Assembly: GCA_040755995.1 (NCBI GenBank) | Contig: JBFMAF010000049.1 | Location: 32,001-96,000 of the forward strand | Reading direction: 5' to 3' | Length of the DNA: 64,000 nt | Source of the DNA: Acidobacteriota bacterium | GTDB taxonomy: Bacteria; Acidobacteriota; CAIWXX01 | Shown here: piece by piece, positions 1-64,000 of the stretch | How positions within the stretch are numbered: the stretch's first letter is position 1 | Layout of the letters: the number at the start of each line of letters is the position of its first letter | Program-made: the position numbers and the translations under genes | The notes under the pieces: model-generated | What the model was told of the DNA's origin: nothing | Databases searched by the model: none | Seen by the model: only the letters and a program-made list of their open reading frames with translations

Positions 1-1
1 T

Positions 2-307
2 CTGGCGGCTCTGGGGGGAGCCATCCCCGCGGATCGCCTGACGAACCTGACACCGCTCGATCACTCGCACTACATGGCTCTGGCAGCGAAGCTCTGCGAT
101 TTCTACGCGAGCGCCTATTCCGGCTGGGCTCTGCCGGGGAGGCTGGTGGAGCCTCTGGGGAAGGTGTTGTCGGGTCTCATTCAGACCGGGTATGTGTCGA
201 ACCCACGGCACGCAATGAAGTTCCTGATCGAGTTCCTCGACGTGGTGCGTTATCATCCGTCGAAGGTTGCAGGCGTGGTTCGTGACATGCAGTATCAAGT
301 CGGGTGA
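2..307 (+). CDS. 3' end (partial) of a BREX BrxD / DUF2791-like P-loop ATP-binding protein
   Basis: The frame is open from position 2: ...LTNLTPLDHSHYMALAAKLCDFYASAY...NPRHAMKFLIEFLD. This resembles the BrxD/DUF2791 C-terminal helical region (L.PL....L...L...Y..AY...PR...K..V..LD). An Lhr-like helicase lies downstream. The P-loop is outside the window. Confidence 0.55.
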   Translation: MAALGGAIPADRLTNLTPLDHSHYMALAAKLCDFYASAYSGWALPGRLVEPLGKVLSGLIQTGYVSNPRHAMKFLIEFLDVVRYHPSKVAGVVRDMQYQVG

Positions 308-370
308 TGCAGCCGGGCGGCTGCCCACGGCGCTGCGTACAGAAGCGTGACCGCGGCAGATTCCATGTTG

Positions 371-385
371 TACAATAACGGAATG
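371..385 (+). promoter_or_regulatory. Putative -10 element (TACAAT) just before the ATG; possible leaderless transcript
   Basis: TACAAT at 371-376, ATG at 383, no clear Shine-Dalgarno in between. Confidence 0.35.
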
Positions 386-1947
386 AAGAAGCTTCCACTG
401 GGCATCAGCACGTTCAGCGACATTGTGCGCCAGGGTCGTCTGTACGTCGACAAGACGCGATGGATCCACAAGCTGGTGGCTGAGGGCGGCAAGTACTTCT
501 TCCTCTCGCGCCCGCGGCGATTCGGGAAGTCGCTGCTCGTCTCGACGCTGAAGGAGATCTTCGAAGGCAACCGGGATCTCTTCGCCGGACTGTGGATTCA
601 TGACAAGCTCGACTGGACACCCAACCCCGTGATCCGGCTCGACTGTTCTGCGATCAACTATGATACACCGGACGCGCTGAAGAGTTCGCTGGTCACTGTC
701 CTGAGCGAGATTGCCGCTGGCGCTGGGTTGGCCCTCGATGCGGGCGACTACAAGATGGCACTCCGCGAGCTGATACTGAGGCTGTCGGCCAGAGGCAGGG
801 TAGCTTTGCTCGTAGACGAGTACGACAAACCGCTGGTGGACTTCGTGGACGTGCCTGAGATCGCCGCCGCGAATCGTGACGTGCTAAGGAGCTTCTATTC
901 GACCATCAAGGGCTGTGACGAGTACCTGCAGTTCGTGCTGGTAACGGGTGTTTCGAAGTTTTCGCGCGTGTCGCTCTTCTCAGGGCTGAACAACCTGGAT
1001 GACATAACTGTGGATGATCGCTTCTCGACCCTGCTCGGATGGACTGAGGACGAGCTTCAGGCCACATTCGCAGAGTGGATCGATGTCGCATGTGAGCGGA
1101 TGGGAATCGGGCGGGATGAAATGATCGAACGTGTTAGGGAGTGGTACAACGGGTACTCATGGGATGGACGCACTTTCGTATACAACCCTCAGTCCATTCT
1201 GAGCCTGTTTTCGAAGATGCGGTTCGGCAACTTCTGGTTCGAGACGGGCACTCCAAGCTTCCTCCTGAAGATGATCCGGCAGCACGATGTGAACATCGGT
1301 GAGCTGGAGGCCTATGTGACCGATGACAGCCTCTTCGAGACCTACGACGTCGACCGCATGAACGTGCCTTCGCTGCTCTTTCAGAGCGGTTACCTGACGG
1401 TCAAGCACATCAAGACGGACGTGAGTGGAGCCAGGGAGTACACGCTATCCTATCCGAATCGCGAAGTGCGCGAGTCGCTCCTCAAGCACATCCTCGCGGA
1501 TTTCTCGAAGAGCCAGACGGACACGGCGGGGCTGACAGCACGCCGAATGGCTGCACGCATCGCGCGCCATGACCTGGAGGGGTTCTTTGCGCTGCAGCGT
1601 AGCGTTCGCTTTTGGCTTCCATCCCCTACGACGCTTTCGTTCGCGACCGCGAGGGCTACTACGAGACGGTGATCTACCTGGCATTGGCGTTGATGGGCGT
1701 CGACGTGAAGACGGAGTTGGAGACAAACCTCGGCCGGGTGGACGCGGTTGTGGAAACCCCCGCCCGAGTCTACGTGATGGAGTTCAAGATGGGCACGCCG
1801 GAGGAGGCGCTCGCGCAGATCCGCGAGAAGCGTTACTGGGAGCGCTTCCTCGCATCGGGTAGGCAAATCGTGCTCGTCGGCGCCGGCCTCGATCGCAGCG
1901 CACACAACATCGCCGGGCACCTCGTGGAAACGATCGAGCAATCATGA
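383..1947 (+). pseudogene. AAA-ATPase-like protein with C-terminal PD-(D/E)XK nuclease domain (AAA-ATPase_like + PDDEXK_9 architecture), frameshifted
   Basis: N-terminus MKKLPLGISTF..YVDKT, SRPRRFGKSL, LVDEYDKP, TGVSKF, WYNGY, FWFETGTP, YPNREV. The C-terminal GRVD...VMEFK nuclease is in another frame (1612-1947). An AGCGT duplication at 1596-1605 explains the shift. Confidence 0.85.
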
Positions 1948-2067
1948 TCCTTGGAGCACCCGGCCGGGAGGAAGGCCGACCTTCTGAAACCAGCATCAGG
2001 TCACGGCCTGCGGTACTCCTGGCCGAATACGCTTGTGGCATGAAAGCGATCCAGAATCAGCTGGGAC

Positions 2068-4170
2068 ATGCAGCCCGGCGCTGAGGGCCCCGCGGAAATT
2101 CCGTTGGCGACCGAGAGGGAAATCCGCGCGATACTCCCGCGCACATGGCACGCACTGCTCGGGCATTTCGGCCGCCTGACGCCGATTCAGTGCCTCGCCA
2201 TCCCCGAAGTCGAGCGCGGAAAGCACGTCCTGGTCAACGCACCCACGGCGTCGGGCAAGACGGAGGCCCTGGTGGCGCCCGTAGCGGAGCGGATTCTCGG
2301 CGTCCGGTCCGGCGCAGGCGGGGCGTCTCAGGCAGTCCGCGCCCTGATCATCACGCCCACACGAGCGCTGGCAAACGACCTGGAGCGACGACTCCAACCG
2401 CCGCTCGCGCGGGCCTCGCTGAGCGTTGCGGTCAAGACCGGCGACCACCCCGGGTTCCGCGACGAAACACCGCCTGATTTCCTTATCACCACACCGGAGT
2501 CGCTCGACTCGATGGAAGCCCGGCGCCCCGGCGCGCTCAGGGAAGTGATCGCAGTGATCCTGGACGATGCGCAGCTCGTTCGCGGCACGGCGCGAGGTGA
2601 CCAGCTTCGGTGTCTGTTGTGTCGGCTCGATCGCATCGCCAAGAACCCCCCGCAGCGGTGCGCGGCCACCGCTACCGTGGTCGACAGCACGGCACTCCTG
2701 CATGAGTTCCTCGGACCGCAGGCGATCTGCGTGCAGGCGGCCGGCGCGACCGGCTTGCAGCGCGCCATCGACGCCCGGTTGGCGCCGGCCACATTGCTGG
2801 ACGAAGCTGCTGCGGCCGTGATCAGGCTGTTCACCGAGGCGCCGGGCCGCAAGATGCTCGTCTTCGTCAACACGCGCGCCGAGGTCGAGACACTCGCCGC
2901 GCGGCTGGCCCTGGCGCCGTCGCTCGCCTCTCGCGTCTATGCCCATCACGGGAGCCTCGCCCGCGGTGAGAGACTCCGCGTCGAGCGCCAGTTCAAGGGT
3001 GCGCCTACCGCAGTGTGCGTGGCGACGATGACCCTCGAGATCGGGATCGACATCGGTGACGTGGACCGCGTAGTGCTGCTGTCGCCGCCGCCTGACGTGT
3101 CTTCGCTCCTGCAACGAGTCGGCCGGGGCAACCGGCGCGAGGATGTCACGCGGGTGTTGGGGTTGTACTCGGGGGAGCTGGAATGCCGGCGTTTCGAGCA
3201 CCTGCTGGCGTGCGCCGCGTACGGCCGGTTCTTCGACGACCCCGTGCCTTTCCGGCCGACGGTCATTGCCCAGCAGGCGCTGAGCCTGGTTATGCAGAAC
3301 AGTCGAGGCTGGGTATCGGCGGCCGTCGTGCACGAGCGGCTCCCCGAGGATGCCGCTCGAGTGTGGTCCGGCGGCGATTGCAAGGCCATTCTGGCGGCCC
3401 TGGCCGATGCCGGCTACCTGCGTGAGGTGTCTCGCGGGCGTTTCGTCGCCGATGCTGAGTCGGAGGTACTGTTTGAACGCGGCCGGGCCCATTCGATGAT
3501 CGAGGACGTGCGCGAGACAGAGGTGGTGGATGCGATGACAGGGCAGTGCGTGGGGCGCGCCCGTTTTGGCCGGTCGGAGAAGGAACGCGTGAAGGGCGGC
3601 GAGGAGATACACCTATCGCTCGGCGGCCGCCGGCGCGCGGTGACGCATGTGCGCGAGCACAGGATCTACGTGACCAGCTCGGCCGGATTGGAAGAGGCTC
3701 GCTTCGTCGCGCGCGAGGCTCCGCGATACTCTGCGGGGCTGGCAGGCGATTTCGGGAAATTCCTCGGGGTGAACCCGGGCGTGATGTACATCGAGCAGCT
3801 GGCGAGTCACTCGTGGCGGCTCGCGCATTTCCTCGGTTCGATCTGGGGCCAGACGCTGGCCCGGCTTCTTGTTGCCTGCGGGCACAAGACGCATGGAGCA
3901 GATCCCTTCTTCATATGGCTCGATCAGCCTCTGCCCTCCGGCAGACTGGATCTCGGGGACCAAGAGAGGGTGGCCGGGATCGTTGAGCGACTCGTTGCAT
4001 CCGGGCTTGGGTCGCTGGCAAGACAGCTGGGGGTCGGGCCTTTCCAATCGGTGGTGCCGCGGGGTATCATGGAGCGATGGGTGCGCGAGTCGATCGACGT
4101 AGACGCCTTCGTCGAGAGGGTGATGCGGGTCCGAGTCCTGGAAAAAGCGCTGCTCGACGAGACGGCATAG
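2068..4170 (+). CDS. Lhr-like SF2 (DEAD/DEAH-box) helicase, BrxHI-like
   Basis: Q-motif LTPIQ, Walker A APTASGKTEA, PTRALAND, TTPESL, motif II variant ILDDAQ, FVNTR, HHGSL, ATMTLEIGIDIG, QRVGRGNRR. Confidence 0.85.
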   Translation: MQPGAEGPAEIPLATEREIRAILPRTWHALLGHFGRLTPIQCLAIPEVERGKHVLVNAPTASGKTEALVAPVAERILGVRSGAGGASQAVRALIITPTRALANDLERRLQPPLARASLSVAVKTGDHPGFRDETPPDFLITTPESLDSMEARRPGALREVIAVILDDAQLVRGTARGDQLRCLLCRLDRIAKNPPQRCAATATVVDSTALLHEFLGPQAICVQAAGATGLQRAIDARLAPATLLDEAAAAVIRLFTEAPGRKMLVFVNTRAEVETLAARLALAPSLASRVYAHHGSLARGERLRVERQFKGAPTAVCVATMTLEIGIDIGDVDRVVLLSPPPDVSSLLQRVGRGNRREDVTRVLGLYSGELECRRFEHLLACAAYGRFFDDPVPFRPTVIAQQALSLVMQNSRGWVSAAVVHERLPEDAARVWSGGDCKAILAALADAGYLREVSRGRFVADAESEVLFERGRAHSMIEDVRETEVVDAMTGQCVGRARFGRSEKERVKGGEEIHLSLGGRRRAVTHVREHRIYVTSSAGLEEARFVAREAPRYSAGLAGDFGKFLGVNPGVMYIEQLASHSWRLAHFLGSIWGQTLARLLVACGHKTHGADPFFIWLDQPLPSGRLDLGDQERVAGIVERLVASGLGSLARQLGVGPFQSVVPRGIMERWVRESIDVDAFVERVMRVRVLEKALLDETA

Positions 4171-4180
4171 GCTAGGGGGG

Positions 4181-5917
4181 ATGGAGTCGCAGAAGCTGGG
4201 CCGCAACGACCCCTGCCCGTGCGGGAGCGGGAAGAAGTACAAGAAATGCTGCATCGGGAAGCCGGGAGACCCGGCGGGCCGGTCCGGGATCGAGGCACCG
4301 AGTAGCTCACCCGCGCCGTTCGTTGACTATGCGCATGAGCTCCATGAGAGCCTCGACGAGATCCTGAGGGCCGGAACCGGAGTGATCAGGCGCAGAGGAG
4401 AGGACTGTGTCGACGAGCTGTGCAGGGCCCTGGGTCTCGACGCCGCGCGAGTCGAAAGAACCGTTGGCTCGAGGTTGCCGGCGCTCTATAGCTACCTGGG
4501 AAGCGAGCTGCTGACGCCGGCGCAGGAGCGTGTCCGGCAGAGTGTCGGCAGGCAGCTCTACTACCACGAGTCCCGAGCTCTGTACCGCCAGTTGTTGCGG
4601 ACGCCTCTGAAACTTTGGAACGTGCAGCTGGGCCCGGGATGGACCAGCGCGCGCGCGGAGCTCGGCCCGTGCTCAAACGTCCTGGAGCGCGTATCAGCCG
4701 CCCTGTCGATCGGCCAAAACGTGGCCGGTGCCTGGCTCGCCGGATGGATTCTCACCTACGGTGGGCAGCGGTTCTTCGTTTGCATGTCCCAGCTTCAAGG
4801 CGATGGGATAGGGCGCGTCTTACGAGCCTCCCAGCGGGTTTCTGCGGCCAGCGACGACGAATTCTGGGGCGCTCTGGCCGGTGACATGCTCCGAGCATTG
4901 GTCGATCCGTCCGGTCGGATGACCACGCGAGCGCCTTCTCAGACGAAGGTGACGCCAGCGGGCCCTGAAGACTTCATTCAGAGATACTACGGCCAGATGG
5001 TCCACGAGCAGGTCGCCACCCAGATTGCCGAGGCGTGGCACCGGCCGATTCGCATATCAGTCAAACGCCGCGACCGCCGCGAGATACGCTGGTTCCGCGA
5101 GGAAGTCGCCAGGGCGGTGACCGCCGAGCAGAGGCAGCGTCTGATCGAAACTGCGCGGCTGGTTCTGGAGGCCGCGCTTCGAAATGCGTCGCGTCCGGAG
5201 CTCTCCTTCGACCTCATGACGCAATGCGACGTCGGGCTGGTGCTGGCACCGTTCGGGGTGCGCGAGGACGGATCTCTCGCCCATCTGGACGAGGATGTGC
5301 TCGTGCGCCGCCCTGCGGCACTCCTGGCGCTGGCCGACGACCACCCGATCTGGGCGGACTTGCACTCATCTGTGCCCGTCCGCAGTGTGCTCGCCTGGGC
5401 CCGGGACCGATCCAACACAACCCGTGCGTCCTCCGTCGAGAAGGCGTATGCGCTGTACCTCGCTGAAGAAAGGTGGCTTGCGACGTTCCGGCCCATCGCC
5501 GCGGAGAAGATGCAGCTACGTTTCGGCCCGACGCTCGCGGTCGTGCTTCACGCGCTGCTGGAGCTGTTCCATCCGGACGTCCCTGATGCTCCACTCAACA
5601 CGATCGAGCTGGGCTCGGGAGGTTTCGTTCGCCTCTGCCACGCGATCGAGCGGGTGCGGGGAGAATCCAGGCGCCGCGATGAATGGCGCGTCCGGGATCT
5701 CCCGCAGAACGCCTCGGCGCTCTTGCATGGCCCCGGCTACGGACAGATCACCCATGCTCGCCTCCTGACCGGGTTGCTCGCCCACGCCGAGACGTGGCGC
5801 GCACGCCGCGCCGGCCTCGATCCGGCGGCCATCGATCGCCAGGAAGCGCCGTCGCCTGCCCGCGAGGCGCTGAGAGAAGGGCTCGAGGAGCTCGCATCGC
5901 TTTTCGAGCCGTCGTGA
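4181..5917 (+). CDS. SEC-C motif (Zn-binding) protein, possible RNAP alpha-CTD-like domain near C-terminus
   Basis: N-terminal GRNDPCPCGSGKKYKKCC. Starts 10 bp after the helicase stop with a G-rich RBS. 578 aa. Confidence 0.75.
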   Translation: MESQKLGRNDPCPCGSGKKYKKCCIGKPGDPAGRSGIEAPSSSPAPFVDYAHELHESLDEILRAGTGVIRRRGEDCVDELCRALGLDAARVERTVGSRLPALYSYLGSELLTPAQERVRQSVGRQLYYHESRALYRQLLRTPLKLWNVQLGPGWTSARAELGPCSNVLERVSAALSIGQNVAGAWLAGWILTYGGQRFFVCMSQLQGDGIGRVLRASQRVSAASDDEFWGALAGDMLRALVDPSGRMTTRAPSQTKVTPAGPEDFIQRYYGQMVHEQVATQIAEAWHRPIRISVKRRDRREIRWFREEVARAVTAEQRQRLIETARLVLEAALRNASRPELSFDLMTQCDVGLVLAPFGVREDGSLAHLDEDVLVRRPAALLALADDHPIWADLHSSVPVRSVLAWARDRSNTTRASSVEKAYALYLAEERWLATFRPIAAEKMQLRFGPTLAVVLHALLELFHPDVPDAPLNTIELGSGGFVRLCHAIERVRGESRRRDEWRVRDLPQNASALLHGPGYGQITHARLLTGLLAHAETWRARRAGLDPAAIDRQEAPSPAREALREGLEELASLFEPS

Positions 5918-5922
5918 GTCGC
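5817..5922 (+). repeat. Imperfect direct repeat, copy 1 (3' end of SEC-C gene)
   Basis: Aligns without gaps to 7311-7416, about 11 mismatches in 106 bp by manual count. Confidence 0.9.
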
Positions 5923-5975
5923 ATGGGGTCTGCTCGCAGCGCCGCCTGATCCGGGAATCGCGGAGCACTTCGATT

Positions 5976-7238
5976 TCAGATCAGGAGGATCGGAAGCAAG
6001 CCCGCAACGGTCAGTGCGGCCTGGAGGATCAGGCTGTAAAGACCCGTCTTGTTCCTGGCTATGCCGTATGCGTAGAGGCCTTTCACGATGTTGTTGCTGG
6101 CCATCGTTATCACTATCGCGCTGGCCGCGTGCGGAAGCGGGATGGCAGTCCCCACCGACTGCGTCAGGCTCATGATGAATGGGACTGGGGATGTGACCCC
6201 GATGAGTCCGGCCAGAGCGTAGACTCCGGTTTCACCGAGGTAGCTTACAACGAGCTGTGTGATGATCGTCATGGCTACGACCGATGCGCCGAAGAACAGG
6301 GCCGCCTTGAGCTCGAGCGGGTTTCTGTGCTGGTGGTCCCGGGTGACCTTGGATGTCACCGGGTCGGGGATCTTTGTGAAGAGGTAGCCCGCGACGAAGG
6401 CCGCCAGCGCCAGGATCAGGAGAGGCCACTGGAGCGCGCTTCTGAGGGCCGAGCTGAACATCGCCACCAGGATGAATATCCGGAAGTAGCTGGCCGACGA
6501 CGAAATCAGCATGGCGCCGGATAGAAGGTGGGGCCGGTCGTGCTGCTTTGACTTCTTGGCCAGCACGATTGCCGTCATGGTCGATGAGTAGGCGCCGCCC
6601 AGCAGTGCCGAGATGATAATCTCACCCCGCTCTTTCGTCAGCCATTCGAGGACGTAGCTCGCATAGGAGATGGCGCACACGGCTACGACCACCACCCACG
6701 TCTGGAACGGGTTCAGGTGGAAGGCGGTGAAATCCCGGTTCGGCAACACTGGGAGTATCACGGCGGTCAATACCAGGAACTTCGTGAAGGTGACGATCTC
6801 GTGGAGAGGCAGCTTGCTGGCGAGCTCTTCCAGGGCGCCCTTGAGCTCGAGCAGCAGCATGCTGGCGACGACGATCGTGGATGCGACCCAATAGTGCTGG
6901 TAATACACAAGGGCGCCCAGCACGTAGGTCTCCAGCCCGGTGAACTCTGTAGTGGCGCCAGCCGCCTCAGCGCTCGCGAGCTTGTGCTTGTACGAGACCA
7001 GGAGGAAGGCGCCTACGACGGCGAACCCGAGCGCCACCGGCAGCAAGTTCTGGCCCGAGATCAGCGCCATGGCGTAGCCGACCAGGCCGACGAGAGGGAA
7101 CGTTCTGACGCCGCCGAAGTAGTAGTGCGTGCCGTGCTGCCTGCACTCTTCCCGCTCCAGCCCGATCAGGAAGGAGAGGAAGATGACCATCACGATCTTG
7201 AGGCCCTCGACGGGGAGCAGGTTGATCAGTTCTTGCAT
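5976..7238 (-). CDS. MgtC/SapB family membrane protein with DUF4010 domain
   Basis: LIGLERE, GGVRTFPL, GATTE, VILPVLP, ISYASY, LGGAYSST, NPLEL, SNNIVK; many transmembrane segments. Confidence 0.85.
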   Translation of the reverse strand: MQELINLLPVEGLKIVMVIFLSFLIGLEREECRQHGTHYYFGGVRTFPLVGLVGYAMALISGQNLLPVALGFAVVGAFLLVSYKHKLASAEAAGATTEFTGLETYVLGALVYYQHYWVASTIVVASMLLLELKGALEELASKLPLHEIVTFTKFLVLTAVILPVLPNRDFTAFHLNPFQTWVVVVAVCAISYASYVLEWLTKERGEIIISALLGGAYSSTMTAIVLAKKSKQHDRPHLLSGAMLISSSASYFRIFILVAMFSSALRSALQWPLLILALAAFVAGYLFTKIPDPVTSKVTRDHQHRNPLELKAALFFGASVVAMTIITQLVVSYLGETGVYALAGLIGVTSPVPFIMSLTQSVGTAIPLPHAASAIVITMASNNIVKGLYAYGIARNKTGLYSLILQAALTVAGLLPILLI

Positions 7239-7310
7239 CTGCGGGTGCCTATCCTCTCGGCCGCAAGCATATGCCCCGGCGCGAGTCGGCGCAACTCAGG
7301 TCTCGATCCG

Positions 7311-7416
7311 TCGATCCAGCCGCCATCGATCGCCAGGAAGCAGCGTCGCCGGCCCGCGAGGCACTGAGAGAAGGGATCGAGGAGCTCACATCGCTTTTCG
7401 AGCCTTCGCGAGCCGC
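7311..7416 (+). repeat. Imperfect direct repeat, copy 2 (non-coding duplicate of the SEC-C gene 3' end)
   Basis: Encodes DPAAIDRQEAASPAREALREGIEELTSLFEPS versus DPAAIDRQEAPSPAREALREGLEELASLFEPS in copy 1. Confidence 0.9.
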
Positions 7417-7486
7417 GCGGAGCCTGGTAGTAGAGCGGTGGTGCGGGCGCTCACATCCGATAGTGCCGGCTGAATGCTGAAGTACT

Positions 7487-8467
7487 TCAGTCATGGTCGC
7501 GGAGGTATTCATCGAGAAGCCGATGGAGCTGGCTGGTCATGTACAGGGGCAACGACAGCAGCGTGTAGCTGATCTTCCGAACGCCTCCCTTGCCGCCGAC
7601 CGCGGTGGTGAAGGTCCCGATTGATGGCATGTCCGTGTTGAAACGCACTGCGAAATCCCTGCCCTTCTCCGCAAGAAAGACCTGCGTCGACTTCAGACTG
7701 CCGGAGGTACCCGCACGGACCTCCAGCGGGATGATGTGACCTTCCTGCGCCCAGATGTAGTCCACTTCCGCGTTGGAGTTCTTCTCCTCGCGGTGCCAGT
7801 AGTATAGCGGGCGATCTTCGAATGCAGGGCCGAGGCTTCGGAGTTCCTGCCCCACGAATTGCTCGGCGAGCCTCCCCTCCTGCACAGTAAGGATTCCCGC
7901 GCCATCCGGTAGACTGAGGCCGCACAGGTTGTTGCAGAGGCCGATGTCGAGCAGCAGTGGTTTGAAATGCGCGTCCGACGACTCCGCACCGAGCGGAATC
8001 CCGTTGGCCGACGTGTGCCGCACCAACGTGAAGATTCGGCTGAGTTCGAGAAGCTCGATGGCTGTACGCAGCTCGGCGGACCGCACCTCGCGGCTTATGT
8101 TGACGTACTGGACCTTGCGGCCGATGTTCCGCGGAACGTAGCGCAGCACCTGTCGCATGTTTCGCTGCTGCGCACGCGTTCCGTACTTGGCGAAATCATC
8201 TTGAAGGGTCGTGACGATCGAAGCCAGGATTCGTTGGACCTCCAGCAAGTCCTGGCGCTCGGCATAAGCCGCGACGGCTGAAGGCATCCCGCCGATGAAG
8301 AAGTAGAGTCGCAGGAGCTCTCGGAGCCTTGCAGCGGCAGCGTCTCCGAGATCGTCGCCGATGTGATACCCACTCAGGTGATCTGCAAGGGCGTCCTCGC
8401 CAAGCGCCCGCAGGAACTCGTGGAAAGTGACGGGATGCAGGTGGAGATATTCGATCCGCCCAACCGG
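7487..8467 (-). pseudogene. 5'-truncated AAA_14/DUF4143 ATP-binding protein
   Basis: Homology-like sequence begins at PVGRIEYLHLHPVTFHEFL, followed by IGGMP, LLDIGL, LAEQFVGQEL, YYWHRE..NAEVDY, PLEV. The N-terminal Walker A/B domain is absent, and the upstream part of ORF 7487-8701 is unrelated. Confidence 0.8.
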
Positions 8468-8505
8468 CGAGGTCTGATCAGGACCCCCACCACTGACGGG
8501 AGCCT

Positions 8506-8640
8506 CTACTTCAACTGGAACGGGACCGTATTGCTCTTCTTGCCTTGCACCTGCACGTAGACGCCGTAGGTCTTGCCGCTCTTGCACTGCGTCGGGATCG
8601 TCACGGTGAGCTTCTTTGCCGTCGCCTTCTTCACGGAGTC
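8506..8640 (-). pseudogene. Orphan C-terminal fragment of an IPT/TIG (Ig-like) domain protein
   Basis: The minus strand reads DSVKKATAKKLTVTIPTQCKSGKTYGVYVQVQGKKSNTVPFQLK*, matching the IPT/TIG ending (L.VTIP......G...V.V...G..SN...F). No start; abuts the kinase stop codon. Confidence 0.6.
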
Positions 8641-8645
8641 CGTTC

Positions 8646-11600
8646 TCAGTCCACGGCGCTGGACATGGCGCGCGCCTGTTCGAGCAACGGGGCGTAGTCA
8701 TGCCTCAGGAGGATGCTGTTCTGGATGGCGTGCCCCAGCTTCTCCGCGGCTTGCCTGGCGCATTCCGCCTTCACTACCGTTTGAGGCTGGGACCGCGCCC
8801 GCAGCAACTCCAACGTTCCGGCGATAGCCATCGCCTCCCACTGCCGCCGGTGCGCCTCGGTCGATCGCGCAGATGCGGCCAGGCCTTCGCGGATGTCCTT
8901 TTCCGGATGGAGGCCCTTGGTGAGGTCATACTCGGCCTTCCAGCGGTACAGGGTGGCGACCAGCGCATCCAAGCCGCCGTCGAGAGGGTTCAGCCTGAGC
9001 GCCGCCTGAAGATGATCGAGTGCGGATCGGAACGCGGGCTCCGGCGAACGGCCTGATTTCATAGCCCATCTGCCCGCGACGGTCTCCAGGATGGCGGCCT
9101 GCTGATGCGGCTGGTAGGCGGCAGGGGCTATCTCGATGGCTCTCTTGAGCGCCCGCCTCCCGGCCTCCAGGGAATCGCTTGGACTTCGATTCCTCTCAAG
9201 CTCACACTCCGCCTTGCACGCATTCATGCCGATCATCTCCGTGTGCATTTCCTGGAGGAGAGGCGCCGAGCCGGAAGCCGAATGCAGGCGGGAATCGGCC
9301 TGCTGCAGGAACGGTGTAGGATCCTCGCCCGTGGCGAGCGCGATCCGAGCCATGCGCGAGTAGACGATGCCGGTGTATGCCAGCGCATAGGGAAATTCGG
9401 GGCTGAGCCGGAGCGCCTCGGACAAGGCCTCCAGGCTCTGCGAGAGCATCCGCCGCGGATCTCTGCCCTGCTCAGCCTCGTAGTCGGCCTGTGCCATCCG
9501 GATCAGTGCCAGGTTCACATGGCTCATTCTGTTCGTCGGGTCTCCCTCGATCGCCCGCTGCAGGATGAGCGCCGCCTCGGATAGACACGAGGATGGATCC
9601 AGCCCGATCCTCAGCTGATGTTCGCCCAACACCCTCAGCCCATTCCCGAGCCGCTGAATCAGGAAGGGCTCGTTCGGTTCCCTTTCGAGCGCCTTGCGGA
9701 AACTTGAAATGGAAGACTCGAGTTGCGAACGTGCCATCCGGCCATGCTCATGAGCGTAGTATCCGAGGATGAGGCGCGCCATTCCGAGATCCAGGTACGC
9801 CTCGGCGCTGCCCGCATCTCTCTGGATGGCTTGCTTTGCCTGCTCCTCAGCCCGCTCAGAGGACTCTCTGGGATCCCGCCCGGTATCATCGCAGTACTGT
9901 GCCCACCTCCAGAGGACCGCGGACTTGCGCGCGTAGGGTTCCGCGCGATCCGGGTTGCATTGCATGGACGCGTCGCAGGCCCGCAGCGCACCGTCGAACG
10001 CCTCATTGTCCCCTTTGCCTCTGTTGTATTCGGCATAGAGGACCCGCTCCCACGTCCTCGCCTCCGCGTCATGAACCTCCGGATCGCTCCTGAAGATCTC
10101 CTGGCACACTCGATAACTCCCGATCGCCTGCCGGTAATCGGCCATGCTTCCGTTATGATCGCCCTTGTTCATGCGGTGGAGTCCCCTTGAGGAGTAGGCG
10201 TCGCCGGCGAGTTTCCGGGCGTCCGTCAACCAGGGACAAGCCGCATGCGCTTTCGCTGCCTTCGCGATGCATGACTCGTATCGGCCTTCGTATAGGTCGA
10301 TCAGGCCTTCGACGTACTCAGTGGAGACTCCCGGCTGGCCGGCGCTCGCTTTCAGGTAGGCGAGGGCCGGGTCGCGGTACCGTGATTGGGCATCCCGAAC
10401 GGCCTTCTCTCTCAACTGGGAGCTACCAGCGCGTTGGGCCTTCTCCAGCGCGCGCTGGTATTGGGCGCCGAGGGCCAGACCGAGGTTATATCCAAGCTCC
10501 GCCTCGCGGTATCCCCGGTCCCAGGCTCTCTCGAGAGAGTCGTACGCTTCGTCGTGCTCGTGAAGCAGCAGATGCGCTTTGCCCAGCGCGGCGTAGCCGG
10601 GGCCCTCGGCGAGCTTCCCGTCCACGCTCATCGAGCTCTCGATCTGCCTCAGGAGCTCCAGCACTCGCGCCCTCTCCGGACGGATGTCGTGCCGCGGGCG
10701 CATGTAGGCCGTGCGCATCGTCAGCTCGATCTCCTTGGCGCGCTGGCCGTATACCTGCGCGTAACCGGCGATGGCATCGGACTTCCACCGTGAGTAGAGG
10801 CCGGTTCCGAGAAGAAACAGTAGAATCATTGAAGCTGCTCCCGTGACTGCAAGCAGCGCCTTGTGCCGCTTCGCCTTCTTCTGCAGCCTGTGCCAGACCG
10901 AAGAACGGCGCGCCAGAATCGGCTCGCCGACCAGGAACCGTCCCAGTTCGTCGGCCAGCGCCTTAGCCGATTGATAGCGGCGGTCGGGCCCCTTTTCGAC
11001 GCACTTCATCACGATCGTCTCGATGTCCAGGGGGATTGTCGCGTCGATGCTGCGGAGCGGCTCCGGATCCCGCTCCGCCACGCTCCCTAAGATTGACATC
11101 GGCGGGCCTTCAAACATCGGCCTGCCGGTCAAGATCTCGTAGAGCGTCGCGCCGAGACTGTAGACATCGCTTCTGATATCCACTTGGCTCCATGCGCCCG
11201 ACGCCTGCTCCGGCGACATATACGCCGGTGTCCCCATGACGACACCTGTCGTCGTCATCCCGGGAGACGCGACGTCGCGCACGAGGCCGAAATCCATGAC
11301 GTACGGTTTCCATGTACCATCCTCCGCCCGCTCCACCATGATGTTGGTGGGCTTGAGGTCGCGGTGGATCAGACCGAGGCGATGCGCCGCGTTTACGGCT
11401 TCCGCCACCTGTTTCATCATGGTGACTCTCTGTTCGAGGGTCAGGCATCGAGCCGCCTGGGCGAGCGTCTGGCCGCTGATGTATTGCATGGCGATGTAGT
11501 GCCTGCCCTGCACCTCACCGACTTCATAGACTCTGCAGATGTGCTCGTGTTGCACCTGCGCCTGGGCCCGAGCCTCCTGCAGGAACCGCTCCACCTGCCG

Positions 11601-12047
11601 CTGATCATCGCCTCGCAGGAACTTCAACGCCACCGGGCGCTTCAGCACCGGGTCCACCGCCTTGTAGACTCGTCCCATGCCTCCTTCGGCAATGAACTCG
11701 ACGAGCTCGTAGCGGTCCCACCCAGCGATGAAGGCCCCCTTGTTATCGCCAGCAGAAAACCCATGAGGCACCCCGGTCCGCGCGGCGTCTGAGGTGAGAC
11801 CCGCGCCATCCTCCGATCCGCCCGCGAGGGCCGCCATCTCGCGCCGAAGCTGCACCATCCCCTGTTCAGCCGCCTTCTCAATGGGCGCATCAGGCACCTC
11901 GTGGCACGCCAGCAGCTCCTCTACTTCCTTCAAGAGGAACTCGTCCCCAGCGCATTCCTCGCGGAGGAATGCCAGGCGATCAGCGGAATCGATCTCTGCG
12001 GCCTTCTCGAATATCTCTTTGACGCGCCGCCAGCGTTCAGGTGTCAT
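8646..12047 (-). CDS. Hanks-type Ser/Thr protein kinase with transmembrane helix and TPR repeats
   Basis: MTPERWRRVKEIF N-terminus typical of ECF-associated kinases; EGGMGRVY, VALK, HRDLKPTN, DFGL, GTPAYMSPEQ, SDVYSLG; hydrophobic helix, then a long TPR-like region. Confidence 0.92.
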   Translation of the reverse strand: MTPERWRRVKEIFEKAAEIDSADRLAFLREECAGDEFLLKEVEELLACHEVPDAPIEKAAEQGMVQLRREMAALAGGSEDGAGLTSDAARTGVPHGFSAGDNKGAFIAGWDRYELVEFIAEGGMGRVYKAVDPVLKRPVALKFLRGDDQRQVERFLQEARAQAQVQHEHICRVYEVGEVQGRHYIAMQYISGQTLAQAARCLTLEQRVTMMKQVAEAVNAAHRLGLIHRDLKPTNIMVERAEDGTWKPYVMDFGLVRDVASPGMTTTGVVMGTPAYMSPEQASGAWSQVDIRSDVYSLGATLYEILTGRPMFEGPPMSILGSVAERDPEPLRSIDATIPLDIETIVMKCVEKGPDRRYQSAKALADELGRFLVGEPILARRSSVWHRLQKKAKRHKALLAVTGAASMILLFLLGTGLYSRWKSDAIAGYAQVYGQRAKEIELTMRTAYMRPRHDIRPERARVLELLRQIESSMSVDGKLAEGPGYAALGKAHLLLHEHDEAYDSLERAWDRGYREAELGYNLGLALGAQYQRALEKAQRAGSSQLREKAVRDAQSRYRDPALAYLKASAGQPGVSTEYVEGLIDLYEGRYESCIAKAAKAHAACPWLTDARKLAGDAYSSRGLHRMNKGDHNGSMADYRQAIGSYRVCQEIFRSDPEVHDAEARTWERVLYAEYNRGKGDNEAFDGALRACDASMQCNPDRAEPYARKSAVLWRWAQYCDDTGRDPRESSERAEEQAKQAIQRDAGSAEAYLDLGMARLILGYYAHEHGRMARSQLESSISSFRKALEREPNEPFLIQRLGNGLRVLGEHQLRIGLDPSSCLSEAALILQRAIEGDPTNRMSHVNLALIRMAQADYEAEQGRDPRRMLSQSLEALSEALRLSPEFPYALAYTGIVYSRMARIALATGEDPTPFLQQADSRLHSASGSAPLLQEMHTEMIGMNACKAECELERNRSPSDSLEAGRRALKRAIEIAPAAYQPHQQAAILETVAGRWAMKSGRSPEPAFRSALDHLQAALRLNPLDGGLDALVATLYRWKAEYDLTKGLHPEKDIREGLAASARSTEAHRRQWEAMAIAGTLELLRARSQPQTVVKAECARQAAEKLGHAIQNSILLRHDYAPLLEQARAMSSAVD

Positions 12048-12357
12048 CGTTGCGCCTCTTCCAAGACTCGGCCCGAGCACGTCGATTCTTCCGTGGACTG
12101 GACGTCCTGCTTGCCGCTGAGTATACCACGATCCATGTGGGCGACACCGTCGGGGAAAGGCAGATCAGGCTGAAAGGCAGGAGGTGGGCGGGTCGGCGTT
12201 CGAATCCCGGCCAGGAGTCGGCGCGGCTGCAGCAGATGGGTGTCCGGTCAGCGCAATCCGGATGATTGAACCTACTGTCGGTATTGACTCGACGGAACTC
12301 GAGCAGTCGGCAGAGAGTGTAGACCGGCGGGCATCACCAGGACTGGAACCACGAGCC

Positions 12358-12392
12358 CTGGCGAGGCGCATTCAGCGGCCACGCCTCGCCAG
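12358..12392. terminator. 11-bp perfect stem-loop downstream of the 12429-13280 gene
   Basis: CTGGCGAGGCG ... CGCCTCGCCAG. No U-tract, so terminator function is uncertain. Confidence 0.4.
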
Positions 12393-12428
12393 TCTCGGTC
12401 GTGTCTCTGATTTCAGTCTCCGTTGTGA

Positions 12429-13280
12429 TCACACCCTCCGGCCATCCACGGGGAGCGTGTCGGAGCCGGCGAGCCCGGGGGCAACGGTCGGAGCGGCTGA
12501 CGGGCCAGCGGCACCGCCAGGGAGTCCTGGATCGCTTCGTCCTATCGTTGGAAACCCACCCATCATACCCGGAAGAGCGATTGCTCCCATCCCGGCTGAC
12601 AGACCGGCCTGGGGCATTGGGTCCACATCGCCGCCGGACTGAGTGCCGCCGGGTCCCGCGGTGCCGGGCCGCGGAATCGGCGCACGACCTCCTGTCCCGC
12701 TCAGACCCTCCCGCCGTTCTGCCGAACCACTCAGCACTTCCTCCACCGCTTTCTCGTCAGCAGGGCCGCCATGCAGATCCTCCGGTTCCACTCCCCCTTG
12801 CCCGCTCTCAGACCCGTCGGGCAGGTCATCCAACTCCTTCATCTGCGCCACGTCATCGGAACTGTTGTCGCCAGAGGCGCCGACGAGTTCCTCCACTCCT
12901 CGATCGGTGTCGCTGCGCGAGTCTTCCGGAGCTATACCGTCCTGGGCGGTATCCTCCGGTCCACCTTCCAGCTCCTCGCCTTCCACACCTGCTCCTGCAT
13001 CGTCAATCTCGTCCAGCTTCTCGCCAACCGCTGGAGCTCCCTTGGCAAAAGCGGGCGCACCGCGTGCGAAGTCGCCGAAGAAATTCGTCTTGGGCCTCTC
13101 GAAGTAGTCCCCGCCGTTCGGTGCCCTCACACCCCCACCTGTGGGCCGGTGGTTGTTGTTGATAGTGACGCCGACCGCGTCAGCCGCTCGGCTACCGCCT
13201 TTGACCTTCGTCGGGTCCACATGCAAGTGACTGTTGTTGATTGTAACCGCGATTGGCATACTGCCGTTGATCCTTGTCAT
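12429..13280 (-). CDS. Hypothetical low-complexity Gly/Asp/Glu/Pro-rich protein
   Basis: Strong RBS (AAGGAGGAG) before the ATG; 283 aa; repeated VTINN motif at the N-terminus; acidic, probably disordered middle. Confidence 0.65.
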   Translation of the reverse strand: MTRINGSMPIAVTINNSHLHVDPTKVKGGSRAADAVGVTINNNHRPTGGGVRAPNGGDYFERPKTNFFGDFARGAPAFAKGAPAVGEKLDEIDDAGAGVEGEELEGGPEDTAQDGIAPEDSRSDTDRGVEELVGASGDNSSDDVAQMKELDDLPDGSESGQGGVEPEDLHGGPADEKAVEEVLSGSAERREGLSGTGGRAPIPRPGTAGPGGTQSGGDVDPMPQAGLSAGMGAIALPGMMGGFPTIGRSDPGLPGGAAGPSAAPTVAPGLAGSDTLPVDGRRV

Positions 13281-13572
13281 GGTGTTCTCCTCCTTGAAAC
13301 CATTGACCTGCTGCCTTTCCGCGCCAGAATCATGAGCCGCCGGCCGGGTGTCCGGCTCGCCCGCCGCTGGCTCGCCTCACTTACCAAAGCGACAGCCGAG
13401 GCCGAAGTGGCTCAGGAAACCCGGCTGATGCAGAGACGCGGGCTGCGCAGCGCGACGGACGCGGCGATGTGGAGAGGGCTAGACTCGCCCACCAGCCTTC
13501 ATAGGCGGATCAGGGGTCCATAGGTGTCTGTCTATCTGTCTATTCCCCGCCATCCTCGTACTGCGAAGGGCA

Positions 13573-13581
13573 TGCTATACT
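13573..13581 (+). promoter_or_regulatory. Extended -10 promoter (TGcTATACT) for the ECF sigma gene
   Basis: TGCTATACT about 32 bp upstream of the GTG start. Confidence 0.5.
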
Positions 13582-13612
13582 CGGCGCGGGATTGCCAATC
13601 CCGGAGGGACAG

Positions 13613-14191
13613 GTGGAGACGCCGCGCGAGCTCACCCAGGCACTGAATGACTGGATCAAGGGTGATCGGGATGCCCTCGCTGAATTCATGCCGGTCGTAT
13701 ACAACGAATTGCGCCGGATGGCGCGCCGTGCGCTCCGCGGCGAGCGTCCCCACCACACGCTGCAAGCCACGGCAGTGGTGAACGAGGTCTACTTACGGCT
13801 CGTCGGGCTGCGCCGCGTCAACTGGCAGAACCGGGCACACTTTTTCGCGATCGCGGCCGACATGATGCGGCGGATCCTGGTCGACTATGCGCGCACGCGC
13901 AATCGGGCGAAGCGAGGAGGTGGTGTGGAGCCTGTCTCGTTGGACGTCTCGATTGTCGTTGCCGAACAGGCGGGCCTGGACGTGATGGCGCTGGACGAAG
14001 CGCTCCGGGAGCTTGCCGGACTGGATCCGCGGCAAGGCCGCATCGTCGAGTTGCGGTTCTTCGCCGGGCTTGCGAACGAGGAGATCGCCGAGGTCATGGG
14101 TATCTCGGTGGCCATGGTGAAGCGCGAGTGGGTGACAGCCCGTGCGTGGCTGCACCGGCGTCTCCTCGGCATTCCTGTGCGGCAAGTCTGA
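13613..14191 (+). CDS. ECF sigma-70 factor, TIGR02999 / kinase-associated type
   Basis: VYNELRRMA, HTLQATAVVNEVYLRL, WQNRAHFFAIAA, MRRILVDYAR, VELRFFAGL, VKREW..ARAWL. GGAGG RBS before GTG 13613. Confidence 0.92.
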   Translation: METPRELTQALNDWIKGDRDALAEFMPVVYNELRRMARRALRGERPHHTLQATAVVNEVYLRLVGLRRVNWQNRAHFFAIAADMMRRILVDYARTRNRAKRGGGVEPVSLDVSIVVAEQAGLDVMALDEALRELAGLDPRQGRIVELRFFAGLANEEIAEVMGISVAMVKREWVTARAWLHRRLLGIPVRQV

Positions 14192-14269
14192 CAACGCGTG
14201 GGCCTCTGCACGACGCCTGAGCGCTGGCTGAGAGTGATGTAGGTACTCGATGCGGTGGTGCCTATTGTT

Positions 14270-15409
14270 CTACCAGTTCTCGGGGGCGTCTCCCAGCAGT
14301 CCGTCGCAGGTGAGGAGTTGCGGGCCGTTCGCTGTGCAGACGGCGTATCGCGCCGGCTTGCCTCCGTACGAGCCGTACATGCTCACGCCGGCGTGCTCAC
14401 CGCTGCGGCTGAGCACGTAGAAGCTCAGGCCGAACGCGGGATCACCCTGCCTGTTCTGAAGCCGCCTCTCGACCGTGTTGGCCCTGACACGCCGGAGCGC
14501 GTCCATGCCGGCGTCCTTGGGATGCATCCCGCGCCGCATGTTCTCGACAATCAGGAAGGACGACAGGTTGTACAGGTTGGCTTCGCCGCGTCCCGTCGAT
14601 CCGGCGGCTCCGACGTCATTGTCGACGTATAGTCCCGCGCCGATGATCGGCGAATCGCCGACGCGGCCGGGTATCTTCCAGGCGAGCCCGCTCGTGGTGG
14701 TGACGCCGGCCAGATCGCCGTTCGCGTTCACTCCGTCGCAGTTGATCGTTCCCCAGAGGTGGCGATGGTCGATGAGGCCTTCGGCCACCATCTGCAACCC
14801 GATGCGATAGAACTCGGCCGAACGCTTCGCCGGGTCAAGGTAGTGCTTCGGGTCGATCCGGCGCTTCCACTCGAGCCACAGCTTCCGCGAGTGCTCCGTG
14901 TTCAGGTCCGCTTCGATCGTGAACCCCATATTTCGTGCGAACGACTGGGCGCCGGCGCCGACAAGGAGTATGTGATCCGTGTTCTCCATCACGGCCCTGG
15001 CCACAAGCGACGGTGTGCGGACTCCTTCCAGCGCCGCCACTCCACCCGCAAGACGCTTCGGCCCGTGCATGCAACAGGCGTCCAGCTGCACGACACCGTC
15101 GGCGTTGGGAAGCCCGCCGTAGCCCACGCTGTCTTCCTCGGGATCCAGCTCGACGATGTTCACCCCCGCAACGAGCGAGTCCAGGACGTCGTCGCCCTGG
15201 GTGATCCGCAGAAAGGCCTCCTCCACGCCCGTCCTCGGGCCGCCGTTCTTGAATTCGTGGCCGTTGGCGCTTGCGATCACCACCGGCCTGGCGCTCTTCG
15301 GCATGTGTACCACCGGTGCTTCGGCACCGGCAAGCGGACCGGCAATGGCGGCGCCGATCGCAGCACCAGCTCTCTTTCCGAAGTCACGGCGTGTCAGTGT
15401 GTCACTCAT
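14270..15409 (-). CDS. N(4)-(beta-N-acetylglucosaminyl)-L-asparaginase / Asparaginase_2 family, Tat-exported
   Basis: Tat motif TRRDFGK; SVGYGGLPN, LDAC, GTIN nucleophile, TTTSGLAWKIPGRVGDSPIIGAG, TGRGE. Confidence 0.9.
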   Translation of the reverse strand: MSDTLTRRDFGKRAGAAIGAAIAGPLAGAEAPVVHMPKSARPVVIASANGHEFKNGGPRTGVEEAFLRITQGDDVLDSLVAGVNIVELDPEEDSVGYGGLPNADGVVQLDACCMHGPKRLAGGVAALEGVRTPSLVARAVMENTDHILLVGAGAQSFARNMGFTIEADLNTEHSRKLWLEWKRRIDPKHYLDPAKRSAEFYRIGLQMVAEGLIDHRHLWGTINCDGVNANGDLAGVTTTSGLAWKIPGRVGDSPIIGAGLYVDNDVGAAGSTGRGEANLYNLSSFLIVENMRRGMHPKDAGMDALRRVRANTVERRLQNRQGDPAFGLSFYVLSRSGEHAGVSMYGSYGGKPARYAVCTANGPQLLTCDGLLGDAPENW

Positions 15410-16128
15410 ATTGTGCCTGCTCCTTCCGTCGCACTCTCCGCCGATCCCCGCGGCCGCGCCGCAAGCATGCCGTCTTCGAGACAAAGCACGCGAGAGCAGC
15501 GATCCGCGAGCCTCTCGTTGTGCGTGACGATAACCGTTGTGAGTCCCCCGCGCGAGTGGAGTGCCTGGATCGTGTCCATTACGGCGAGCGCCGTGCGCGT
15601 GTCGAGGTTGCCGGTCGGTTCGTCAGCCAGCAAGATGCGTGGGCTCATGATGAGCGCCCGCGCAATGGCAACCCTCTGCTGTTCACCTCCGGAGAGCTCC
15701 GATGGGTGATGCCTCGCCCGCGCCTCGAGCCCGACCGTCCGCAAAGCCTCCTCCGCCCTCTCCATCGACTCCTTCCGGCTCCTCCTCGCGATCATGGCCG
15801 GCATCATCACGTTCTCTATTGCCGTGAACTCCGGCAACAGGAAATGGAATTGGAAAACGAAGCCGATCTCTTTGTTGCGGAAGTCCGCTCGGGCGTCGGG
15901 GGCCATGGCCGACAGCTCATGACCGAGTATCAGGACGCGGCCTCGGTCGGGATGGTCGAGTCCGCCTACGAGGTGCAACAGCGTCGATTTGCCGGCTCCG
16001 GACGGCCCCATCACCGCGAGGATCTCGCCCATCCGGGCCTCCATCTCCAGCCGCTCGAATACAGGCACCGGGCCCGCGGCAGGATGGTACGTCTTGGCCA
16101 GATCCGAGACTGAGATTGAAATGGTCAT
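15406..16128 (-). CDS. lolD: Lipoprotein-releasing ABC transporter ATP-binding protein
   Basis: GPSGAGKSTLL, IGFVFQFHFLLPEF, LSGGEQQRVAIARAL, ADEPTGNLD, VTH; coupled to the lolC/E gene. Confidence 0.85.
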   Translation of the reverse strand: MTISISVSDLAKTYHPAAGPVPVFERLEMEARMGEILAVMGPSGAGKSTLLHLVGGLDHPDRGRVLILGHELSAMAPDARADFRNKEIGFVFQFHFLLPEFTAIENVMMPAMIARRSRKESMERAEEALRTVGLEARARHHPSELSGGEQQRVAIARALIMSPRILLADEPTGNLDTRTALAVMDTIQALHSRGGLTTVIVTHNERLADRCSRVLCLEDGMLAARPRGSAESATEGAGTI

Positions 16129-17357
16129 TCGTATCGTATTGCTTCGGACGGGTCGAGGCGCGCGGCGCGCCGGCTGGGGAAGATGGTAGCGGCCAGGGTG
16201 ATGAGGAATGCCACACCGGCGATCGCCAGAACGTCGATGGCCCTCACCTTGAAGGGGACGTAAGGAATCTGGTAGATGTCGACCGGGATCTTGATCACCT
16301 GGTATTCGTTGAAGAGGTGGCAGGTCACGAGTCCGAGCAGGACTCCCATCAGGATACCCGCGCATCCGATCGTAACTCCATGGTAGAGGAAGACCTTCAG
16401 GATCGACCGGCGGCGGGCGCCCATGGACATGAGGATGGCGATGTCACGATTCTTCTCCATCACCATCAGGATGATCGTCGATATGATATTGAAGCTGGCC
16501 ACCAGCACGATCAGGGAGATGGTGCTGAAGAGCACGGTCTTCTCGATCTTGAGTGCCGAGAAGAGCGGCCGGTTGAGCTCCATCCAGGTCATCACGTAGA
16601 AATTGTGTCCGACGGCATCGCGGAGGCGGTCGCCGACCTCGGCGGCGGCATAGATGTCGTCGACGCGGACCTCGATGTACGTGCAGCGGCCCTCGATGTC
16701 GAAGAGGCGCTGGGCCACGTCCAGCGTTATGACCGCCGAGTTGGAGTCGTAGTCGTAGATGCCGGTGGAGTATATGCCACTGACGGTGAACCTCCGTACG
16801 GCCGGCAGGCTCCCGAACGGTGTAGTGTGCCCTCTAGGCACGTACACCTCGATAGCGTCACCTGGTGTGGTGCCCAGTGTGGACGCGAGCTCCTTTCCCA
16901 GCAACACGCCGGGGCGCGGGCCCGCGCTGGCCAGCTTCAGCGCGGCCAGGCTGCCCTGGATTATCTGCCTTCCGAGCTCGGATGCGACCCGGTCATCGCT
17001 CAGGTCGATGCCCTTCAGGAAGACCCCGCTCGTGCGCGTGGCGCTAGCCATCAGCACCGTTCCGTAGCCCACAGGCGTCGCGGAGACGACGTGAGTGGCT
17101 TCCCTGATTTTCTCTACAGCCGTAGAATAATCGGCGATGCCGGCTCCCAGGGCGTCGTACACGAGGACGTGAGCATTGGCGGCAAGGATCTTGCCCCGGA
17201 TCTCGTCGTTGAAGCCGGTGAGGAGGGCCAGCGCGATGACGAGCGCGGTGACGCCGACCGTGATCCCCGCGATGGAGATCATGGTGATGACTGCGATGAA
17301 CGCCTGCTTGCGGCGCGCGAGAAGGTAGCGGCGCGCGACAAACAGCTCGAAGCCCAT
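16125..17357 (-). CDS. Lipoprotein-releasing ABC transporter permease (LolC/LolE family)
   Basis: FELFVARRYL, GITVGV.ALVI, TWMELN, LVASFNII, EK.RDIAIL.SMGA, PSRRAARLDPSEAIRYE. Confidence 0.9.
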   Translation of the reverse strand: MGFELFVARRYLLARRKQAFIAVITMISIAGITVGVTALVIALALLTGFNDEIRGKILAANAHVLVYDALGAGIADYSTAVEKIREATHVVSATPVGYGTVLMASATRTSGVFLKGIDLSDDRVASELGRQIIQGSLAALKLASAGPRPGVLLGKELASTLGTTPGDAIEVYVPRGHTTPFGSLPAVRRFTVSGIYSTGIYDYDSNSAVITLDVAQRLFDIEGRCTYIEVRVDDIYAAAEVGDRLRDAVGHNFYVMTWMELNRPLFSALKIEKTVLFSTISLIVLVASFNIISTIILMVMEKNRDIAILMSMGARRRSILKVFLYHGVTIGCAGILMGVLLGLVTCHLFNEYQVIKIPVDIYQIPYVPFKVRAIDVLAIAGVAFLITLAATIFPSRRAARLDPSEAIRYE

Positions 17358-17426
17358 CGCTTAGTACTGAACGCGTGCCGCGATTGGCAGCACGCAGGCT
17401 CGCGGTGACCACGGGGCTGGGGCGGC

Positions 17427-17510
17427 CGAAACGGAGAATCGGAGAAACGGAGAAACGGGGATGGACGTCAGGCCTTCTCCGTTTCCCCGTTTCACCGTTT
17501 CACCGTTTCG
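17427..17510. repeat. Long inverted repeat built from 8-bp tandem units (GAAACGGA-like / CCGTTTCA-like)
   Basis: 38-bp arms (17427-17464 and 17473-17510) with about 6 mismatches, between lysS and lolC/E. Confidence 0.85.
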
Positions 17511-17568
17511 CACGCGGTAGGCGCCTGGTGGTATCGAGCAAGCTGTGTTGTTCTCCCACGCGCGTAGC

Positions 17569-19050
17569 CTACTCGGGCCGGAGCAGAGGGAAGAGGATGA
17601 CTTCGCGGATGTTGGGCGATCCGGTGAGCAGCATGGTGAGGCGGTCGATCCCGACGCCCTCGCCGGCCGCCGGCGGCAGGCCGTAGCGCAGTGCGCGGAC
17701 GTAGTCATGATCGATTGCGTGAGCTTCTTCGTCGCCGGCTCCGCGCTGTAAGGCCTGTTCTTCGAAACGGCGGAGCTGCTCCTCCGGGTCGTTGAGCTCG
17801 CTGAAGCCGTTTGCTACTTCCATGCCGCCGATCCAGAGCTCGAACCGCTCGACCAGCTCCGGCCGGCCCGGATGCTGTTTGGAGAGGGGCGAGATGCTCG
17901 TGGGGTAGTCGACGATGTAGGTGGGTCTCTGCAGCTTCGGTTTGACGTAGCGATCGAAGAGGAAGTCGAGCGCCTTGCCGTGGGTCTTCGGGCCGGACAT
18001 TCCCCAGCGTGTGGCTTCTTCCACCACGACCGCCTGGTCGCTCAGGCGGCTCGGATCGATCCCCGAGAATCTGGCCAGAGCTTCCATGTACGGCATGCGG
18101 GGCCACGGGGTATGCAGCGGGATCAGTTCCTCCCCATACTTGATCTCGGTCTTCCCGACCACGTCGCGCGCGAGGCCCGCCAGCATCTCTTCGGTCATCC
18201 CCATGAGGTCCTCGTAAGAGCTGTAGGCCTCGTAGAACTCGAGCATGGTGAACTCGGGGTTATGCATGTGCGAGATCCCCTCGTTGCGGAAGACGCGGTT
18301 CAGCTCGTAGACGCGGTCAAAGCCGCCCACGATGAGTCGCTTGAGGTAGAGCTCGGGGGCGATTCGCATGTAGAGGTCCACATCCAGCGCGTTATGGTGT
18401 GTCTTGAACGGGCGAGCCAGCGCTCCGCCCGGGATTGGCTGCAGGATCGGCGTTTCGACCTCGACATAGGCTCGCTCGTCCAGATATCGCCGGAGCCATC
18501 TGATGATGGCGCTGCGCGTCTGAAACACCTGTTTCACCTCTGGGTTCATCGCCAGGTCGAGGTACCGCTGGCGGTGGCGTATCTCGACGTCGATGAGCCC
18601 GTGGAACTTCTCGGGCAGAGGCAGGAGCGCCTTCGACAGGAACGCGAGCTTCTCCACCTTCACCGTGAGCTCGCCGGTCCGCGTCCGGAACAGCGGCCCC
18701 GTCACCCCGACGTGATCGCCCAGGTCGAGCAGCTTGAGGAGCTTGAAGTCGAGCTCGGAGACCCAATCCCGCCTGACATAGACTTGCAGCCGTTCGGTAG
18801 CGTCGGAGATATGCATGAAGCAGGCCTTGCCCATGTCGCGCTGCAGCATGATGCGCCCCGGAACCGACACCCGAACGGGCTCCGCATCGAGATCCGCCCC
18901 ACTTTGCGAAGCGAAGGCTCTCACGATCTGGCTGGGCGTGTGGGTCCAGTCGAACTTGTGAGGGTAGGTCGGTATACCGAGCTCGGCGATCCTTTTCAGC
19001 TTCTCCTCTCGCTGTGCCACCAGAACGTTCTTCTCTTCCATCGATTTCAC
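17569..19050 (-). CDS. lysS: Lysine--tRNA ligase (class II)
   Basis: YMRIAPELYLKRL, FRNEG..HNPEFTMLEFY, ERFEL, YGLPP..GEGVGIDRL, REVILFP. Confidence 0.97.
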   Translation of the reverse strand: MKSMEEKNVLVAQREEKLKRIAELGIPTYPHKFDWTHTPSQIVRAFASQSGADLDAEPVRVSVPGRIMLQRDMGKACFMHISDATERLQVYVRRDWVSELDFKLLKLLDLGDHVGVTGPLFRTRTGELTVKVEKLAFLSKALLPLPEKFHGLIDVEIRHRQRYLDLAMNPEVKQVFQTRSAIIRWLRRYLDERAYVEVETPILQPIPGGALARPFKTHHNALDVDLYMRIAPELYLKRLIVGGFDRVYELNRVFRNEGISHMHNPEFTMLEFYEAYSSYEDLMGMTEEMLAGLARDVVGKTEIKYGEELIPLHTPWPRMPYMEALARFSGIDPSRLSDQAVVVEEATRWGMSGPKTHGKALDFLFDRYVKPKLQRPTYIVDYPTSISPLSKQHPGRPELVERFELWIGGMEVANGFSELNDPEEQLRRFEEQALQRGAGDEEAHAIDHDYVRALRYGLPPAAGEGVGIDRLTMLLTGSPNIREVILFPLLRPE

Positions 19051-19057
19051 CCTCTTG

Positions 19058-19146
19058 TGCCGCCCTTCCGGGGCTTGCTCAATCTCCGTCTATGATAACC
19101 CAGGGCTCACGCCCTGGGCTATACATCTGTCGCCCCTTCGGGCTCT
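19058..19146. repeat. REP-like palindromic intergenic element
   Basis: GCCGCCCTTCCGGGGC ... CCCAGGGCTCACGCCCTGGG hairpin ... GTCGCCCCTTCGGGCT. Confidence 0.65.
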
Positions 19147-19185
19147 CGGAGCGCGTACAGAATGCACACACTGCAGGTCCCCGCG

Positions 19186-20427
19186 TCAGCGGGAACGAGC
19201 GCCTACCTTCTCTACGACGATCGCGAACTGCCGGATCTCGCGGTCCTTCAGCTTGAACTTGCCGCTGACGTAGCGGTACATGGCGTCGCCGAACTGGAGG
19301 GAGTACTCGCCGCCCTTGAGCCCGATGAACGAGAAGCCGCCGTCCGGGCGCACCTGCTGGCGAAGAACGCCGCCCGCCGACTCCACGAGTATCTCGCCTC
19401 CACCGATCGGGCTCCCGTCCGGCGTCTTGATCGTCCCCTCGATCGCCGCGGAGTATCGCACGTCGAAGTTCTTGCGCAGGTACACCGGGCCCGGCCCGTC
19501 TCCGGCGCGGAAGTCCTCTTCCACCAGCCCGCCTTCCTCCTTGGTCCTGAAGATCTGCATGCCGCTGAGGTCGAGCCGCGCCTGCGAATTGCCCTTTTCC
19601 ACCGGTTTCCAATAGACGTAGTTGGCCGAAACCATGTTGACGGTCTTCTGCGGATCCGACAGTATCCATCCGATTCCCGGGTAGTAGACCTCGATGAAAC
19701 GGTGGAGCTGGAAGTCCATGCGCGTCTCATTCCCCTCGACGCCGTCGGGTTTGAGGAGCAGCCCTTGCACGGCGCGCGCCGGGATCTGGACTGAACGGAG
19801 GAGGGTGAGGGCAAGGTTCGAAATGCCTACGCAGTAGCCGCGCTTTCCCTCGAGGACCTGCAATGGATCGTCGGCCCGCGCGGTCTCATCGTAGACGACG
19901 TTCTCGCCGATCCAGGCAAGGATAGCCTCCACCGCATCGGTCTGGTACTTGCTGCCGTGCACCAGGTCCTCAGCCAGCTTCTTGAACGGCTTGGCTCCGG
20001 CCGGAACGCCCGGCTCCGCCAGGGTATAGTCCTGGACGTAGGACGGTAGCTGCTCAGTCTTTGGCTTGAACGGTGCCCGGCACTGCATCAGGTCGCAGGC
20101 TACCGTCACCCTGATTCGCACGCGGCCCTCCCAGTCCGGCATGCCTCGTTCGAGCGCGTAACCGTTGGCCACGTGGCTGCCGATCGTCAGCCAGACAGGC
20201 AGCGACTTGACGAAGTACGTTGCCGATGCCGTGCCCCTCACGAAGGTCTGGGATGCGGGGAGTGCGTCAGGGGCCAGGATGATGAGCGCAACCAACAGCC
20301 ACCGAACGCTGAGCGAACCGACCAGCGCGTCACGTAAACCTGTACCTCCACCCTCGACCCTACCGGCTCCAGAGCGGGCAGCCGGTCGACCCAGGGTCGA
20401 CTCGCGCAACATCCTTTGTTTCTTCAT
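19186..20427 (-). CDS. Transglutaminase-like domain protein with C-terminal carboxypeptidase-regulatory-like domain
   Basis: Catalytic-triad motifs GYCVG, LHRFIEVY, WILSDP; C-terminal IEGTIKTPDGSPI..DGGFSF.GL..GEY. Start uncertain; hydrophobic segment near the N-terminus. Confidence 0.75.
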   Translation of the reverse strand: MKKQRMLRESTLGRPAARSGAGRVEGGGTGLRDALVGSLSVRWLLVALIILAPDALPASQTFVRGTASATYFVKSLPVWLTIGSHVANGYALERGMPDWEGRVRIRVTVACDLMQCRAPFKPKTEQLPSYVQDYTLAEPGVPAGAKPFKKLAEDLVHGSKYQTDAVEAILAWIGENVVYDETARADDPLQVLEGKRGYCVGISNLALTLLRSVQIPARAVQGLLLKPDGVEGNETRMDFQLHRFIEVYYPGIGWILSDPQKTVNMVSANYVYWKPVEKGNSQARLDLSGMQIFRTKEEGGLVEEDFRAGDGPGPVYLRKNFDVRYSAAIEGTIKTPDGSPIGGGEILVESAGGVLRQQVRPDGGFSFIGLKGGEYSLQFGDAMYRYVSGKFKLKDREIRQFAIVVEKVGARSR

Positions 20428-20483
20428 CTCTCCTGCCTCGTCGCAACTACCGCGCAGCCTCGGCCCGCGACTCGATCTGCCGC

Positions 20484-20903
20484 CTACTTCGAGCCGGCCG
20501 CCAGATCCGCCCTTGCCTTGTGTACTCCGTCCAGCACTCCGTTGATGAACGCATGGCTCTCACTCGATCCGAACTTCTTGGCTATCTCGATCGCTTCATC
20601 GATGACCACCTTCGGAGGTGTAGTCCGGCCATACAGGAGCTCGAACACGGCCACTCGAAGCACATTTCGATCGACGGCTCCCATGCGCTCGACCGACCAG
20701 TTCTTCGAGCATCGCCCGATGATCTGGTCGATCCGCGCGGCATTCTTCCGCCACCCCTCGATGAGAAACGTTGCGAACTCCTCAATCGTCCTCGACACGG
20801 GATGATGCTCGAAGAAAACGACGACGTCCGGCGCCTCCCGGTTCAGATCGGCCTGGAAGAGGACCTGCAGCGCGCACTCACGAGCTTTCCTGCGTGCTCC
20901 CAT
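20484..20903 (-). CDS. nusB: Transcription antitermination factor NusB
   Basis: RRKARECALQVLF, VDRNVLR.A..EL, VVIDEAIEIAKKF, FINGVLD. Confidence 0.96.
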   Translation of the reverse strand: MGARRKARECALQVLFQADLNREAPDVVVFFEHHPVSRTIEEFATFLIEGWRKNAARIDQIIGRCSKNWSVERMGAVDRNVLRVAVFELLYGRTTPPKVVIDEAIEIAKKFGSSESHAFINGVLDGVHKARADLAAGSK

Positions 20904-20918
20904 GCGGGCAATGAGACC

Positions 20919-21404
20919 TCAGCCCTTCTTGGCCTTCTTGCCCAGGGCCTTCGCAAGGCTGGCCATCTCCACGGCCGTCATAGCGGCATCGAATCCCTTG
21001 TTCCCGCCCTTCGCGCCCGCTCGATCGATCGCCTGCTCCAGATTGTCCGCCGTGATCACGCCGAAGGCCACAGGGACTCCTGTCTGCAACATCACCTGGG
21101 CGATTCCCTTCGATACCTCCGCCGCCACGTACTCGAAATGCGGCGTCTCGCCGCGGATGACAGCGCCCACGCAGATGATCGCGTCGTATTCGCCCGAGTG
21201 CGCGAGCTGGTTGGCCACCATGGGCATCTCGAAGGAACCAGGCACCCTTACCACGGTGATGTCCTTCTCTGCCGCCCCCGTGCGCAAGAGGGCGTCCCGA
21301 GCCCCGTCAAGCAATCGGGCAACGACGAAATCATTGAAACGGCCCACGACGATCGCGAACCGCAGCCCGGATGACTGCAACACACCTTCTATTGTCTGAC
21401 CCAT
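20919..21404 (-). CDS. ribH: 6,7-dimethyl-8-ribityllumazine synthase
   Basis: [37 protein letters not shown]. Confidence 0.97.
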
Positions 21405-21430
21405 GGCTTCTGCTCCTCAGAAGGCTTTGA

Positions 21431-21459
21431 ACTATATGTCGAAGGGGCCGGAGTGTCAA
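21431..21459 (-). promoter_or_regulatory. Sigma-70 promoter for ribH-nusB
   Basis: Minus strand TTGACA-17 bp-TATAGT. Confidence 0.75.
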
Positions 21460-21468
21460 ACCCTGGCC

Positions 21469-21492
21469 GGCGATGGCGATGGCGATGGCGAT
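21469..21492. repeat. (GGCGAT)4 tandem repeat
   Basis: Four exact copies between divergent promoters. Confidence 0.85.
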
Positions 21493-21534
21493 GAGGGGAC
21501 ATCAGAACGTAGAGGACGTGTGTTCGGGAGACAC

Positions 21535-21565
21535 GTGCAGGGGCGACGCATGCGTCGCCCCCACC
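21535..21565. repeat. REP-like palindrome
   Basis: GGGGCGACGCATGCGTCGCCCC perfect palindrome preceded by GCA (GTAG-REP-like). Confidence 0.6.
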
Positions 21566-21583
21566 AGCGTCCGGTGCCGCCCC

Positions 21584-21612
21584 TTGACACCGCTACACCG
21601 ATAACTGACAAT
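21584..21612 (+). promoter_or_regulatory. Sigma-70 promoter for the response regulator
   Basis: TTGACA-17 bp-GACAAT. Confidence 0.55.
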
Positions 21613-21630
21613 TCCCGGGGTTAAGTGTAT

Positions 21631-22023
21631 ATGGACATTGGTGGCCGGACGCCTACCGTTCTGGTTGTGGACGACGACGAGTGGCAGGTGAAGAGCCTCG
21701 TGCAGTTACTGGAGCGTGAGGGTATCCGCACGAAGAGTGCGATGTCCGGAGTAGACGCGCTGAAAATCCTCGACACGGACAGCTTCGATCTCATACTGCT
21801 CGACGTGGTCATGCCTGAGATGGACGGGTACGAGGTCTGCAGGAGGATCCGGGCCCATGCCAAGGCCAAGACCACACCGGTCGTCTTCCTCACGGCCAAG
21901 GCCGGCGCGGCGGACTACATGAAGGGAATGAAGAGCGGCGGGGACACCTATATCACCAAGCCATTCCGCAACTCGCAGCTGCTCATGATGATGAAGACCC
22001 TCATGTCGATGCGGCGGAAGTAG
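21631..22023 (+). CDS. Single-domain response regulator
   Basis: LVVDDD, LILLDVVMPEMDG, FLTA, YITKPF. Confidence 0.9.
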   Translation: MDIGGRTPTVLVVDDDEWQVKSLVQLLEREGIRTKSAMSGVDALKILDTDSFDLILLDVVMPEMDGYEVCRRIRAHAKAKTTPVVFLTAKAGAADYMKGMKSGGDTYITKPFRNSQLLMMMKTLMSMRRK

Positions 22024-22385
22024 AGGCCGGCCAACCCCAAACCGAAGCAGATCGAGGCTCCACCGCGGCAACCCCACACAGGTCCTTCCATGGGCCTGTG
22101 TAACCTTTGTGCCGGGCCGAAGTCTATTCGGAGTGGCCGTGTTGAAGTCGGCACCGGCACGAAACCGCACGGCTCGCCTCATTGACAATGGAACCGGATA
22201 GCGCTCAGGAGCGTATAGGACTAAGAATGGCGAGGACGACCTGTCCTGTCCGACGCGGCGAGGGCTGCGCGGTGTCTGCCTTCGGACTCCCGTGTCTTCC
22301 TGGAACCTCGCATGTGCGCTCGACTCCATCGGCCACGATCCGAGTGCCCGCCAGCCCCGCGTTCACTCCACCAGAAAGGAACACC

Positions 22386-24632
22386 ATGAACCTGCCGCTT
22401 CCACCATTCCGCGCACTCCCCGCTCTGCTTCTCCTCCTCGCGGCATCGCTCCAGGCCGAGCAGGCGCCGGCCAGGCTTGTGGTCCCGCGAACGACGAGCC
22501 CCATTACGATTGACGGCGACCTGTCCGACCCTGGATGGCAGGGCGCGGGTGTCATCGATACGTTCTACGAGACCCAGCCTGGTGACAACGTGACACCCAA
22601 AGTCAAGACGACCGCCCTCGTGACCTACGACGCCAAACACTTCTATATCGGCGTGATCTGTGACGACCCGGAACCGAAGAAGATACGCGCTCCGTATGTC
22701 GATCGGGACAATATCATAGGCACAGATGACAACGTGGCGATCTTCCTCGACACCCGCAACGACCGGCGGTCTGCCATCGAGCTGCGCGTGAATCCACGCG
22801 GCATCCAGGCCGACGCCATGTACAACGATGCCGATGGGAACGAAGATTTCTCACCGGACTTTTTCTACGATACGGCGGCGAGAATCACGGAGACCGGGTG
22901 GAGCGCCGAGTATAGAATTCCCTTCTCTTCTTTGCGCTACCCGAAGTCCCCCGTCCAGACGTGGACAATCCTGATCTGGCGCAACTACCCGCGTGATTAC
23001 CGCTACTTCATCATGAGCAGCGCGGTACCGCGCAGCTCGAACTGCTGGATATGTCACAGCATGGAGCTGACAGGAATCACCGATCTGCCGTCGGGCGGAT
23101 ATCTGGTGGGCGCCCCCTACGTTGCGGCGAAAGAATCAGGCCATCCTCGCAACGAACCGGGCAGCGATTTCGTCTACGAGCCGGTTGACGGAGAGGCCGG
23201 GCTCGACGTCAAGTGGACCCCGACGGCAAACACCGCGCTGGACGTCGCTCTGAACCCAGATTTCTCCCAGATCGAGTCCGACGTCGGGCAGATCGCGGTC
23301 AATAACAGGTTCGCTCTGTTCTATCCCGAGAAGAGGCCGTTCTTTCTGGAATCTGTGGACCTGTTCGACACGCCCATCCAGGCGGTCTACACGCGTACCA
23401 TCACTTCGCCGAAGTGGGGAGTCAGGGCCACAGGGAAGACGGGCTCATCGGCATACACGTTCCTCGTCGCGGAGGACCGCGGGGGCGGGAGCGTGATCAT
23501 ACCTGGGCCGGACTACTCCAGCCTGGCCCCACAAGACTTCCGGTCCTTCGCCGCCATAGGCCGCGTGAGACGCGACTTCGGCCGCTCGTTCGGCGGTCTG
23601 CTTTTCACCGACCGCGAGATCGAGGGCGGCGGGCACAACCGCGTATTCGGCCCGGACTTCCAGTGGCGGCCGAGCTCGAAAGATCAGCTCGTCGGCCAGA
23701 TCCTGGTCTCCGACACGCAAACACCAGACCTCCCCGATCTCGATCCTTCATGGGACGGCGGCCAGTTCACATCTAGCGCCCTGTCATTGATGTGGCTCCA
23801 CAGCGCTCCCACCTGGATCTGGCGCCTCACCTATGAAGACATAGGCGACGGCTTCCGCGCAGACAACGGATTCGTCCCGCAGGTAGGCTATCGTCTGGGT
23901 CGCGCCTATCTTGGCCGGAACTTTTACCCTGAGGGAGTGTTCCGGGTCGTGAGGCCGTACTTCATCGTTCGTTATGATAGCGACAGGGACGGCCGGATGC
24001 TTCTTCGCCGTACATTTCCAGGTGTTCAGTTGCAGGGCTGGCACAACCTGGTGGGAATGGTAGAGGTCTACATCAAAGACAAGTCGAGAGTCGAGGACCA
24101 GGTGTTCGAAACGAGCCAGGTATTCTATTATGTGGAAATCGACCCGTCGCGACGTTTTTCGCGCATAGGTGTCAGCGGCTACCTCGGCGAGGACATCGAC
24201 TTCGCCAACCTGCGGGTGGGCAACGGCGGCGAGCTCATGCTGACGGGCACGATCAAGCCCACCGACCACCTCCAGTTGGAGTTCAACGCCGACAGGCAGT
24301 GGCTAAACGTGACGACTGAATCCGGCCTGGAAGGGCGCCTGTTCACCGCACAGATCGAACGGATCAAGGCCACCTACAGTTTCACAGCCCGCGCCCTCCT
24401 GCGCGCCATCGGCGAGTACCTGACCGTCGATCGCGACCCCGCGCTCTATTCCTTCGAAGTCCCAGCCAGATCGGGAGGATTCTCCGGCTCGCTTCTCCTC
24501 TCGTACAAACTGAACTGGCAGACGGTTTTCTTCATCGGCTACGGCGACAATCGGACGCTCACGGAAGACAACCGGCTGACTCCGGAGGACAGGCAGTTCT
24601 TCCTGAAAATGTCATACGCATTCCAGCGGTAG
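22386..24632 (+). CDS. Secreted / outer-membrane DUF5916 protein with N-terminal CBM9-like domain
   Basis: RBS GAAAGGA, signal peptide, ITIDGDLSD..W, NPDFSQIESD, FYPEKRPFFLE, YTRTI, C-terminal FFLKMSYAF. Confidence 0.85.
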   Translation: MNLPLPPFRALPALLLLLAASLQAEQAPARLVVPRTTSPITIDGDLSDPGWQGAGVIDTFYETQPGDNVTPKVKTTALVTYDAKHFYIGVICDDPEPKKIRAPYVDRDNIIGTDDNVAIFLDTRNDRRSAIELRVNPRGIQADAMYNDADGNEDFSPDFFYDTAARITETGWSAEYRIPFSSLRYPKSPVQTWTILIWRNYPRDYRYFIMSSAVPRSSNCWICHSMELTGITDLPSGGYLVGAPYVAAKESGHPRNEPGSDFVYEPVDGEAGLDVKWTPTANTALDVALNPDFSQIESDVGQIAVNNRFALFYPEKRPFFLESVDLFDTPIQAVYTRTITSPKWGVRATGKTGSSAYTFLVAEDRGGGSVIIPGPDYSSLAPQDFRSFAAIGRVRRDFGRSFGGLLFTDREIEGGGHNRVFGPDFQWRPSSKDQLVGQILVSDTQTPDLPDLDPSWDGGQFTSSALSLMWLHSAPTWIWRLTYEDIGDGFRADNGFVPQVGYRLGRAYLGRNFYPEGVFRVVRPYFIVRYDSDRDGRMLLRRTFPGVQLQGWHNLVGMVEVYIKDKSRVEDQVFETSQVFYYVEIDPSRRFSRIGVSGYLGEDIDFANLRVGNGGELMLTGTIKPTDHLQLEFNADRQWLNVTTESGLEGRLFTAQIERIKATYSFTARALLRAIGEYLTVDRDPALYSFEVPARSGGFSGSLLLSYKLNWQTVFFIGYGDNRTLTEDNRLTPEDRQFFLKMSYAFQR

Positions 24633-24667
24633 CCCTGCCGCGGGCTACGGACCGATTGGGGATTCCC

Positions 24668-25132
24668 TCACGCGCCGAGCGGGTACAGCCTCTCGATAGT
24701 CTCCAGGTGCGCCTGGATGACAGGTCGCTGCAAGACGACCGCGAATGCCGTCACCAGGCCGCCGACGAAAAGATCGGCGAGAGACCGCGTGAGAAGGGCG
24801 GAGAACAGGCCCAGGACGGCGGCCGATTCGAGGAGGCCGAACGAGATCATCGAAATCTGCACGAGCAGCGCCGAGGCGGCGCCGCGCGAGCCCCGCGCGC
24901 GCAGCTTCTCTTCGTTGATCGTGAGGCGCGGCAGCATGAAGCCGGACGCGAGTGTCGTGAGACCCACCAAGAACGCCCCACCACGAATCATCGGGGCCGC
25001 TTCTGCCGGTACGCGCGGATCGAAGTTGGGCATCGCCAGAAGCCCGACTACGACATAGAGCAACGGGGAGGCCACAAAACAGAGCCACAGGACCGTGATC
25101 GTTCGTCGTGTGTCACCGGTCTTGGTTGCCAT
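24668..25132 (-). CDS. Hypothetical membrane protein (about 4 TM)
   Basis: RBS AGGAG; alternating hydrophobic segments. Confidence 0.6.
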   Translation of the reverse strand: MATKTGDTRRTITVLWLCFVASPLLYVVVGLLAMPNFDPRVPAEAAPMIRGGAFLVGLTTLASGFMLPRLTINEEKLRARGSRGAASALLVQISMISFGLLESAAVLGLFSALLTRSLADLFVGGLVTAFAVVLQRPVIQAHLETIERLYPLGA

Positions 25133-25186
25133 CGGTTCTCTCCTGTGCAAACCGGCGTTGCCGCCGCCTGTCTCCGCTCGAGCGGG

Positions 25187-25936
25187 CTAACGCGCCCGGC
25201 CGCTTCTCAGCCACTCGGCCCAGTCGGCCCGGCCGTTTTCTCTGGCCCTGGCGGAGGCTCGCGCCCAGTCGTAGGGCACCGCCACATGGTCGACCTGCCA
25301 CCCCGCGCCGCTCTTGGCCACCACCGCGTACCGCGCGTGCGGGCTGCCGGCTTGCATCACATGCGCCACGGGCTGGTCGTCAGAATAGGCGGGCAGGCCC
25401 ACGCTCCCGGGGTTCACCACGAGCTGCCCGTTCGGCAGCCACACAGTCCACGGAACGTGGCTGTGCCCACACAGCACAACCGGCTCTGAGACTTTTTCGA
25501 GCGAGGCCATGATCTGATCGGGCGCGCGCAGGGTAGGGCCCATTGGCGAGATATCCTCCAACAGGTAGGTGACGTCCGACCCCGGTGTGCCGTGGCAGGC
25601 GAACAGCTTGGCACCCACCGTCTCGGTGGGCTGATGCATCCTTAGCCAGGCGATCTGCTCGGCACGGAGGTTCCGGCGGACGAATTCGGGGGTCGGGCTC
25701 GCGGTCCCTTCTCCTGAGTGCTCTGTGATCAGCCGATCCTCGTTTCCACGCACGTTCACGATCTTACGGGGCATCAGCATCTCCGCCGTTCCACGCGGAT
25801 CCAGCGGCCCATACACGGTGTCGCCAAGATTCACAATCCACGTGATGTCGCGTTTCTCGATGTCAGCCAGCACTGCTTCCAGCGCCCACGAGTTGCCGTG
25901 GATGTCCGAGACCACCGCGATCTGAAGATCGATCAT
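25187..25936 (-). CDS. Metallophosphoesterase (calcineurin-like, YfcE/MJ0936 type)
   Basis: SDIHGN, LGD, RGNED, CHGTP, CGHSH, NPGSVG. Confidence 0.9.
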   Translation of the reverse strand: MIDLQIAVVSDIHGNSWALEAVLADIEKRDITWIVNLGDTVYGPLDPRGTAEMLMPRKIVNVRGNEDRLITEHSGEGTASPTPEFVRRNLRAEQIAWLRMHQPTETVGAKLFACHGTPGSDVTYLLEDISPMGPTLRAPDQIMASLEKVSEPVVLCGHSHVPWTVWLPNGQLVVNPGSVGLPAYSDDQPVAHVMQAGSPHARYAVVAKSGAGWQVDHVAVPYDWARASARARENGRADWAEWLRSGRAR

Positions 25937-25975
25937 CGAATACCTCCTATTCTCCACCTCGCCATGCGGAGAACT

Positions 25976-26368
25976 TCAGCCGCCGGGCTTGTCGAGCTCC
26001 TTCGCGAAGCGCTTGCGCTCGCACGCGTCCTCGATGGCGGAAACGAGCGTGTCGAGGGGGCACGGCTTGAGAAGCACGTCGGCCGCCCCGCTCTTCAGCG
26101 CCATCGTCGTGCCTCCGAGATCGGCATGACCGGTCAGAAGCAGGACCGGCGTGAGTGAATCGCGGCGGCGGATCATGTCGAGCGTTGCAAGGCCGTCCAT
26201 GCCGGGCATGCGCAGGTCCAGCACGATGACGTCGAACTCCTCCTTCGAGTGCCGTTCGGCGGCCGACCCGCCGTCGTACACCGTCACGCTCTCGATACCC
26301 CTGCGCCGCAGCACCTTCGCGAGCGAATCGACGTACACCTTTTCGTCATCAGCCAGCAGAACACGCAT
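25976..26368 (-). CDS. Single-domain response regulator
   Basis: LLADDE, VLDLRMPGMDG, LTGH, LKP. Confidence 0.88.
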   Translation of the reverse strand: MRVLLADDEKVYVDSLAKVLRRRGIESVTVYDGGSAAERHSKEEFDVIVLDLRMPGMDGLATLDMIRRRDSLTPVLLLTGHADLGGTTMALKSGAADVLLKPCPLDTLVSAIEDACERKRFAKELDKPGG

Positions 26369-26597
26369 CCAGTCTTACTCCGGCAGAGTCCACTCCTGGA
26401 GTCTACTCCAAGGCGCGAGTCGATTGCGAGTGCCTGCGTCTTGGCGCTGGCCAGGAGCTCCGGCCCCGCGTTCGTGAACGTGACCGGATCCCATCCCACC
26501 GGTCACATCCACGACCGCGAACACGATCGCGAAACTTGCCGCAGTATCCCATCGAGCCCGAGAGAGCGATTCGGTCGCCCTCTCCGGCTCAGGTATG

Positions 26598-27833
26598 TCA
26601 GCCTTCGGTGATGACATCGAGGATCTTGATGTCCCGCTTCTCGAGCTCTTTCAGGAATCTGGCATAGAGACCGCCGTAGATGCAATCCTCTGGCGGCACG
26701 ATGCCCTTCTCCTTGATCTCCCCGGCGAGCAACATGCTGGTGGCGATGGCCACGGGGAAGCCGGTCGCCCGCGCCATCGACGAGATGCCCCTCTTGGTAT
26801 CCGCCTCGTCCCACATGAAATACTCGATCTTCATCGGCTTGCCCTGGTGAGTGCCGACGAGCGTGTTGTACATCACGCAGACGTCGGTCTCGCCTTCTCG
26901 CGGCCGGAGCCTCGGCGTGATCCGCGACAGCAGGAACTCCCTGGGCACGATCTTGCGGCCCTTGAACTCCGCGGGCGTTATGTCCAGGAGCCCGCACTCC
27001 TTCAGCGTCTGAACTCCCTGCCAGTGGCCGGGCCACCTGACCGTCTTCTCGGCGAACTCCCTGAGCTGCGTTCGCGAATACATGAAGCTCGGCATCCCCG
27101 GGGTCACGGCGCACTCGAGCTGCTCGTTCTTCCCGAACTTGTCGAACAGGAAAGGCTCTAGCTCGGTCGCCGCATCCACCTCGACCATCTTCCCATCCTT
27201 GATCACGTTGAGCCGGATCATGTACTCGCGCAGCACGTGATCGAAGGCCCACGTGATCATATAGCGCAGCGGGTGGTTCTTCGCGGCCTCCTTCGCGGGA
27301 ATGCCTCCGACGCGCGCCACCGCTTTCACAGGGTTGTCCATCTTTCGCATACCCTCGCCCAGCGTCACGTTGCTGAGACCGGGAGCGAAGCCCATACCGT
27401 CAACGAAGGTCACATCGTTCTTGATGGCGGTCTCATGAATCCAGTCGCCGTACTGATTGAGGGTCATACCCTTCGGCAGCTCGAGCCCCTCGGTCTCGTA
27501 CGCGTCGGGCCGCCGGTGATACTCTTCGAGCATGTCGACGATATCCAGCCCGGCCTCGACCGCGCAGTGCACCAGCTTGTAGCTGGTGTGACGGTCCGGA
27601 AGAGCCAGCGCACCCGCGTCGTACTGCTTCATCAACCGCATCATCCGCGGCTTGTCGTCCACGTCGAGCGCGTGGCAGGCGATCTTGTCGCTGCCGATCC
27701 ACTTCTTCGTCTTGTCGAGCGCAGTCTTGCGCCGGCCGACGATTCCGACCTTCTCAACTCTGGGGTCCTGGGCCAGATCCAACGCCACCGCCGATCCGAC
27801 CTTGCCCGACCCACCGAATACTAGTGCCTTCAC
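26598..27833 (-). CDS. Saccharopine dehydrogenase / lysine 6-dehydrogenase family protein
   Basis: GGSGKVG Rossmann motif, GMGFAPGLSN, VGGIP, YMITWA, EKTVRWPGH, MARATGFP, GIVPPE; RBS AAGGAGG before GTG. Confidence 0.88.
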   Translation of the reverse strand: MKALVFGGSGKVGSAVALDLAQDPRVEKVGIVGRRKTALDKTKKWIGSDKIACHALDVDDKPRMMRLMKQYDAGALALPDRHTSYKLVHCAVEAGLDIVDMLEEYHRRPDAYETEGLELPKGMTLNQYGDWIHETAIKNDVTFVDGMGFAPGLSNVTLGEGMRKMDNPVKAVARVGGIPAKEAAKNHPLRYMITWAFDHVLREYMIRLNVIKDGKMVEVDAATELEPFLFDKFGKNEQLECAVTPGMPSFMYSRTQLREFAEKTVRWPGHWQGVQTLKECGLLDITPAEFKGRKIVPREFLLSRITPRLRPREGETDVCVMYNTLVGTHQGKPMKIEYFMWDEADTKRGISSMARATGFPVAIATSMLLAGEIKEKGIVPPEDCIYGGLYARFLKELEKRDIKILDVITEG

Positions 27834-27932
27834 AGTAGCTCCCTCCTTGCGGCTCAACCCCGCATGAACATGATGTTGAATAATGAATGCATCTCCCGGC
27901 GAAAGCGCGCCCGCTCGCGCCCTCAGCCTTCT

Positions 27933-28661
27933 CTAGAACAACGTCTCTACTTTCTGATACTGCGTATGCACCTTCTCCACCGCCTTCTCAGTGACGGCGA
28001 AGTCGCTGCCTGCGGCCGCCTTCTGGAGCTCCCTGGTGGCCTCGCATAGCGCGGCGAAGCCTTCCTTCAGCGCCGCCTCCTTGGCGACATGTCGCTTCGG
28101 CACCTGAGCGGCCACGAGCGTATCGCATGCCTTGGCCAGGTCCACAGACGCCGCCCGCAACTTGTCAGCCTGCTTCTCGGGCAGGTAGTAGTGATAAATC
28201 TGATAGAGCACCACGTGGTAAGCATCCAGCTCGTCCATGACCGGCCACACTGTGCGCACCAGCCCTTCGTAGCGCGCGTGCAATGTTTCGACTCCATCCA
28301 GCATCGCCTGATTGTTGCCCTCCGCCACGGCCTTGTCGAGCGCGGCGGCAGATGCCGCCAGCGCCGTGACGCCTTCCTGCCACTTGGCCTTCTTGTCGCG
28401 CAGTATGCCCGGCAACTCAACCTTCTCGACCTTCGCCACGTACTCCCTCACCTGGGGCAGCAGTTCCTTGATCAGCGCGTAGTCCTTGTTCGGCCACGCA
28501 TTGTGCCACAGGGGGAAGATGACCTCGTGGAACTCCTCCAGAACCGGAACCTCAGCCTTGAGCTCCGCGCACTGCGCCTCCTCGGCGCTGAGCGCACCGA
28601 CGCCGGGCAATGCCGCAGCCAGGGCGAAGAAAACGAATAGAGCGATCTTGTGCTTCATCAT
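27933..28661 (-). CDS. Hypothetical secreted helical protein with two internal His-bearing repeats
   Basis: Signal peptide (..AALPGVGALSA); repeats LEEFHEVIFPLWH..VETLHARY and LDAYHVVLYQIYH..VEKVHTQY. Confidence 0.7.
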   Translation of the reverse strand: MMKHKIALFVFFALAAALPGVGALSAEEAQCAELKAEVPVLEEFHEVIFPLWHNAWPNKDYALIKELLPQVREYVAKVEKVELPGILRDKKAKWQEGVTALAASAAALDKAVAEGNNQAMLDGVETLHARYEGLVRTVWPVMDELDAYHVVLYQIYHYYLPEKQADKLRAASVDLAKACDTLVAAQVPKRHVAKEAALKEGFAALCEATRELQKAAAGSDFAVTEKAVEKVHTQYQKVETLF

Positions 28662-28740
28662 GCCATCCTCTCTGATATGAAGATCTCCAATCCAATTGCA
28701 GTATTCAGCGGACACCCTCCGCGACCATCCCCGTGCCGGC

Positions 28741-30273
28741 TCACCACGAGCTCTTCAACTCGCCGATCTCGCCTTCGACTGCCCCCAGGATCTCGCACCG
28801 CTCAACTGCCGCGGCCATGTTGTTGTGGTCCGGGAACAGCGGGCGATCCTCGTCGAGGTGCTCCACGACCTTCCTGATCGCTGCGTGAGCAGCCCTAGTC
28901 CCTGCGCCGAACGTGAAGCTGCGGAAATCGAGAGCCTGGGCCGCCGCTATGAGCTCGATTCCGAGAACGCCGTATGCGTTCTTCAATATCTGGCCGGTCT
29001 TCAGCGCCCCGTTCATCCCCATGCTGACGAAGTCCTCCTGGTCGGCGGCGGCCGGGATCGACTGCACGCACGACGGGTTGCTCAGAATACGCTGCTCGAC
29101 GACCAGCATCCCCGCTGTGTACTGGCTCAGCATGTGCCCCGAGTACATCCCGGCACCCTTGGTCAGGAAGGCCGGAAGGCCGACGCTCAGCGCCGGGTTC
29201 AGCAGACGATTCAGACGCCTCTCGGACAGCACGCAGATCATGGTAACTCCGGCGCCGATGAGGTCCAGCGGCATGCTGATAGGGGTGCCCTGGAAGTTCG
29301 CGCCGGTGAGGACCACGTTCCCATCAGGGATGAAGATCGGATTGTCCGCCACCCCGTTCAGCTCGATCTCGAACTGCTTCCGCGCGTAGGCGAGGGCGTC
29401 GCGCAGAGCGCCGATCACCTGGGGCGTCGATCGCAGCGAATAGGCGTCCTGCACCTTGACCTTGAGCTTGCCGGTGAGCAGATCCGATCCGGCCATGACT
29501 GCGCGCAGATTCGACGCGCACGTTACGGCGCCCTTGAACCCGCGGAGCTCGTGGATGCGAAGATCGTAAGGTTTCATGTTGGCTGTGAGTGCTTCCAGGC
29601 TCATCGCCGAGGCGATCTCGGCCTGTTTCAACCAGCGCTCGATATCGTAGAGCTCGAGGCAGCCCATGCCGGTGATCAGGTTCGAGCCGTTGATGGACGC
29701 CAGGCCGTCACGAGCCTGCAGGCCCGGCACCGGGATGCCCGCCTTCTCCATGCCTTTCCTGGTCGGCATGCGCTCGCCGCCGTAGAAGCACTCCCCCTCG
29801 CCCATCAGGCTCAGCGCGATCTGGCTCATGGGCGCGAGGTCGCCGCACGCACCGACGCTTCCCTTCTGGCAGACCACCGGCGTGACGCCCTTGTTCAGCA
29901 TGTCGACATAGGTGAGGGTGATCTCCGGGCGGCAGCCCGAATGCCCCTTGGCGTGCACGTTGATGCGGCTCAGCATCGCCGCGCGAACGTGCTCGATCGG
30001 GCAGGGATCTCCGATGCCCGCGGCGTGGTTGTAGATCAGGTACTTCTGGAACTGCTGCACCTGTTCGTCGGTAAGAACCACGTTGGCCAGCTCGCCGATA
30101 CCGGTGTTCACGCCGTACATGATCTCGTGAGCTACAATCTTCCGCTCCAATACGCCCCGGCATTTCCGGATACGCTCGATGGCCTCCGGCGCCAGCTCCA
30201 CCGGTTCGTTCTGACGAGCCACACGGACTACGTCTTCTATGGTAAGACTTTTTCCGTCGAGCACTATCGGCAT
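28741..30273 (-). CDS. Histidine / aromatic amino acid ammonia-lyase family (MIO enzyme), ACG variant
   Basis: YGVNTG, HAAG, GSVGACGDLAP, INGS, VQDAYSLR..PQV.G, DNP, GANF, QEDFVSMG. hutH is not asserted because the triad and pocket differ. Confidence 0.9.
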   Translation of the reverse strand: MPIVLDGKSLTIEDVVRVARQNEPVELAPEAIERIRKCRGVLERKIVAHEIMYGVNTGIGELANVVLTDEQVQQFQKYLIYNHAAGIGDPCPIEHVRAAMLSRINVHAKGHSGCRPEITLTYVDMLNKGVTPVVCQKGSVGACGDLAPMSQIALSLMGEGECFYGGERMPTRKGMEKAGIPVPGLQARDGLASINGSNLITGMGCLELYDIERWLKQAEIASAMSLEALTANMKPYDLRIHELRGFKGAVTCASNLRAVMAGSDLLTGKLKVKVQDAYSLRSTPQVIGALRDALAYARKQFEIELNGVADNPIFIPDGNVVLTGANFQGTPISMPLDLIGAGVTMICVLSERRLNRLLNPALSVGLPAFLTKGAGMYSGHMLSQYTAGMLVVEQRILSNPSCVQSIPAAADQEDFVSMGMNGALKTGQILKNAYGVLGIELIAAAQALDFRSFTFGAGTRAAHAAIRKVVEHLDEDRPLFPDHNNMAAAVERCEILGAVEGEIGELKSSW

Positions 30274-30397
30274 CGCTTGGTACCTCCTTGCGCCTTCATT
30301 TCACATTGCTCTTGCGCAGGCGGGCACGACCCGCCAAAGCAAACATCTTCTACCGTCGACGGGACCCGTGTCAACACGACCCGAAGCCCAAAACCAA

Positions 30398-30528
30398 GGG
30401 ACAAAGCGAAAGGGGAAAGGCGAAAGGGAGAAGGGATGGGCAACTGGGCGGAAGGAGTAAGACCCAAGGGGAAGGTTAGGAGGAAAGGGGCCGAGGGGAA
30501 AGGGAAAAGGGCGAAGAGCAGGAGGGGC
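30398..30528 (+). repeat. Degenerate purine-rich heptamer tract (GAAAGGG-like)
   Basis: CGAAAGG GGAAAGG CGAAAGG GAGAAGG ... GGAAAGG GAAAAGG; strong strand purine bias. Confidence 0.7.
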
Positions 30529-30557
30529 GCTCCGTAACTGACAACAGGCAACTGTTA

Positions 30558-30585
30558 TTGACAGATCGGAGGACTGCGGTAGAGT
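30558..30585 (+). promoter_or_regulatory. Sigma-70 promoter, probably giving leaderless tsaC mRNA
   Basis: TTGACA-16 bp-TAGAGT; ATG begins 7 nt after the -10 box. Confidence 0.55.
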
Positions 30586-30591
30586 TGTTGC

Positions 30592-31200
30592 ATGGACGTG
30601 ATGCCGGCCGGCGATGACAGGTCGATCGAGGCGGCGGTGAGGGTCATCCGATCTGCTGGTATCGTCGCGGTCCCGACAGACACATTCTACGGGTTGGCGG
30701 CCGACCCGATGAACCCGGTGGCGTTGGAGCGGCTCGTGCGGCTCAAGGGCCGGGACGTGTCGAGAGGAATCCTCATCTTGATCTCCGACCTGAATCAGAT
30801 CACACCGTACGTAGATCGCCTGCCCGTGGGCTTCGAAGGGTGGGGGATCTGGCCCGGTCCCGTGACGCTGCTGCTGGCGGCGCGCCTGGGACTGCCGCCG
30901 CTGCTTACTGGTGGCTCACGGAAGATCGGAGTCCGTCTGCCGGAGGCCGCCATAGTCTCCCGAATCTGCCGGCGGCTGCGCCACGCGATCACCGGGACCA
31001 GCGCGAATCTCTCAGGCGATCCGCCCGCATCGGACCCGTCCGCTCTGGGCCCCATCGCCGGTTCGACAGATCTCGCGCTCGATGGCGGAAGACTTACAGC
31101 CGAGCAGCCATCGACCATCGTCGACCTTACCGGCGCTACACCGGTGCTCGTGAGGCCTGGTGTGGTGCCATTCGAGACCATACTGAAGGAGATTCGATGA
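30592..31200 (+). CDS. tsaC: L-threonylcarbamoyladenylate synthase (TsaC/YrdC)
   Basis: VPTDTFYGLAA, LKGR, WPGPVTL, IGVRLP, GTSANLSG, PSTIVDL, RPG. Confidence 0.9.
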   Translation: MDVMPAGDDRSIEAAVRVIRSAGIVAVPTDTFYGLAADPMNPVALERLVRLKGRDVSRGILILISDLNQITPYVDRLPVGFEGWGIWPGPVTLLLAARLGLPPLLTGGSRKIGVRLPEAAIVSRICRRLRHAITGTSANLSGDPPASDPSALGPIAGSTDLALDGGRLTAEQPSTIVDLTGATPVLVRPGVVPFETILKEIR

Positions 31201-31979
31201 GAGTAGCGCTCGCGCAGATGACCGTGGTGGAAGGCGACATCGACCGCAACCACGGTGTGGCCAGAGAGGCGGTCGCGGAGGCCATTCGTGCGGGGGCTGA
31301 GGTCGTGGCGTTCCCCGAGCTGTTCCTCACGGGCTACGATTGGGGGCAGATCCGCAATGCCAGCCCGGCCTCCACACGGATGGTCGAACGCCACATCCGA
31401 GCCCTTGCCGGGAAGATCACAGTCATCGGGGGCAGCTTCGCAGAAGCACGCCGCGGTGGGATTTGCAATACTACTATCGTAGTAAAGCCGGGCGGGCGCC
31501 GCGCTGCCACATACCGGAAGATGCACCTGTTCAGCATGCTGGGGGAGGACCGTGTGTTCACCGGAGGCGACTCGACGGTGAGCTTCCCGCTCGGCCGCTG
31601 GCGCGCGGGGCTCGCCACCTGCTACGACCTTCGCTTTCCAGAGATGTTCCGGCGGCTCACGTACGCGCACCGGTGCAACGTCGTCTTCGTGCAGTCATCG
31701 TGGCCGATGCCCCGGCAGTCGGCCTGGGACGTGCTGCTGCGGGCCCGCGCAATGGAGGACCAGCTCTACGTGTGCGGAACGAACCGCGTCGGGCCCGGCG
31801 GAAAGCTCGTGTATTTCGGCTCGACGCAGGTCGTCAGCCCGCTCGGCGAGGTGCTCTGCAACAAGGGGCGCACGGAGGGGCTGCTTGTGGCGGACCTGGA
31901 TCTCGACGAGGTTTCGCGCGTACGCCGGCTCATTCCGGCCTTGAAGGAACGACAGCCGCGAGTCTACGGGAAATACTAG
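31197..31979 (+). CDS. Carbon-nitrogen hydrolase (nitrilase / omega-amidase family)
   Basis: FPELF, YRKMHLF, TCYDLRFPE triad, RARAMEDQ; ATGA overlap with tsaC. Confidence 0.92.
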   Translation: MRVALAQMTVVEGDIDRNHGVAREAVAEAIRAGAEVVAFPELFLTGYDWGQIRNASPASTRMVERHIRALAGKITVIGGSFAEARRGGICNTTIVVKPGGRRAATYRKMHLFSMLGEDRVFTGGDSTVSFPLGRWRAGLATCYDLRFPEMFRRLTYAHRCNVVFVQSSWPMPRQSAWDVLLRARAMEDQLYVCGTNRVGPGGKLVYFGSTQVVSPLGEVLCNKGRTEGLLVADLDLDEVSRVRRLIPALKERQPRVYGKY

Positions 31980-31993
31980 CCTCGCTGTCCCCC

Positions 31994-33391
31994 ATGTCTG
32001 ACTACGAGCGCGCGGTATGGGCGCACCGCGAGAAGTGGCGCGGGGACGACGGGCTGTGCGGAGCGCGATCGCCGGGAGAGCTCAGCCTGTGGAGGTCCTC
32101 GCTGTCGGCCACAGCGGAGTTGCAAGCGTGGCTTCGAGACAGCGGCTGCTCCTACGAGCACCTGTCGGCTGCGTTTGTCCTCAGCCCTCCCGCACAGCGC
32201 CTGTTCGTCGCCGCGGCCCGGGCCGGTGCCAGCGCGAGCGAGATGCGCCTGATCTCCACGGCGATGCGGGAGCTGCAGAACAGCGGACGACTGGATCTGT
32301 CGCGTCTCGAGCTCGAACTGAGCTCTGGTCTGAAGGCTCTCCGCAACTGCCTCGACGCCGAGTCGAGCAGGATTGACTCACCAGAGACCCCCGGCAGCCC
32401 GGCCGACGACACGGCAGCGCAGGGGGCAGTTCCGGACCGCGACCGGCGTTCGACGGCATGGCCTCGCTGTGTGCTTGTCGAGCGCGCTGCAGTGGACCGG
32501 ATGTCGGCCGCCGCCATTCCGTTTGGCGCGCGCGAGTTCGACTCGAGGACATGCTTGCCGGCGACACCGATTGCGGCGCAGAAGCGCGAACTGGTGCTGG
32601 CGGTGCAGAAGGGGCCGTTCGTGCGAGCACTACAGCGGGACTACTACCGGGGACGAGATGTGGGGCTGCTGGAGCTCGGCGAGGGTTGTCCGATGGACTG
32701 CGTATACTGTTACTTGCAGACGTATCTGCGGTCGCAGCGCCCGGTGGCGTTCGTGAACTTCGCCGATTGTACCCCGGCGATCATGGGAGCTCCGCACGAT
32801 CTCCTGTGCACCGGGATGCTCTCGGACAGCCTCGTTCTGGACCGATTTCTCCGATTCATCGAGTTTCTGGAGGACTTGCCGGCGGGTCGCGGGCCGTCGG
32901 TGGAAGCGCGCACGAAGTCGCCGGATGTGGGCCACCTGCAGCCCGCGCGCGCGCGTCGTGTGATTCTGAGCTGGTCGCTGTCGCCCGAGGAGATCGTCGC
33001 TCAGTATGAGTTCGGTGCGGCGTCGCTGACGCAGCGTCTCGATGCCGCGCGGCACGCGTGGGGCCTCGGCTATCGGATCGCCTTCCACCTCGATCCGGTT
33101 CTCCTGGTCGACGGTTGGGCTCGATTGTACGCCGGCGTGATCGAGAGGCTCCTGGGGCTGTCGTTCCGCCCGGAGTACGTCACGATCGGATCGCTCAAGC
33201 TGGAGCCGAAGTTGCGCACAGCGATCGGGAGAAGATTCCCGCGCCGCACGGGGTTCCTCCGCGCCCTGGAGCTCTGTGCAGACGGAAAGTACCGCTACGC
33301 CGGCCCCATGCGTGAGGCCATGTACGCGGCGCTCCGCCGCCCGCTCGCGGCGGCCGGTATCCCGATCCTGCTGTCGATGGAGCCCTGCTAG
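31994..33391 (+). CDS. Spore photoproduct lyase-like radical SAM protein with N-terminal extension
   Basis: GCPMDCVYCYLQ, TG.LSDSL, EARTKS, SWSLSP, RL.AA, FHLDP, DGKYRY, LSME. Confidence 0.8.
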   Translation: MSDYERAVWAHREKWRGDDGLCGARSPGELSLWRSSLSATAELQAWLRDSGCSYEHLSAAFVLSPPAQRLFVAAARAGASASEMRLISTAMRELQNSGRLDLSRLELELSSGLKALRNCLDAESSRIDSPETPGSPADDTAAQGAVPDRDRRSTAWPRCVLVERAAVDRMSAAAIPFGAREFDSRTCLPATPIAAQKRELVLAVQKGPFVRALQRDYYRGRDVGLLELGEGCPMDCVYCYLQTYLRSQRPVAFVNFADCTPAIMGAPHDLLCTGMLSDSLVLDRFLRFIEFLEDLPAGRGPSVEARTKSPDVGHLQPARARRVILSWSLSPEEIVAQYEFGAASLTQRLDAARHAWGLGYRIAFHLDPVLLVDGWARLYAGVIERLLGLSFRPEYVTIGSLKLEPKLRTAIGRRFPRRTGFLRALELCADGKYRYAGPMREAMYAALRRPLAAAGIPILLSMEPC

Positions 33392-34551
33392 AAACCTGAT
33401 GCCGCGGCGAAGTCTTTCAGCAGCGTCCGGGCGATGACCAGGCGCTGGATCTCGGATGTGCCCTCGCCGATGGTCATGAGTTTACTATCCCTGTAGTAAC
33501 GCTCCACCGGGTATTCCTTGATGTACCCGTAACCTCCATGGATCTGAACCGCGTCGTTGGAGACGCGCACGGCGGTCTCGCCGGCGAAGAGCTTGGCCAT
33601 GGCCGACTGGCGCGTGGTGCTCCTGCCCGTGTCCTTCCAGGCTGCGGCCCGCATGATCAGCATCCTCGCGGCCTCGACACGCGCGTGCATGTCGGCCAGC
33701 ATGAACTGGATCGCCTGCAGATTGGCGATGGGCGCGCCGAACTGCTCGCGCGTCTTCGCATAGGCCAGGGCGGCTTCGTAGGCCGCGCGGGCGATGCCGA
33801 GCCCGAGGGCGGCGATGCTGATGCGGCCGCCGTCGAGCACCTCGAGGCAATCGCGGAAGCCCTGGCCTTCCTCGCCCACCAGGTTCTCCAGCGGCACGCG
33901 GCAGTTGTCGAAGACGAGCTCGCTGGTGTCCGACGCGCGGTGTCCCAGCTTGTTCTCCTTCTTGCCGGCGTGGAAACCCGGAGTGCCTTTCTCGACGACG
34001 AAGGCCGAGATGCCCCTGTGCCCCCGGCCGGGGGTCGTCACGGCGACGAACACGGCGATCTCTCCGACCGAGCCGTGCGTGATGAATGTCTTGCTGCCGT
34101 TGATGACCCACTCGCCACCATCGCGCACGGCCGTGGTGCGCGTGCCGCCCGCGTCGGACCCCGCGGAGCTCTCGGTGAGGCCCCAAGCGCCGAGCTTTCT
34201 GCCGCTCGCGAGGTCCGGCAGGTATCGCCGCTTCTGCTCATCCGAGCCGAACAGGCACAGGTGGTTCGTGCAGAGCGAATTGTGGGCCGCCACGGTGATC
34301 CCCATCGACGCATCGCCTGCCGAGATTTCTTCGACGATCGTCGCGTAGTCAACGTAGCTCAGGTTCGCTCCGCCGTACTCCTCGGGAACGAGGACGCCGA
34401 GGAACCCGAGGTCGCCCATCTTGCGCACCGTCTCCCACGGGAACTCCTGCTTCTCATCCCACGCCGCCGCCTTCGGTCTTATCTCCTTCTCGACAAACTC
34501 GCGCGCGACGTTGCGCAGGCTCTTGGTCTCTTCAGACAGGCTAAAGTCCAC
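33388..34551 (-). CDS. Acyl-CoA dehydrogenase
   Basis: GAWGLTE..AGSD, NGSKTFIT, KLG.RASDT, GGRISIAA, QIHGGYGY, IGEGTSEIQR. Confidence 0.95.
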   Translation of the reverse strand: MDFSLSEETKSLRNVAREFVEKEIRPKAAAWDEKQEFPWETVRKMGDLGFLGVLVPEEYGGANLSYVDYATIVEEISAGDASMGITVAAHNSLCTNHLCLFGSDEQKRRYLPDLASGRKLGAWGLTESSAGSDAGGTRTTAVRDGGEWVINGSKTFITHGSVGEIAVFVAVTTPGRGHRGISAFVVEKGTPGFHAGKKENKLGHRASDTSELVFDNCRVPLENLVGEEGQGFRDCLEVLDGGRISIAALGLGIARAAYEAALAYAKTREQFGAPIANLQAIQFMLADMHARVEAARMLIMRAAAWKDTGRSTTRQSAMAKLFAGETAVRVSNDAVQIHGGYGYIKEYPVERYYRDSKLMTIGEGTSEIQRLVIARTLLKDFAAASGF

Positions 34552-34823
34552 GGGGCCTCCTTCGATTGCTGCTCGATACGGAATGCGGTGCGACGAATCG
34601 AAGCGCGGGGACCGGCAAGCCAGCGATAATCGCTCGAATGAATCCTCGAATCCCGAGATGAACTCTCAGCATCTGCGCCCCTTTCGTCGCCATAATTACG
34701 ACGACGGAATAAGAGACGCATTCTATTTCGCGTCCCGCAGACCGTCAAGGATGGCGGCCATGCCACCATCCCCGCTTGAGAAGTCCTGACGCGAAGCGCC
34801 GTGCGACAGCGGCCGGGCGCTGC

Positions 34824-35237
34824 CTACTTCACTTTCGTCACGGGCTGGTCTGGATGGGCCGGGTTCGGCATGAGGCGGCCCGAGGTGCAATCGACCAGAA
34901 GGTCCAGCTTCTCCAGGACGGTCTGACCGATGAGGACCTCGTCACCGAGGACGAGGGCCTCTTCGATGGTGTCGCGGCCGCCGATATCTACGACGATCGG
35001 CTCGGTGACATCGACGGGTTCTTTCCGGCCGTCAGCGTACTCAGCGACGCGGCGTCCGCGCGAGGCCAGGCCCAGGCTCGCCATGACCTGCGGCGGGATA
35101 ACGAGGCGAACGGATCCGGTATCAATCAACGCATCCGCGACGATATGACGCACCTTCTCATCAGGTATCTCACGGACCCGAGCTCGAGCCTCGTCAAGAG
35201 CATTGACGAGCCGGACCTTGACACGCACTTCCCCCAT
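34824..35237 (-). CDS. Clan AA aspartic protease (AF_0612-like)
   Basis: MGEVRVKVRLVN, ALIDTGS, YADG, LIGQTVLEKLDL. Confidence 0.85.
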   Translation of the reverse strand: MGEVRVKVRLVNALDEARARVREIPDEKVRHIVADALIDTGSVRLVIPPQVMASLGLASRGRRVAEYADGRKEPVDVTEPIVVDIGGRDTIEEALVLGDEVLIGQTVLEKLDLLVDCTSGRLMPNPAHPDQPVTKVK

Positions 35238-35548
35238 CTGATGCCCCGCCTCCAGTTTGAGTTCTGGTCCGATGCCGCAAGCGAGATCTTGCGGAACCGT
35301 TCCGGCTGCCTGTTCCATGAAACCCTCTATGACCGGTGCTTCTCGAGTTCAATATAGCGGCTTCCGTCTGCTGCGGTCAAGGACGCCATCGGACTGGCCG
35401 ACTGGATGGTCTTTCCCCGCTAGTCCGACTCACTCGAACGCGCGTGGGCGCAGCTCGCGGCAAGTCCGGGCACGCCGGCCAACCCGCACGCGGTTGACGC
35501 AACGGCGTGGGCTATCGGATGATGATGGTGGAGCCGAGGAGGTCCACA

Positions 35549-36373
35549 ATGAGCGCGTTCGATGGCAGAGTCGCGTTGATTACGGGTGCGTCATCAGGGA
35601 TCGGAGCAGCGTTGGCACGAGAGCTCGCCCGTCAGGGAGCCTCGCTGGCGCTGTTGGCACGGCGAACCGACCGCTTGGAGTCGCTGGCGGAGGAGATCCG
35701 GGGCATGGGACGCAGGGCGATCTCCGTCACGTGCGACGTGAGCCGCGACGACGATATCAATCGCGCCGTTGGACTCGTGCTCGCCGATCTCGGCCAGATC
35801 GACGTCGCAGTGGCCAACGCAGGGTTCGGGGTGGTCGGGCGTATCGAACGTCTCGCGGTAGAGGACTTCAAGCGGCAGTTCGAGGTGAACGTGTTCGGTG
35901 TGCTGCGAACCTTGTGGGCAACGCTCCCTGAGCTCAAGCGGCGGCAAGGTACGTTCGTCATGGTCGGCAGCGTGGCCGGCTACCTGCCGGGGCCGCGCAC
36001 GTCAGCCTACGCATCCAGCAAGGCCGCAGTGCACAGCCTGTCCGCGTCGCTCTGCGCCGAGCTCGCCTCGGACGGTGTTGCCGTCGTGCTGATTTCGCCA
36101 GGGTACGTGACGAGTGAGATCCGGCAGGTCGACAACCTGGGCCGGTTTCATGCCGAGGCCCCTGACCCTGTCCCCAGGTGGCTCGCAATGCACGCCGATG
36201 TCGCCGCTAAGAAGATAGCCCGCGGAATCGCGCGCAAGCGCCGCGAGGTCGTGGTCACGCTGCACGGCAAGCTGGCCGTGTTTCTGGCCAGGCACGCATT
36301 CTGGCTCCTGGCTGCCCTCTCTCGTAGCCGTCGCCGGCCGCGGCACGAACCCGGCCGCGCCGACGAGGCGTGA
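35549..36373 (+). CDS. SDR family NAD(P)-dependent oxidoreductase
   Basis: TGASSGIG, NAG, YASSK; RBS GAGGAGG. Confidence 0.93.
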   Translation: MSAFDGRVALITGASSGIGAALARELARQGASLALLARRTDRLESLAEEIRGMGRRAISVTCDVSRDDDINRAVGLVLADLGQIDVAVANAGFGVVGRIERLAVEDFKRQFEVNVFGVLRTLWATLPELKRRQGTFVMVGSVAGYLPGPRTSAYASSKAAVHSLSASLCAELASDGVAVVLISPGYVTSEIRQVDNLGRFHAEAPDPVPRWLAMHADVAAKKIARGIARKRREVVVTLHGKLAVFLARHAFWLLAALSRSRRRPRHEPGRADEA

Positions 36374-36383
36374 CGGCGCGGTC

Positions 36384-38312
36384 TCAGACGCGAGGGGAGT
36401 CGCCGACACTATCACCGCGCCCGTTTTCCCCGGTGCCGGCTCGCACTGATGTTCTGATCGGAGCCGGAGCCGGCAGCTGCCGCATTGGCCACATCCGGTC
36501 ACGGGCAATCGGGGTCAAACCGCCGGGCTGCAGTTGTAGCGAGCTTGGGTCAGGAAGAAGCCGTTCCTCCTTCTTGCCATCCGGCCGGAGACTCAGCGTC
36601 TCGGCGAGCGCTGCCTGGTAGTCCTCTTCGGTGATGGCGTCGACAGAGCGCAGCTTGGCGAGGACTGCGGTCACCAGCCACTCGAACGAAGGGGACAGCA
36701 CCCCGCCGGCGAACGAATGCTGGTACTTGATGGGTCCTGGGATGAGTGCGACGAGGAAGGCCATCTCTTTCGGGCTGAGCTCGGAGGGCTCCTTCCCGAA
36801 GTAGTGGCGCGAAGCAGGACGCAGGCCGTAGATGCCCGGTCCCCATTCGATGACGTTGAGATAGATCTCGAGGATGCGCTGCTTGCTGAGTGTGGTCTCC
36901 ATCAGCAGCGTCAGAGCCAGCTCCTGCAGCTTCCGGCTGATGCTCTTCTCGCGCGAGAGAAACAGGTTCTTGGCCAGTTGCTGCGAGATCGTCGAGGCGC
37001 CGCGGGCGCTTGTGCCGCGCTGCCAGTTGGTCGCGAGAGCGACCGGAATCTCGTTCAGGTCGAACCCCCTGTGCCCGTAGAAGTCGGAGTCTTCCGATAG
37101 CAGCAGCGCACGGAGGAACAACGGTGGAACATCCGACAAGGGGATGAAGTCCGGCGATTCGGGTGAAACGTTGATCCTGTGCCGCTTGCCGTCCGCCGCC
37201 AGCGCCTGGTGGACGAACGGGCCGCGCAGACGTTCGATTGCAGGCAGCCGACGGCTGGGTGGGATGAACATCAGATGGTGCGACACCGAAAAGGAACTCG
37301 GGTCCTGCATCCGGCCCGCAACGTGAGCATCGAGCGACGCGACCCCTAATTCATCCGCACCAGCCGGGAGATCGAGGCCGGCCGTCGCCAGCAGCTCCGC
37401 CAGATCCACATGCCCTACATCGAATGCCAGATCGACCTCGGGATCTTCAAGGCCCCCACGCAACCGTCCTTTGCAGGAGACCGCGGTCTTTCCAACGATC
37501 ATGCGCAACCGCTGAACGGACAGCGTGCCGTGGCTCCGGCTCAAGCCAGCGGCGAGACTGATCTCGATATTCGTCGGGGTGCCCGCGCCGCGACGGTTCT
37601 CGTGGTCGCCTCCGTCCGGGCGCGCCGCGGCGGCGGGCGCATCGTCGAGCGGGAGGAGGGCCAGCTGAGCTCCGCGTGTGCTTGCGTGGAGACTCACCCC
37701 AACCTCACCGCTCAGATCGGTCCCGGCCGCGTGTGCCTCGCAGGCGACACGGCCTGGATGAATGAGGAGCTTGTCGTCCAACTGAATCTGGACAAGCCTC
37801 GAAAGGTCCACGTCACGCAGGCGCAGGTCGAGCGTCCTGCGGCCAGCGTCCTCCTGCCACTCTATCCAAACCTGCTCGCCGCCCGAATCCGAACGCCTCA
37901 TGCTGATCTCGCCATTGTTGCGAACCAATTCCCACGACGACGGCTGAAGCTCGATCCGGAGACCTCCTGGAAGCACGACCTGCGAGGGCCCGAGAGCGAC
38001 CTGCCATGCCGGACCGCCCAGCCCCCATGCCCACGGACGCATGCCGAAGCGGACTTCGCTGACCTCGAGTCGCACTCTGTGAGCCAAGTTCGCGACTACG
38101 ATCCCCTCCAGTGCGAGCAGCGGGTAGAATCCGGCGCTTACTGACGCAATCTGCGCCCCGAAGCCGCGTCGCAATGCCGCTGCGACAATGCGCTCCTCCA
38201 CAGCACGTTCGACGCACCTCTTGACTCCGGCAAACACCGCTGTGCCGGCCGTGGCGACACCGATCAGCGTCAGGAACCAGATCGTTTCCCGCCTAAGCCT
38301 CACCCGGTGCAT
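36384..38312 (-). CDS. Peptidoglycan transglycosylase (GT51, monofunctional type) with large N-terminal extension
   Basis: SED..FY.H.G, GASTISQQLAKNLFL, RKLQE, K.RILEIYLN.IEWG; N-terminal TM; no transpeptidase domain. Confidence 0.85.
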   Translation of the reverse strand: MHRVRLRRETIWFLTLIGVATAGTAVFAGVKRCVERAVEERIVAAALRRGFGAQIASVSAGFYPLLALEGIVVANLAHRVRLEVSEVRFGMRPWAWGLGGPAWQVALGPSQVVLPGGLRIELQPSSWELVRNNGEISMRRSDSGGEQVWIEWQEDAGRRTLDLRLRDVDLSRLVQIQLDDKLLIHPGRVACEAHAAGTDLSGEVGVSLHASTRGAQLALLPLDDAPAAAARPDGGDHENRRGAGTPTNIEISLAAGLSRSHGTLSVQRLRMIVGKTAVSCKGRLRGGLEDPEVDLAFDVGHVDLAELLATAGLDLPAGADELGVASLDAHVAGRMQDPSSFSVSHHLMFIPPSRRLPAIERLRGPFVHQALAADGKRHRINVSPESPDFIPLSDVPPLFLRALLLSEDSDFYGHRGFDLNEIPVALATNWQRGTSARGASTISQQLAKNLFLSREKSISRKLQELALTLLMETTLSKQRILEIYLNVIEWGPGIYGLRPASRHYFGKEPSELSPKEMAFLVALIPGPIKYQHSFAGGVLSPSFEWLVTAVLAKLRSVDAITEEDYQAALAETLSLRPDGKKEERLLPDPSSLQLQPGGLTPIARDRMWPMRQLPAPAPIRTSVRAGTGENGRGDSVGDSPRV

Positions 38313-38322
38313 GGTGCGGAAA

Positions 38323-39510
38323 TCAATAGTCGACTATTTCATAGTAGTATGGCGACTCGCCTATGTTGCCCCAGGCGTTCATGGTCGAGACATAGTCTTC
38401 CTTCAAGGCATTCATGACGGTGTTGTACTGGCTATCGCTCATCTCACCAGAGCTGCGGTAGGCGAGTGCCGCGGGTGGCGCCACGCCCGAGTAGTTCTGC
38501 GCCGGAGGGGCCTGCGCCGTGCGGGCGAACATCTGCTGCACCATCTGCTGCCGTTGTGCCAGCGCTGCCGTTTCCCAAGCGTGCCGGAAGTAGTTCCATA
38601 GAATCGACATGCTGCAGCAGAACTGCTTCTCCTGAAGGCTCATTTTCGGAAACCGAGCGGCGATCGACTCGATCGCCGATCGAGCCGATGCTTCGGTCCA
38701 TTGAATCAGCTGGCCGGAGCTTGCCTGCTGGATGAACGAGAGATAGGCGAGCAGCGCCTCGGCGTCCTCGCGCGTGAAGACCAGGTTGTTTGTATCATCC
38801 GACGCCAGCACATGCACGTGGTCGAAGAGCACGCGGAGGAAGATCGGTCTTTGCGTCGCGGGCATCGCTCGATCTGCCTTGTAGAACTCCACAACGAGCG
38901 CTTGCCGCAGAAGGCCGACCTGAAGTGGGTCGGTCACCTGGCGCAGAACCTGGATCGACTGGCCCAGCTTCTGCATCTCGCCGAGGAACCCGGCTGGGTT
39001 TTGCTGGAAATCCGAGACCGCCTGCTGAGTGAGGGCGTTCCTTTCCTGCTCGTTGAGCTGGGCATTGATGATGAATTGGAGTAGATGAATGCCAGTCTCC
39101 ACCGCCGTGGTGGTGAGAGTGAGGCCGCCCGCCGTGCAAAGCACGCCGCCTCCTGCCTGCTGCCGCTCCGGCAGCCGCAATCGCTGCCAGTAGATCATGG
39201 CTCCGTTGGCATCGGTGAAGATCATCTGATCTCCGCCCAGATTGACGAGGTAGGATGTGAGCATCCCCGAGGCGGCATCCTGGAAAGTGATGAGGCTTCC
39301 CTGCACTGCGTATCGGCCGCTCCACTGCCCGAAGAGGTATGTGCCGTCGGGGTTCAAGGTCATCTCGATCGAGAGCTGTGCCGCGCGCCAACTCCCAGTC
39401 AACGATTCCGCGCGCGCGGTCACCCCAGTCAGCAAAGCGCACACGAGCGCGCCCGCGACAACCGTCTGAAGGCGCGCCCTGCAACGGCCTCTATTGATCT
39501 CGCCGCTCAT
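38323..39510 (-). CDS. Hypothetical secreted protein
   Basis: RBS GGAGGAGG, signal peptide (..VTARA), small beta-barrel-like start LTGSW..LNPDGTY..GRY, then Gln-rich helical region. Confidence 0.65.
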   Translation of the reverse strand: MSGEINRGRCRARLQTVVAGALVCALLTGVTARAESLTGSWRAAQLSIEMTLNPDGTYLFGQWSGRYAVQGSLITFQDAASGMLTSYLVNLGGDQMIFTDANGAMIYWQRLRLPERQQAGGGVLCTAGGLTLTTTAVETGIHLLQFIINAQLNEQERNALTQQAVSDFQQNPAGFLGEMQKLGQSIQVLRQVTDPLQVGLLRQALVVEFYKADRAMPATQRPIFLRVLFDHVHVLASDDTNNLVFTREDAEALLAYLSFIQQASSGQLIQWTEASARSAIESIAARFPKMSLQEKQFCCSMSILWNYFRHAWETAALAQRQQMVQQMFARTAQAPPAQNYSGVAPPAALAYRSSGEMSDSQYNTVMNALKEDYVSTMNAWGNIGESPYYYEIVDY

Positions 39511-39750
39511 CTGTCTCCTCCTCCAACAACTGTGCGTCGTAGCGTTCCGCATCGAGCCGCCCACGCCTCATGTCGAACCCCGTCAGTCGGGGAGATGGAC
39601 GGCGTTGAATCCACTTCGACTCCATCCTAGCCGTTCCCTCGCAACAGATCAACGGGATCTGCGCGCAGGGGAGCAGGGGTAGGGGTGCATTGCGACGCCC
39701 GCGCATTCGTGGTATTCCTTAGTCTGGACCCTCATTAGGGGAGGCGATCC

Positions 39751-39977
39751 GTGAGAGCTAAGTTGGTTCATACCGAAGTTAGCGAAGAAGGTGTCATTCA
39801 CATTGTGGATCCTGTGGTCCCTCCTGGTGAAGTGGATGTCTGGTGCTATTCGGGGAGATCGAATCCGCAATCGGGAGCGTGGAGCAACCTGCGGGCCCGC
39901 TCCCACTGGGCGGGTACCGGGTAGGTTGCCTGACACCGCACCAGCTGAGACGTGAAGCCATGTACGACGAAGGCTGA
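39751..39977 (+). pseudogene. Frameshifted antitoxin-like gene
   Basis: RBS GGAGG; MRAKLVHTEVSEEGVIHI..PPGEVDV / frameshift near 39840 / LVLF...LRREAMYDEG*; TGATG overlap with a PIN fragment. Confidence 0.6.
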
Positions 39978-40051
39978 TGCCACAGAGGGTATTTCTCGAC
40001 ACAAACATCCTCGTCTATTCCAGGGAGTGGCAAAGTCTCTTGACCTCCTGA
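39977..40051 (+). pseudogene. Truncated PIN-domain (VapC-like) toxin, N-terminus only
   Basis: MPQRVFLDTNILVYS, then unrelated sequence and a stop. Confidence 0.7.
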
Positions 40052-40194
40052 GACGTCCGGGAGCTCCGCCTCGCGCTGGCGTCGAGCCCGCGCAGCCACT
40101 ATTGTGGGCCTCATTTGCGAGAGGCCTGAGTCGCGCTACCTGCATGCGCAGGGATTGAGACTGCGTAGCCGCATTTACACCTGTTTACCCGTCG

Positions 40195-40222
40195 TTGACA
40201 ATCGCGGAGAGACTGGTAGACT
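40195..40222 (+). promoter_or_regulatory. Sigma-70 promoter of the AmmeMemoRadiSam operon
   Basis: TTGACA-16 bp-TAGACT with extended TG. Confidence 0.6.
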
Positions 40223-40249
40223 CGGTAGTGATCCTTAGGATCACTCCCC

Positions 40250-41488
40250 ATGGCTACACGACGGGATTTCCTGAAATCATCCATCAGCCTCGTGCCAGTC
40301 CTGGGAGGCGCTGGGTATCTGCTGTCGCGGTACGGGCTTGTGCCGCTCCTCGGCAGCCCCGATCGCGCCGCGCATGCGGCGACAAGTCTTCAGGAGCTCA
40401 TCAAGGCCGCGCCGAAGGCTCGCTACTGGACGACGCCTGCGCTCGCGGGCCGCAATTGCGCCGCCTGCCACTCCGCCTCCGACGACGTCCAGGGCCGCAA
40501 GCACACGCATGCGCCCACACTCATCAAGTGCCTGCTCTGCGCACAGGGGTGCGCGCTCACCGACGGCGAGCGCGGCAAGTGCCGCGCGCGAATCAACGCC
40601 GGCGGCGAGATGCGCACGCTTGTCTACGGGCGCCCGATCACCGTTCACATCGATCCGATCGAGAAGAAGCCGCTGTATCATTTCCTGCCGGGCTCGGCCG
40701 CCTTCTCTCTGGCCACCTCCGGCTGCCCGCTCCGCTGCAAGTTCTGCCAGAACTGGGAGATCTCCCAGTGCATGCCCGAGGACTACGAGAGCCCGTACGT
40801 CGCGCCGGCTCAGGTCGCCACGGCCGCGTCCTCGAACAAGGCCCCGGTGATCGCTTTCACGTACAACGAACCCACGGTTTTCACCGAATACCTGACTGAC
40901 ATCGCGAGGGAGGCGAAGAAGCAGAAGGTCAGGTGCGTGCTCATCAGCTGCGGCTTCATGACCGAAGCGCCGCTTACCGAGATGTGCTCCGTCCTGGACG
41001 CGATCAAGATCGACCTGAAGGGGTTCAGCGAGAGCTTCTATCGGGAGGTGTCGAGCGCCGAGCTGAAGCCGGTGCTGAGAAGCATCAAGCAGGTGCACGC
41101 GAGCGGCGTGCACCTCGAGATCGTCAACCTCGTGGTACCGACCCTGAACGATTCGGAGAAGGCGCTGCGGGACCTTGCGGCGTGGGTCGTCGGCGAGCTC
41201 GGCCCGGACGTTCCCGTCCACTTCACTCGTTTCCATCCCGACTACCAACTCCTGAACCTGCCTCCGACTCCGGTCGCGACGCTGGAACACGCGCGATCGA
41301 TCGCCCTGGAGAAGGGCATGCACTATCCTTACGTCGGCAATGTCCCGGACCACGCGGGGAACAACACTTACTGCCCCGGGTGCAAGGAACTGATCATCGA
41401 GAGAAACGGCTTCTTCATCAGTCAGATGAACATGAAAGACGGGGCCTGCGCCTTCTGCCGTCACAAGATTGCGGGTGTGTGGCTCTGA
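40250..41488 (+). CDS. amrS: AmmeMemoRadiSam system radical SAM enzyme with Tat-like signal
   Basis: CLLCAQGC..GKCRAR, DPIEKKPLYHF.PG, GCPLRCKFCQNWEISQ, FTYNEP, IDLKGF, HFTRFHP, YVGN, CPGC..CAFC; N-terminus TRRDFLK. Confidence 0.93.
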   Translation: MATRRDFLKSSISLVPVLGGAGYLLSRYGLVPLLGSPDRAAHAATSLQELIKAAPKARYWTTPALAGRNCAACHSASDDVQGRKHTHAPTLIKCLLCAQGCALTDGERGKCRARINAGGEMRTLVYGRPITVHIDPIEKKPLYHFLPGSAAFSLATSGCPLRCKFCQNWEISQCMPEDYESPYVAPAQVATAASSNKAPVIAFTYNEPTVFTEYLTDIAREAKKQKVRCVLISCGFMTEAPLTEMCSVLDAIKIDLKGFSESFYREVSSAELKPVLRSIKQVHASGVHLEIVNLVVPTLNDSEKALRDLAAWVVGELGPDVPVHFTRFHPDYQLLNLPPTPVATLEHARSIALEKGMHYPYVGNVPDHAGNNTYCPGCKELIIERNGFFISQMNMKDGACAFCRHKIAGVWL

Positions 41489-41518
41489 GGGTTCCGACAC
41501 GATCATGGATGAGGTTCG

Positions 41519-43057
41519 ATGAGGAGATCAAACTGGATTCCTATCATGTGGCTAGTTGCGAGTTCCTTCGGAAGCTGCAGCGCGCAGTCCACCGGCAAAG
41601 GTCCGCAGGCTGAGGTGCGCGAGCCCGCGGTAGCGGGGCAGTTCTACCCTGGGTCTGCGGCCGCGCTGAAGCTGGCGATGCAGTCGTACGTCTCTGACGC
41701 GGTCGCCCCGCGCACAGGGCGCCCGATCGCGCTGGTCTCGCCGCACGCCGGCTACATCTACTCCGGGCAGATCGCGGCCGACGCTTTCAAGCAGTGCGAG
41801 GGACAGCGGTACAGTACAGTCGTCATTCTGGGGACGAACCACACGACCCCCGACATGCGTAAGGTGGCGGTCTACCCTGGCGCCGGCTTTCGCACGCCGC
41901 TCGGCGTCGCTACGGTCGACAGCTCGCTTGTGGATGCACTGTTGAAGGAGAGCCCCGACTGCGCGCTGGAGGCCGGGCCTCACGCGCGCGAGCACTCGGT
42001 GGAGGTGCAGATCCCGTTCATCCAGGCCGTGCTCCCGGATGCCAAGATCGTCCCGCTGGTCGTGGGCACGCAGGACCTTGGGATCCTTACGCGCTTCGGC
42101 AAGGTCCTGGGCAAGGTGTTGAGCGGACGCGAGGCGCTCGTCGTCGCGAGCTCGGATCTCTCTCACTACCCGGCCTACGACGATGCGGTTCGGGCCGACA
42201 AGCGGACGCTGGAGGCTGTGGCCGCGATGGATCCGGAAGGCTTCGTGTCCGCGACCGACGCCCTGATGCGCAGCAACATCGCGGGCCTCGGCACGTGCGC
42301 GTGCGGGAGCGCGCCGATCATCGTGGCGATGTCGGCGGCGAAGGCGCTCGGAGCCACGCGCGGCATCGTCGTGAGCTACGCGAACTCCGGCGACGTCGCG
42401 ATCGGGGATTCCTCCAGGGTCGTCGGATACGGCGCAGTCGTCTTCACCACGGGTGCCGGCGGGGCCGACACCAGCGTCTTGAACCGCCCGCCCTCCACCT
42501 CGTCGAACGCGCAGTTCAGCCACGAGGACAAGCTGGCGATGCTCGCATTCGCGCGCAAGAGCATCCAGCGGTTTGTCGAGAGCGACACCGTGCCTCTCGC
42601 CCGCAACGTCGACGCGAGGCTTCTGCAGCCGCGCGGTTGCTTCGTGACACTGAAGAAGCACGGCGAGCTTCGCGGGTGCATCGGCCACATGACCGCCGAC
42701 ACGCCGCTCTACAAGCTCGTCGGCACCATGGCGCTCCACGCGGCGTTCAACGACTCGCGTTTCGAGCAGCTGCGGGCGGCGGAGCTCGCCGAGATCGAAA
42801 TCGAGATCTCCGTGCTCACGCTGCCGAAGCCGGTTGCGAGCGCGCGGGACATCGTAGTCGGGCGAGACGGTGTGATCCTGACCAAGGGGAGCCGCACGGC
42901 GGTCTTCCTGCCGCAGGTTGCGACCGAGCAAGGGTGGGACCGCGACGAGATGCTCGATCACCTGTGCGTGAAGGCGGGGTTGTCCCCCGGCGAATGGAAG
43001 CAGGGCGCCGCATTCCAGACGTTCCAGGCCGAGGTCTTCGGCGAGAGCGATCATTAG
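41519..43057 (+). CDS. Fused AmmeMemoRadiSam protein B (Memo) + protein A (AMMECR1), with signal peptide
   Basis: VREPAVAGQFYP, PHAGYIYSG, EHSVEVQ, SSDLSHY, ACG, VVGY (Memo); GCFVTL, LRGCIG, DSRF, EISVLT, FLPQVA (AMMECR1). Confidence 0.93.
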   Translation: MRRSNWIPIMWLVASSFGSCSAQSTGKGPQAEVREPAVAGQFYPGSAAALKLAMQSYVSDAVAPRTGRPIALVSPHAGYIYSGQIAADAFKQCEGQRYSTVVILGTNHTTPDMRKVAVYPGAGFRTPLGVATVDSSLVDALLKESPDCALEAGPHAREHSVEVQIPFIQAVLPDAKIVPLVVGTQDLGILTRFGKVLGKVLSGREALVVASSDLSHYPAYDDAVRADKRTLEAVAAMDPEGFVSATDALMRSNIAGLGTCACGSAPIIVAMSAAKALGATRGIVVSYANSGDVAIGDSSRVVGYGAVVFTTGAGGADTSVLNRPPSTSSNAQFSHEDKLAMLAFARKSIQRFVESDTVPLARNVDARLLQPRGCFVTLKKHGELRGCIGHMTADTPLYKLVGTMALHAAFNDSRFEQLRAAELAEIEIEISVLTLPKPVASARDIVVGRDGVILTKGSRTAVFLPQVATEQGWDRDEMLDHLCVKAGLSPGEWKQGAAFQTFQAEVFGESDH

Positions 43058-43131
43058 TGAGGCGTGGCCTCGGACCTGTTAGCTGGGCAAAGATCATCGA
43101 TTTCACCCGACGAGCTCTTGGAGTCAGACGT

Positions 43132-43329
43132 ATGAAGGATCTTATCGTTGAGGAAGTCCGCAAGTACCGGATGGAACACACCCGGAAGTTCGACGGCTGT
43201 TTGAAGGCTATCTGCGAAGACCTGCGGGCCGTTCAGAAGACGTACGGCGTCAAGGTGGTTCGCCTTCCCGCGAGAAGGATGGAGCCTGCCCCGCAGACCG
43301 GCCGGCGGCGGACAAACCCCGCCGCCTGA
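43132..43329 (+). CDS. Small hypothetical protein (antitoxin-like, MKD.IVEEVRK type)
   Basis: MKDLIVEEVRKYRMEHTRKFDGCLKAICEDLR; RBS GGAG; overlaps an upstream remnant ending ISPDELLESDV*. Confidence 0.6.
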   Translation: MKDLIVEEVRKYRMEHTRKFDGCLKAICEDLRAVQKTYGVKVVRLPARRMEPAPQTGRRRTNPAA

Positions 43330-43426
43330 TCGTCGGCAGCTCTCAGGCGGCTTTAGGAGAGGGCGCGGCGCGCCGGCTGCATCGACAACATGCACTCACA
43401 CCGTAGGCGCTGAGGCGGGCGGCGAC

Positions 43427-45580
43427 ATGCTGCTGCTGATCGCCATCGGGCTGCTCGCGATCTTGACGCAGGTGGTGCTCATGCGCGAGCTGAGCGCTGC
43501 GTTCTACGGCATCGAGCTGATCTACCTGCTCGCCCTCGGCGCTTGGCTGCTCTGGAACGCCGGTGGGGCTCTCGTCAGCCGCCGAACGCGGGCCCCTTCA
43601 CTCCGGAAAATCGGCGGGCTTCTCGTGCTGCTGGCGATCACCATCCCGCTGGATGTTGCCTTCATCCGCGCAGCGCGACATCTCTTCGGCGGTGTCGCGG
43701 GTGCGTATCTGCCGTTTCCAAGCCAGATCATCGCCATGTGCCTGGCCATGCTGCCCGTGAGCCTGCTCCTGGGACTCCTCTTCCAGTGGGCCGCAAAGCT
43801 CCAGACCGCCCGCGGGCGGACCCTCGCCGTGGCGTACGCGGTGGAGAGCGCCGGAGGAGTCCTCGGCGGGCTGCTGTCAACGATGTTCCTCCTCTGGGGT
43901 GTGCAGAACTTCCTGATCGGGATGCTCTGTGCGACGCTGTCGCTGTGCTACGGCGCGAGCTACCTGGCAGGAGGGAACGCCACGAGGCAGTGGTTTGCCG
44001 CGACAGCGGCGGGGCTGCTCACGCTGCCGCTCCTCTGGAGAGTGAGCGACCTCGATCGCGCCATGACGCGCTGGAACCATCCTGATCTTCTGGATAGCCG
44101 GGACTCCCCGTACGGGCGCATCACAGTGGACAGCACCTTCGGCCAGATGACCGTCTTCGACAATGACGCGCTCTCGTTCGAGAGCGAGGGGACCGACGCG
44201 GAGGTGTTTGCGCACCTCGTCGCGTTGCAGCATCCTGATCCAAAGCGAATATTGACGCTCGGAGGCGGAGTAGAGGGCGTTGTGCACGAGCTATTGAAAC
44301 ACCGTCCGGAGCGAATCGACTACGTCGAGCTCAACGCGGTCACAATCGACCTCGTTCTGCCCAACCTCCCTGAGACGCTACGCAAGTCGGTCGTTGCGCC
44401 TTGCGTGCGCACCATTCTCGGGGATCCTCGAACCTTTCTCCGCGATTCGGAATCCTACGACGTGATCGTTTCGGCAATGGCCCAGCCGACCTCCGGTCAG
44501 GCCAACCGGTTCTACACTGTCGAGTTTTTCCGGCAAGCCGCGGCCCGCCTGCGCCCAGTCGGTGTGCTGGGCTTGCGGCTGCGATCGGCGGAGAATTTCT
44601 GGACGCCGCAGCTGGCGCGGCAGCAGGCGAGCATCGTGCGGGCGATCAGGGCCGCGTTCGCCGATGTCGTCGTGCTGCCGGGGACCTCGAACGTGGTGGT
44701 GGCGTCACAGACCAAGTTGCCTCGGGATCCGCGAGTGCTCGCCGACCGCCTGTCGGCGCGCGGAATCATGGCGCGCCTGATCAGTCCAGCCTATGTCGGC
44801 TATCTCTACCAGAATGATCGGTTCATGGAGATCGCCCGAGTCGTGGACGCCCAGACGGTCCCAGCCAACACCGACAGCCGCCCGATCTGCTACCAGTACA
44901 CGCTCATGATCTGGCTCTCGAAGTTCTTCCCGAGATTGAGTCGCGTGGATCTGTTCGAGATCGTCGATCGCGACAGGTGGGCGTTGCGCCTGCGGTGGCT
45001 TCTTCCGTGCGCGCTGGCGTTGGTTTTCCTACTGAGCCGCCTGCGGCCGGCGATCCGGCGTGCGCTGCTCGTCGCCGCAGCCGGCTTCGCCGGGATGGTG
45101 CTCGAGAGCGTCTTGCTCCTCCACTACCAGCTCAAGAGCGGGGTCGTCTATCAGAACATCGGCGTGCTGCTCATGAGCTTCATGGCCGGGCTCGCGCTGG
45201 GTGCGCTCCTCATGGATCGTTTGGCGAGACGTGGACGGCGGCAGATTCGAAGGTCCCACGGACTCGTGCTGGTGCTCGCATCCGTCGCGACCGCCTCGGC
45301 CGTATGGTGGGGCGTTGGGCGAGGGGTGGGTGGAGGCCTCGCGGGGACAGTCGCGGTCCTCATGGTGACCGGCCTCCTGGTCGCAGCCGTATTCGGATAC
45401 GCGAGCCTCTACCAGGTCGAAGATCAGACCGGAAGCGTCTCGCCGCTCTACGCTGCCGACCTGATCGGCGGTGCGCTGGGATCGGCCGTCGGGAGCCTGA
45501 TGCTCATTCCACTTCTCGGCCTCCCGCTCACCGCCGCGTGTATGGCAGTACTATCGGCCCTGGCGATGCTGTCCCTGTGA
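43427..45580 (+). CDS. Membrane protein with spermidine-synthase-like (SAM-binding) domain
   Basis: N-terminal TM block (QVVLMREL, YAVESAGG), SPYGRITV, LTLGGG, YVELN, GDPR.FL, NRFYTVEFF, NTD.RP, C-terminal TM block with LYAADLIG. Confidence 0.82.
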   Translation: MLLLIAIGLLAILTQVVLMRELSAAFYGIELIYLLALGAWLLWNAGGALVSRRTRAPSLRKIGGLLVLLAITIPLDVAFIRAARHLFGGVAGAYLPFPSQIIAMCLAMLPVSLLLGLLFQWAAKLQTARGRTLAVAYAVESAGGVLGGLLSTMFLLWGVQNFLIGMLCATLSLCYGASYLAGGNATRQWFAATAAGLLTLPLLWRVSDLDRAMTRWNHPDLLDSRDSPYGRITVDSTFGQMTVFDNDALSFESEGTDAEVFAHLVALQHPDPKRILTLGGGVEGVVHELLKHRPERIDYVELNAVTIDLVLPNLPETLRKSVVAPCVRTILGDPRTFLRDSESYDVIVSAMAQPTSGQANRFYTVEFFRQAAARLRPVGVLGLRLRSAENFWTPQLARQQASIVRAIRAAFADVVVLPGTSNVVVASQTKLPRDPRVLADRLSARGIMARLISPAYVGYLYQNDRFMEIARVVDAQTVPANTDSRPICYQYTLMIWLSKFFPRLSRVDLFEIVDRDRWALRLRWLLPCALALVFLLSRLRPAIRRALLVAAAGFAGMVLESVLLLHYQLKSGVVYQNIGVLLMSFMAGLALGALLMDRLARRGRRQIRRSHGLVLVLASVATASAVWWGVGRGVGGGLAGTVAVLMVTGLLVAAVFGYASLYQVEDQTGSVSPLYAADLIGGALGSAVGSLMLIPLLGLPLTAACMAVLSALAMLSL

Positions 45581-45585
45581 TCTCC

Positions 45586-45614
45586 GACAACTGACAACTG
45601 CCAACTGTCAACTG
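45586..45614. repeat. Heptamer tandem repeat (GACAACT)x4, degenerate
   Basis: GACAACT GACAACT GCCAACT GTCAACT between convergent genes. Confidence 0.8.
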
Positions 45615-46390
45615 TTCTTACGCACTTTCGGCTGGTTCCTCTCGTAGACGATACGCAGTCCATCGAGCGTCAGGTCCGGGTCGACCTTCTCGATGAGGGG
45701 TGTTTCGGGGGAGAGGACGGTGGCGAGGCCGCCGGTGGCTACCACGGTCCGCGTCTCGTGGTCCTTCTTCATGCGTTCCAGGATGCCCTCGACCAGTCCG
45801 ATGTATCCGTAGAAAAGCCCGCTCTGCATGCTGGTCACGGTGGACTTGCCGATGATGCTGTCCGGCTTGCGGATCTCGACGCGCGGCAGCCTTGCTGCGC
45901 GCTGGAACAGGGCCTCCGCCGAAATCATGATTCCGGGGGCGATAGCCCCTCCGAGGTACTCACCGCGCACGGAGATCGCGTCGAATGTGGTGGCCGTCCC
46001 GAAGTCGACCACGATCGATGGGCCTCCGTATTTCTCGAACGCCGCTACGGCGTTGACGATCCGGTCGGCACCCACTTCCTGAGGGTTGTCGTAGAGGATC
46101 GGCATGCCCGTCTTGATGCCGGGCTCGACCATGAACGCATCGATCTCGAAGTACCGGCGCGCGACGCGTTCGAGGATCGGCGTGAGCGGAGGCACAACGC
46201 AGGAGACCGCGAAGCCGGCCAGCTTGCGCCGATCGATCTCGCTCAGGCTCAGCAGGTTTCTGATCGCGAGTCCATACTCGTCGACCGTGCGCTCGCGCTG
46301 AGTCGATATCCGCCAGTGCGCCATGAGGCGCTTCCCCGCGAAGACGCCCACCACCGTGTGCGTGTTGCCCACATCCAGTGCAAGTAGCAT
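45608..46390 (-). CDS. coaX: Type III pantothenate kinase
   Basis: LDVGNT, SCVVP, VGADRIVN, VDFGTATTFD, GGAIAPG, ATGG. Confidence 0.95.
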   Translation of the reverse strand: MLLALDVGNTHTVVGVFAGKRLMAHWRISTQRERTVDEYGLAIRNLLSLSEIDRRKLAGFAVSCVVPPLTPILERVARRYFEIDAFMVEPGIKTGMPILYDNPQEVGADRIVNAVAAFEKYGGPSIVVDFGTATTFDAISVRGEYLGGAIAPGIMISAEALFQRAARLPRVEIRKPDSIIGKSTVTSMQSGLFYGYIGLVEGILERMKKDHETRTVVATGGLATVLSPETPLIEKVDPDLTLDGLRIVYERNQPKVRKNS

Positions 46391-46419
46391 TTCGCCTCCA
46401 CCTCCGCTTCGACGGTTTG

Positions 46420-47229
46420 TTAACGCGTGCCCCTCAGGGACGTGATCTGCTCGCCGTACAGTCGCTCCTGCGATCCGTCGCGGCATTCGATGAGGAGCGC
46501 TCCGTCCGGTTCGATCTGGACTACGGTGGCCTGTTCAGCGGCCTTGTCCGGCCGGGACACCAGAATCGGGTCGCCGGGGTGCTGGGCACAGCGCCGGCGG
46601 TACTCTGCGAGCACTCGGTCGGTCCTGCCTTCGCGCAGCAGATCGTAGTTGAGCTCGATTGAGTTGAGAAGCTCCGCAAGGAGCTCCTCCCGCGCGACAC
46701 CCGCTCCGACCCCGATCGCCGTATCCGCGAGATCCGCCGGCCACCCTGCCTCGGGGTCCGCGACATTGACTCCGATCCCGGCCACGACACCGAGGAGCCG
46801 GCCTTCCTGGACCTGCGACTCGACGAGTATGCCCGCGACCTTGCGGTCCTCCAGCATGATGTCGTTCGGCCACTTCAAGGAAGGGGTGAGACCCGCAGCC
46901 GCCTCGATTCCCTGGGCAACCGAAAGCCCGATCGAAAGCGGCAGGATCGACCACGGCTGGAATGTGGGCCGCAGCAGGAGCGACAAGTAGAGGCCGGTGC
47001 CGGGCGGGGAGTACCACCGGTCTCCCTTGCGCCCGCGCCCGCTCGACTGCCTGTCGGCCACCAGCACGAACCCCTCCTCCTCGCCCTCCTCCGCCTTCCG
47101 CAGAACCGCCAGCTGAGTAGAGACGATCTCGCGTACCATTTCAATTTTTCTACCAATGTAGTAAGTCCTCAGCCGTTCTGCGAAAAGCGTCAGGTCGAGG
47201 AAGATATCTTCCAGGGGCATGTCCACCAT
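46420..47229 (-). CDS. birA: Biotin--[acetyl-CoA-carboxylase] ligase (no N-terminal HTH)
   Basis: QSSGRGRKGDRWYSP, LKWPND, KVAGIL, GIGVNV, DGALL. Confidence 0.9.
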   Translation of the reverse strand: MVDMPLEDIFLDLTLFAERLRTYYIGRKIEMVREIVSTQLAVLRKAEEGEEEGFVLVADRQSSGRGRKGDRWYSPPGTGLYLSLLLRPTFQPWSILPLSIGLSVAQGIEAAAGLTPSLKWPNDIMLEDRKVAGILVESQVQEGRLLGVVAGIGVNVADPEAGWPADLADTAIGVGAGVAREELLAELLNSIELNYDLLREGRTDRVLAEYRRRCAQHPGDPILVSRPDKAAEQATVVQIEPDGALLIECRDGSQERLYGEQITSLRGTR

Positions 47230-47273
47230 CGCTTCAACCACGAGGCCGTGCGGCGCGCGCCGATCCGCCGGCT

Positions 47274-48116
47274 CTATACGACGAGTGCCATCTCGAAGCT
47301 GATGTCGGCGGCGGGGGCGGAGTGGGTGAGGGCGCCGACCGAAATCCTGTTCACGCCCGTGAGGGCGTAGTCGCGCACGTTCTCCAGGGTGACGCCGCCG
47401 CTCGCTTCGAGTGTGGCTCGCCCGGCGTTTATGCGGACGGCCTCGCGCACCTGGTCGACCGTCATGTTGTCCAGCAGTATGAGCTCGGCCCCCTCTGCCA
47501 GCCCCTCCTGGAGCTCGCCCAGTGTTGCCACTTCGATCTCGATCGGCATGGGCTGGGGTGTCGAGCGCCGGGTTCGAGTGATCGCCTCCCGGATGCCGCC
47601 CGCGATGCGGATGTGGTTGTCCTTGATGAGGATGCCGTCGAAGAGCCCGAACCGGTGATTGCGCCCGCCGCCCATGCGCACCGCGTACTTGTCGATCGGC
47701 CGCAACGTCGGCACGGTCTTGCGGGTGTCTGTGACCTGCGCGGCGGTACCGCGCACAGCCGCCACGAACATGCTCGTGGTGGTGGCGATGCCGCAGAGGT
47801 GCTGCAGGAAGTTGAGCGCTACGCGCTCGCCCGTGAGCAGCGCCGCGGCGCGGCCTTCGATCTCGCACAGTACGTCGCCTCGCGACACCGTCTGACCGTC
47901 GGACTTGGCGGAGTGCACCTGGAGCTGCGGGTCGAGCCGCTTGAAGATGCGGAGGAAGATGTCGAGACCGGCGAGCACGAAGTCGGACTTGGCACATGCC
48001 TGGCCCCGCGCGCGCTCGTCGCCCTGCAGCACGAGCTGTGTAGTCAGGTCCCCGTGTCCGATGTCCTCCTTGAGGGCGGCATCGATCAGGTTGTCGAGGT
48101 ACTGGGAGTGGGTCAC
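47274..48116 (-). CDS. nadC: Nicotinate-nucleotide diphosphorylase (carboxylating)
   Basis: EDIGHGDLTT, ERVALNF, DTRKT, NHRFGLFD..LIKDNH, LLDNM, EASGG, SVGALTHS; GTG start overlaps the valS stop. Confidence 0.95.
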   Translation of the reverse strand: MTHSQYLDNLIDAALKEDIGHGDLTTQLVLQGDERARGQACAKSDFVLAGLDIFLRIFKRLDPQLQVHSAKSDGQTVSRGDVLCEIEGRAAALLTGERVALNFLQHLCGIATTTSMFVAAVRGTAAQVTDTRKTVPTLRPIDKYAVRMGGGRNHRFGLFDGILIKDNHIRIAGGIREAITRTRRSTPQPMPIEIEVATLGELQEGLAEGAELILLDNMTVDQVREAVRINAGRATLEASGGVTLENVRDYALTGVNRISVGALTHSAPAADISFEMALVV

Positions 48117-50728
48117 GTGATCCTCCGCAGGATGGCTTCCAGTTTCTCTTTGCGCGCGACCAGGTCCCGGTGGCGCTGCTGCGCCTCCTGAACGACTTTC
48201 TCCGGGGCCTTCGAGAGGAAATCTTGATTGTCCAGCTTCCTGTTCAAGAGGGCGATCTCGTCCTCTGCCTTCGCCAGTTCCCGCTCGACGCGGGTCCGCT
48301 CGGCCTCCAGGTCGCCGGCGTCCACGATCGGGATCGATATTTCGGTCGTTCCGGCCACACCCCGGAGCGAGGCTTTGTCTTCGGGCAAATGCTCCAGGAT
48401 CGACAGCGCCTTGGCGCGACACAGTGTTGCGATGTAGCTCTGCATGGACTGCCAGAAGACGCGCTCCTGGAGCAGCGGCGAGCCCAGGACGAGGTCGATC
48501 TTCCGCGCGGGATCGATGCTGTTCTCCGAGCGCAGGTTTCGGACGGCGGTGATCAGCGCCTGGAGCGACTCCATTTTCCGGATCACATCCAGGTCGACCT
48601 CCGATTCCTGCGCCGCCGGGTACCGGCTCAGCATGAGCGCCGGCTCGGAGTGGGGGAGCTTCTGGTAGAGCTCTTCGGTGATGAACGGCATGAACGGGTG
48701 GAGCAGGCGGAGGACGTTGCGGAGCGACCGGAGCAGCACGACGGCGGACACGTTCGCTTCCTTTGCGATGAGCTGCGGCTTCACGAGCTCGATGTACCAG
48801 TCGCAGAACTCGTGCCAGAGGAAATGATAAAGAGTCTCGGCGGCCTCGTGGAACCGGTATCCGGCAAGGGCGGTGTTGACGGAGATCGCGACCTGGTTGG
48901 TCCGTGAGGTGATCCATCGGTCGGCAAATGTCAGCTCTCCCGTGATGCCTTCGTCGAGATTCTCGGGAAGGTTGATCATCACGAAGCGCGCGGCGTTCCA
49001 GAGCTTGTTGGCAAAGGCGCGGTAGCCCTTCAGCCTGCCGGGATGCAGAGGGATGTCGGTGCCCGCGACCGCCTGTATGGCCAGCGTGAAACGCATGGCA
49101 TCCGCTCCATACTCCGCCATGAGACGCTCGGGCTCGATCGCGTTGCCCTTGCTCTTGCTCATCTTCTGCCCCTCGGCGTCTCGAATGAGCCCGGTCAAGA
49201 ACACCTCGCGGAACGGGACTTCATTGGTGAACTTGAGCCCCATCATTATCATCCGGGCCACCCAGAAGAAGATGATGTCGTAGGCGGTGATGAGCAGGTC
49301 GGTGGGGTAGTAGCGGGTGAGGTCGGGCGTCTGCGCCGGCCACCCCAGCGTGCTGAACGGCCACAGTGCCGAGCTGAACCAGGTGTCGAGCACGTCCTCG
49401 TCCTGCTGCAGCCGCGAGCCGCCGCACGTGCACCGGCCCGGGTCGGCCACCTCGCACAGCACGTTGCCGCAGTCCTCGCAGTACCAGACCGGAATCCGGT
49501 GCCCCCACCAGAGCTGGCGCGATATGCACCAGTCGCGGATGTTGTCGAGCCACTCGAAGTAGGTCTTGGCCCAATTCTCGGGAACGAGGCGAACCCGTCC
49601 GTCGCGAACGGCTGCGATCGCGGGCTCGGCGAGGGGCTTCATCTTGACGAACCACTGCTTCGAAAGCGTCGGCTCGACCGTCGTGTCGCATCGCTGGCAA
49701 TGGCCGACCATGTGCTGGTGGTCTTCGATCTTGACCAGCAGCTTCTCCTTCTTCAGCCGCTGGACGATCTCCTTGCGGGCCTGGAAGCGATCCTTGCCGG
49801 CGTACTCGCCGGCGTTTTCGTTCATCTTGCCCGTTCCGTCCATGACGACAGGGGCGGGCAGCGAGTGCCGCCTGCCGACTTCGAAGTCGTTGGGATCGTG
49901 TGCCGGTGTGACTTTCACTACACCTGTTCCGAACTCACGGTCCACGAAATCGTCCTCGACGATCGGTATTTCGCGGCCCATGATCGGGAGCACCACGAGC
50001 GCGTCCTTCAGCGGCGCTGCACGCTCGTCGTCCGGATGCATCGCGACAGCAGTGTCGCCGAGCATCGTCTCGGGGCGTGTCGTGGCCACGACCACATAGT
50101 CGCGGCTGCCCTTGACCGGGTACTTGATGTAATAGAGCTTCCCTGCGGTATCCTTCGGGATGACTTCCAGATCCGAGAGCGCCGTCTGACAGCGCGGGCA
50201 CCAGTTGACGATGTACTCGCCGCGGTAGATGAGCCCTTCTCTGTACAAGCTCACGAACACCGTGCGCACCGCGTGCGAGAGGGCTGGGTCCATGGTGAAA
50301 CGTTCGCGGCTCCAGTCGCAGCTCGATCCGAGGCTGCGCAGCTGTCGGGTGATGCGCCCGCCGTACTCCTCGCGCCACTTCCACACCCGCTCGAGGAAAC
50401 GCGCCCGCCCGAGCTCCTTGCGCGAAGTCTTCTCCTGGTGGAGCTGCCGCTCGACCACCATTTGAGTCGCGATTCCCGCATGGTCGGTGCCGGGCAGCCA
50501 CAGGGCGGCGTAGCCGTTCATTCGCTTCCAACGCGTGACGATGTCGTGAAGAGTGTACTGGAGGGCGTGGCCCATGTGGAGCGAGCCGGTGATGTTGGGC
50601 GGGGGAATCGAAATGGAGAACCGTGGGCCGGTGTCGCTTGCCGGTGCGAACCAGCCGCCGCTCTCCCAGAATTCATAAATGCGTTTTTCGAAATCCTGAG
50701 GTTCGTATGACTTGGCAAGCCTATCCAA
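48113..50728 (-). CDS. valS: Valine--tRNA ligase
   Basis: PPPNITGSLHMGH, DHAGIATQ, DWCISRQLWWGH, DTWFSS, KMSKS, C-terminal coiled coil. Confidence 0.97.
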   Translation of the reverse strand: MDRLAKSYEPQDFEKRIYEFWESGGWFAPASDTGPRFSISIPPPNITGSLHMGHALQYTLHDIVTRWKRMNGYAALWLPGTDHAGIATQMVVERQLHQEKTSRKELGRARFLERVWKWREEYGGRITRQLRSLGSSCDWSRERFTMDPALSHAVRTVFVSLYREGLIYRGEYIVNWCPRCQTALSDLEVIPKDTAGKLYYIKYPVKGSRDYVVVATTRPETMLGDTAVAMHPDDERAAPLKDALVVLPIMGREIPIVEDDFVDREFGTGVVKVTPAHDPNDFEVGRRHSLPAPVVMDGTGKMNENAGEYAGKDRFQARKEIVQRLKKEKLLVKIEDHQHMVGHCQRCDTTVEPTLSKQWFVKMKPLAEPAIAAVRDGRVRLVPENWAKTYFEWLDNIRDWCISRQLWWGHRIPVWYCEDCGNVLCEVADPGRCTCGGSRLQQDEDVLDTWFSSALWPFSTLGWPAQTPDLTRYYPTDLLITAYDIIFFWVARMIMMGLKFTNEVPFREVFLTGLIRDAEGQKMSKSKGNAIEPERLMAEYGADAMRFTLAIQAVAGTDIPLHPGRLKGYRAFANKLWNAARFVMINLPENLDEGITGELTFADRWITSRTNQVAISVNTALAGYRFHEAAETLYHFLWHEFCDWYIELVKPQLIAKEANVSAVVLLRSLRNVLRLLHPFMPFITEELYQKLPHSEPALMLSRYPAAQESEVDLDVIRKMESLQALITAVRNLRSENSIDPARKIDLVLGSPLLQERVFWQSMQSYIATLCRAKALSILEHLPEDKASLRGVAGTTEISIPIVDAGDLEAERTRVERELAKAEDEIALLNRKLDNQDFLSKAPEKVVQEAQQRHRDLVARKEKLEAILRRIT

Positions 50729-50979
50729 TTGCTGACTCCTCGACGCCAGCTAGCTGGCGGTCTGATCCGTAATGACTGTGCAGCGTCGGGCTGGGGACAA
50801 GCGCAGGATCGGCCGGCGGCATCCGCTGCCAGTGAGCAGACGGAGGAAGCGTTTGACCCCTCATCTGGAAGATGCCACGCAAGTGGTCGCGCACGGGACA
50901 GCTGGGATGCAACCCACCGCTAGCGAGGCTGCGCCTCAGACCCACGGGGCATGTCACGGTTGGAGCGGCGCAGCCTCGC

Positions 50980-51009
50980 GTCGAGAGTCGAGAGTCGAAG
51001 GTCGAAAGT
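50980..51009. repeat. Heptamer tandem repeat (GTCGARR)x4
   Basis: GTCGAGA GTCGAGA GTCGAAG GTCGAAA. Confidence 0.8.
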
Positions 51010-51112
51010 AAAAACCGTGGGAATTGACGGCCAATGACGCACCGCTCCAAGAATTTGACTCAATCGCAACAACTTCTTCGCCTCAAGCCGCCCGACGCGC
51101 CCAGTGCAGCGG

Positions 51113-53512
51113 CTACATCCCCTTTTCCAGTCTCTCTATCTCTTTCTTGACCAGTATCTCGGCCAGGTCCGGCACTACCTCCCACGCGATCTCTTCGATC
51201 ACCTTCTCCGAGAGCATAGCCACTACGCGCCTCGCGATCGCGTCGATCATCTCGGGGGGTAACGCATCGAGCCTGATCGGGAGAGGCTCCAGCTTCGAGA
51301 TGTCAGGCACGGTTGCCATGCGAGCCCGGCGAATCCCCTCTTCTGCGGGCGGAGCGGCAGCGAGCACGGGTACCTCCTCCGCCTCTGCTCGGGGCAACTC
51401 CGGAGCGGGCGCGGGTGGCGCCGGTGCCTCCTCCCACTCCTCCACCGCGACCGGTGGTGGTTCCTCAATCGGTTCGGCTGCAGCCGCGGCCGGCTCCGGC
51501 TCGGCGAGGTACTCCGGCGCCTCCTCCTCGATCCTCGGCGCCTCGAATGCCACAGCAGGCTCCGGCTCTGTCTTCGCCGGCACCTCTTCGACCTTCTCCT
51601 CAGCAGGAATCTCGAACTCGGTAAAGCCGAGGGCCTGCTCTGCCTTCTGCTCTTCGACGAGCTCGATGCCGGGGATCGCAACAGGCGCGGGCGGTGCTGC
51701 AGCAACCCTGATCGGCACCTCTTGTACGACTTCGGTCTCGATCGGCACCACCGGTTCGGCCAGCACCTCTGAGACCACCTCCGGCTCGATCGGCAGAATC
51801 TCCGGCTCCACCTCCGCCGGCGGCTCTTCCGCAGTCACTGCAACTTCAGGCGCAACTTCCACCGACGGCAGGGGCTCCTCGAGCCCCGGCGGAGCGAATC
51901 CCGCCACCTCGACAGCAGGAACGCTGGGCTCCAAGACGAGCCCAGGTACCTCCTCGACTTCGGGCTCGATCGCGATCTCTGCGACAGGCTCCGGCTCCTT
52001 GGCCAGGCCAAGCGGCTCGACGGCGGCCTCTTCCTCGAAGGCGAACTCCTGCTCGTATTCGCGTTTGACAAACGGCCCCATGCTCACTTCCAGTCCGGGC
52101 GCTGGGGCCGACTCGGCCATCGCCTCCGGCACCAACTCGATCAACGGCGGGGGCGTTGCCAGCCTCGACGGGATCTCTTCGACCTCGGGTTCCGGCGGCA
52201 CGGCCTCCCCGAGGACCGGCACGGCCTCTTCTACCGCCGGCACAGGCTCGGCCACCTCCTCCGCTTCGAACCCCGGGAACTGCGGTTCGCCAGCGGCCTC
52301 AGTTTCAAACGGCTCGGCCGGAACAGCCTCGAGACCAGGTGCAGCGAGCGGTTCCGCAGCCAGCGGCGCTTCGGCGGTGACCTCGGGCATGGACTCGATC
52401 AACAGCGGCGCCGCCTCAGCCTCCGCCTCCACTTGCAACAAGGGCGGTGGCGCCTCTTCGATGATTTCGAGACGCGGCTCTTCTGCCACGACCTCGGCAG
52501 GCGCTGCGGCGGATGGTGCCTCGGGCATGAGATCGACGAACAGCGGAGTCGTGTCGGCCGAGGGCTCTGCTGCGACCTCCTCCAGCGGCAGCGGCTCGGC
52601 CTCTTCTACGCCAGTCGGAACGGCTGCCTCCAGCACTTCGATCGGCTGTGCCTCGGGCGCCACCTCTTCGATCAACGGGATCTCGGCGAGCGGCGCCGGC
52701 TTCTCCTCGGCCACCGGTGTCGGCTGTACGCGCCACAGCGGTATAGTGCGGTCGAATACCGATTCAGGCGCCGGTGCGACGGGCCGCTCAGGCTCCATGA
52801 CAGGCGATACAGGCGGCTCGGGTGGCGGCGGGGGTGGCGGGGCAGGGGCCTTCGCAACTCCGAGCGACTGACGTTCCCAATCCCGCAGGTCGTCGGCGAG
52901 ATCCGCGAAGCTGGCCTCTGGCGGCATCTCCGGAGGCGGGATGGGCTCGGGGGGTGGAGCAGGCGGAGCTGTGAACTCCTCGAAGGCAACTGCTTCAGCG
53001 CGCGGTTCCCTGATCGGCGTGAACGCCACGGTCATATCCGGGGACAAGCTCGGAGGCGCAGCCGCAGGCCTCGCCGGCTCCACCACCTCCGGCGCCGGTT
53101 TCGGGATGGCGGGCTCGGGTCTTGCAGGGGCCGGCGCAGGCTTCTTGCTTTCCATCAGCTCGCGCACCCGCGTGACGAGGCTGCGCGAGTCGAAGGGTTT
53201 GGCGAGGAATCCGTCACTGCCGACGCGGAGCGCGCGCTCCTTGTCGAAGGGCTCGAACGAGCCTGCCATCAGCAGCACAGGTATGGCGCTGAGCGACGGT
53301 TCCGCCTTCACGAACTCACAGACTTCGTACCCGTCCTTGCCGGGCATGATCACGTCGAGCATGATGATATCAGGCCGGATCTCACGGATCTTCTGCAATG
53401 CGAGATCGCCATTCTGGACGGTCACGACCTGCGTGTCGGTATCAGCAAAGGTAAGCTCCACCACCTTCCGTATCGTGTGACTGTCATCGGCCACAAGTAT
53501 CCGTTGACCCAT
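51113..53512 (-). CDS. RomR-like response regulator: receiver domain + very long Pro/Glu/Ala-rich linker + conserved C-terminal helix
   Basis: ADDS.TIRKVVELTF, LDVIMP, FEPFD, KPF; C-terminal IEEIAWEVVPDLAEILVKKEIERL; directly upstream of valS. Confidence 0.8.
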   Translation of the reverse strand: MGQRILVADDSHTIRKVVELTFADTDTQVVTVQNGDLALQKIREIRPDIIMLDVIMPGKDGYEVCEFVKAEPSLSAIPVLLMAGSFEPFDKERALRVGSDGFLAKPFDSRSLVTRVRELMESKKPAPAPARPEPAIPKPAPEVVEPARPAAAPPSLSPDMTVAFTPIREPRAEAVAFEEFTAPPAPPPEPIPPPEMPPEASFADLADDLRDWERQSLGVAKAPAPPPPPPPEPPVSPVMEPERPVAPAPESVFDRTIPLWRVQPTPVAEEKPAPLAEIPLIEEVAPEAQPIEVLEAAVPTGVEEAEPLPLEEVAAEPSADTTPLFVDLMPEAPSAAAPAEVVAEEPRLEIIEEAPPPLLQVEAEAEAAPLLIESMPEVTAEAPLAAEPLAAPGLEAVPAEPFETEAAGEPQFPGFEAEEVAEPVPAVEEAVPVLGEAVPPEPEVEEIPSRLATPPPLIELVPEAMAESAPAPGLEVSMGPFVKREYEQEFAFEEEAAVEPLGLAKEPEPVAEIAIEPEVEEVPGLVLEPSVPAVEVAGFAPPGLEEPLPSVEVAPEVAVTAEEPPAEVEPEILPIEPEVVSEVLAEPVVPIETEVVQEVPIRVAAAPPAPVAIPGIELVEEQKAEQALGFTEFEIPAEEKVEEVPAKTEPEPAVAFEAPRIEEEAPEYLAEPEPAAAAAEPIEEPPPVAVEEWEEAPAPPAPAPELPRAEAEEVPVLAAAPPAEEGIRRARMATVPDISKLEPLPIRLDALPPEMIDAIARRVVAMLSEKVIEEIAWEVVPDLAEILVKKEIERLEKGM

Positions 53513-53554
53513 CTCGCAACCTCCTTGAGTTCCCTGGAGCTCTTTTTCCGCCTC

Positions 53555-53584
53555 AAATTAACACCTATACTCTACTATTGTCAA
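53555..53584 (-). promoter_or_regulatory. Putative sigma-70 promoter for the RomR-like gene
   Basis: Minus strand TTGACA-18 bp-TAATTT in an AT-rich patch. Confidence 0.45.
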
Positions 53585-53679
53585 GAATTTGGGCCGGTTC
53601 GAGATCGTGCGGCAGCTCCTCTGAGCCAGGGGCGAACGATGCCGGGAAGCCGGAGGCCGGCGCGCGCAGGAGGTTCCGG

Positions 53680-56600
53680 CTATTTCAGCGCCGCGTTTGC
53701 TTTTCCGGCGATCAGCAGAAAGCCTTTTGCCTTGGCATCCTTCTCGAGCGCCTGGAGGAGCTTGCGGCCGGCCGCCCGGTCTCCGTGGGTGATCTGGATC
53801 TCGCCCAGAGCCAGGCGACACCAGAGTTGCGACGGCACGGTCCCCACTTTGTCGGCCTTTGCGAGAGCGCGGTCGAGGTCTTCGAGCGCTTCCTTTGTCT
53901 TTCCCTCTGTCGCCCGCAAGCGCGCCTCGACCGTCGTCGTGTCGACATCCGAGATGACTTCGTCACTGTGTTCCGCCGTCCGGGCGCTCCTGACCGCCGC
54001 GTCCGCGGCCGCCAGCTTCCCTTGTGCGAGCAATGCTTCGGCCAGGGCCGTGTCTGCGGGCGCCTCCCATTCCGACAGGTTCTCCTTGCACATCGCCGCT
54101 ATCGTCTCCCGCGCAAGAGCTTCAGCATCGAGCGGGCGCCCTTCTTCCAAGAGCAGCCGCGATATGGCCGCCCGGGTCTCCGCGATTTTCAGATTCTGGC
54201 CATTCTCCATCCTTATCTTCAACGCCTCTTCATACCTCTTTCGGGCGTTCACGAGGTCGCCTTGTTCCAACAGTACGCGGCCAAGGTCGTGAAGTGCATT
54301 CGGTACGTATCGTGCGAAGCCGAAGTCCCTCATCAGAGTGATGCTCTCTTCGAATCGCTTTCGGGCGCCCACCAGATCCCCCTGGAGGTAGAGCATCCCG
54401 GCGAGGTTGTGCATCATGGCACCCGCAAACCCCTTCTCGCCGTTGTCCGTCGCGATTGCCATGGCTTCCTCATAGAGTTTCTTGGCAGTCAGCAGGTCGC
54501 CCTCTTGCTGGGACGCGACGGCCAGGTTATGCATCGCCATGCTCTCGCTACTTCTGTCCCCAATCTCGCGATAGGCAGCCAGCGCTTCCTGGTACCTCTT
54601 CTTCGCACGGCCGATATCGCCGTGGTAGTCCAGATCTATGTTGGCCAGATCGTTCAGAACGGTGGCGACCTGGCTCTTGTTGGCAGTCTCCCGCGCCACT
54701 GTGAGGGACTCACCCAGGAGTCTCTCGGCGGCGGGTATGTCGCCGCGGCCGCTCGCGATGGACGCAAGGTTGCGAAGCACGTTCCCCTCACCGCTGCGAT
54801 CGCCGATCTCACGATATACGGCAAGCGCCTCTCCGTAAGCCGAAGCTGCACCTGCCAGGTCACCACGCTCCAGCAACGTGGCGCCCATGTGGCTCGTCGC
54901 GCGCGCAACACCGCCCCGATCACCCGCTGCCGAGAATGCCTCCCGGGCTGCTCTGAACGCTTCCATGGCCTTCGGCACGTCTCCCAATGCCTTCAGCGCC
55001 CATCCCTCTTCGAGCCGGGCGGATGCGACAAGCAACGTGGCACCCTGTCTGCTGCCATTGGCGACAGCCCTGGCGGACGCGTCCCGCTGCCTCCTGAAGT
55101 CGGATATTTCCCTCGCGGTGCGCGCCTCCTGCAAGTCGATGCGCGGGTCGTCGGAGGCGGGAGGCGGCAGAGTGTGCAACGACGTGACCGTCTGCAGCGC
55201 ATCCTTGCCTTTGCCGGCCGAGGTCTGGGCGCCCGCGAGCAGCAGCCCGTATTCCAGGTTATCCGGGAAGAAGGTCCAGAGCGTGCGGTAGATTTCCACT
55301 CCCTTCTCCCACTCGCGATTCGCTGTCCGGTACTGGCCCTCGACCAGCAGGCGCTCCTCGCGCGGCAGTGCCGCTGAAAGATCCATGGCAAGCTTCGACT
55401 CCTGCTTCGCCTTTTCGTCGTAGCCCAGCCGCGTCCAGGCCTGTGCCAGGGCCGAGTGTGCGAGGCAGTAGTTCGGGTCGGCCTTGACCGCCCTTTCGAG
55501 CGGGGCACGCGCGCTGAGCGCATCGAACGACCGCAACTTAGAGACCCCTTCGGCGTAGAGTCGAGTGACCTCCGAGCTGGCCGGCAAGGTCGCGTGCAGC
55601 GAATCGACCTGAGCGGCCGTGAGCTGGCCGGCACCCAGCTTGGATCGGAGCTGTGTACCCACCTGCGACACGAGATCGAAAAGGCCGGCTTCGTTGCCGG
55701 TCAGCGGAATCGCGGCGACTGTGTCGCCGGAGGACGCGTCCTGAAGGATGATGTCCAGGCGAAGCAGCCCGCCGGACTTCTCGCCCAGAGCCGCGTATGA
55801 TCCCGAGATCACGAAGTCTGCTGCAAGGTTGCTGCGAATCCTGGCGATGGTCTCCCTTGCGAAGGAGTCGATCTCGCGGATGGAGAGGTCCACCTTCATG
55901 CGGGCGACGTTCTCACCCGGTATGGTGCGTAGCTTCTCGCTCGCGGCCAGCTCGGTGCCGAGCATGTCCGAAAGCGCCGTCGACAACCATGCAGCGTTCT
56001 GATTGCCTGTCAGGTTCTTGAATCCGAGAATGGCCACGGCTGGACGCGGCTTGACGATAGTCTGGGATTGAGGCGCTGCCGGCGCCGGAAGGCGCTCATG
56101 AGGAGGAATCAGGATGATGATGATGACGATGAGCGCGGCGATTGCGACTCCGGCCAGCGTCAGGTCGCGCAGCCTGCGCTTCTGCCTGGGGCTTGACGCC
56201 AGCTGTTCGCCGGCGAGCGCCTGAGCCACGTCCATCGCCCCGGCGAAGCGATCCGACGGAGCCCGCTCCAGGCATCGAAGGATTATCTCCTCCCACCTGC
56301 GATCCAGGTCAGGGACGTGTGCGCGCGGCGAGCGCGGCGGCTCTTTCAATCGCTTCACGGCCAGCGAGAGCGCCGTGTCGCCCTCGAAGGGCAGCGCGCC
56401 TGTGAGCATCTCGTAGATGACGATCCCGAGTGCGTAGATGTCGACGGACTCGGTGATCGCACCGCCCTCGACCTGCTCCGGTGCCATGTACGCCGGCGTC
56501 CCGATGATCTCACCGGTGCCGGTGATCGCGGCGCCGGTGCGGTCTGCCATGACGCTGCTGCGAGCCAGGCCGAAGTCGGTCACCACAACGCGAACCTCGG

Positions 56601-57246
56601 CCGAGCCCTCCTTGATCGGCACGATGGCCACATTGCCCGGCTTGAAATCCCGATGCGTGATCCCTGCCTCGTGCGCCGCCTCCAGCGCCGCGCACATCTG
56701 GCGGATCAGCGGCAGCGCCTCGGCGGTCGTCATCCTGCCCGCGCGGCGGATCCGATTCTCGAGAGTCTCGCCGGCCAGCAGCCCCATGGTCATGAACGTG
56801 ATGCCCGTCTTCCCGCGAGGATCTGCGTGATGCCCGATGTCGAATATCCGGCAGACGTTCGGATGCGTGACCCGGCGCGCGAGATCGACCTCGCGCTTGA
56901 ACCGATCGATCGCACCGGGACGCTCGGCGATCTCCGCGCGTACCGCCTTGAGAGCGACCCGCACGCCCAACTCCTTGTCTTGCGCCTCGTAGACCTCGCC
57001 CATGCCCCCCAGCCCGATCAGTCGAATGATTGTGTACCGATTCGCCACGAGATCGCCCGGGGAGAAGGTCGTCGAGGACGGGCTGCGGCCGTGGATCGGC
57101 GCAGGCGGCGTAATGGGTCCGTTCTCAGCTGAGGGCAGAGTCTCCCTCAGCTCGGGGCGTTGGTCTGAAGCGGGCCCGCCGGCGCCTTGGCGCGCGGTTG
57201 CTCTCTCGCTCTCCTGCCAGCGCATGTCGTCCCGATGCTCCGTCAC
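53680..57246 (-). CDS. Ser/Thr protein kinase with TM, TolB-N-like domain and TPR repeats
   Basis: GLGGMGEVY, VALK, HRDFKPGN, DFGLA, GTPAYMAPE; TM; AVAILGFKNL..ISGSY; many TPR-like repeats. Confidence 0.92.
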   Translation of the reverse strand: MTEHRDDMRWQESERATARQGAGGPASDQRPELRETLPSAENGPITPPAPIHGRSPSSTTFSPGDLVANRYTIIRLIGLGGMGEVYEAQDKELGVRVALKAVRAEIAERPGAIDRFKREVDLARRVTHPNVCRIFDIGHHADPRGKTGITFMTMGLLAGETLENRIRRAGRMTTAEALPLIRQMCAALEAAHEAGITHRDFKPGNVAIVPIKEGSAEVRVVVTDFGLARSSVMADRTGAAITGTGEIIGTPAYMAPEQVEGGAITESVDIYALGIVIYEMLTGALPFEGDTALSLAVKRLKEPPRSPRAHVPDLDRRWEEIILRCLERAPSDRFAGAMDVAQALAGEQLASSPRQKRRLRDLTLAGVAIAALIVIIIILIPPHERLPAPAAPQSQTIVKPRPAVAILGFKNLTGNQNAAWLSTALSDMLGTELAASEKLRTIPGENVARMKVDLSIREIDSFARETIARIRSNLAADFVISGSYAALGEKSGGLLRLDIILQDASSGDTVAAIPLTGNEAGLFDLVSQVGTQLRSKLGAGQLTAAQVDSLHATLPASSEVTRLYAEGVSKLRSFDALSARAPLERAVKADPNYCLAHSALAQAWTRLGYDEKAKQESKLAMDLSAALPREERLLVEGQYRTANREWEKGVEIYRTLWTFFPDNLEYGLLLAGAQTSAGKGKDALQTVTSLHTLPPPASDDPRIDLQEARTAREISDFRRQRDASARAVANGSRQGATLLVASARLEEGWALKALGDVPKAMEAFRAAREAFSAAGDRGGVARATSHMGATLLERGDLAGAASAYGEALAVYREIGDRSGEGNVLRNLASIASGRGDIPAAERLLGESLTVARETANKSQVATVLNDLANIDLDYHGDIGRAKKRYQEALAAYREIGDRSSESMAMHNLAVASQQEGDLLTAKKLYEEAMAIATDNGEKGFAGAMMHNLAGMLYLQGDLVGARKRFEESITLMRDFGFARYVPNALHDLGRVLLEQGDLVNARKRYEEALKIRMENGQNLKIAETRAAISRLLLEEGRPLDAEALARETIAAMCKENLSEWEAPADTALAEALLAQGKLAAADAAVRSARTAEHSDEVISDVDTTTVEARLRATEGKTKEALEDLDRALAKADKVGTVPSQLWCRLALGEIQITHGDRAAGRKLLQALEKDAKAKGFLLIAGKANAALK

Positions 57247-57264
57247 GCCAGGTCCTCCACGCGT

Positions 57265-58158
57265 TCAATCATCGTCGAAGAGGCCCGTCTGCCGCGCCAC
57301 ATCGGGGCGCAGCCCCATCGCCTCCGGGCTGAAGTCGAGCTGCTCGAATATGCGCGAGAGCTTCGCGCCGTCCTGCGGTCGCAGTTCGAGCGCCGCGAGA
57401 TCCAGGCTCAAGGGAACCTCGTCATGGATGACGGCGAGCGATCGGCTCAGGAACGCCTGCTCTCGCTGGTTCTTCAGTTTCTCCCGCAGGCGCGGATTCT
57501 CAACCGAATCGAGGTTCTCGTAGAGGGCGTCGAGCGAGGAGAACCGGGAGACGAGCCTCTTCGCGATCTTCTCTCCAACCCCATCGACTCCGGGGATGTT
57601 GTCGGAACTGTCGCCCATGAGCGCAAGCAGGTCGGCGGTGCGAGACGGATGGATTCCGAGGAGGCGTTCGGCGGAGGCTGCACCGATCCGCTCTTTCCCC
57701 TTCCTCGGATTCAAGACGTACACTCCCTCGCGCAGAAGCTGGTAGAAGTCCTTGTCCTGAGTCACGATCACTACCTCGATCGCAGCGGTCGCCGCCATGC
57801 GGGTCAGCGTAGCGATGACGTCGTCGGCTTCGTACCCAGGAGACTCGACGAGAGCGATCGAGAAGCCCCGGACGATTTCCTTCACCACCGGGATCTGGCT
57901 GATCATGTCAGGGGGTGCCGGTTTGCGCGTCGCCTTGTAGCCCGCATAGGCCTCGTGGCGGAACGTCGGCTCGGGAAGGTCGAAGACGACCGCGGCGTGC
58001 GTGGGCTTCTGCGTTTCCAGAAGCTGCCGCAGAGACCTGGTGAAGCCGAACGCCGCGCCGGTCGGCTCGCCTTTCTTGTTGCGGAATTCCCTGAACGCAT
58101 AGTAAGCCCTGTAGAGCTCGGCGGTGCCGTCCAGCAACAGCAGCGTCTTAGCGCTCAC
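57265..58158 (-). CDS. Stand-alone 5'-3' exonuclease / flap endonuclease (PolA N-terminal-like)
   Basis: LLDG, YRAYYA, VFD, FRHE.Y..YKATR, YEADDVIAT, DKD, LMGDSSDNIPGV.GVGEK; stops after 297 aa. Confidence 0.9.
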   Translation of the reverse strand: MSAKTLLLLDGTAELYRAYYAFREFRNKKGEPTGAAFGFTRSLRQLLETQKPTHAAVVFDLPEPTFRHEAYAGYKATRKPAPPDMISQIPVVKEIVRGFSIALVESPGYEADDVIATLTRMAATAAIEVVIVTQDKDFYQLLREGVYVLNPRKGKERIGAASAERLLGIHPSRTADLLALMGDSSDNIPGVDGVGEKIAKRLVSRFSSLDALYENLDSVENPRLREKLKNQREQAFLSRSLAVIHDEVPLSLDLAALELRPQDGAKLSRIFEQLDFSPEAMGLRPDVARQTGLFDDD

Positions 58159-58335
58159 ACCCGCTCCATCAGGTCCCCACCAGGATCAGGTTCGTACAGC
58201 ATCACTGATCGACTCGAGTCGCATCAGCGAGCCAATACTATACAGCGCGTGATAAGTCCGCAACAGATTCAACAAGTCGACGCGCTGTACGGTGCGATGC
58301 GACGGCCGCGACAATCGAGCGCCGGTCACACGCTC

Positions 58336-59958
58336 TCACCGAGCGACGGCGGGCCCTTGTCTCTCGGCCAGAGCGAACGACTCCATCCAGATGTCGCCCT
58401 CGGTGCCGAGCGGGACGCACTGGCGGTCCAGAACGAAGAAGATGCCCGTGACCCGGTGGGGATCGAAGGCGGTGCCCGCAGCCTCGGGTGTCGGGCTCAG
58501 GCGGTCGAGATCGACAACGCGGGTGTCCGAGATGGAGGAGGCCTTCAACGAGGTTCGATAGATCTTCGTCCCCACGTGCGCCTGGAACCAGAGGCGGTAG
58601 GTTCGGTCGGAGCGCAGTCGAACCAGGAAACGATCGCCTGGTTCGAGCGGCGGAGGCGTTCGCCAACATAGCGCCACGACGGGCCACGACTGGGCACTCG
58701 CGCCGCTCCCGAGCCGGAAATGCAGACGCGATCCATCGTACTCGCAAGCACTTGACGAGTCCCGCTCCACGTTGAACCGTGACGTTTCGAACGCGACGCC
58801 AGCCGGCGGTGGAGCCGCTGCTGGCCGCGGCGGCCGTTGTTGAGCATACTTCGAACCTACGAAGATCGGATTCGACAGAATCCAAGGGATCTCAGGGTCG
58901 AATGGATGGCTCCCCAGCGGACGACGGACTTCCACACGATAGGCACCCGGATCCGCGGCCTGGTATCTCAGCTGCGTAATGCCCGCGGCCACCACGGCTC
59001 CGTTCCGCCGAATCCGAAGCATCGAGCCCTCATCGGCCGACGCTTCCAGCTCCACCGGTGGATCCGGGACCACATCCCCCATTCCATACCGTCCTGTGCC
59101 TGACTGGGCGTCGAACCTGAAGCCCGCGCCCGATGCGAGCCCGTCGATGGAAACGTAGAACCGCCCGTGTCGCAGTGCATCCATGATCGCGTCCTTGTCC
59201 CCCGAAACGTCCGGCCGCATCCTGAGCACCAGCGTCCTGAAAAGCGGCAGGTAGTCAGGAAAGCGAAGGCTCCTCTTTCGACCGACCCGCAGATTCGCGT
59301 GCGCATCCAGTCCGGCGAATAGATAGAAGACGCGATCGGCCGCCTCGCGGTCGAACGCCTCGAGCGCCTGCCGTGGATAGTGCATGAGCCGCAGATGGAA
59401 GTAGGCGGGATTGAGCCAGTAGGACGGCAGAGTCACCGCCAGCTTCCACCAACCCACCTCTCGCCATTCGCTGTCACCGTTCAGAACCTCCATCCCGGTG
59501 GACAACGGGAACGGCCACTGCCTCCAGGGGATGCGATCGTTGAACGGGTGCGAGAGCACCACGAATCCCCCGAGCGACTCGACGTCAGCCGCGGCTTCCG
59601 CCGGATCCGGCGGGAAATTGTACGTCGGGTTCCCGTAAGCCAACGCCAGCAGATGCCCTGCATCCGTGGACAGCTCACTGCCGATTATGAGCACGGGCTT
59701 TGCAGGGGGCTTCCTCGTGGGTCTTGAAGGATTCCCGTGATCCGTCACCACCACAAAGTCCAGACCGGCCTCCGCGGCCTTCCTGGCGATCTCGTCGAAG
59801 TCACCACCCCCGTCGGACTCGACGGAGTGAACGTGCATGACGCCGGCCTGCCCGTCCCCCGGTCTCACATCCGGCGTGTACCGCAGGATTCGCGCAAGAG
59901 GGATCGAAAGCAGGATCACAAGGCCTGCCGCTGCGGCGAGCCAGCGCTTCCTAAACAC
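58336..59958 (-). CDS. Exported PHP-domain metallohydrolase with C-terminal beta-sandwich (CIA30/CBM-like) domain
   Basis: HVHS..SDG, VTDH, GSE, GH, SHP, MEVLN, GLDAH, YRVEV..WILSNPI; N-terminal hydrophobic segment. Confidence 0.78.
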   Translation of the reverse strand: MFRKRWLAAAAGLVILLSIPLARILRYTPDVRPGDGQAGVMHVHSVESDGGGDFDEIARKAAEAGLDFVVVTDHGNPSRPTRKPPAKPVLIIGSELSTDAGHLLALAYGNPTYNFPPDPAEAAADVESLGGFVVLSHPFNDRIPWRQWPFPLSTGMEVLNGDSEWREVGWWKLAVTLPSYWLNPAYFHLRLMHYPRQALEAFDREAADRVFYLFAGLDAHANLRVGRKRSLRFPDYLPLFRTLVLRMRPDVSGDKDAIMDALRHGRFYVSIDGLASGAGFRFDAQSGTGRYGMGDVVPDPPVELEASADEGSMLRIRRNGAVVAAGITQLRYQAADPGAYRVEVRRPLGSHPFDPEIPWILSNPIFVGSKYAQQRPPRPAAAPPPAGVAFETSRFNVERDSSSACEYDGSRLHFRLGSGASAQSWPVVALCWRTPPPLEPGDRFLVRLRSDRTYRLWFQAHVGTKIYRTSLKASSISDTRVVDLDRLSPTPEAAGTAFDPHRVTGIFFVLDRQCVPLGTEGDIWMESFALAERQGPAVAR

Positions 59959-59999
59959 AGGTGTCTCCGCCGTGATGTCGCTCTGCGATCAACCCGGGC

Positions 60000-60713
60000 T
60001 CAGGCCTTCCCGCCCTTTTCGACGGCGGCTTTCAGCCAGGCCGTCGCCCGCCCGGCGCCTTCGAGTATCGCACGAGCCGCGAAGCAACGCCCGACATGCG
60101 CGATGTCGATCTCGGGAATAGTCGATATCCGCCGCAGGGCCGCTCGCGTGAGCCCTCGGCCCGCAGAGACGTGCTGCCCGAGTTTGCGCGCGAGGCGCGC
60201 GCAATCGTGCAGGGCGGTGAAATCCGATTCCTTCCCCGTCTCGGAGAACCGGTATGTGTTCAATTCCACGGCCGCGACGTCCAGCTTGTGACAGTGCTTC
60301 ACCTGGTCGACCGACGGGTTGATGAACACCACTACCTGGATACCGGCCTCTCGCAGCATCGCCTGCGCGCGCTTGACCTGCGTCTGGTTGAGTATGACGT
60401 CTATGCCGTCCTCCAGCGCGATGTCCTCGCGGCGCTCCGGCAACAGCACCACCGTCGACGGCTTCAAGGAAACCGCGAAACTGACGACATCGGTGGAGGT
60501 CGAGATCTTCAACCAGAACGGCACCTTGACGACGTCGCGCAGCAGGTGGCAATCGCGCTCCGTCAGCGAGCCGCGATCGAGCTTCAGGTTGACGCCGATC
60601 GCGTCGGCCCCAGCACGGGTTGCGATCAACGCAACCTCGATGGGGTCCGGATCGAATCGGCCTGCGATGCCTCTCAACGCGGCGATGCAGGTCAGGTCAA
60701 TGCCGAGATCCAC
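60000..60713 (-). CDS. pdxJ: PdxJ (pyridoxine 5'-phosphate synthase)-like protein with degenerate active site
   Basis: Scaffold matches PdxJ (PDP...A..AGAD.I, KP....L.PERRE, VVFINP, VEL.T, SAG.GL, IPEI); located after glmM; catalytic motifs altered. Confidence 0.75.
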   Translation of the reverse strand: MDLGIDLTCIAALRGIAGRFDPDPIEVALIATRAGADAIGVNLKLDRGSLTERDCHLLRDVVKVPFWLKISTSTDVVSFAVSLKPSTVVLLPERREDIALEDGIDVILNQTQVKRAQAMLREAGIQVVVFINPSVDQVKHCHKLDVAAVELNTYRFSETGKESDFTALHDCARLARKLGQHVSAGRGLTRAALRRISTIPEIDIAHVGRCFAARAILEGAGRATAWLKAAVEKGGKA

Positions 60714-60806
60714 GTGTCACCTCCCGCTCGCTAATCGATTCTCTGCCGAATCCGCCACCATAACGATTGCGATCACGATTCCCCACGCACGGTTCGTTCT
60801 GCTGGA

Positions 60807-62129
60807 TCATGGGCCTACACCCACTTCTCGCCGGATCTCCGCCGCGAGTGCCTGCGCCATGCCCTCAATCTCCGCCTGGTCCTCGCCCTCGATCATGACC
60901 CGCGCGAGCATCTCCGTGCCCGAATACCGCAGCACCAGGCGTCCCCGGTTTCGCAGCCGCCGCTCGACCTCTTGCATGTACGCCCTCACAGCCGGAAGCT
61001 TACCGAAATCACGCTTCTCGCGAACCGGCACGTTCAGGAGCACCTGCGGGAACTTCTTCATGGGGGCGCACAGGCCGGAGAGGGGCAGATCCGTCGCGGA
61101 GAGCAGCGAAGCTACTACGATTGTAGTAAGGAGTCCGTCTCCGGCCGGCTGCAGGTCCAGGCGGATCGTGTGCCCCGACTGCTCGCCGCCGAGCACCGAC
61201 CCGCGGCGGTCCATCTCGGCCAGCACGTAGCGATCGCCGACCGGAGTCTTGGCCAGGCCGATGCCGCGGTCGGAAAGGGCCGCGTCGAGGCCCATGTTCG
61301 CCATGACGGTGGTGACGACAAGGTTGCCCCGCAGCAGCCCGGCGCGGTGGAGGTGGTCGGCGACCAGGAAGAGCGTGTAGTCGCCGTCGCGCACGACGCC
61401 GGTCTCGTCGACGAAGATCGCGCGGTCGCCGTCGCCGTCGAGCGCGGCGCCGAGGTCTGCGCCGGTTTCGGCGACGCGCTGCTGGAGTGCGCCGGGGTGC
61501 AACGAGCCGCAATCGCGATTGATGTTCCTTCCGTCCGGGGCATCGTGAACGAAGCTCGCACCCAGGCCGTCGAAGAGGCGGTGCGCAGCCTCAGAAGAGG
61601 CTCCGTTCGCGCAATCCACCACGATTCGGATCGGACGGGCAATCGAGAGGTGGGTTTGCAGGCCGGCGACATAGTCGTCGAGGAACCTCGAATCCGCCTT
61701 CGGTCGCGGATGGGATATCGAGCCTGGTGAACCGCCGCTGCGCGCGGCGCCCAGACGCTCCTCGATCGCCGACTCCACCTCGTCCGGGAGCTTCCGGCCG
61801 TCCGGACCGAAGATCTTTATCCCGTTGTCATCGAAGGGATTGTGGGAGGCGGAGACAGACACGGCGGCGTCGAAGCCGTATTTCTGAGCCAGCGTTGACG
61901 CCGCCGGCGTCGGCAGCGTGCCGCCGGGTACTGCCTCTCCTCCGCCTCTCTCTATCCCGGCGGCGAGCGCCGTGTAGATGGCACAGGAGCTCTCCCGCGT
62001 GTCCCAGCAGATGAGAATGCGCCGGCGCGGCGCCGCGAGAAGCTCGCCCAACGCGTTGAGCGTCTCATCGTCCAGCGGATATACCCCCGCTTTGCCTCGA
62101 ATCCCGTCCGTTCCGAAAAGCCTCTCCAT
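60807..62129 (-). CDS. glmM: Phosphoglucosamine mutase
   Basis: FGTDGIRG, SASHNP, DGDGDR, GGEQSGH, RYSGTE. Confidence 0.95.
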   Translation of the reverse strand: MERLFGTDGIRGKAGVYPLDDETLNALGELLAAPRRRILICWDTRESSCAIYTALAAGIERGGGEAVPGGTLPTPAASTLAQKYGFDAAVSVSASHNPFDDNGIKIFGPDGRKLPDEVESAIEERLGAARSGGSPGSISHPRPKADSRFLDDYVAGLQTHLSIARPIRIVVDCANGASSEAAHRLFDGLGASFVHDAPDGRNINRDCGSLHPGALQQRVAETGADLGAALDGDGDRAIFVDETGVVRDGDYTLFLVADHLHRAGLLRGNLVVTTVMANMGLDAALSDRGIGLAKTPVGDRYVLAEMDRRGSVLGGEQSGHTIRLDLQPAGDGLLTTIVVASLLSATDLPLSGLCAPMKKFPQVLLNVPVREKRDFGKLPAVRAYMQEVERRLRNRGRLVLRYSGTEMLARVMIEGEDQAEIEGMAQALAAEIRREVGVGP

Positions 62130-62201
62130 CCGTTGTCCTGCATCTGTTCTCGGATCCTGCTGTGTCGCCGGGCGTCAGGCCTGGGATCCGAAATAGAGCT
62201 C

Positions 62202-63128
62202 CTATCTTATCGTGACCCTCACCTTTTCCGGTTCCACGCTCAGCACCTTGATAGTATCATCGTCGATGGAGTCGAAAACGATCCTGGGGGCGACCGTGTG
62301 CGGTCCTGGGGAGAGACCGGCGACATCGACCAGGGCGCGCACCCGCTTCGGATCGAGGGCGCGAACCCTGGAACGGGGCCCCTGAACGCGCGCCACCACG
62401 TGGGCCGGGAATATCGCCGCCGGCGCCGGCGGAAACGCCTCCACGACGACACCCTCCAACACCCGCGCCTCCTGCTTCTCCACGACCGCTATGTCGATGC
62501 GGACCGTTGCATCGCCAACCAGCTGGCAGGACGGATCTCCTACCCTCACGGGCACGCTCTGGCTCAGCGAAGTCACTATGCCGTTGACCGACACCGCCTC
62601 GGTCGCAACGGCGCTCAGTCTCCTCACGCGTGATCGCGGGCCCCGCACAAGCACCTTGTCCGGCGACGTGCCGATCGAAACGATCTCGAATCCGTCTGCG
62701 ACTCGACCCTCGACCCTGGGCGTCACAGGCGCGAGCTTGCTGTCGCTTTCTTCGATGTCGAGATCGAAGCCGGCGGGATTAATCTTGACTACCTGGCAGC
62801 CGAATGGGAGATTGAAGTTGTCAGAGCTGAACTGGACTGCGCGCCTGCCCGGGCGGGCCGTGCGGAGGTCGATCCGCGCGGTGAGGCCCGTTTCGTTGAC
62901 GCGCCGCATCAGCGCAGAGGACGCGCGCACGCGCACCTCCACCTGGCTCGGCGGGTCGCTTGCGATCTCGAGAGTCGCCGGCATGTTGACAAACTCCACC
63001 GGCGCCCGGACAACCGCCTCGGAGGTCTCCTCGCGGGCGATGATGAACCAGAGGATCGCGGCAAGAACCAGTGAGAGCAGCTTCAGCCCTATGTTGCGCG
63101 TCGGATGAAGTGCCACTGTCCAGCTCAC
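62202..63128 (-). CDS. cdaR: YbbR/CdaR family protein
   Basis: N.GLKLLSLVLA.ILW anchor, repeated YbbR domains, downstream of cdaA. Confidence 0.88.
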   Translation of the reverse strand: MSWTVALHPTRNIGLKLLSLVLAAILWFIIAREETSEAVVRAPVEFVNMPATLEIASDPPSQVEVRVRASSALMRRVNETGLTARIDLRTARPGRRAVQFSSDNFNLPFGCQVVKINPAGFDLDIEESDSKLAPVTPRVEGRVADGFEIVSIGTSPDKVLVRGPRSRVRRLSAVATEAVSVNGIVTSLSQSVPVRVGDPSCQLVGDATVRIDIAVVEKQEARVLEGVVVEAFPPAPAAIFPAHVVARVQGPRSRVRALDPKRVRALVDVAGLSPGPHTVAPRIVFDSIDDDTIKVLSVEPEKVRVTIR

Positions 63129-63904
63129 TTGAGGCGGTCAAGGAGCTGCGCCTTGAGCTCATTTCCGCCGAGATGTCTCGCGATCTCCCCACTGCGCACC
63201 AGCGAGATGCTCCCGGTCTCCTCCGACACCACCACGACCACCGCGTCGGTCTCCTCGCTCAGACCGATTGCGGCCCGGTGGCGCGTACCGAGCTGCTTGC
63301 TCAGATGAGGATCGAGCGTGAGCGGGAGGAAACAGCCTGCCGCCGCTATCCTGTCTCCCTGGACGATTACCGCGCCGTCATGCAGTGGGGAGGACGGGTT
63401 GAAGATCGACAACAGCAGATCGTAACCCAGGTTGGCGTTGAGCACAACGCCGCCTTCGATGTAGTTCTTGAGGCCGACCTCGCGCTCCACCGCGATGATC
63501 GCACCCATCCTCTGGCTCGCCAGCGTCGTGCACGCCTGCAGTATCTCCTCCACCACGACCTCCGTCTTGGCGCGCGCGGGAGCCGGGAAGAACGGGTTTC
63601 GCCCGAAGCTTGCAAGGGCCTTCTTGATCTCCGCCTGAAACAGCACGATCACGATTATCACGATGTACGTGAAGAAGCTCCGGAGGAGCCAGTGAACGGT
63701 GGTCAGGCGGAGGAGCTGAGAGAGGTAGTAGCAGCCGACCATGACCGCGATTCCAAGGACCATTTGATAGGCGCGCGTGCCGCGAATGAGAACGAGCAGG
63801 TTGTAGATGATGACGGCGATTATCAAGATGTCGAGCACGGCCGAGGCCGAGAGCCGGGTTTCGCGGAGGAGGTCCATGGATTGCTGGAACAGTTGATCGA
63901 TCAT
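63125..63904 (-). CDS. cdaA: Diadenylate cyclase CdaA
   Basis: 3 TM, PLHDGAV, CFLPL, LGTRHRAA, VSEETG. Confidence 0.95.
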   Translation of the reverse strand: MIDQLFQQSMDLLRETRLSASAVLDILIIAVIIYNLLVLIRGTRAYQMVLGIAVMVGCYYLSQLLRLTTVHWLLRSFFTYIVIIVIVLFQAEIKKALASFGRNPFFPAPARAKTEVVVEEILQACTTLASQRMGAIIAVEREVGLKNYIEGGVVLNANLGYDLLLSIFNPSSPLHDGAVIVQGDRIAAAGCFLPLTLDPHLSKQLGTRHRAAIGLSEETDAVVVVVSEETGSISLVRSGEIARHLGGNELKAQLLDRLK

Positions 63905-64000
63905 CGCGGCACGGTCTCCCCGGCGATTTCGAGCTCTCGCCAGACCGCGACGGCGCGCCGTGTGGCGGCCACGTCGTGCACGCGCAGGATGCTCGCCCCG
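63901..64000 (-). CDS. folP: Dihydropteroate synthase, 3' end (partial)
   Basis: Minus strand reads GASILRVHDVAATRRAV...*; stop overlaps the cdaA start. Confidence 0.88.
   Translation of the reverse strand, partial: GASILRVHDVAATRRAVAVWRELEIAGETVPR

What the first reader, a model, noticed from the sequence alone, without database searches (positions are those of the whole stretch)
40195..45580. Apparently exported AmmeMemoRadiSam system linked to a membrane spermidine-synthase-like protein
Seen: one promoter precedes amrS, a fused amrB-amrA and a 717-aa multi-TM SpeE-like gene, all on the same strand. AmrS starts with a twin-arginine motif (MATRRDFLKS plus hydrophobic stretch). AmrB-A starts with a signal-peptide-like leader with a possible lipobox (..FGSC). 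Established: the AMMECR1/Memo/radical SAM trio has no proven function and has been predicted to modify nucleic acids or small molecules in the cytoplasm; radical SAM enzymes need SAM and low-potential electrons and are essentially cytoplasmic. Inference: here both enzymes act in the periplasm. The membrane SAM-binding protein could supply or process a SAM-derived substrate across the membrane. This would be an undescribed envelope or cofactor-modification pathway.
Basis: partly seen in the sequence, partly recalled or inferred. Interest (0 to 1): 0.8.

Follow-up and report, generated by a model that had tools for sequence, protein, structure and literature searches.

The report
Radical SAM system exported to periplasm
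Three neighbouring genes encode a radical SAM enzyme with a twin-arginine export leader and a haem-attachment motif, a Memo-AMMECR1 fusion with a lipoprotein-type leader, and a many-helix membrane protein with a spermidine-synthase-like domain; together they are predicted to work outside the cytoplasm, where I found no report of a radical SAM enzyme.

Summary
amrS (40250-41488), a fused amrB-amrA (41519-43057) and a 717-aa SpeE-like membrane gene (43427-45580) lie on the + strand behind one promoter-like site.

- **Leaders are conserved.** 116 of the 120 closest AmrS homologues have a Tat motif. 42 of 45 AmrB-AmrA fusions have a hydrophobic leader.
- **The neighbour is conserved.** A SpeE-like gene lies in 33 of 55 loci with a leader-bearing AmrS, against 4 of 25 leaderless ones. 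Anchored on SpeE-like genes instead, all 20 complete neighbouring AmrS carry Tat-like leaders.
  - The window's AmrS clade has an invariant CxxCH insert.
  - The SpeE-fold domain is predicted to face outward (38 of 38 family members).
  - It lacks the catalytic Asp of aminopropyltransferases.
  - AmrS with Sec-like leaders sits next to CcdA-like genes in 9 of 12 loci, against 0 of 68 others.
  - FMN_bind, NapH-like or DsbD_2 modules are fused to AmrS in other lineages.
  - A fold model docks AmrS on the SpeE-fold domain (score 0.89, best control 0.00).

My reading is an extracytoplasmic AmmeMemoRadiSam variant, with the SpeE-like protein likely supplying SAM. All evidence is computational. This scan earlier noted a DUF362 variant on other DNA.

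The parts
40195..40222 (+). promoter-like site, TTGACA-16-TAGACT
   Evidence: 10 of 12 positions match. This is a consensus match only.
40250..41488 (+). amrS, a radical SAM enzyme of the AmmeMemoRadiSam family, 412 aa
   Evidence: TIGR04337, 373.9 bits against a cut-off of 220; the best solved fold match is the PFL-activating enzyme 3cb8, TM 0.79 by target.
40250..40378 (+). Tat-type leader, aa 1-43: T-R-R-D-F-L-K, uncharged h-region, R27, A-H-A
   Evidence: R4 and R5 are invariant. The most hydrophobic 12-mer scores 1.78, inside the range of the Tat-type leaders (1.31-2.41) and below that of the Sec-like ones (2.59-3.66).
40433..40522 (+). clade-specific insert, aa 62-91, holding CxxCH (C70, C73, H74; bases 40457-40471) and His84/His86
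   Evidence: C70, C73 and H74 are invariant in 41 sequences; 120 of 120 homologues have CxxCH and at least one further His in the 18-21 residues that follow.
40724..40747 (+). radical SAM cluster motif CxxxCxxC (C159, C163, C166)
   Evidence: all three Cys are invariant.
41519..43057 (+). amrB-amrA fusion, 512 aa. Memo spans aa 35-307 (41621-42439) and AMMECR1 aa 343-507 (42545-43039).
41519..41578 (+). signal peptide or lipobox-like leader, aa 1-20, ending F-G-S-C
   Evidence: 42 of 45 fusions carry a hydrophobic leader, and 18 have a Cys at the end of it.
43132..43329 (+). 65-aa ORF of unknown role in the spacer; probably not part of the system
   Evidence: no Pfam match; one weak paralogue (39% identity) elsewhere in the genome. 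It is absent from the syntenic loci L009 and L010, where amrBA abuts the SpeE-like gene.
43427..45580 (+). SpeE-like membrane protein, 717 aa. Seven helices span aa 2-204 (43427-44038). The SpeE fold spans aa 221-475 (44087-44851). Six or seven further helices span aa 516-716 (44972-45574).
   Evidence: AlphaFold2 pLDDT 88.9, pTM 0.87. Foldseek best match 1uir, TM 0.75 by target; the K/R bias places the SpeE fold outside.

Best explanation
The three genes encode a variant of the AmmeMemoRadiSam system that is predicted to work on the outer face of the cytoplasmic membrane: AmrS would be exported folded through Tat, likely receives a c-type haem at its conserved CxxCH insert for electron input, and is predicted to dock with its active-site face on the outward-facing SpeE-fold domain of the membrane protein, which likely brings SAM across the membrane to it.

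Shown by the sequence or by calls:
- the family memberships, the leaders and their conservation;
- the CxxCH insert;
- the conserved gene neighbourhood;
- loss of the aminopropyltransferase Asp, with the SAM-binding residues kept;
- TatC and CcmF/CcmC in the genome.

Predicted:
- the topology of the membrane protein (AlphaFold2 helices plus the positive-inside rule);
- the contact between AmrS and the SpeE-fold domain.

Inferred:
- export itself and haem attachment;
- AmrB-AmrA being tethered as a lipoprotein beside AmrS;
- the 13-14-helix part acting as the path for SAM.

My reason for the SAM-supply role is this. Cytoplasmic AmmeMemoRadiSam systems do without the SpeE-like gene, whereas leader-bearing AmrS keeps it whether its partner is AmrB-AmrA or DUF362. 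The gene therefore follows the location of AmrS, not its chemistry. What a radical SAM enzyme newly lacks outside the cell is SAM and electrons.

The substrate of the system is unknown; I would look among envelope lipids or exported proteins. I put about 0.7 on the system being extracytoplasmic and physically coupled, and about 0.35 on the SAM hand-over in particular.
For: Leaders
- 116 of the 120 closest AmrS homologues have [ST]RRxF/L-type motifs. R4 and R5 are invariant.
- Tat-type leaders are less hydrophobic than the Sec-like ones: median 1.73 against 2.98.
- 42 of 45 AmrB-AmrA fusions carry leaders.
- TatC is in the genome.

Neighbourhood
- A SpeE-like gene lies in 37 of 80 AmrS loci, split 33 of 55 leader-bearing against 4 of 25 leaderless.
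- Of 44 SpeE-like places in the same phylum, 23 have AmrS within 8 kb. All 20 complete ones have Tat-like leaders.
- A second SpeE-like gene in this genome lies next to a second Tat-like AmrS.

Topology
- There are seven helices before the SpeE fold.
- K/R residues in the loops on the opposite side average 17.2 against 3.3, in 38 of 38 family members.
- The conserved residues Q15, R20, E21 and E30 sit in the first outward loop.

Electron supply
- CxxCH plus a further His is present in 120 of 120 homologues.
- CcmF and CcmC are in the genome.
- ResB and CcsA lie directly upstream of a CxxCH-bearing AmrS in L016.
- CcdA-like DsbD_2 genes lie next to AmrS in 9 of 12 loci with Sec-like leaders, against 0 of 68 others.
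- Cluster representatives exist with TM-FMN_bind-AmrS, FMN_bind-Fer4_5-AmrS, DsbD_2-AmrS, and Sec leader plus AmrS-AmrB-AmrA in one chain.
- FMN_bind/NapH-like modules are described as extracytosolic electron conduits (PMC8238504, passages read).

SAM binding
- G279, E301, D333 and R361 are conserved, while the catalytic Asp position (350) is N, G or A.

Contact
- Complex prediction scored 0.89 in each of three runs, with the best of 3 controls at 0.00.
- That mark was reached by 116 of 157 solved complexes and by 2 of 215 mismatched pairs. These counts hold only roughly here, because my own alignments were used.
- The runs agree in at least 94% of their contacts, and the partner's pLDDT is at least 86.
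- The interface covers AmrS 130-136, 155, 168-174 and 205, around the cluster motif, and the SpeE-like loop 388-393.
- I know of no solved complex of this kind.

Precedent
- Fungal NHMT is a 7-TM protein with a SpdS-fold domain that acts on secreted proteins, and its TM part is essential (PMC10349129, passages read).
Against: - No export, haem or SAM measurement exists. Signal calls rest on my own regex and hydropathy rules, not on SignalP or TatP.
- L024, L052 and L056 have a leaderless AmrS next to a SpeE-like gene and a leader-bearing AmrB-AmrA.
- 12 loci have very hydrophobic, Sec-like AmrS leaders. Sec export of a protein that needs Fe-S clusters has no known route to cluster assembly.
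- c-type haem is normally attached to Sec-exported apoproteins. A Tat leader combined with CxxCH is unusual (recalled).
- ResB/CcsA lies beside a CxxCH AmrS in only 1 locus among the 124 loci searched.
- 21 of 44 SpeE-like places have no AmrS within 8 kb. Their neighbours are DUF6599, DUF362, S41 protease, sulfatase-like, Lnt and PMT. The family therefore has a role that does not need a neighbouring AmrS.
- Loop 387-393 is no better conserved in AmrS-linked members than in the others.
- A SAM pool in the periplasm, or a SAM exporter, is not known in bacteria (recalled).
- The loci are related to one another, so the Fisher tests overstate.
Confidence: 0.6

Rival explanations
1. The system is exported, but the SpeE-like protein is an enzyme in its own right. 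It would be a bacterial counterpart of fungal NHMT: a SAM-dependent methyl (or other alkyl) transferase acting on exported proteins or on a lipid at the membrane surface. AmrS and AmrB-AmrA would act before or after it on the same substrate, with no hand-over of SAM.
For: - The 7-TM plus SpdS-fold architecture matches NHMT, and the residue at the position aligned to the D/E of GxG(D/E)G is mostly hydrophobic.
- The conserved polar residues in the first outward loop and the N-T-D-x-x-P motif look like a catalytic site.
- 21 of 44 family members have no AmrS nearby and sit among envelope genes.
Against: - It does not explain where outward-facing SAM comes from.
- It does not explain why the gene tracks leader-bearing AmrS whichever partner AmrS has (AmrB-AmrA or DUF362).
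- The predicted docking puts the SpeE-fold domain on the active-site face of AmrS.
Confidence: 0.25
2. AmrS is an activase, like the PFL-activating enzyme, and the SpeE-like protein is its protein substrate. AmrS would abstract a hydrogen from, or modify, a residue in loop 387-393 of the SpeE-fold domain. It might do this once, with SAM bound before export.
For: - The closest solved fold is the PFL-activating enzyme with its peptide substrate, 3cb8.
- In the predicted complex, loop residues 388-393 touch AmrS 131, 133, 155, 168-171 and 205, next to the cluster motif.
- A pre-loaded, single-turnover enzyme would need no SAM outside the cell.
Against: - The loop is not invariant and is no better conserved in AmrS-linked members.
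- Cytoplasmic AmrS systems have no SpeE-like partner, so AmrS must have another target there.
- Dedicated electron-supply modules argue for repeated turnover.
Confidence: 0.15
3. The leaders are membrane anchors or non-functional relics, and the whole system works at the cytoplasmic face of the membrane, where SAM, reductants and Fe-S assembly are available.
For: - Radical SAM enzymes are known only from the cytoplasm (recalled; searches found no exception).
- Three loci have a leaderless AmrS beside the same partners.
- L021 and L034 encode the leader as a separate small ORF.
Against: - The leaders have the charge pattern of N-in, C-out signals.
- The exact Tat consensus is kept across phyla.
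- AmrB-AmrA has lipobox-like leaders.
- The SpeE fold is predicted outside in 38 of 38 members.
- Neighbours and fusions are extracytoplasmic modules: CcdA-like, FMN_bind, CBM_11 and ResB/CcsA.
Confidence: 0.12

Closest known systems
AmmeMemoRadiSam system (NCBIfam TIGR04337 AmrS, TIGR04336 AmrB/Memo, TIGR04335 AmrA/AMMECR1)
   Same: All three families are matched above their curated cut-offs, and the genes are adjacent.
   Different: - AmrS carries a Tat leader and a CxxCH insert.
- AmrB and AmrA are fused behind a lipoprotein-type leader.
- A SpeE-like membrane gene is added.
- The family's function is unproven. Burroughs et al. 2019 (J Biol Chem) link it to nucleotide-base and isoprenoid modification; I recall this from the abstract, because the paper is not held.
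Pyruvate formate-lyase activating enzyme (PDB 3cb8)
   Same: It is the best solved fold match of the AmrS model, TM 0.79 by target. It is a radical SAM enzyme that acts on a protein loop.
   Different: - Sequence identity is 17%.
- AmrS has extra N- and C-terminal Cys4 motifs, a leader and the CxxCH insert.
- No glycyl-radical partner is present.
Fungal N-terminal histidine methyltransferase NHMT (AN4663; Batth et al. 2023, PMC10349129, passages read)
   Same: - It has seven N-terminal helices and a spermidine-synthase-fold domain.
- The acidic residue of GxG(D/E)G is replaced by a hydrophobic one.
- It acts on secreted proteins in a compartment topologically outside the cytosol.
- Its TM part is needed for activity.
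   Different: - The window protein has 6-7 further helices after the domain.
- Homology between the two 7-TM parts was not tested, because the NHMT sequence is not held.
- That paper found relatives of the NHMT 7-TM part only in filamentous fungi.
- No methyltransferase activity is known for the bacterial family.
Spermidine synthase / polyamine aminopropyltransferase (SpeE; PDB 1uir)
   Same: The whole SpeE fold is present, both the N-terminal beta domain and the Rossmann domain, TM 0.75 by target. Pfam Spermine_synth is matched.
   Different: - It falls below the NCBIfam equivalog cut-offs: 82.4 against 260 and 75.2 against 249.55.
- The D-x-x-D-P motif reads A-M-A-Q-P here.
- The first, catalytic Asp position is N, G or A across 82 family members.
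- The protein is membrane-embedded.
NapH-like / FMN_bind / DsbD extracytosolic electron-transfer modules (Meheust et al. 2021, PMC8238504, passages read)
   Same: In other lineages the same modules sit next to AmrS or are fused to it.
   Different: - The window copy has none of them and carries CxxCH instead.
- That paper's main text names no radical SAM, Memo or AMMECR1 client. Its supplementary tables were not read.

Membership tests
AmmeMemoRadiSam system | Radical SAM enzyme matching TIGR04337 above its cut-off, with CxxxCxxC | tested here: met
   373.9 bits against 220. C159, C163 and C166 are invariant.
AmmeMemoRadiSam system | Memo-family protein B (TIGR04336) and AMMECR1-family protein A (TIGR04335), encoded beside the radical SAM gene | tested here: met
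   259.7 bits against 26, and 182.6 bits against 99. The two are fused in one ORF that starts 30 nt after amrS.
Tat substrate | S/T-R-R-x-F-L-K motif, a moderately hydrophobic h-region, a basic c-region and A-x-A (features recalled) | tested here: met
   T-R-R-D-F-L-K, a 12-mer hydropathy of 1.78, R27, and A-H-A at residues 41-43.
Tat substrate | Tat machinery present in the genome | tested here: met
   TatC at 230.6 bits against a cut-off of 25.1.
Tat substrate | tatC-dependent export | not testable with these tools
   This needs reporter fusions in tatC+ and tatC- hosts.
c-type cytochrome | CxxCH haem-attachment motif and a distal ligand | tested here: met
   C70, C73 and H74 are invariant. 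120 of 120 homologues have a further His 1-21 residues on.
c-type cytochrome | Cytochrome c maturation system in the genome | tested here: met
   two Cytochrom_C_asm matches (687 aa, CcmF-like; 253 aa, CcmC-like).
c-type cytochrome | Apoprotein exported unfolded by Sec (the usual route, recalled); haem covalently bound | tested here: not met
   The leader is Tat-type, not Sec-type. Haem binding itself cannot be tested with these tools.
Spermidine synthase (aminopropyltransferase) | Equivalog score (TIGR00417 / PRK00811) | tested here: not met
   75.2 bits against 249.55, and 82.4 bits against 260.
Spermidine synthase (aminopropyltransferase) | Catalytic Asp of D-x-x-D-P, and the acidic residue of GxG(D/E)G that selects decarboxylated SAM | tested here: not met
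   - A350 stands at the first Asp position (family: N 25, G 20, A 8, D 8, L 6 of 82).
- V282 stands at the position aligned to D/E (family: I, L, V, A or F in 65 of 82).
- E283 follows, so a one-residue shift cannot be excluded for the window's own clade.
NHMT-like 7-TM SpdS-fold methyltransferase | Seven N-terminal helices followed by a SpdS-fold domain with SAM-binding residues | tested here: met
   the helices span aa 2-204. E301 is kept in 62 of 82 members and D333 in 81 of 82.
NHMT-like 7-TM SpdS-fold methyltransferase | Homology of the 7-TM part to NHMT; methyltransferase activity | not tested
   The NHMT sequence is not held. The Atlas lists only unnamed bacterial clusters.
Fused MFS/spermidine synthase (NF037959) | Score above the family cut-off | tested here: not met
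   16.4 bits against 40, matched over aa 332-416 only.
Bacterial lipoprotein | Lipobox [LVI][ASTVI][GAS]C at the end of the h-region (recalled) | tested here: inconclusive
   The window reads F-G-S-C, with Phe at position -3. 18 of 45 homologous fusions have a Cys in this place. There was no LipoP or SignalP run.

The most novel reading that the evidence does not exclude
Radical SAM chemistry takes place outside the cytoplasm. A Tat-exported AmrS is wired to periplasmic electron carriers through its own covalently bound bis-His haem c. In other lineages the wiring runs through flavinylated FMN_bind, NapH-like or CcdA-like modules instead. AmrS is fed SAM by a dedicated 13-14-helix SpeE-fold membrane protein that docks on its active site. 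This would mean that bacteria traffic SAM to the periplasm. In the lineages with Sec-type AmrS leaders and CcdA-like partners, it would also mean that Fe-S clusters are built or inserted outside the cytoplasm.
Probability: 0.3. Interest if true: 0.92.

Novelty: new variant of a known kind. Interest (0 to 1): 0.8.

Why it matters
- **Location.** Radical SAM enzymes are treated as cytoplasmic because they need SAM, low-potential electrons and Fe-S assembly. A widespread, conserved module that puts one outside the membrane would open a new compartment for this chemistry. The module comes with its own candidate answers to the electron problem (CxxCH, FMN_bind/NapH-like or CcdA-like partners) and to the SAM problem (the SpeE-fold membrane protein).
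- **An orphan system.** The AMMECR1/Memo/radical SAM trio is conserved up to humans and has no proven function. This variant offers an experimental handle: envelope location, a defined membrane partner and a predicted interface.
- **A large unnamed family.** It would give a first functional context to the bacterial family of membrane-bound 'spermidine synthases' that lack the catalytic Asp.

Tried and rejected
- **Selenocysteine.** One search flagged an in-frame TGA in three AmrS paralogues. One search showed these are only the stop codons upstream of the start.
- **Burroughs et al. 2019.** The paper is not held, by DOI or by PMC id. I cite it from memory of its abstract.
- **Cytochrome c maturation genes beside other CxxCH AmrS.** BLAST with the L016 ResB and CcsA proteins against the ORFs of the 124 fetched loci (L009-L088 and L093-L136) hit L016 only.
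- **Loop 387-393 conservation.** I asked whether this SpeE-fold loop is specially conserved in AmrS-linked members. It is not.
- **The TM part of the SpeE-like protein.** Foldseek against PDB returned only soluble SpeE enzymes. The Atlas gave only unnamed bacterial clusters.
- **P0277.** It reads as AmrS running straight into a SpeE-like N-terminus. The usual AmrS end is missing and a Met lies at the joint. It may be two merged gene calls, so I did not use it as evidence.
- **MFS-fusion family NF037959.** The match is below the cut-off.
- **Literature on exported or periplasmic radical SAM enzymes.** Searches found none. The HXS paper (PMC13128918, passages read) concerns a periplasmic effector matured by radical SAM enzymes whose own location was not determined there.
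- **Not run.** SignalP, TatP, LipoP and DeepTMHMM were not available.

Full report
**1. What is in the window**

Four ORFs lie on the + strand.
- amrS, 40250-41488, 412 aa.
- A fused amrB-amrA, 41519-43057, 512 aa.
- A 65-aa ORF, 43132-43329.
- A 717-aa membrane protein, 43427-45580.

The family assignments are firm.
- AmrS scores 373.9 bits against TIGR04337 (cut-off 220), matched over aa 88-411.
- The fusion scores 259.7 bits against TIGR04336 (cut-off 26) and 182.6 bits against TIGR04335 (cut-off 99).
- Pfam places Memo at aa 35-307 and AMMECR1 at aa 343-507.
- The last protein matches Pfam Spermine_synth at aa 259-383. It stays far below the spermidine-synthase equivalog cut-offs: 82.4 against 260 and 75.2 against 249.55.

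A promoter-like site, TTGACA-16-TAGACT, lies at 40195-40222. No + strand terminator-like site lies inside the gene row. These are consensus matches only.

The flanking genes are unrelated housekeeping genes: a transglycosylase upstream and coaX downstream. The genome holds TatC and CcmF/CcmC-like genes. It is probably an Acidobacteriota genome, because one same-phylum genome (L105) carries nearly the same AmrS leader as a MAG titled Acidobacteria (L011).

**2. The leaders are real and conserved**

AmrS:
- It begins M-A-T-R-R-D-F-L-K, followed by an uncharged stretch, R27 and A-H-A.
- 116 of the 120 closest database homologues (61-86% identity, about 413 aa) carry the same kind of motif. The other 4 look cut short at the N-terminus.
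- In an alignment of 41 homologues, R4 and R5 are invariant.
- Among 80 loci from many phyla, I classed the AmrS N-termini with my own rules:

| Leader class | Loci |
|---|---|
| RR-type | 32 |
| KR/RK-type | 13 |
| very hydrophobic, Sec-like | 10 |
| none | 19 |
| none, with a short non-hydrophobic extension | 6 |

- The most hydrophobic 12-mer of the window leader scores 1.78. That lies within the RR class (1.31-2.41) and below the Sec-like class (2.59-3.66).
- Among the 150 nearest cluster representatives of the AmrS core, 42 have Tat-like leaders, 17 have Sec-like or TM leaders, and 91 have none.

AmrB-AmrA:
- Of the 45 fusions of at least 400 aa in all fetched loci, 42 carry a hydrophobic leader. 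18 of these have a Cys at its end.
- The 3 without a leader sit beside leaderless AmrS.

This genome has five AmrS copies, three with Tat-like leaders and two without. It also has unfused AmrB and AmrA genes elsewhere.

**3. The SpeE-like neighbour is conserved with leader-bearing AmrS**

Anchored on AmrS:
- BLAST of the window protein against the ORFs of the 80 loci finds a 650-850-aa, 10-15-helix relative in 37 of them, often abutting AmrS.
- That is 33 of 55 leader-bearing loci against 4 of 25 leaderless ones. Fisher p is 0.00026. The loci are kin and many contigs are short, so this is a rough guide only.
- Of the 4 exceptions, L021 turned out to encode the leader in a separate small ORF whose TGA overlaps the ATG of the AmrS body. 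L034 does the same.
- L024, L052 and L056 remain true exceptions.

Anchored on the SpeE-like protein:
- I searched 151 genomes of the same phylum with the family alignment.
- I fetched the 44 full-length places in genomes other than the window's own and left out 10 partial or contig-edge places.
- 23 have AmrS within 8 kb. Three of those are contig-edge fragments.
- All 20 complete ones carry RR/KR leaders. One of them, L093, I read by eye as T-R-R-K-F-L.
- Seven have the window's exact order (amrS, amrBA, SpeE-like) and the CxxCH insert.
- The other 21 places have no AmrS nearby. They sit among DUF6599, DUF362, S41 protease, sulfatase-like, Lnt and PMT genes.

Within this genome, a second SpeE-like gene (contig 40) lies convergent to the second Tat-like AmrS, with no AmrB or AmrA beside it.

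DUF362 proteins with Tat-like leaders lie directly upstream of AmrS in 8 of the 80 loci. DUF362 homologues occur in 24 of the 124 loci.

**4. The SpeE-like protein**

Fold and topology:
- AlphaFold2 with a 38-row alignment gives pLDDT 88.9 and pTM 0.87.
- The model has seven helices (aa 2-204), a complete SpeE fold (aa 221-475) and six or seven more helices (aa 516-716).
- Foldseek's best solved match is T. thermophilus SpeE, 1uir, TM 0.75 by target.
- With seven helices before the domain, the strongly basic loops all fall on the side opposite the domain. Across 38 family members, K+R there averages 17.2 against 3.3, and the bias holds in 38 of 38.
- By the positive-inside rule, the SpeE fold faces the periplasm.
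- The best-conserved residues of the TM part (Q15, R20, E21, G28, E30) lie in the first outward loop.

Active-site residues, across 82 family sequences:
- The nucleotide-binding residues are kept: G279 in 73, E301 in 62, D333 in 81 and R361 in 82.
- The first Asp of the aminopropyltransferase D-x-x-D-P motif is N, G or A. The window reads A-M-A-Q-P.
- The residue aligned to the D/E of GxG(D/E)G is hydrophobic (I, L, V, A or F) in 65 of 82.

The same change marks the fungal NHMT. That protein is a 7-TM, SpdS-fold methyltransferase of secreted proteins, and its TM part is essential (PMC10349129, passages read).

**5.

(a) The CxxCH insert.
- The window's AmrS clade has a 30-residue insert between the first beta strand and the N-terminal Cys motif.
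- It holds an invariant CxxCH (C70, C73, H74).
- All 120 closest homologues have it, plus at least one more His within the next 18-21 residues.
- In the Chloroflexia locus L016, ResB and CcsA lie directly upstream of such an AmrS.

(b) CcdA-like neighbours.
- AmrS with Sec-like leaders sits beside a CcdA-like DsbD_2 membrane gene in 9 of 12 loci.
- This is 0 of 43 for Tat-type loci and 0 of 25 for leaderless loci (Fisher p 9e-10).
- For this count, two KR-class leaders with hydropathy of 2.5 or more (L014, L033) were moved to the Sec-like class.
- The 12 loci are mostly Omnitrophota, so they represent few independent events.
- In L022 and L025 the gene is a DsbD_2-FMN_bind-Fer4_5 fusion.

(c) Fusions among the cluster representatives.
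- DsbD_2-AmrS: P0243, P0256.
- FMN_bind-Fer4_5-AmrS: P0245, P0255.
- One TM helix, then FMN_bind, then AmrS: P0246, P0259.
- DsbD_2-FMN_bind-Fer4_5-AmrS: P0261.
- A signal peptide with CBM_11 or a beta-propeller, then AmrS: P0248, P0253.
- The whole trio behind one Sec-type leader: P0263, P0292.

FMN_bind/NapH-like modules are described as conduits to extracytosolic redox enzymes (PMC8238504, passages read). That paper's main text names no radical SAM client.

**6. Predicted contact**

I folded mature AmrS (aa 45-412) with the SpeE-fold domain (aa 205-520).
- The score was 0.89 in each of three runs, and the best of 3 controls scored 0.00.
- That mark was reached by 116 of 157 solved complexes and by 2 of 215 mismatched pairs. 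The counts hold only roughly, because my own alignments were used.
- The runs agree in at least 94% of their contacts, and the partner's pLDDT is at least 86.
- The AmrS side is the mouth of the radical SAM barrel: residues 130-136 of the conserved H-x-D-P-I-E-K-K-P stretch, 168-174 just after the cluster motif, and Y205.
- The SpeE side is the N-terminal beta domain (235-256) and loop 388-393, which in SpeE enzymes covers the nucleotide pocket (recalled).
- The two nucleotide pockets therefore face each other.
- I know of no solved complex of this kind, so the pass is unlikely to come from memory of a solved structure. It is a model's confidence, not a measurement.

**7. Mechanism**

I commit to an extracytoplasmic system.
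- AmrS folds and receives its Fe-S clusters in the cytoplasm. It crosses by Tat and likely gains a bis-His haem c at the CxxCH insert through the Ccm system. It then draws electrons from periplasmic carriers.
- AmrB-AmrA is exported by Sec and likely tethered as a lipoprotein.
- The SpeE-like protein holds its SAM-binding domain outward, docks on AmrS, and likely delivers SAM through its helical part.

The argument for SAM delivery is comparative. Leaderless systems lack the SpeE-like gene. Leader-bearing AmrS keeps it whether its partner is AmrB-AmrA or DUF362. The gene follows location, not chemistry.

There are three rivals:
- an NHMT-like transferase working in the same pathway;
- AmrS acting as an activase that modifies the SpeE-fold loop;
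- leaders that act only as anchors, with all the chemistry at the cytoplasmic face.

The substrate is unknown.

**8. What speaks against this reading**

- Nothing has been measured.
- Three loci have a leaderless AmrS beside the same partners.
- Sec-type leaders on an Fe-S enzyme have no known route to cluster assembly.
- Haem c on a Tat substrate is unusual.
- Half of the SpeE-like places in the phylum sample have no AmrS nearby.
- Loop 387-393 is not specially conserved in AmrS-linked members.
- Periplasmic SAM is not known in bacteria.

**9. Novelty**

My searches of the held library found no paper describing an exported radical SAM enzyme. They also found none linking AmmeMemoRadiSam to a Tat leader or to a SpeE-like membrane partner. 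The Burroughs 2019 paper could not be read, so its text and supplements may bear on this.

This scan noted a related Tat-AmrS, DUF362 and SpeE-like operon on other DNA. I confirmed that variant in my own loci.

I file the finding as a new variant of a known kind. If export is real, it would be a new location for a whole enzyme superfamily.

Noticed in passing
window 43132-43329 (+): A 65-aa ORF lies in the 369-nt spacer between amrBA and the SpeE-like gene. It has no Pfam match and one weak paralogue (39% identity) on contig 55. It is absent from the syntenic loci L009 and L010.
   Followed up: partly
own genome: G000 C40:122525-125945, C35:245592-246650, C8, C31 (L001, L003-L005, L089-L092): There are five AmrS paralogues in one genome, three with Tat-like leaders and two without. 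The C40 copy lies convergent to a second SpeE-like gene, with no AmrA or AmrB nearby. The C35 copy has neither partner within 9 kb.
   Followed up: partly
L021:5200-5450 and L034:2200-2460: AmrS is split. A small upstream ORF encodes a TM leader plus the first beta strand, and it ends in a TGA that overlaps the ATG of a leaderless AmrS body (ATGA). The split falls at the same place in two unrelated MAGs.
   Followed up: partly
L016:204-3610: In a Chloroflexia MAG, ResB-like and CcsA genes (system II cytochrome c maturation) lie directly upstream of, and overlap, a Tat-leader AmrS that carries CxxCH.
   Followed up: partly
L022, L025, L026, L029, L033, L035, L043, L044, L050: CcdA-like DsbD_2 membrane genes lie next to AmrS only where AmrS has a very hydrophobic, Sec-like leader. 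In L022 and L025 they are fused to FMN_bind and Fer4_5. The loci are mostly Omnitrophota, plus Chlamydiae and Auribacterota MAGs.
   Followed up: yes
proteins P0243-P0263, P0292 (cluster representatives): AmrS occurs fused to DsbD_2, FMN_bind, Fer4_5, CBM_11 or a beta-propeller behind signal or TM segments. 15 leaderless AmrS-AmrA-AmrB triple fusions of 900-1150 aa also exist.
   Followed up: partly
L028, L038, L041, L109, L111, L115: DUF6599 genes recur beside SpeE-like genes, with or without AmrS. S41 C-terminal proteases recur in L040, L046, L073, L125, L126 and L133.
   Followed up: no
protein P0277: This N-terminally cut protein reads from AmrS straight into a SpeE-like N-terminus. It is either a natural fusion or two merged gene calls.
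   Followed up: partly
window 38323-39564 (-): A 413-aa ORF lies upstream and divergent from amrS. It has a hydrophobic N-terminal stretch and no Pfam or NCBIfam match.
   Followed up: no
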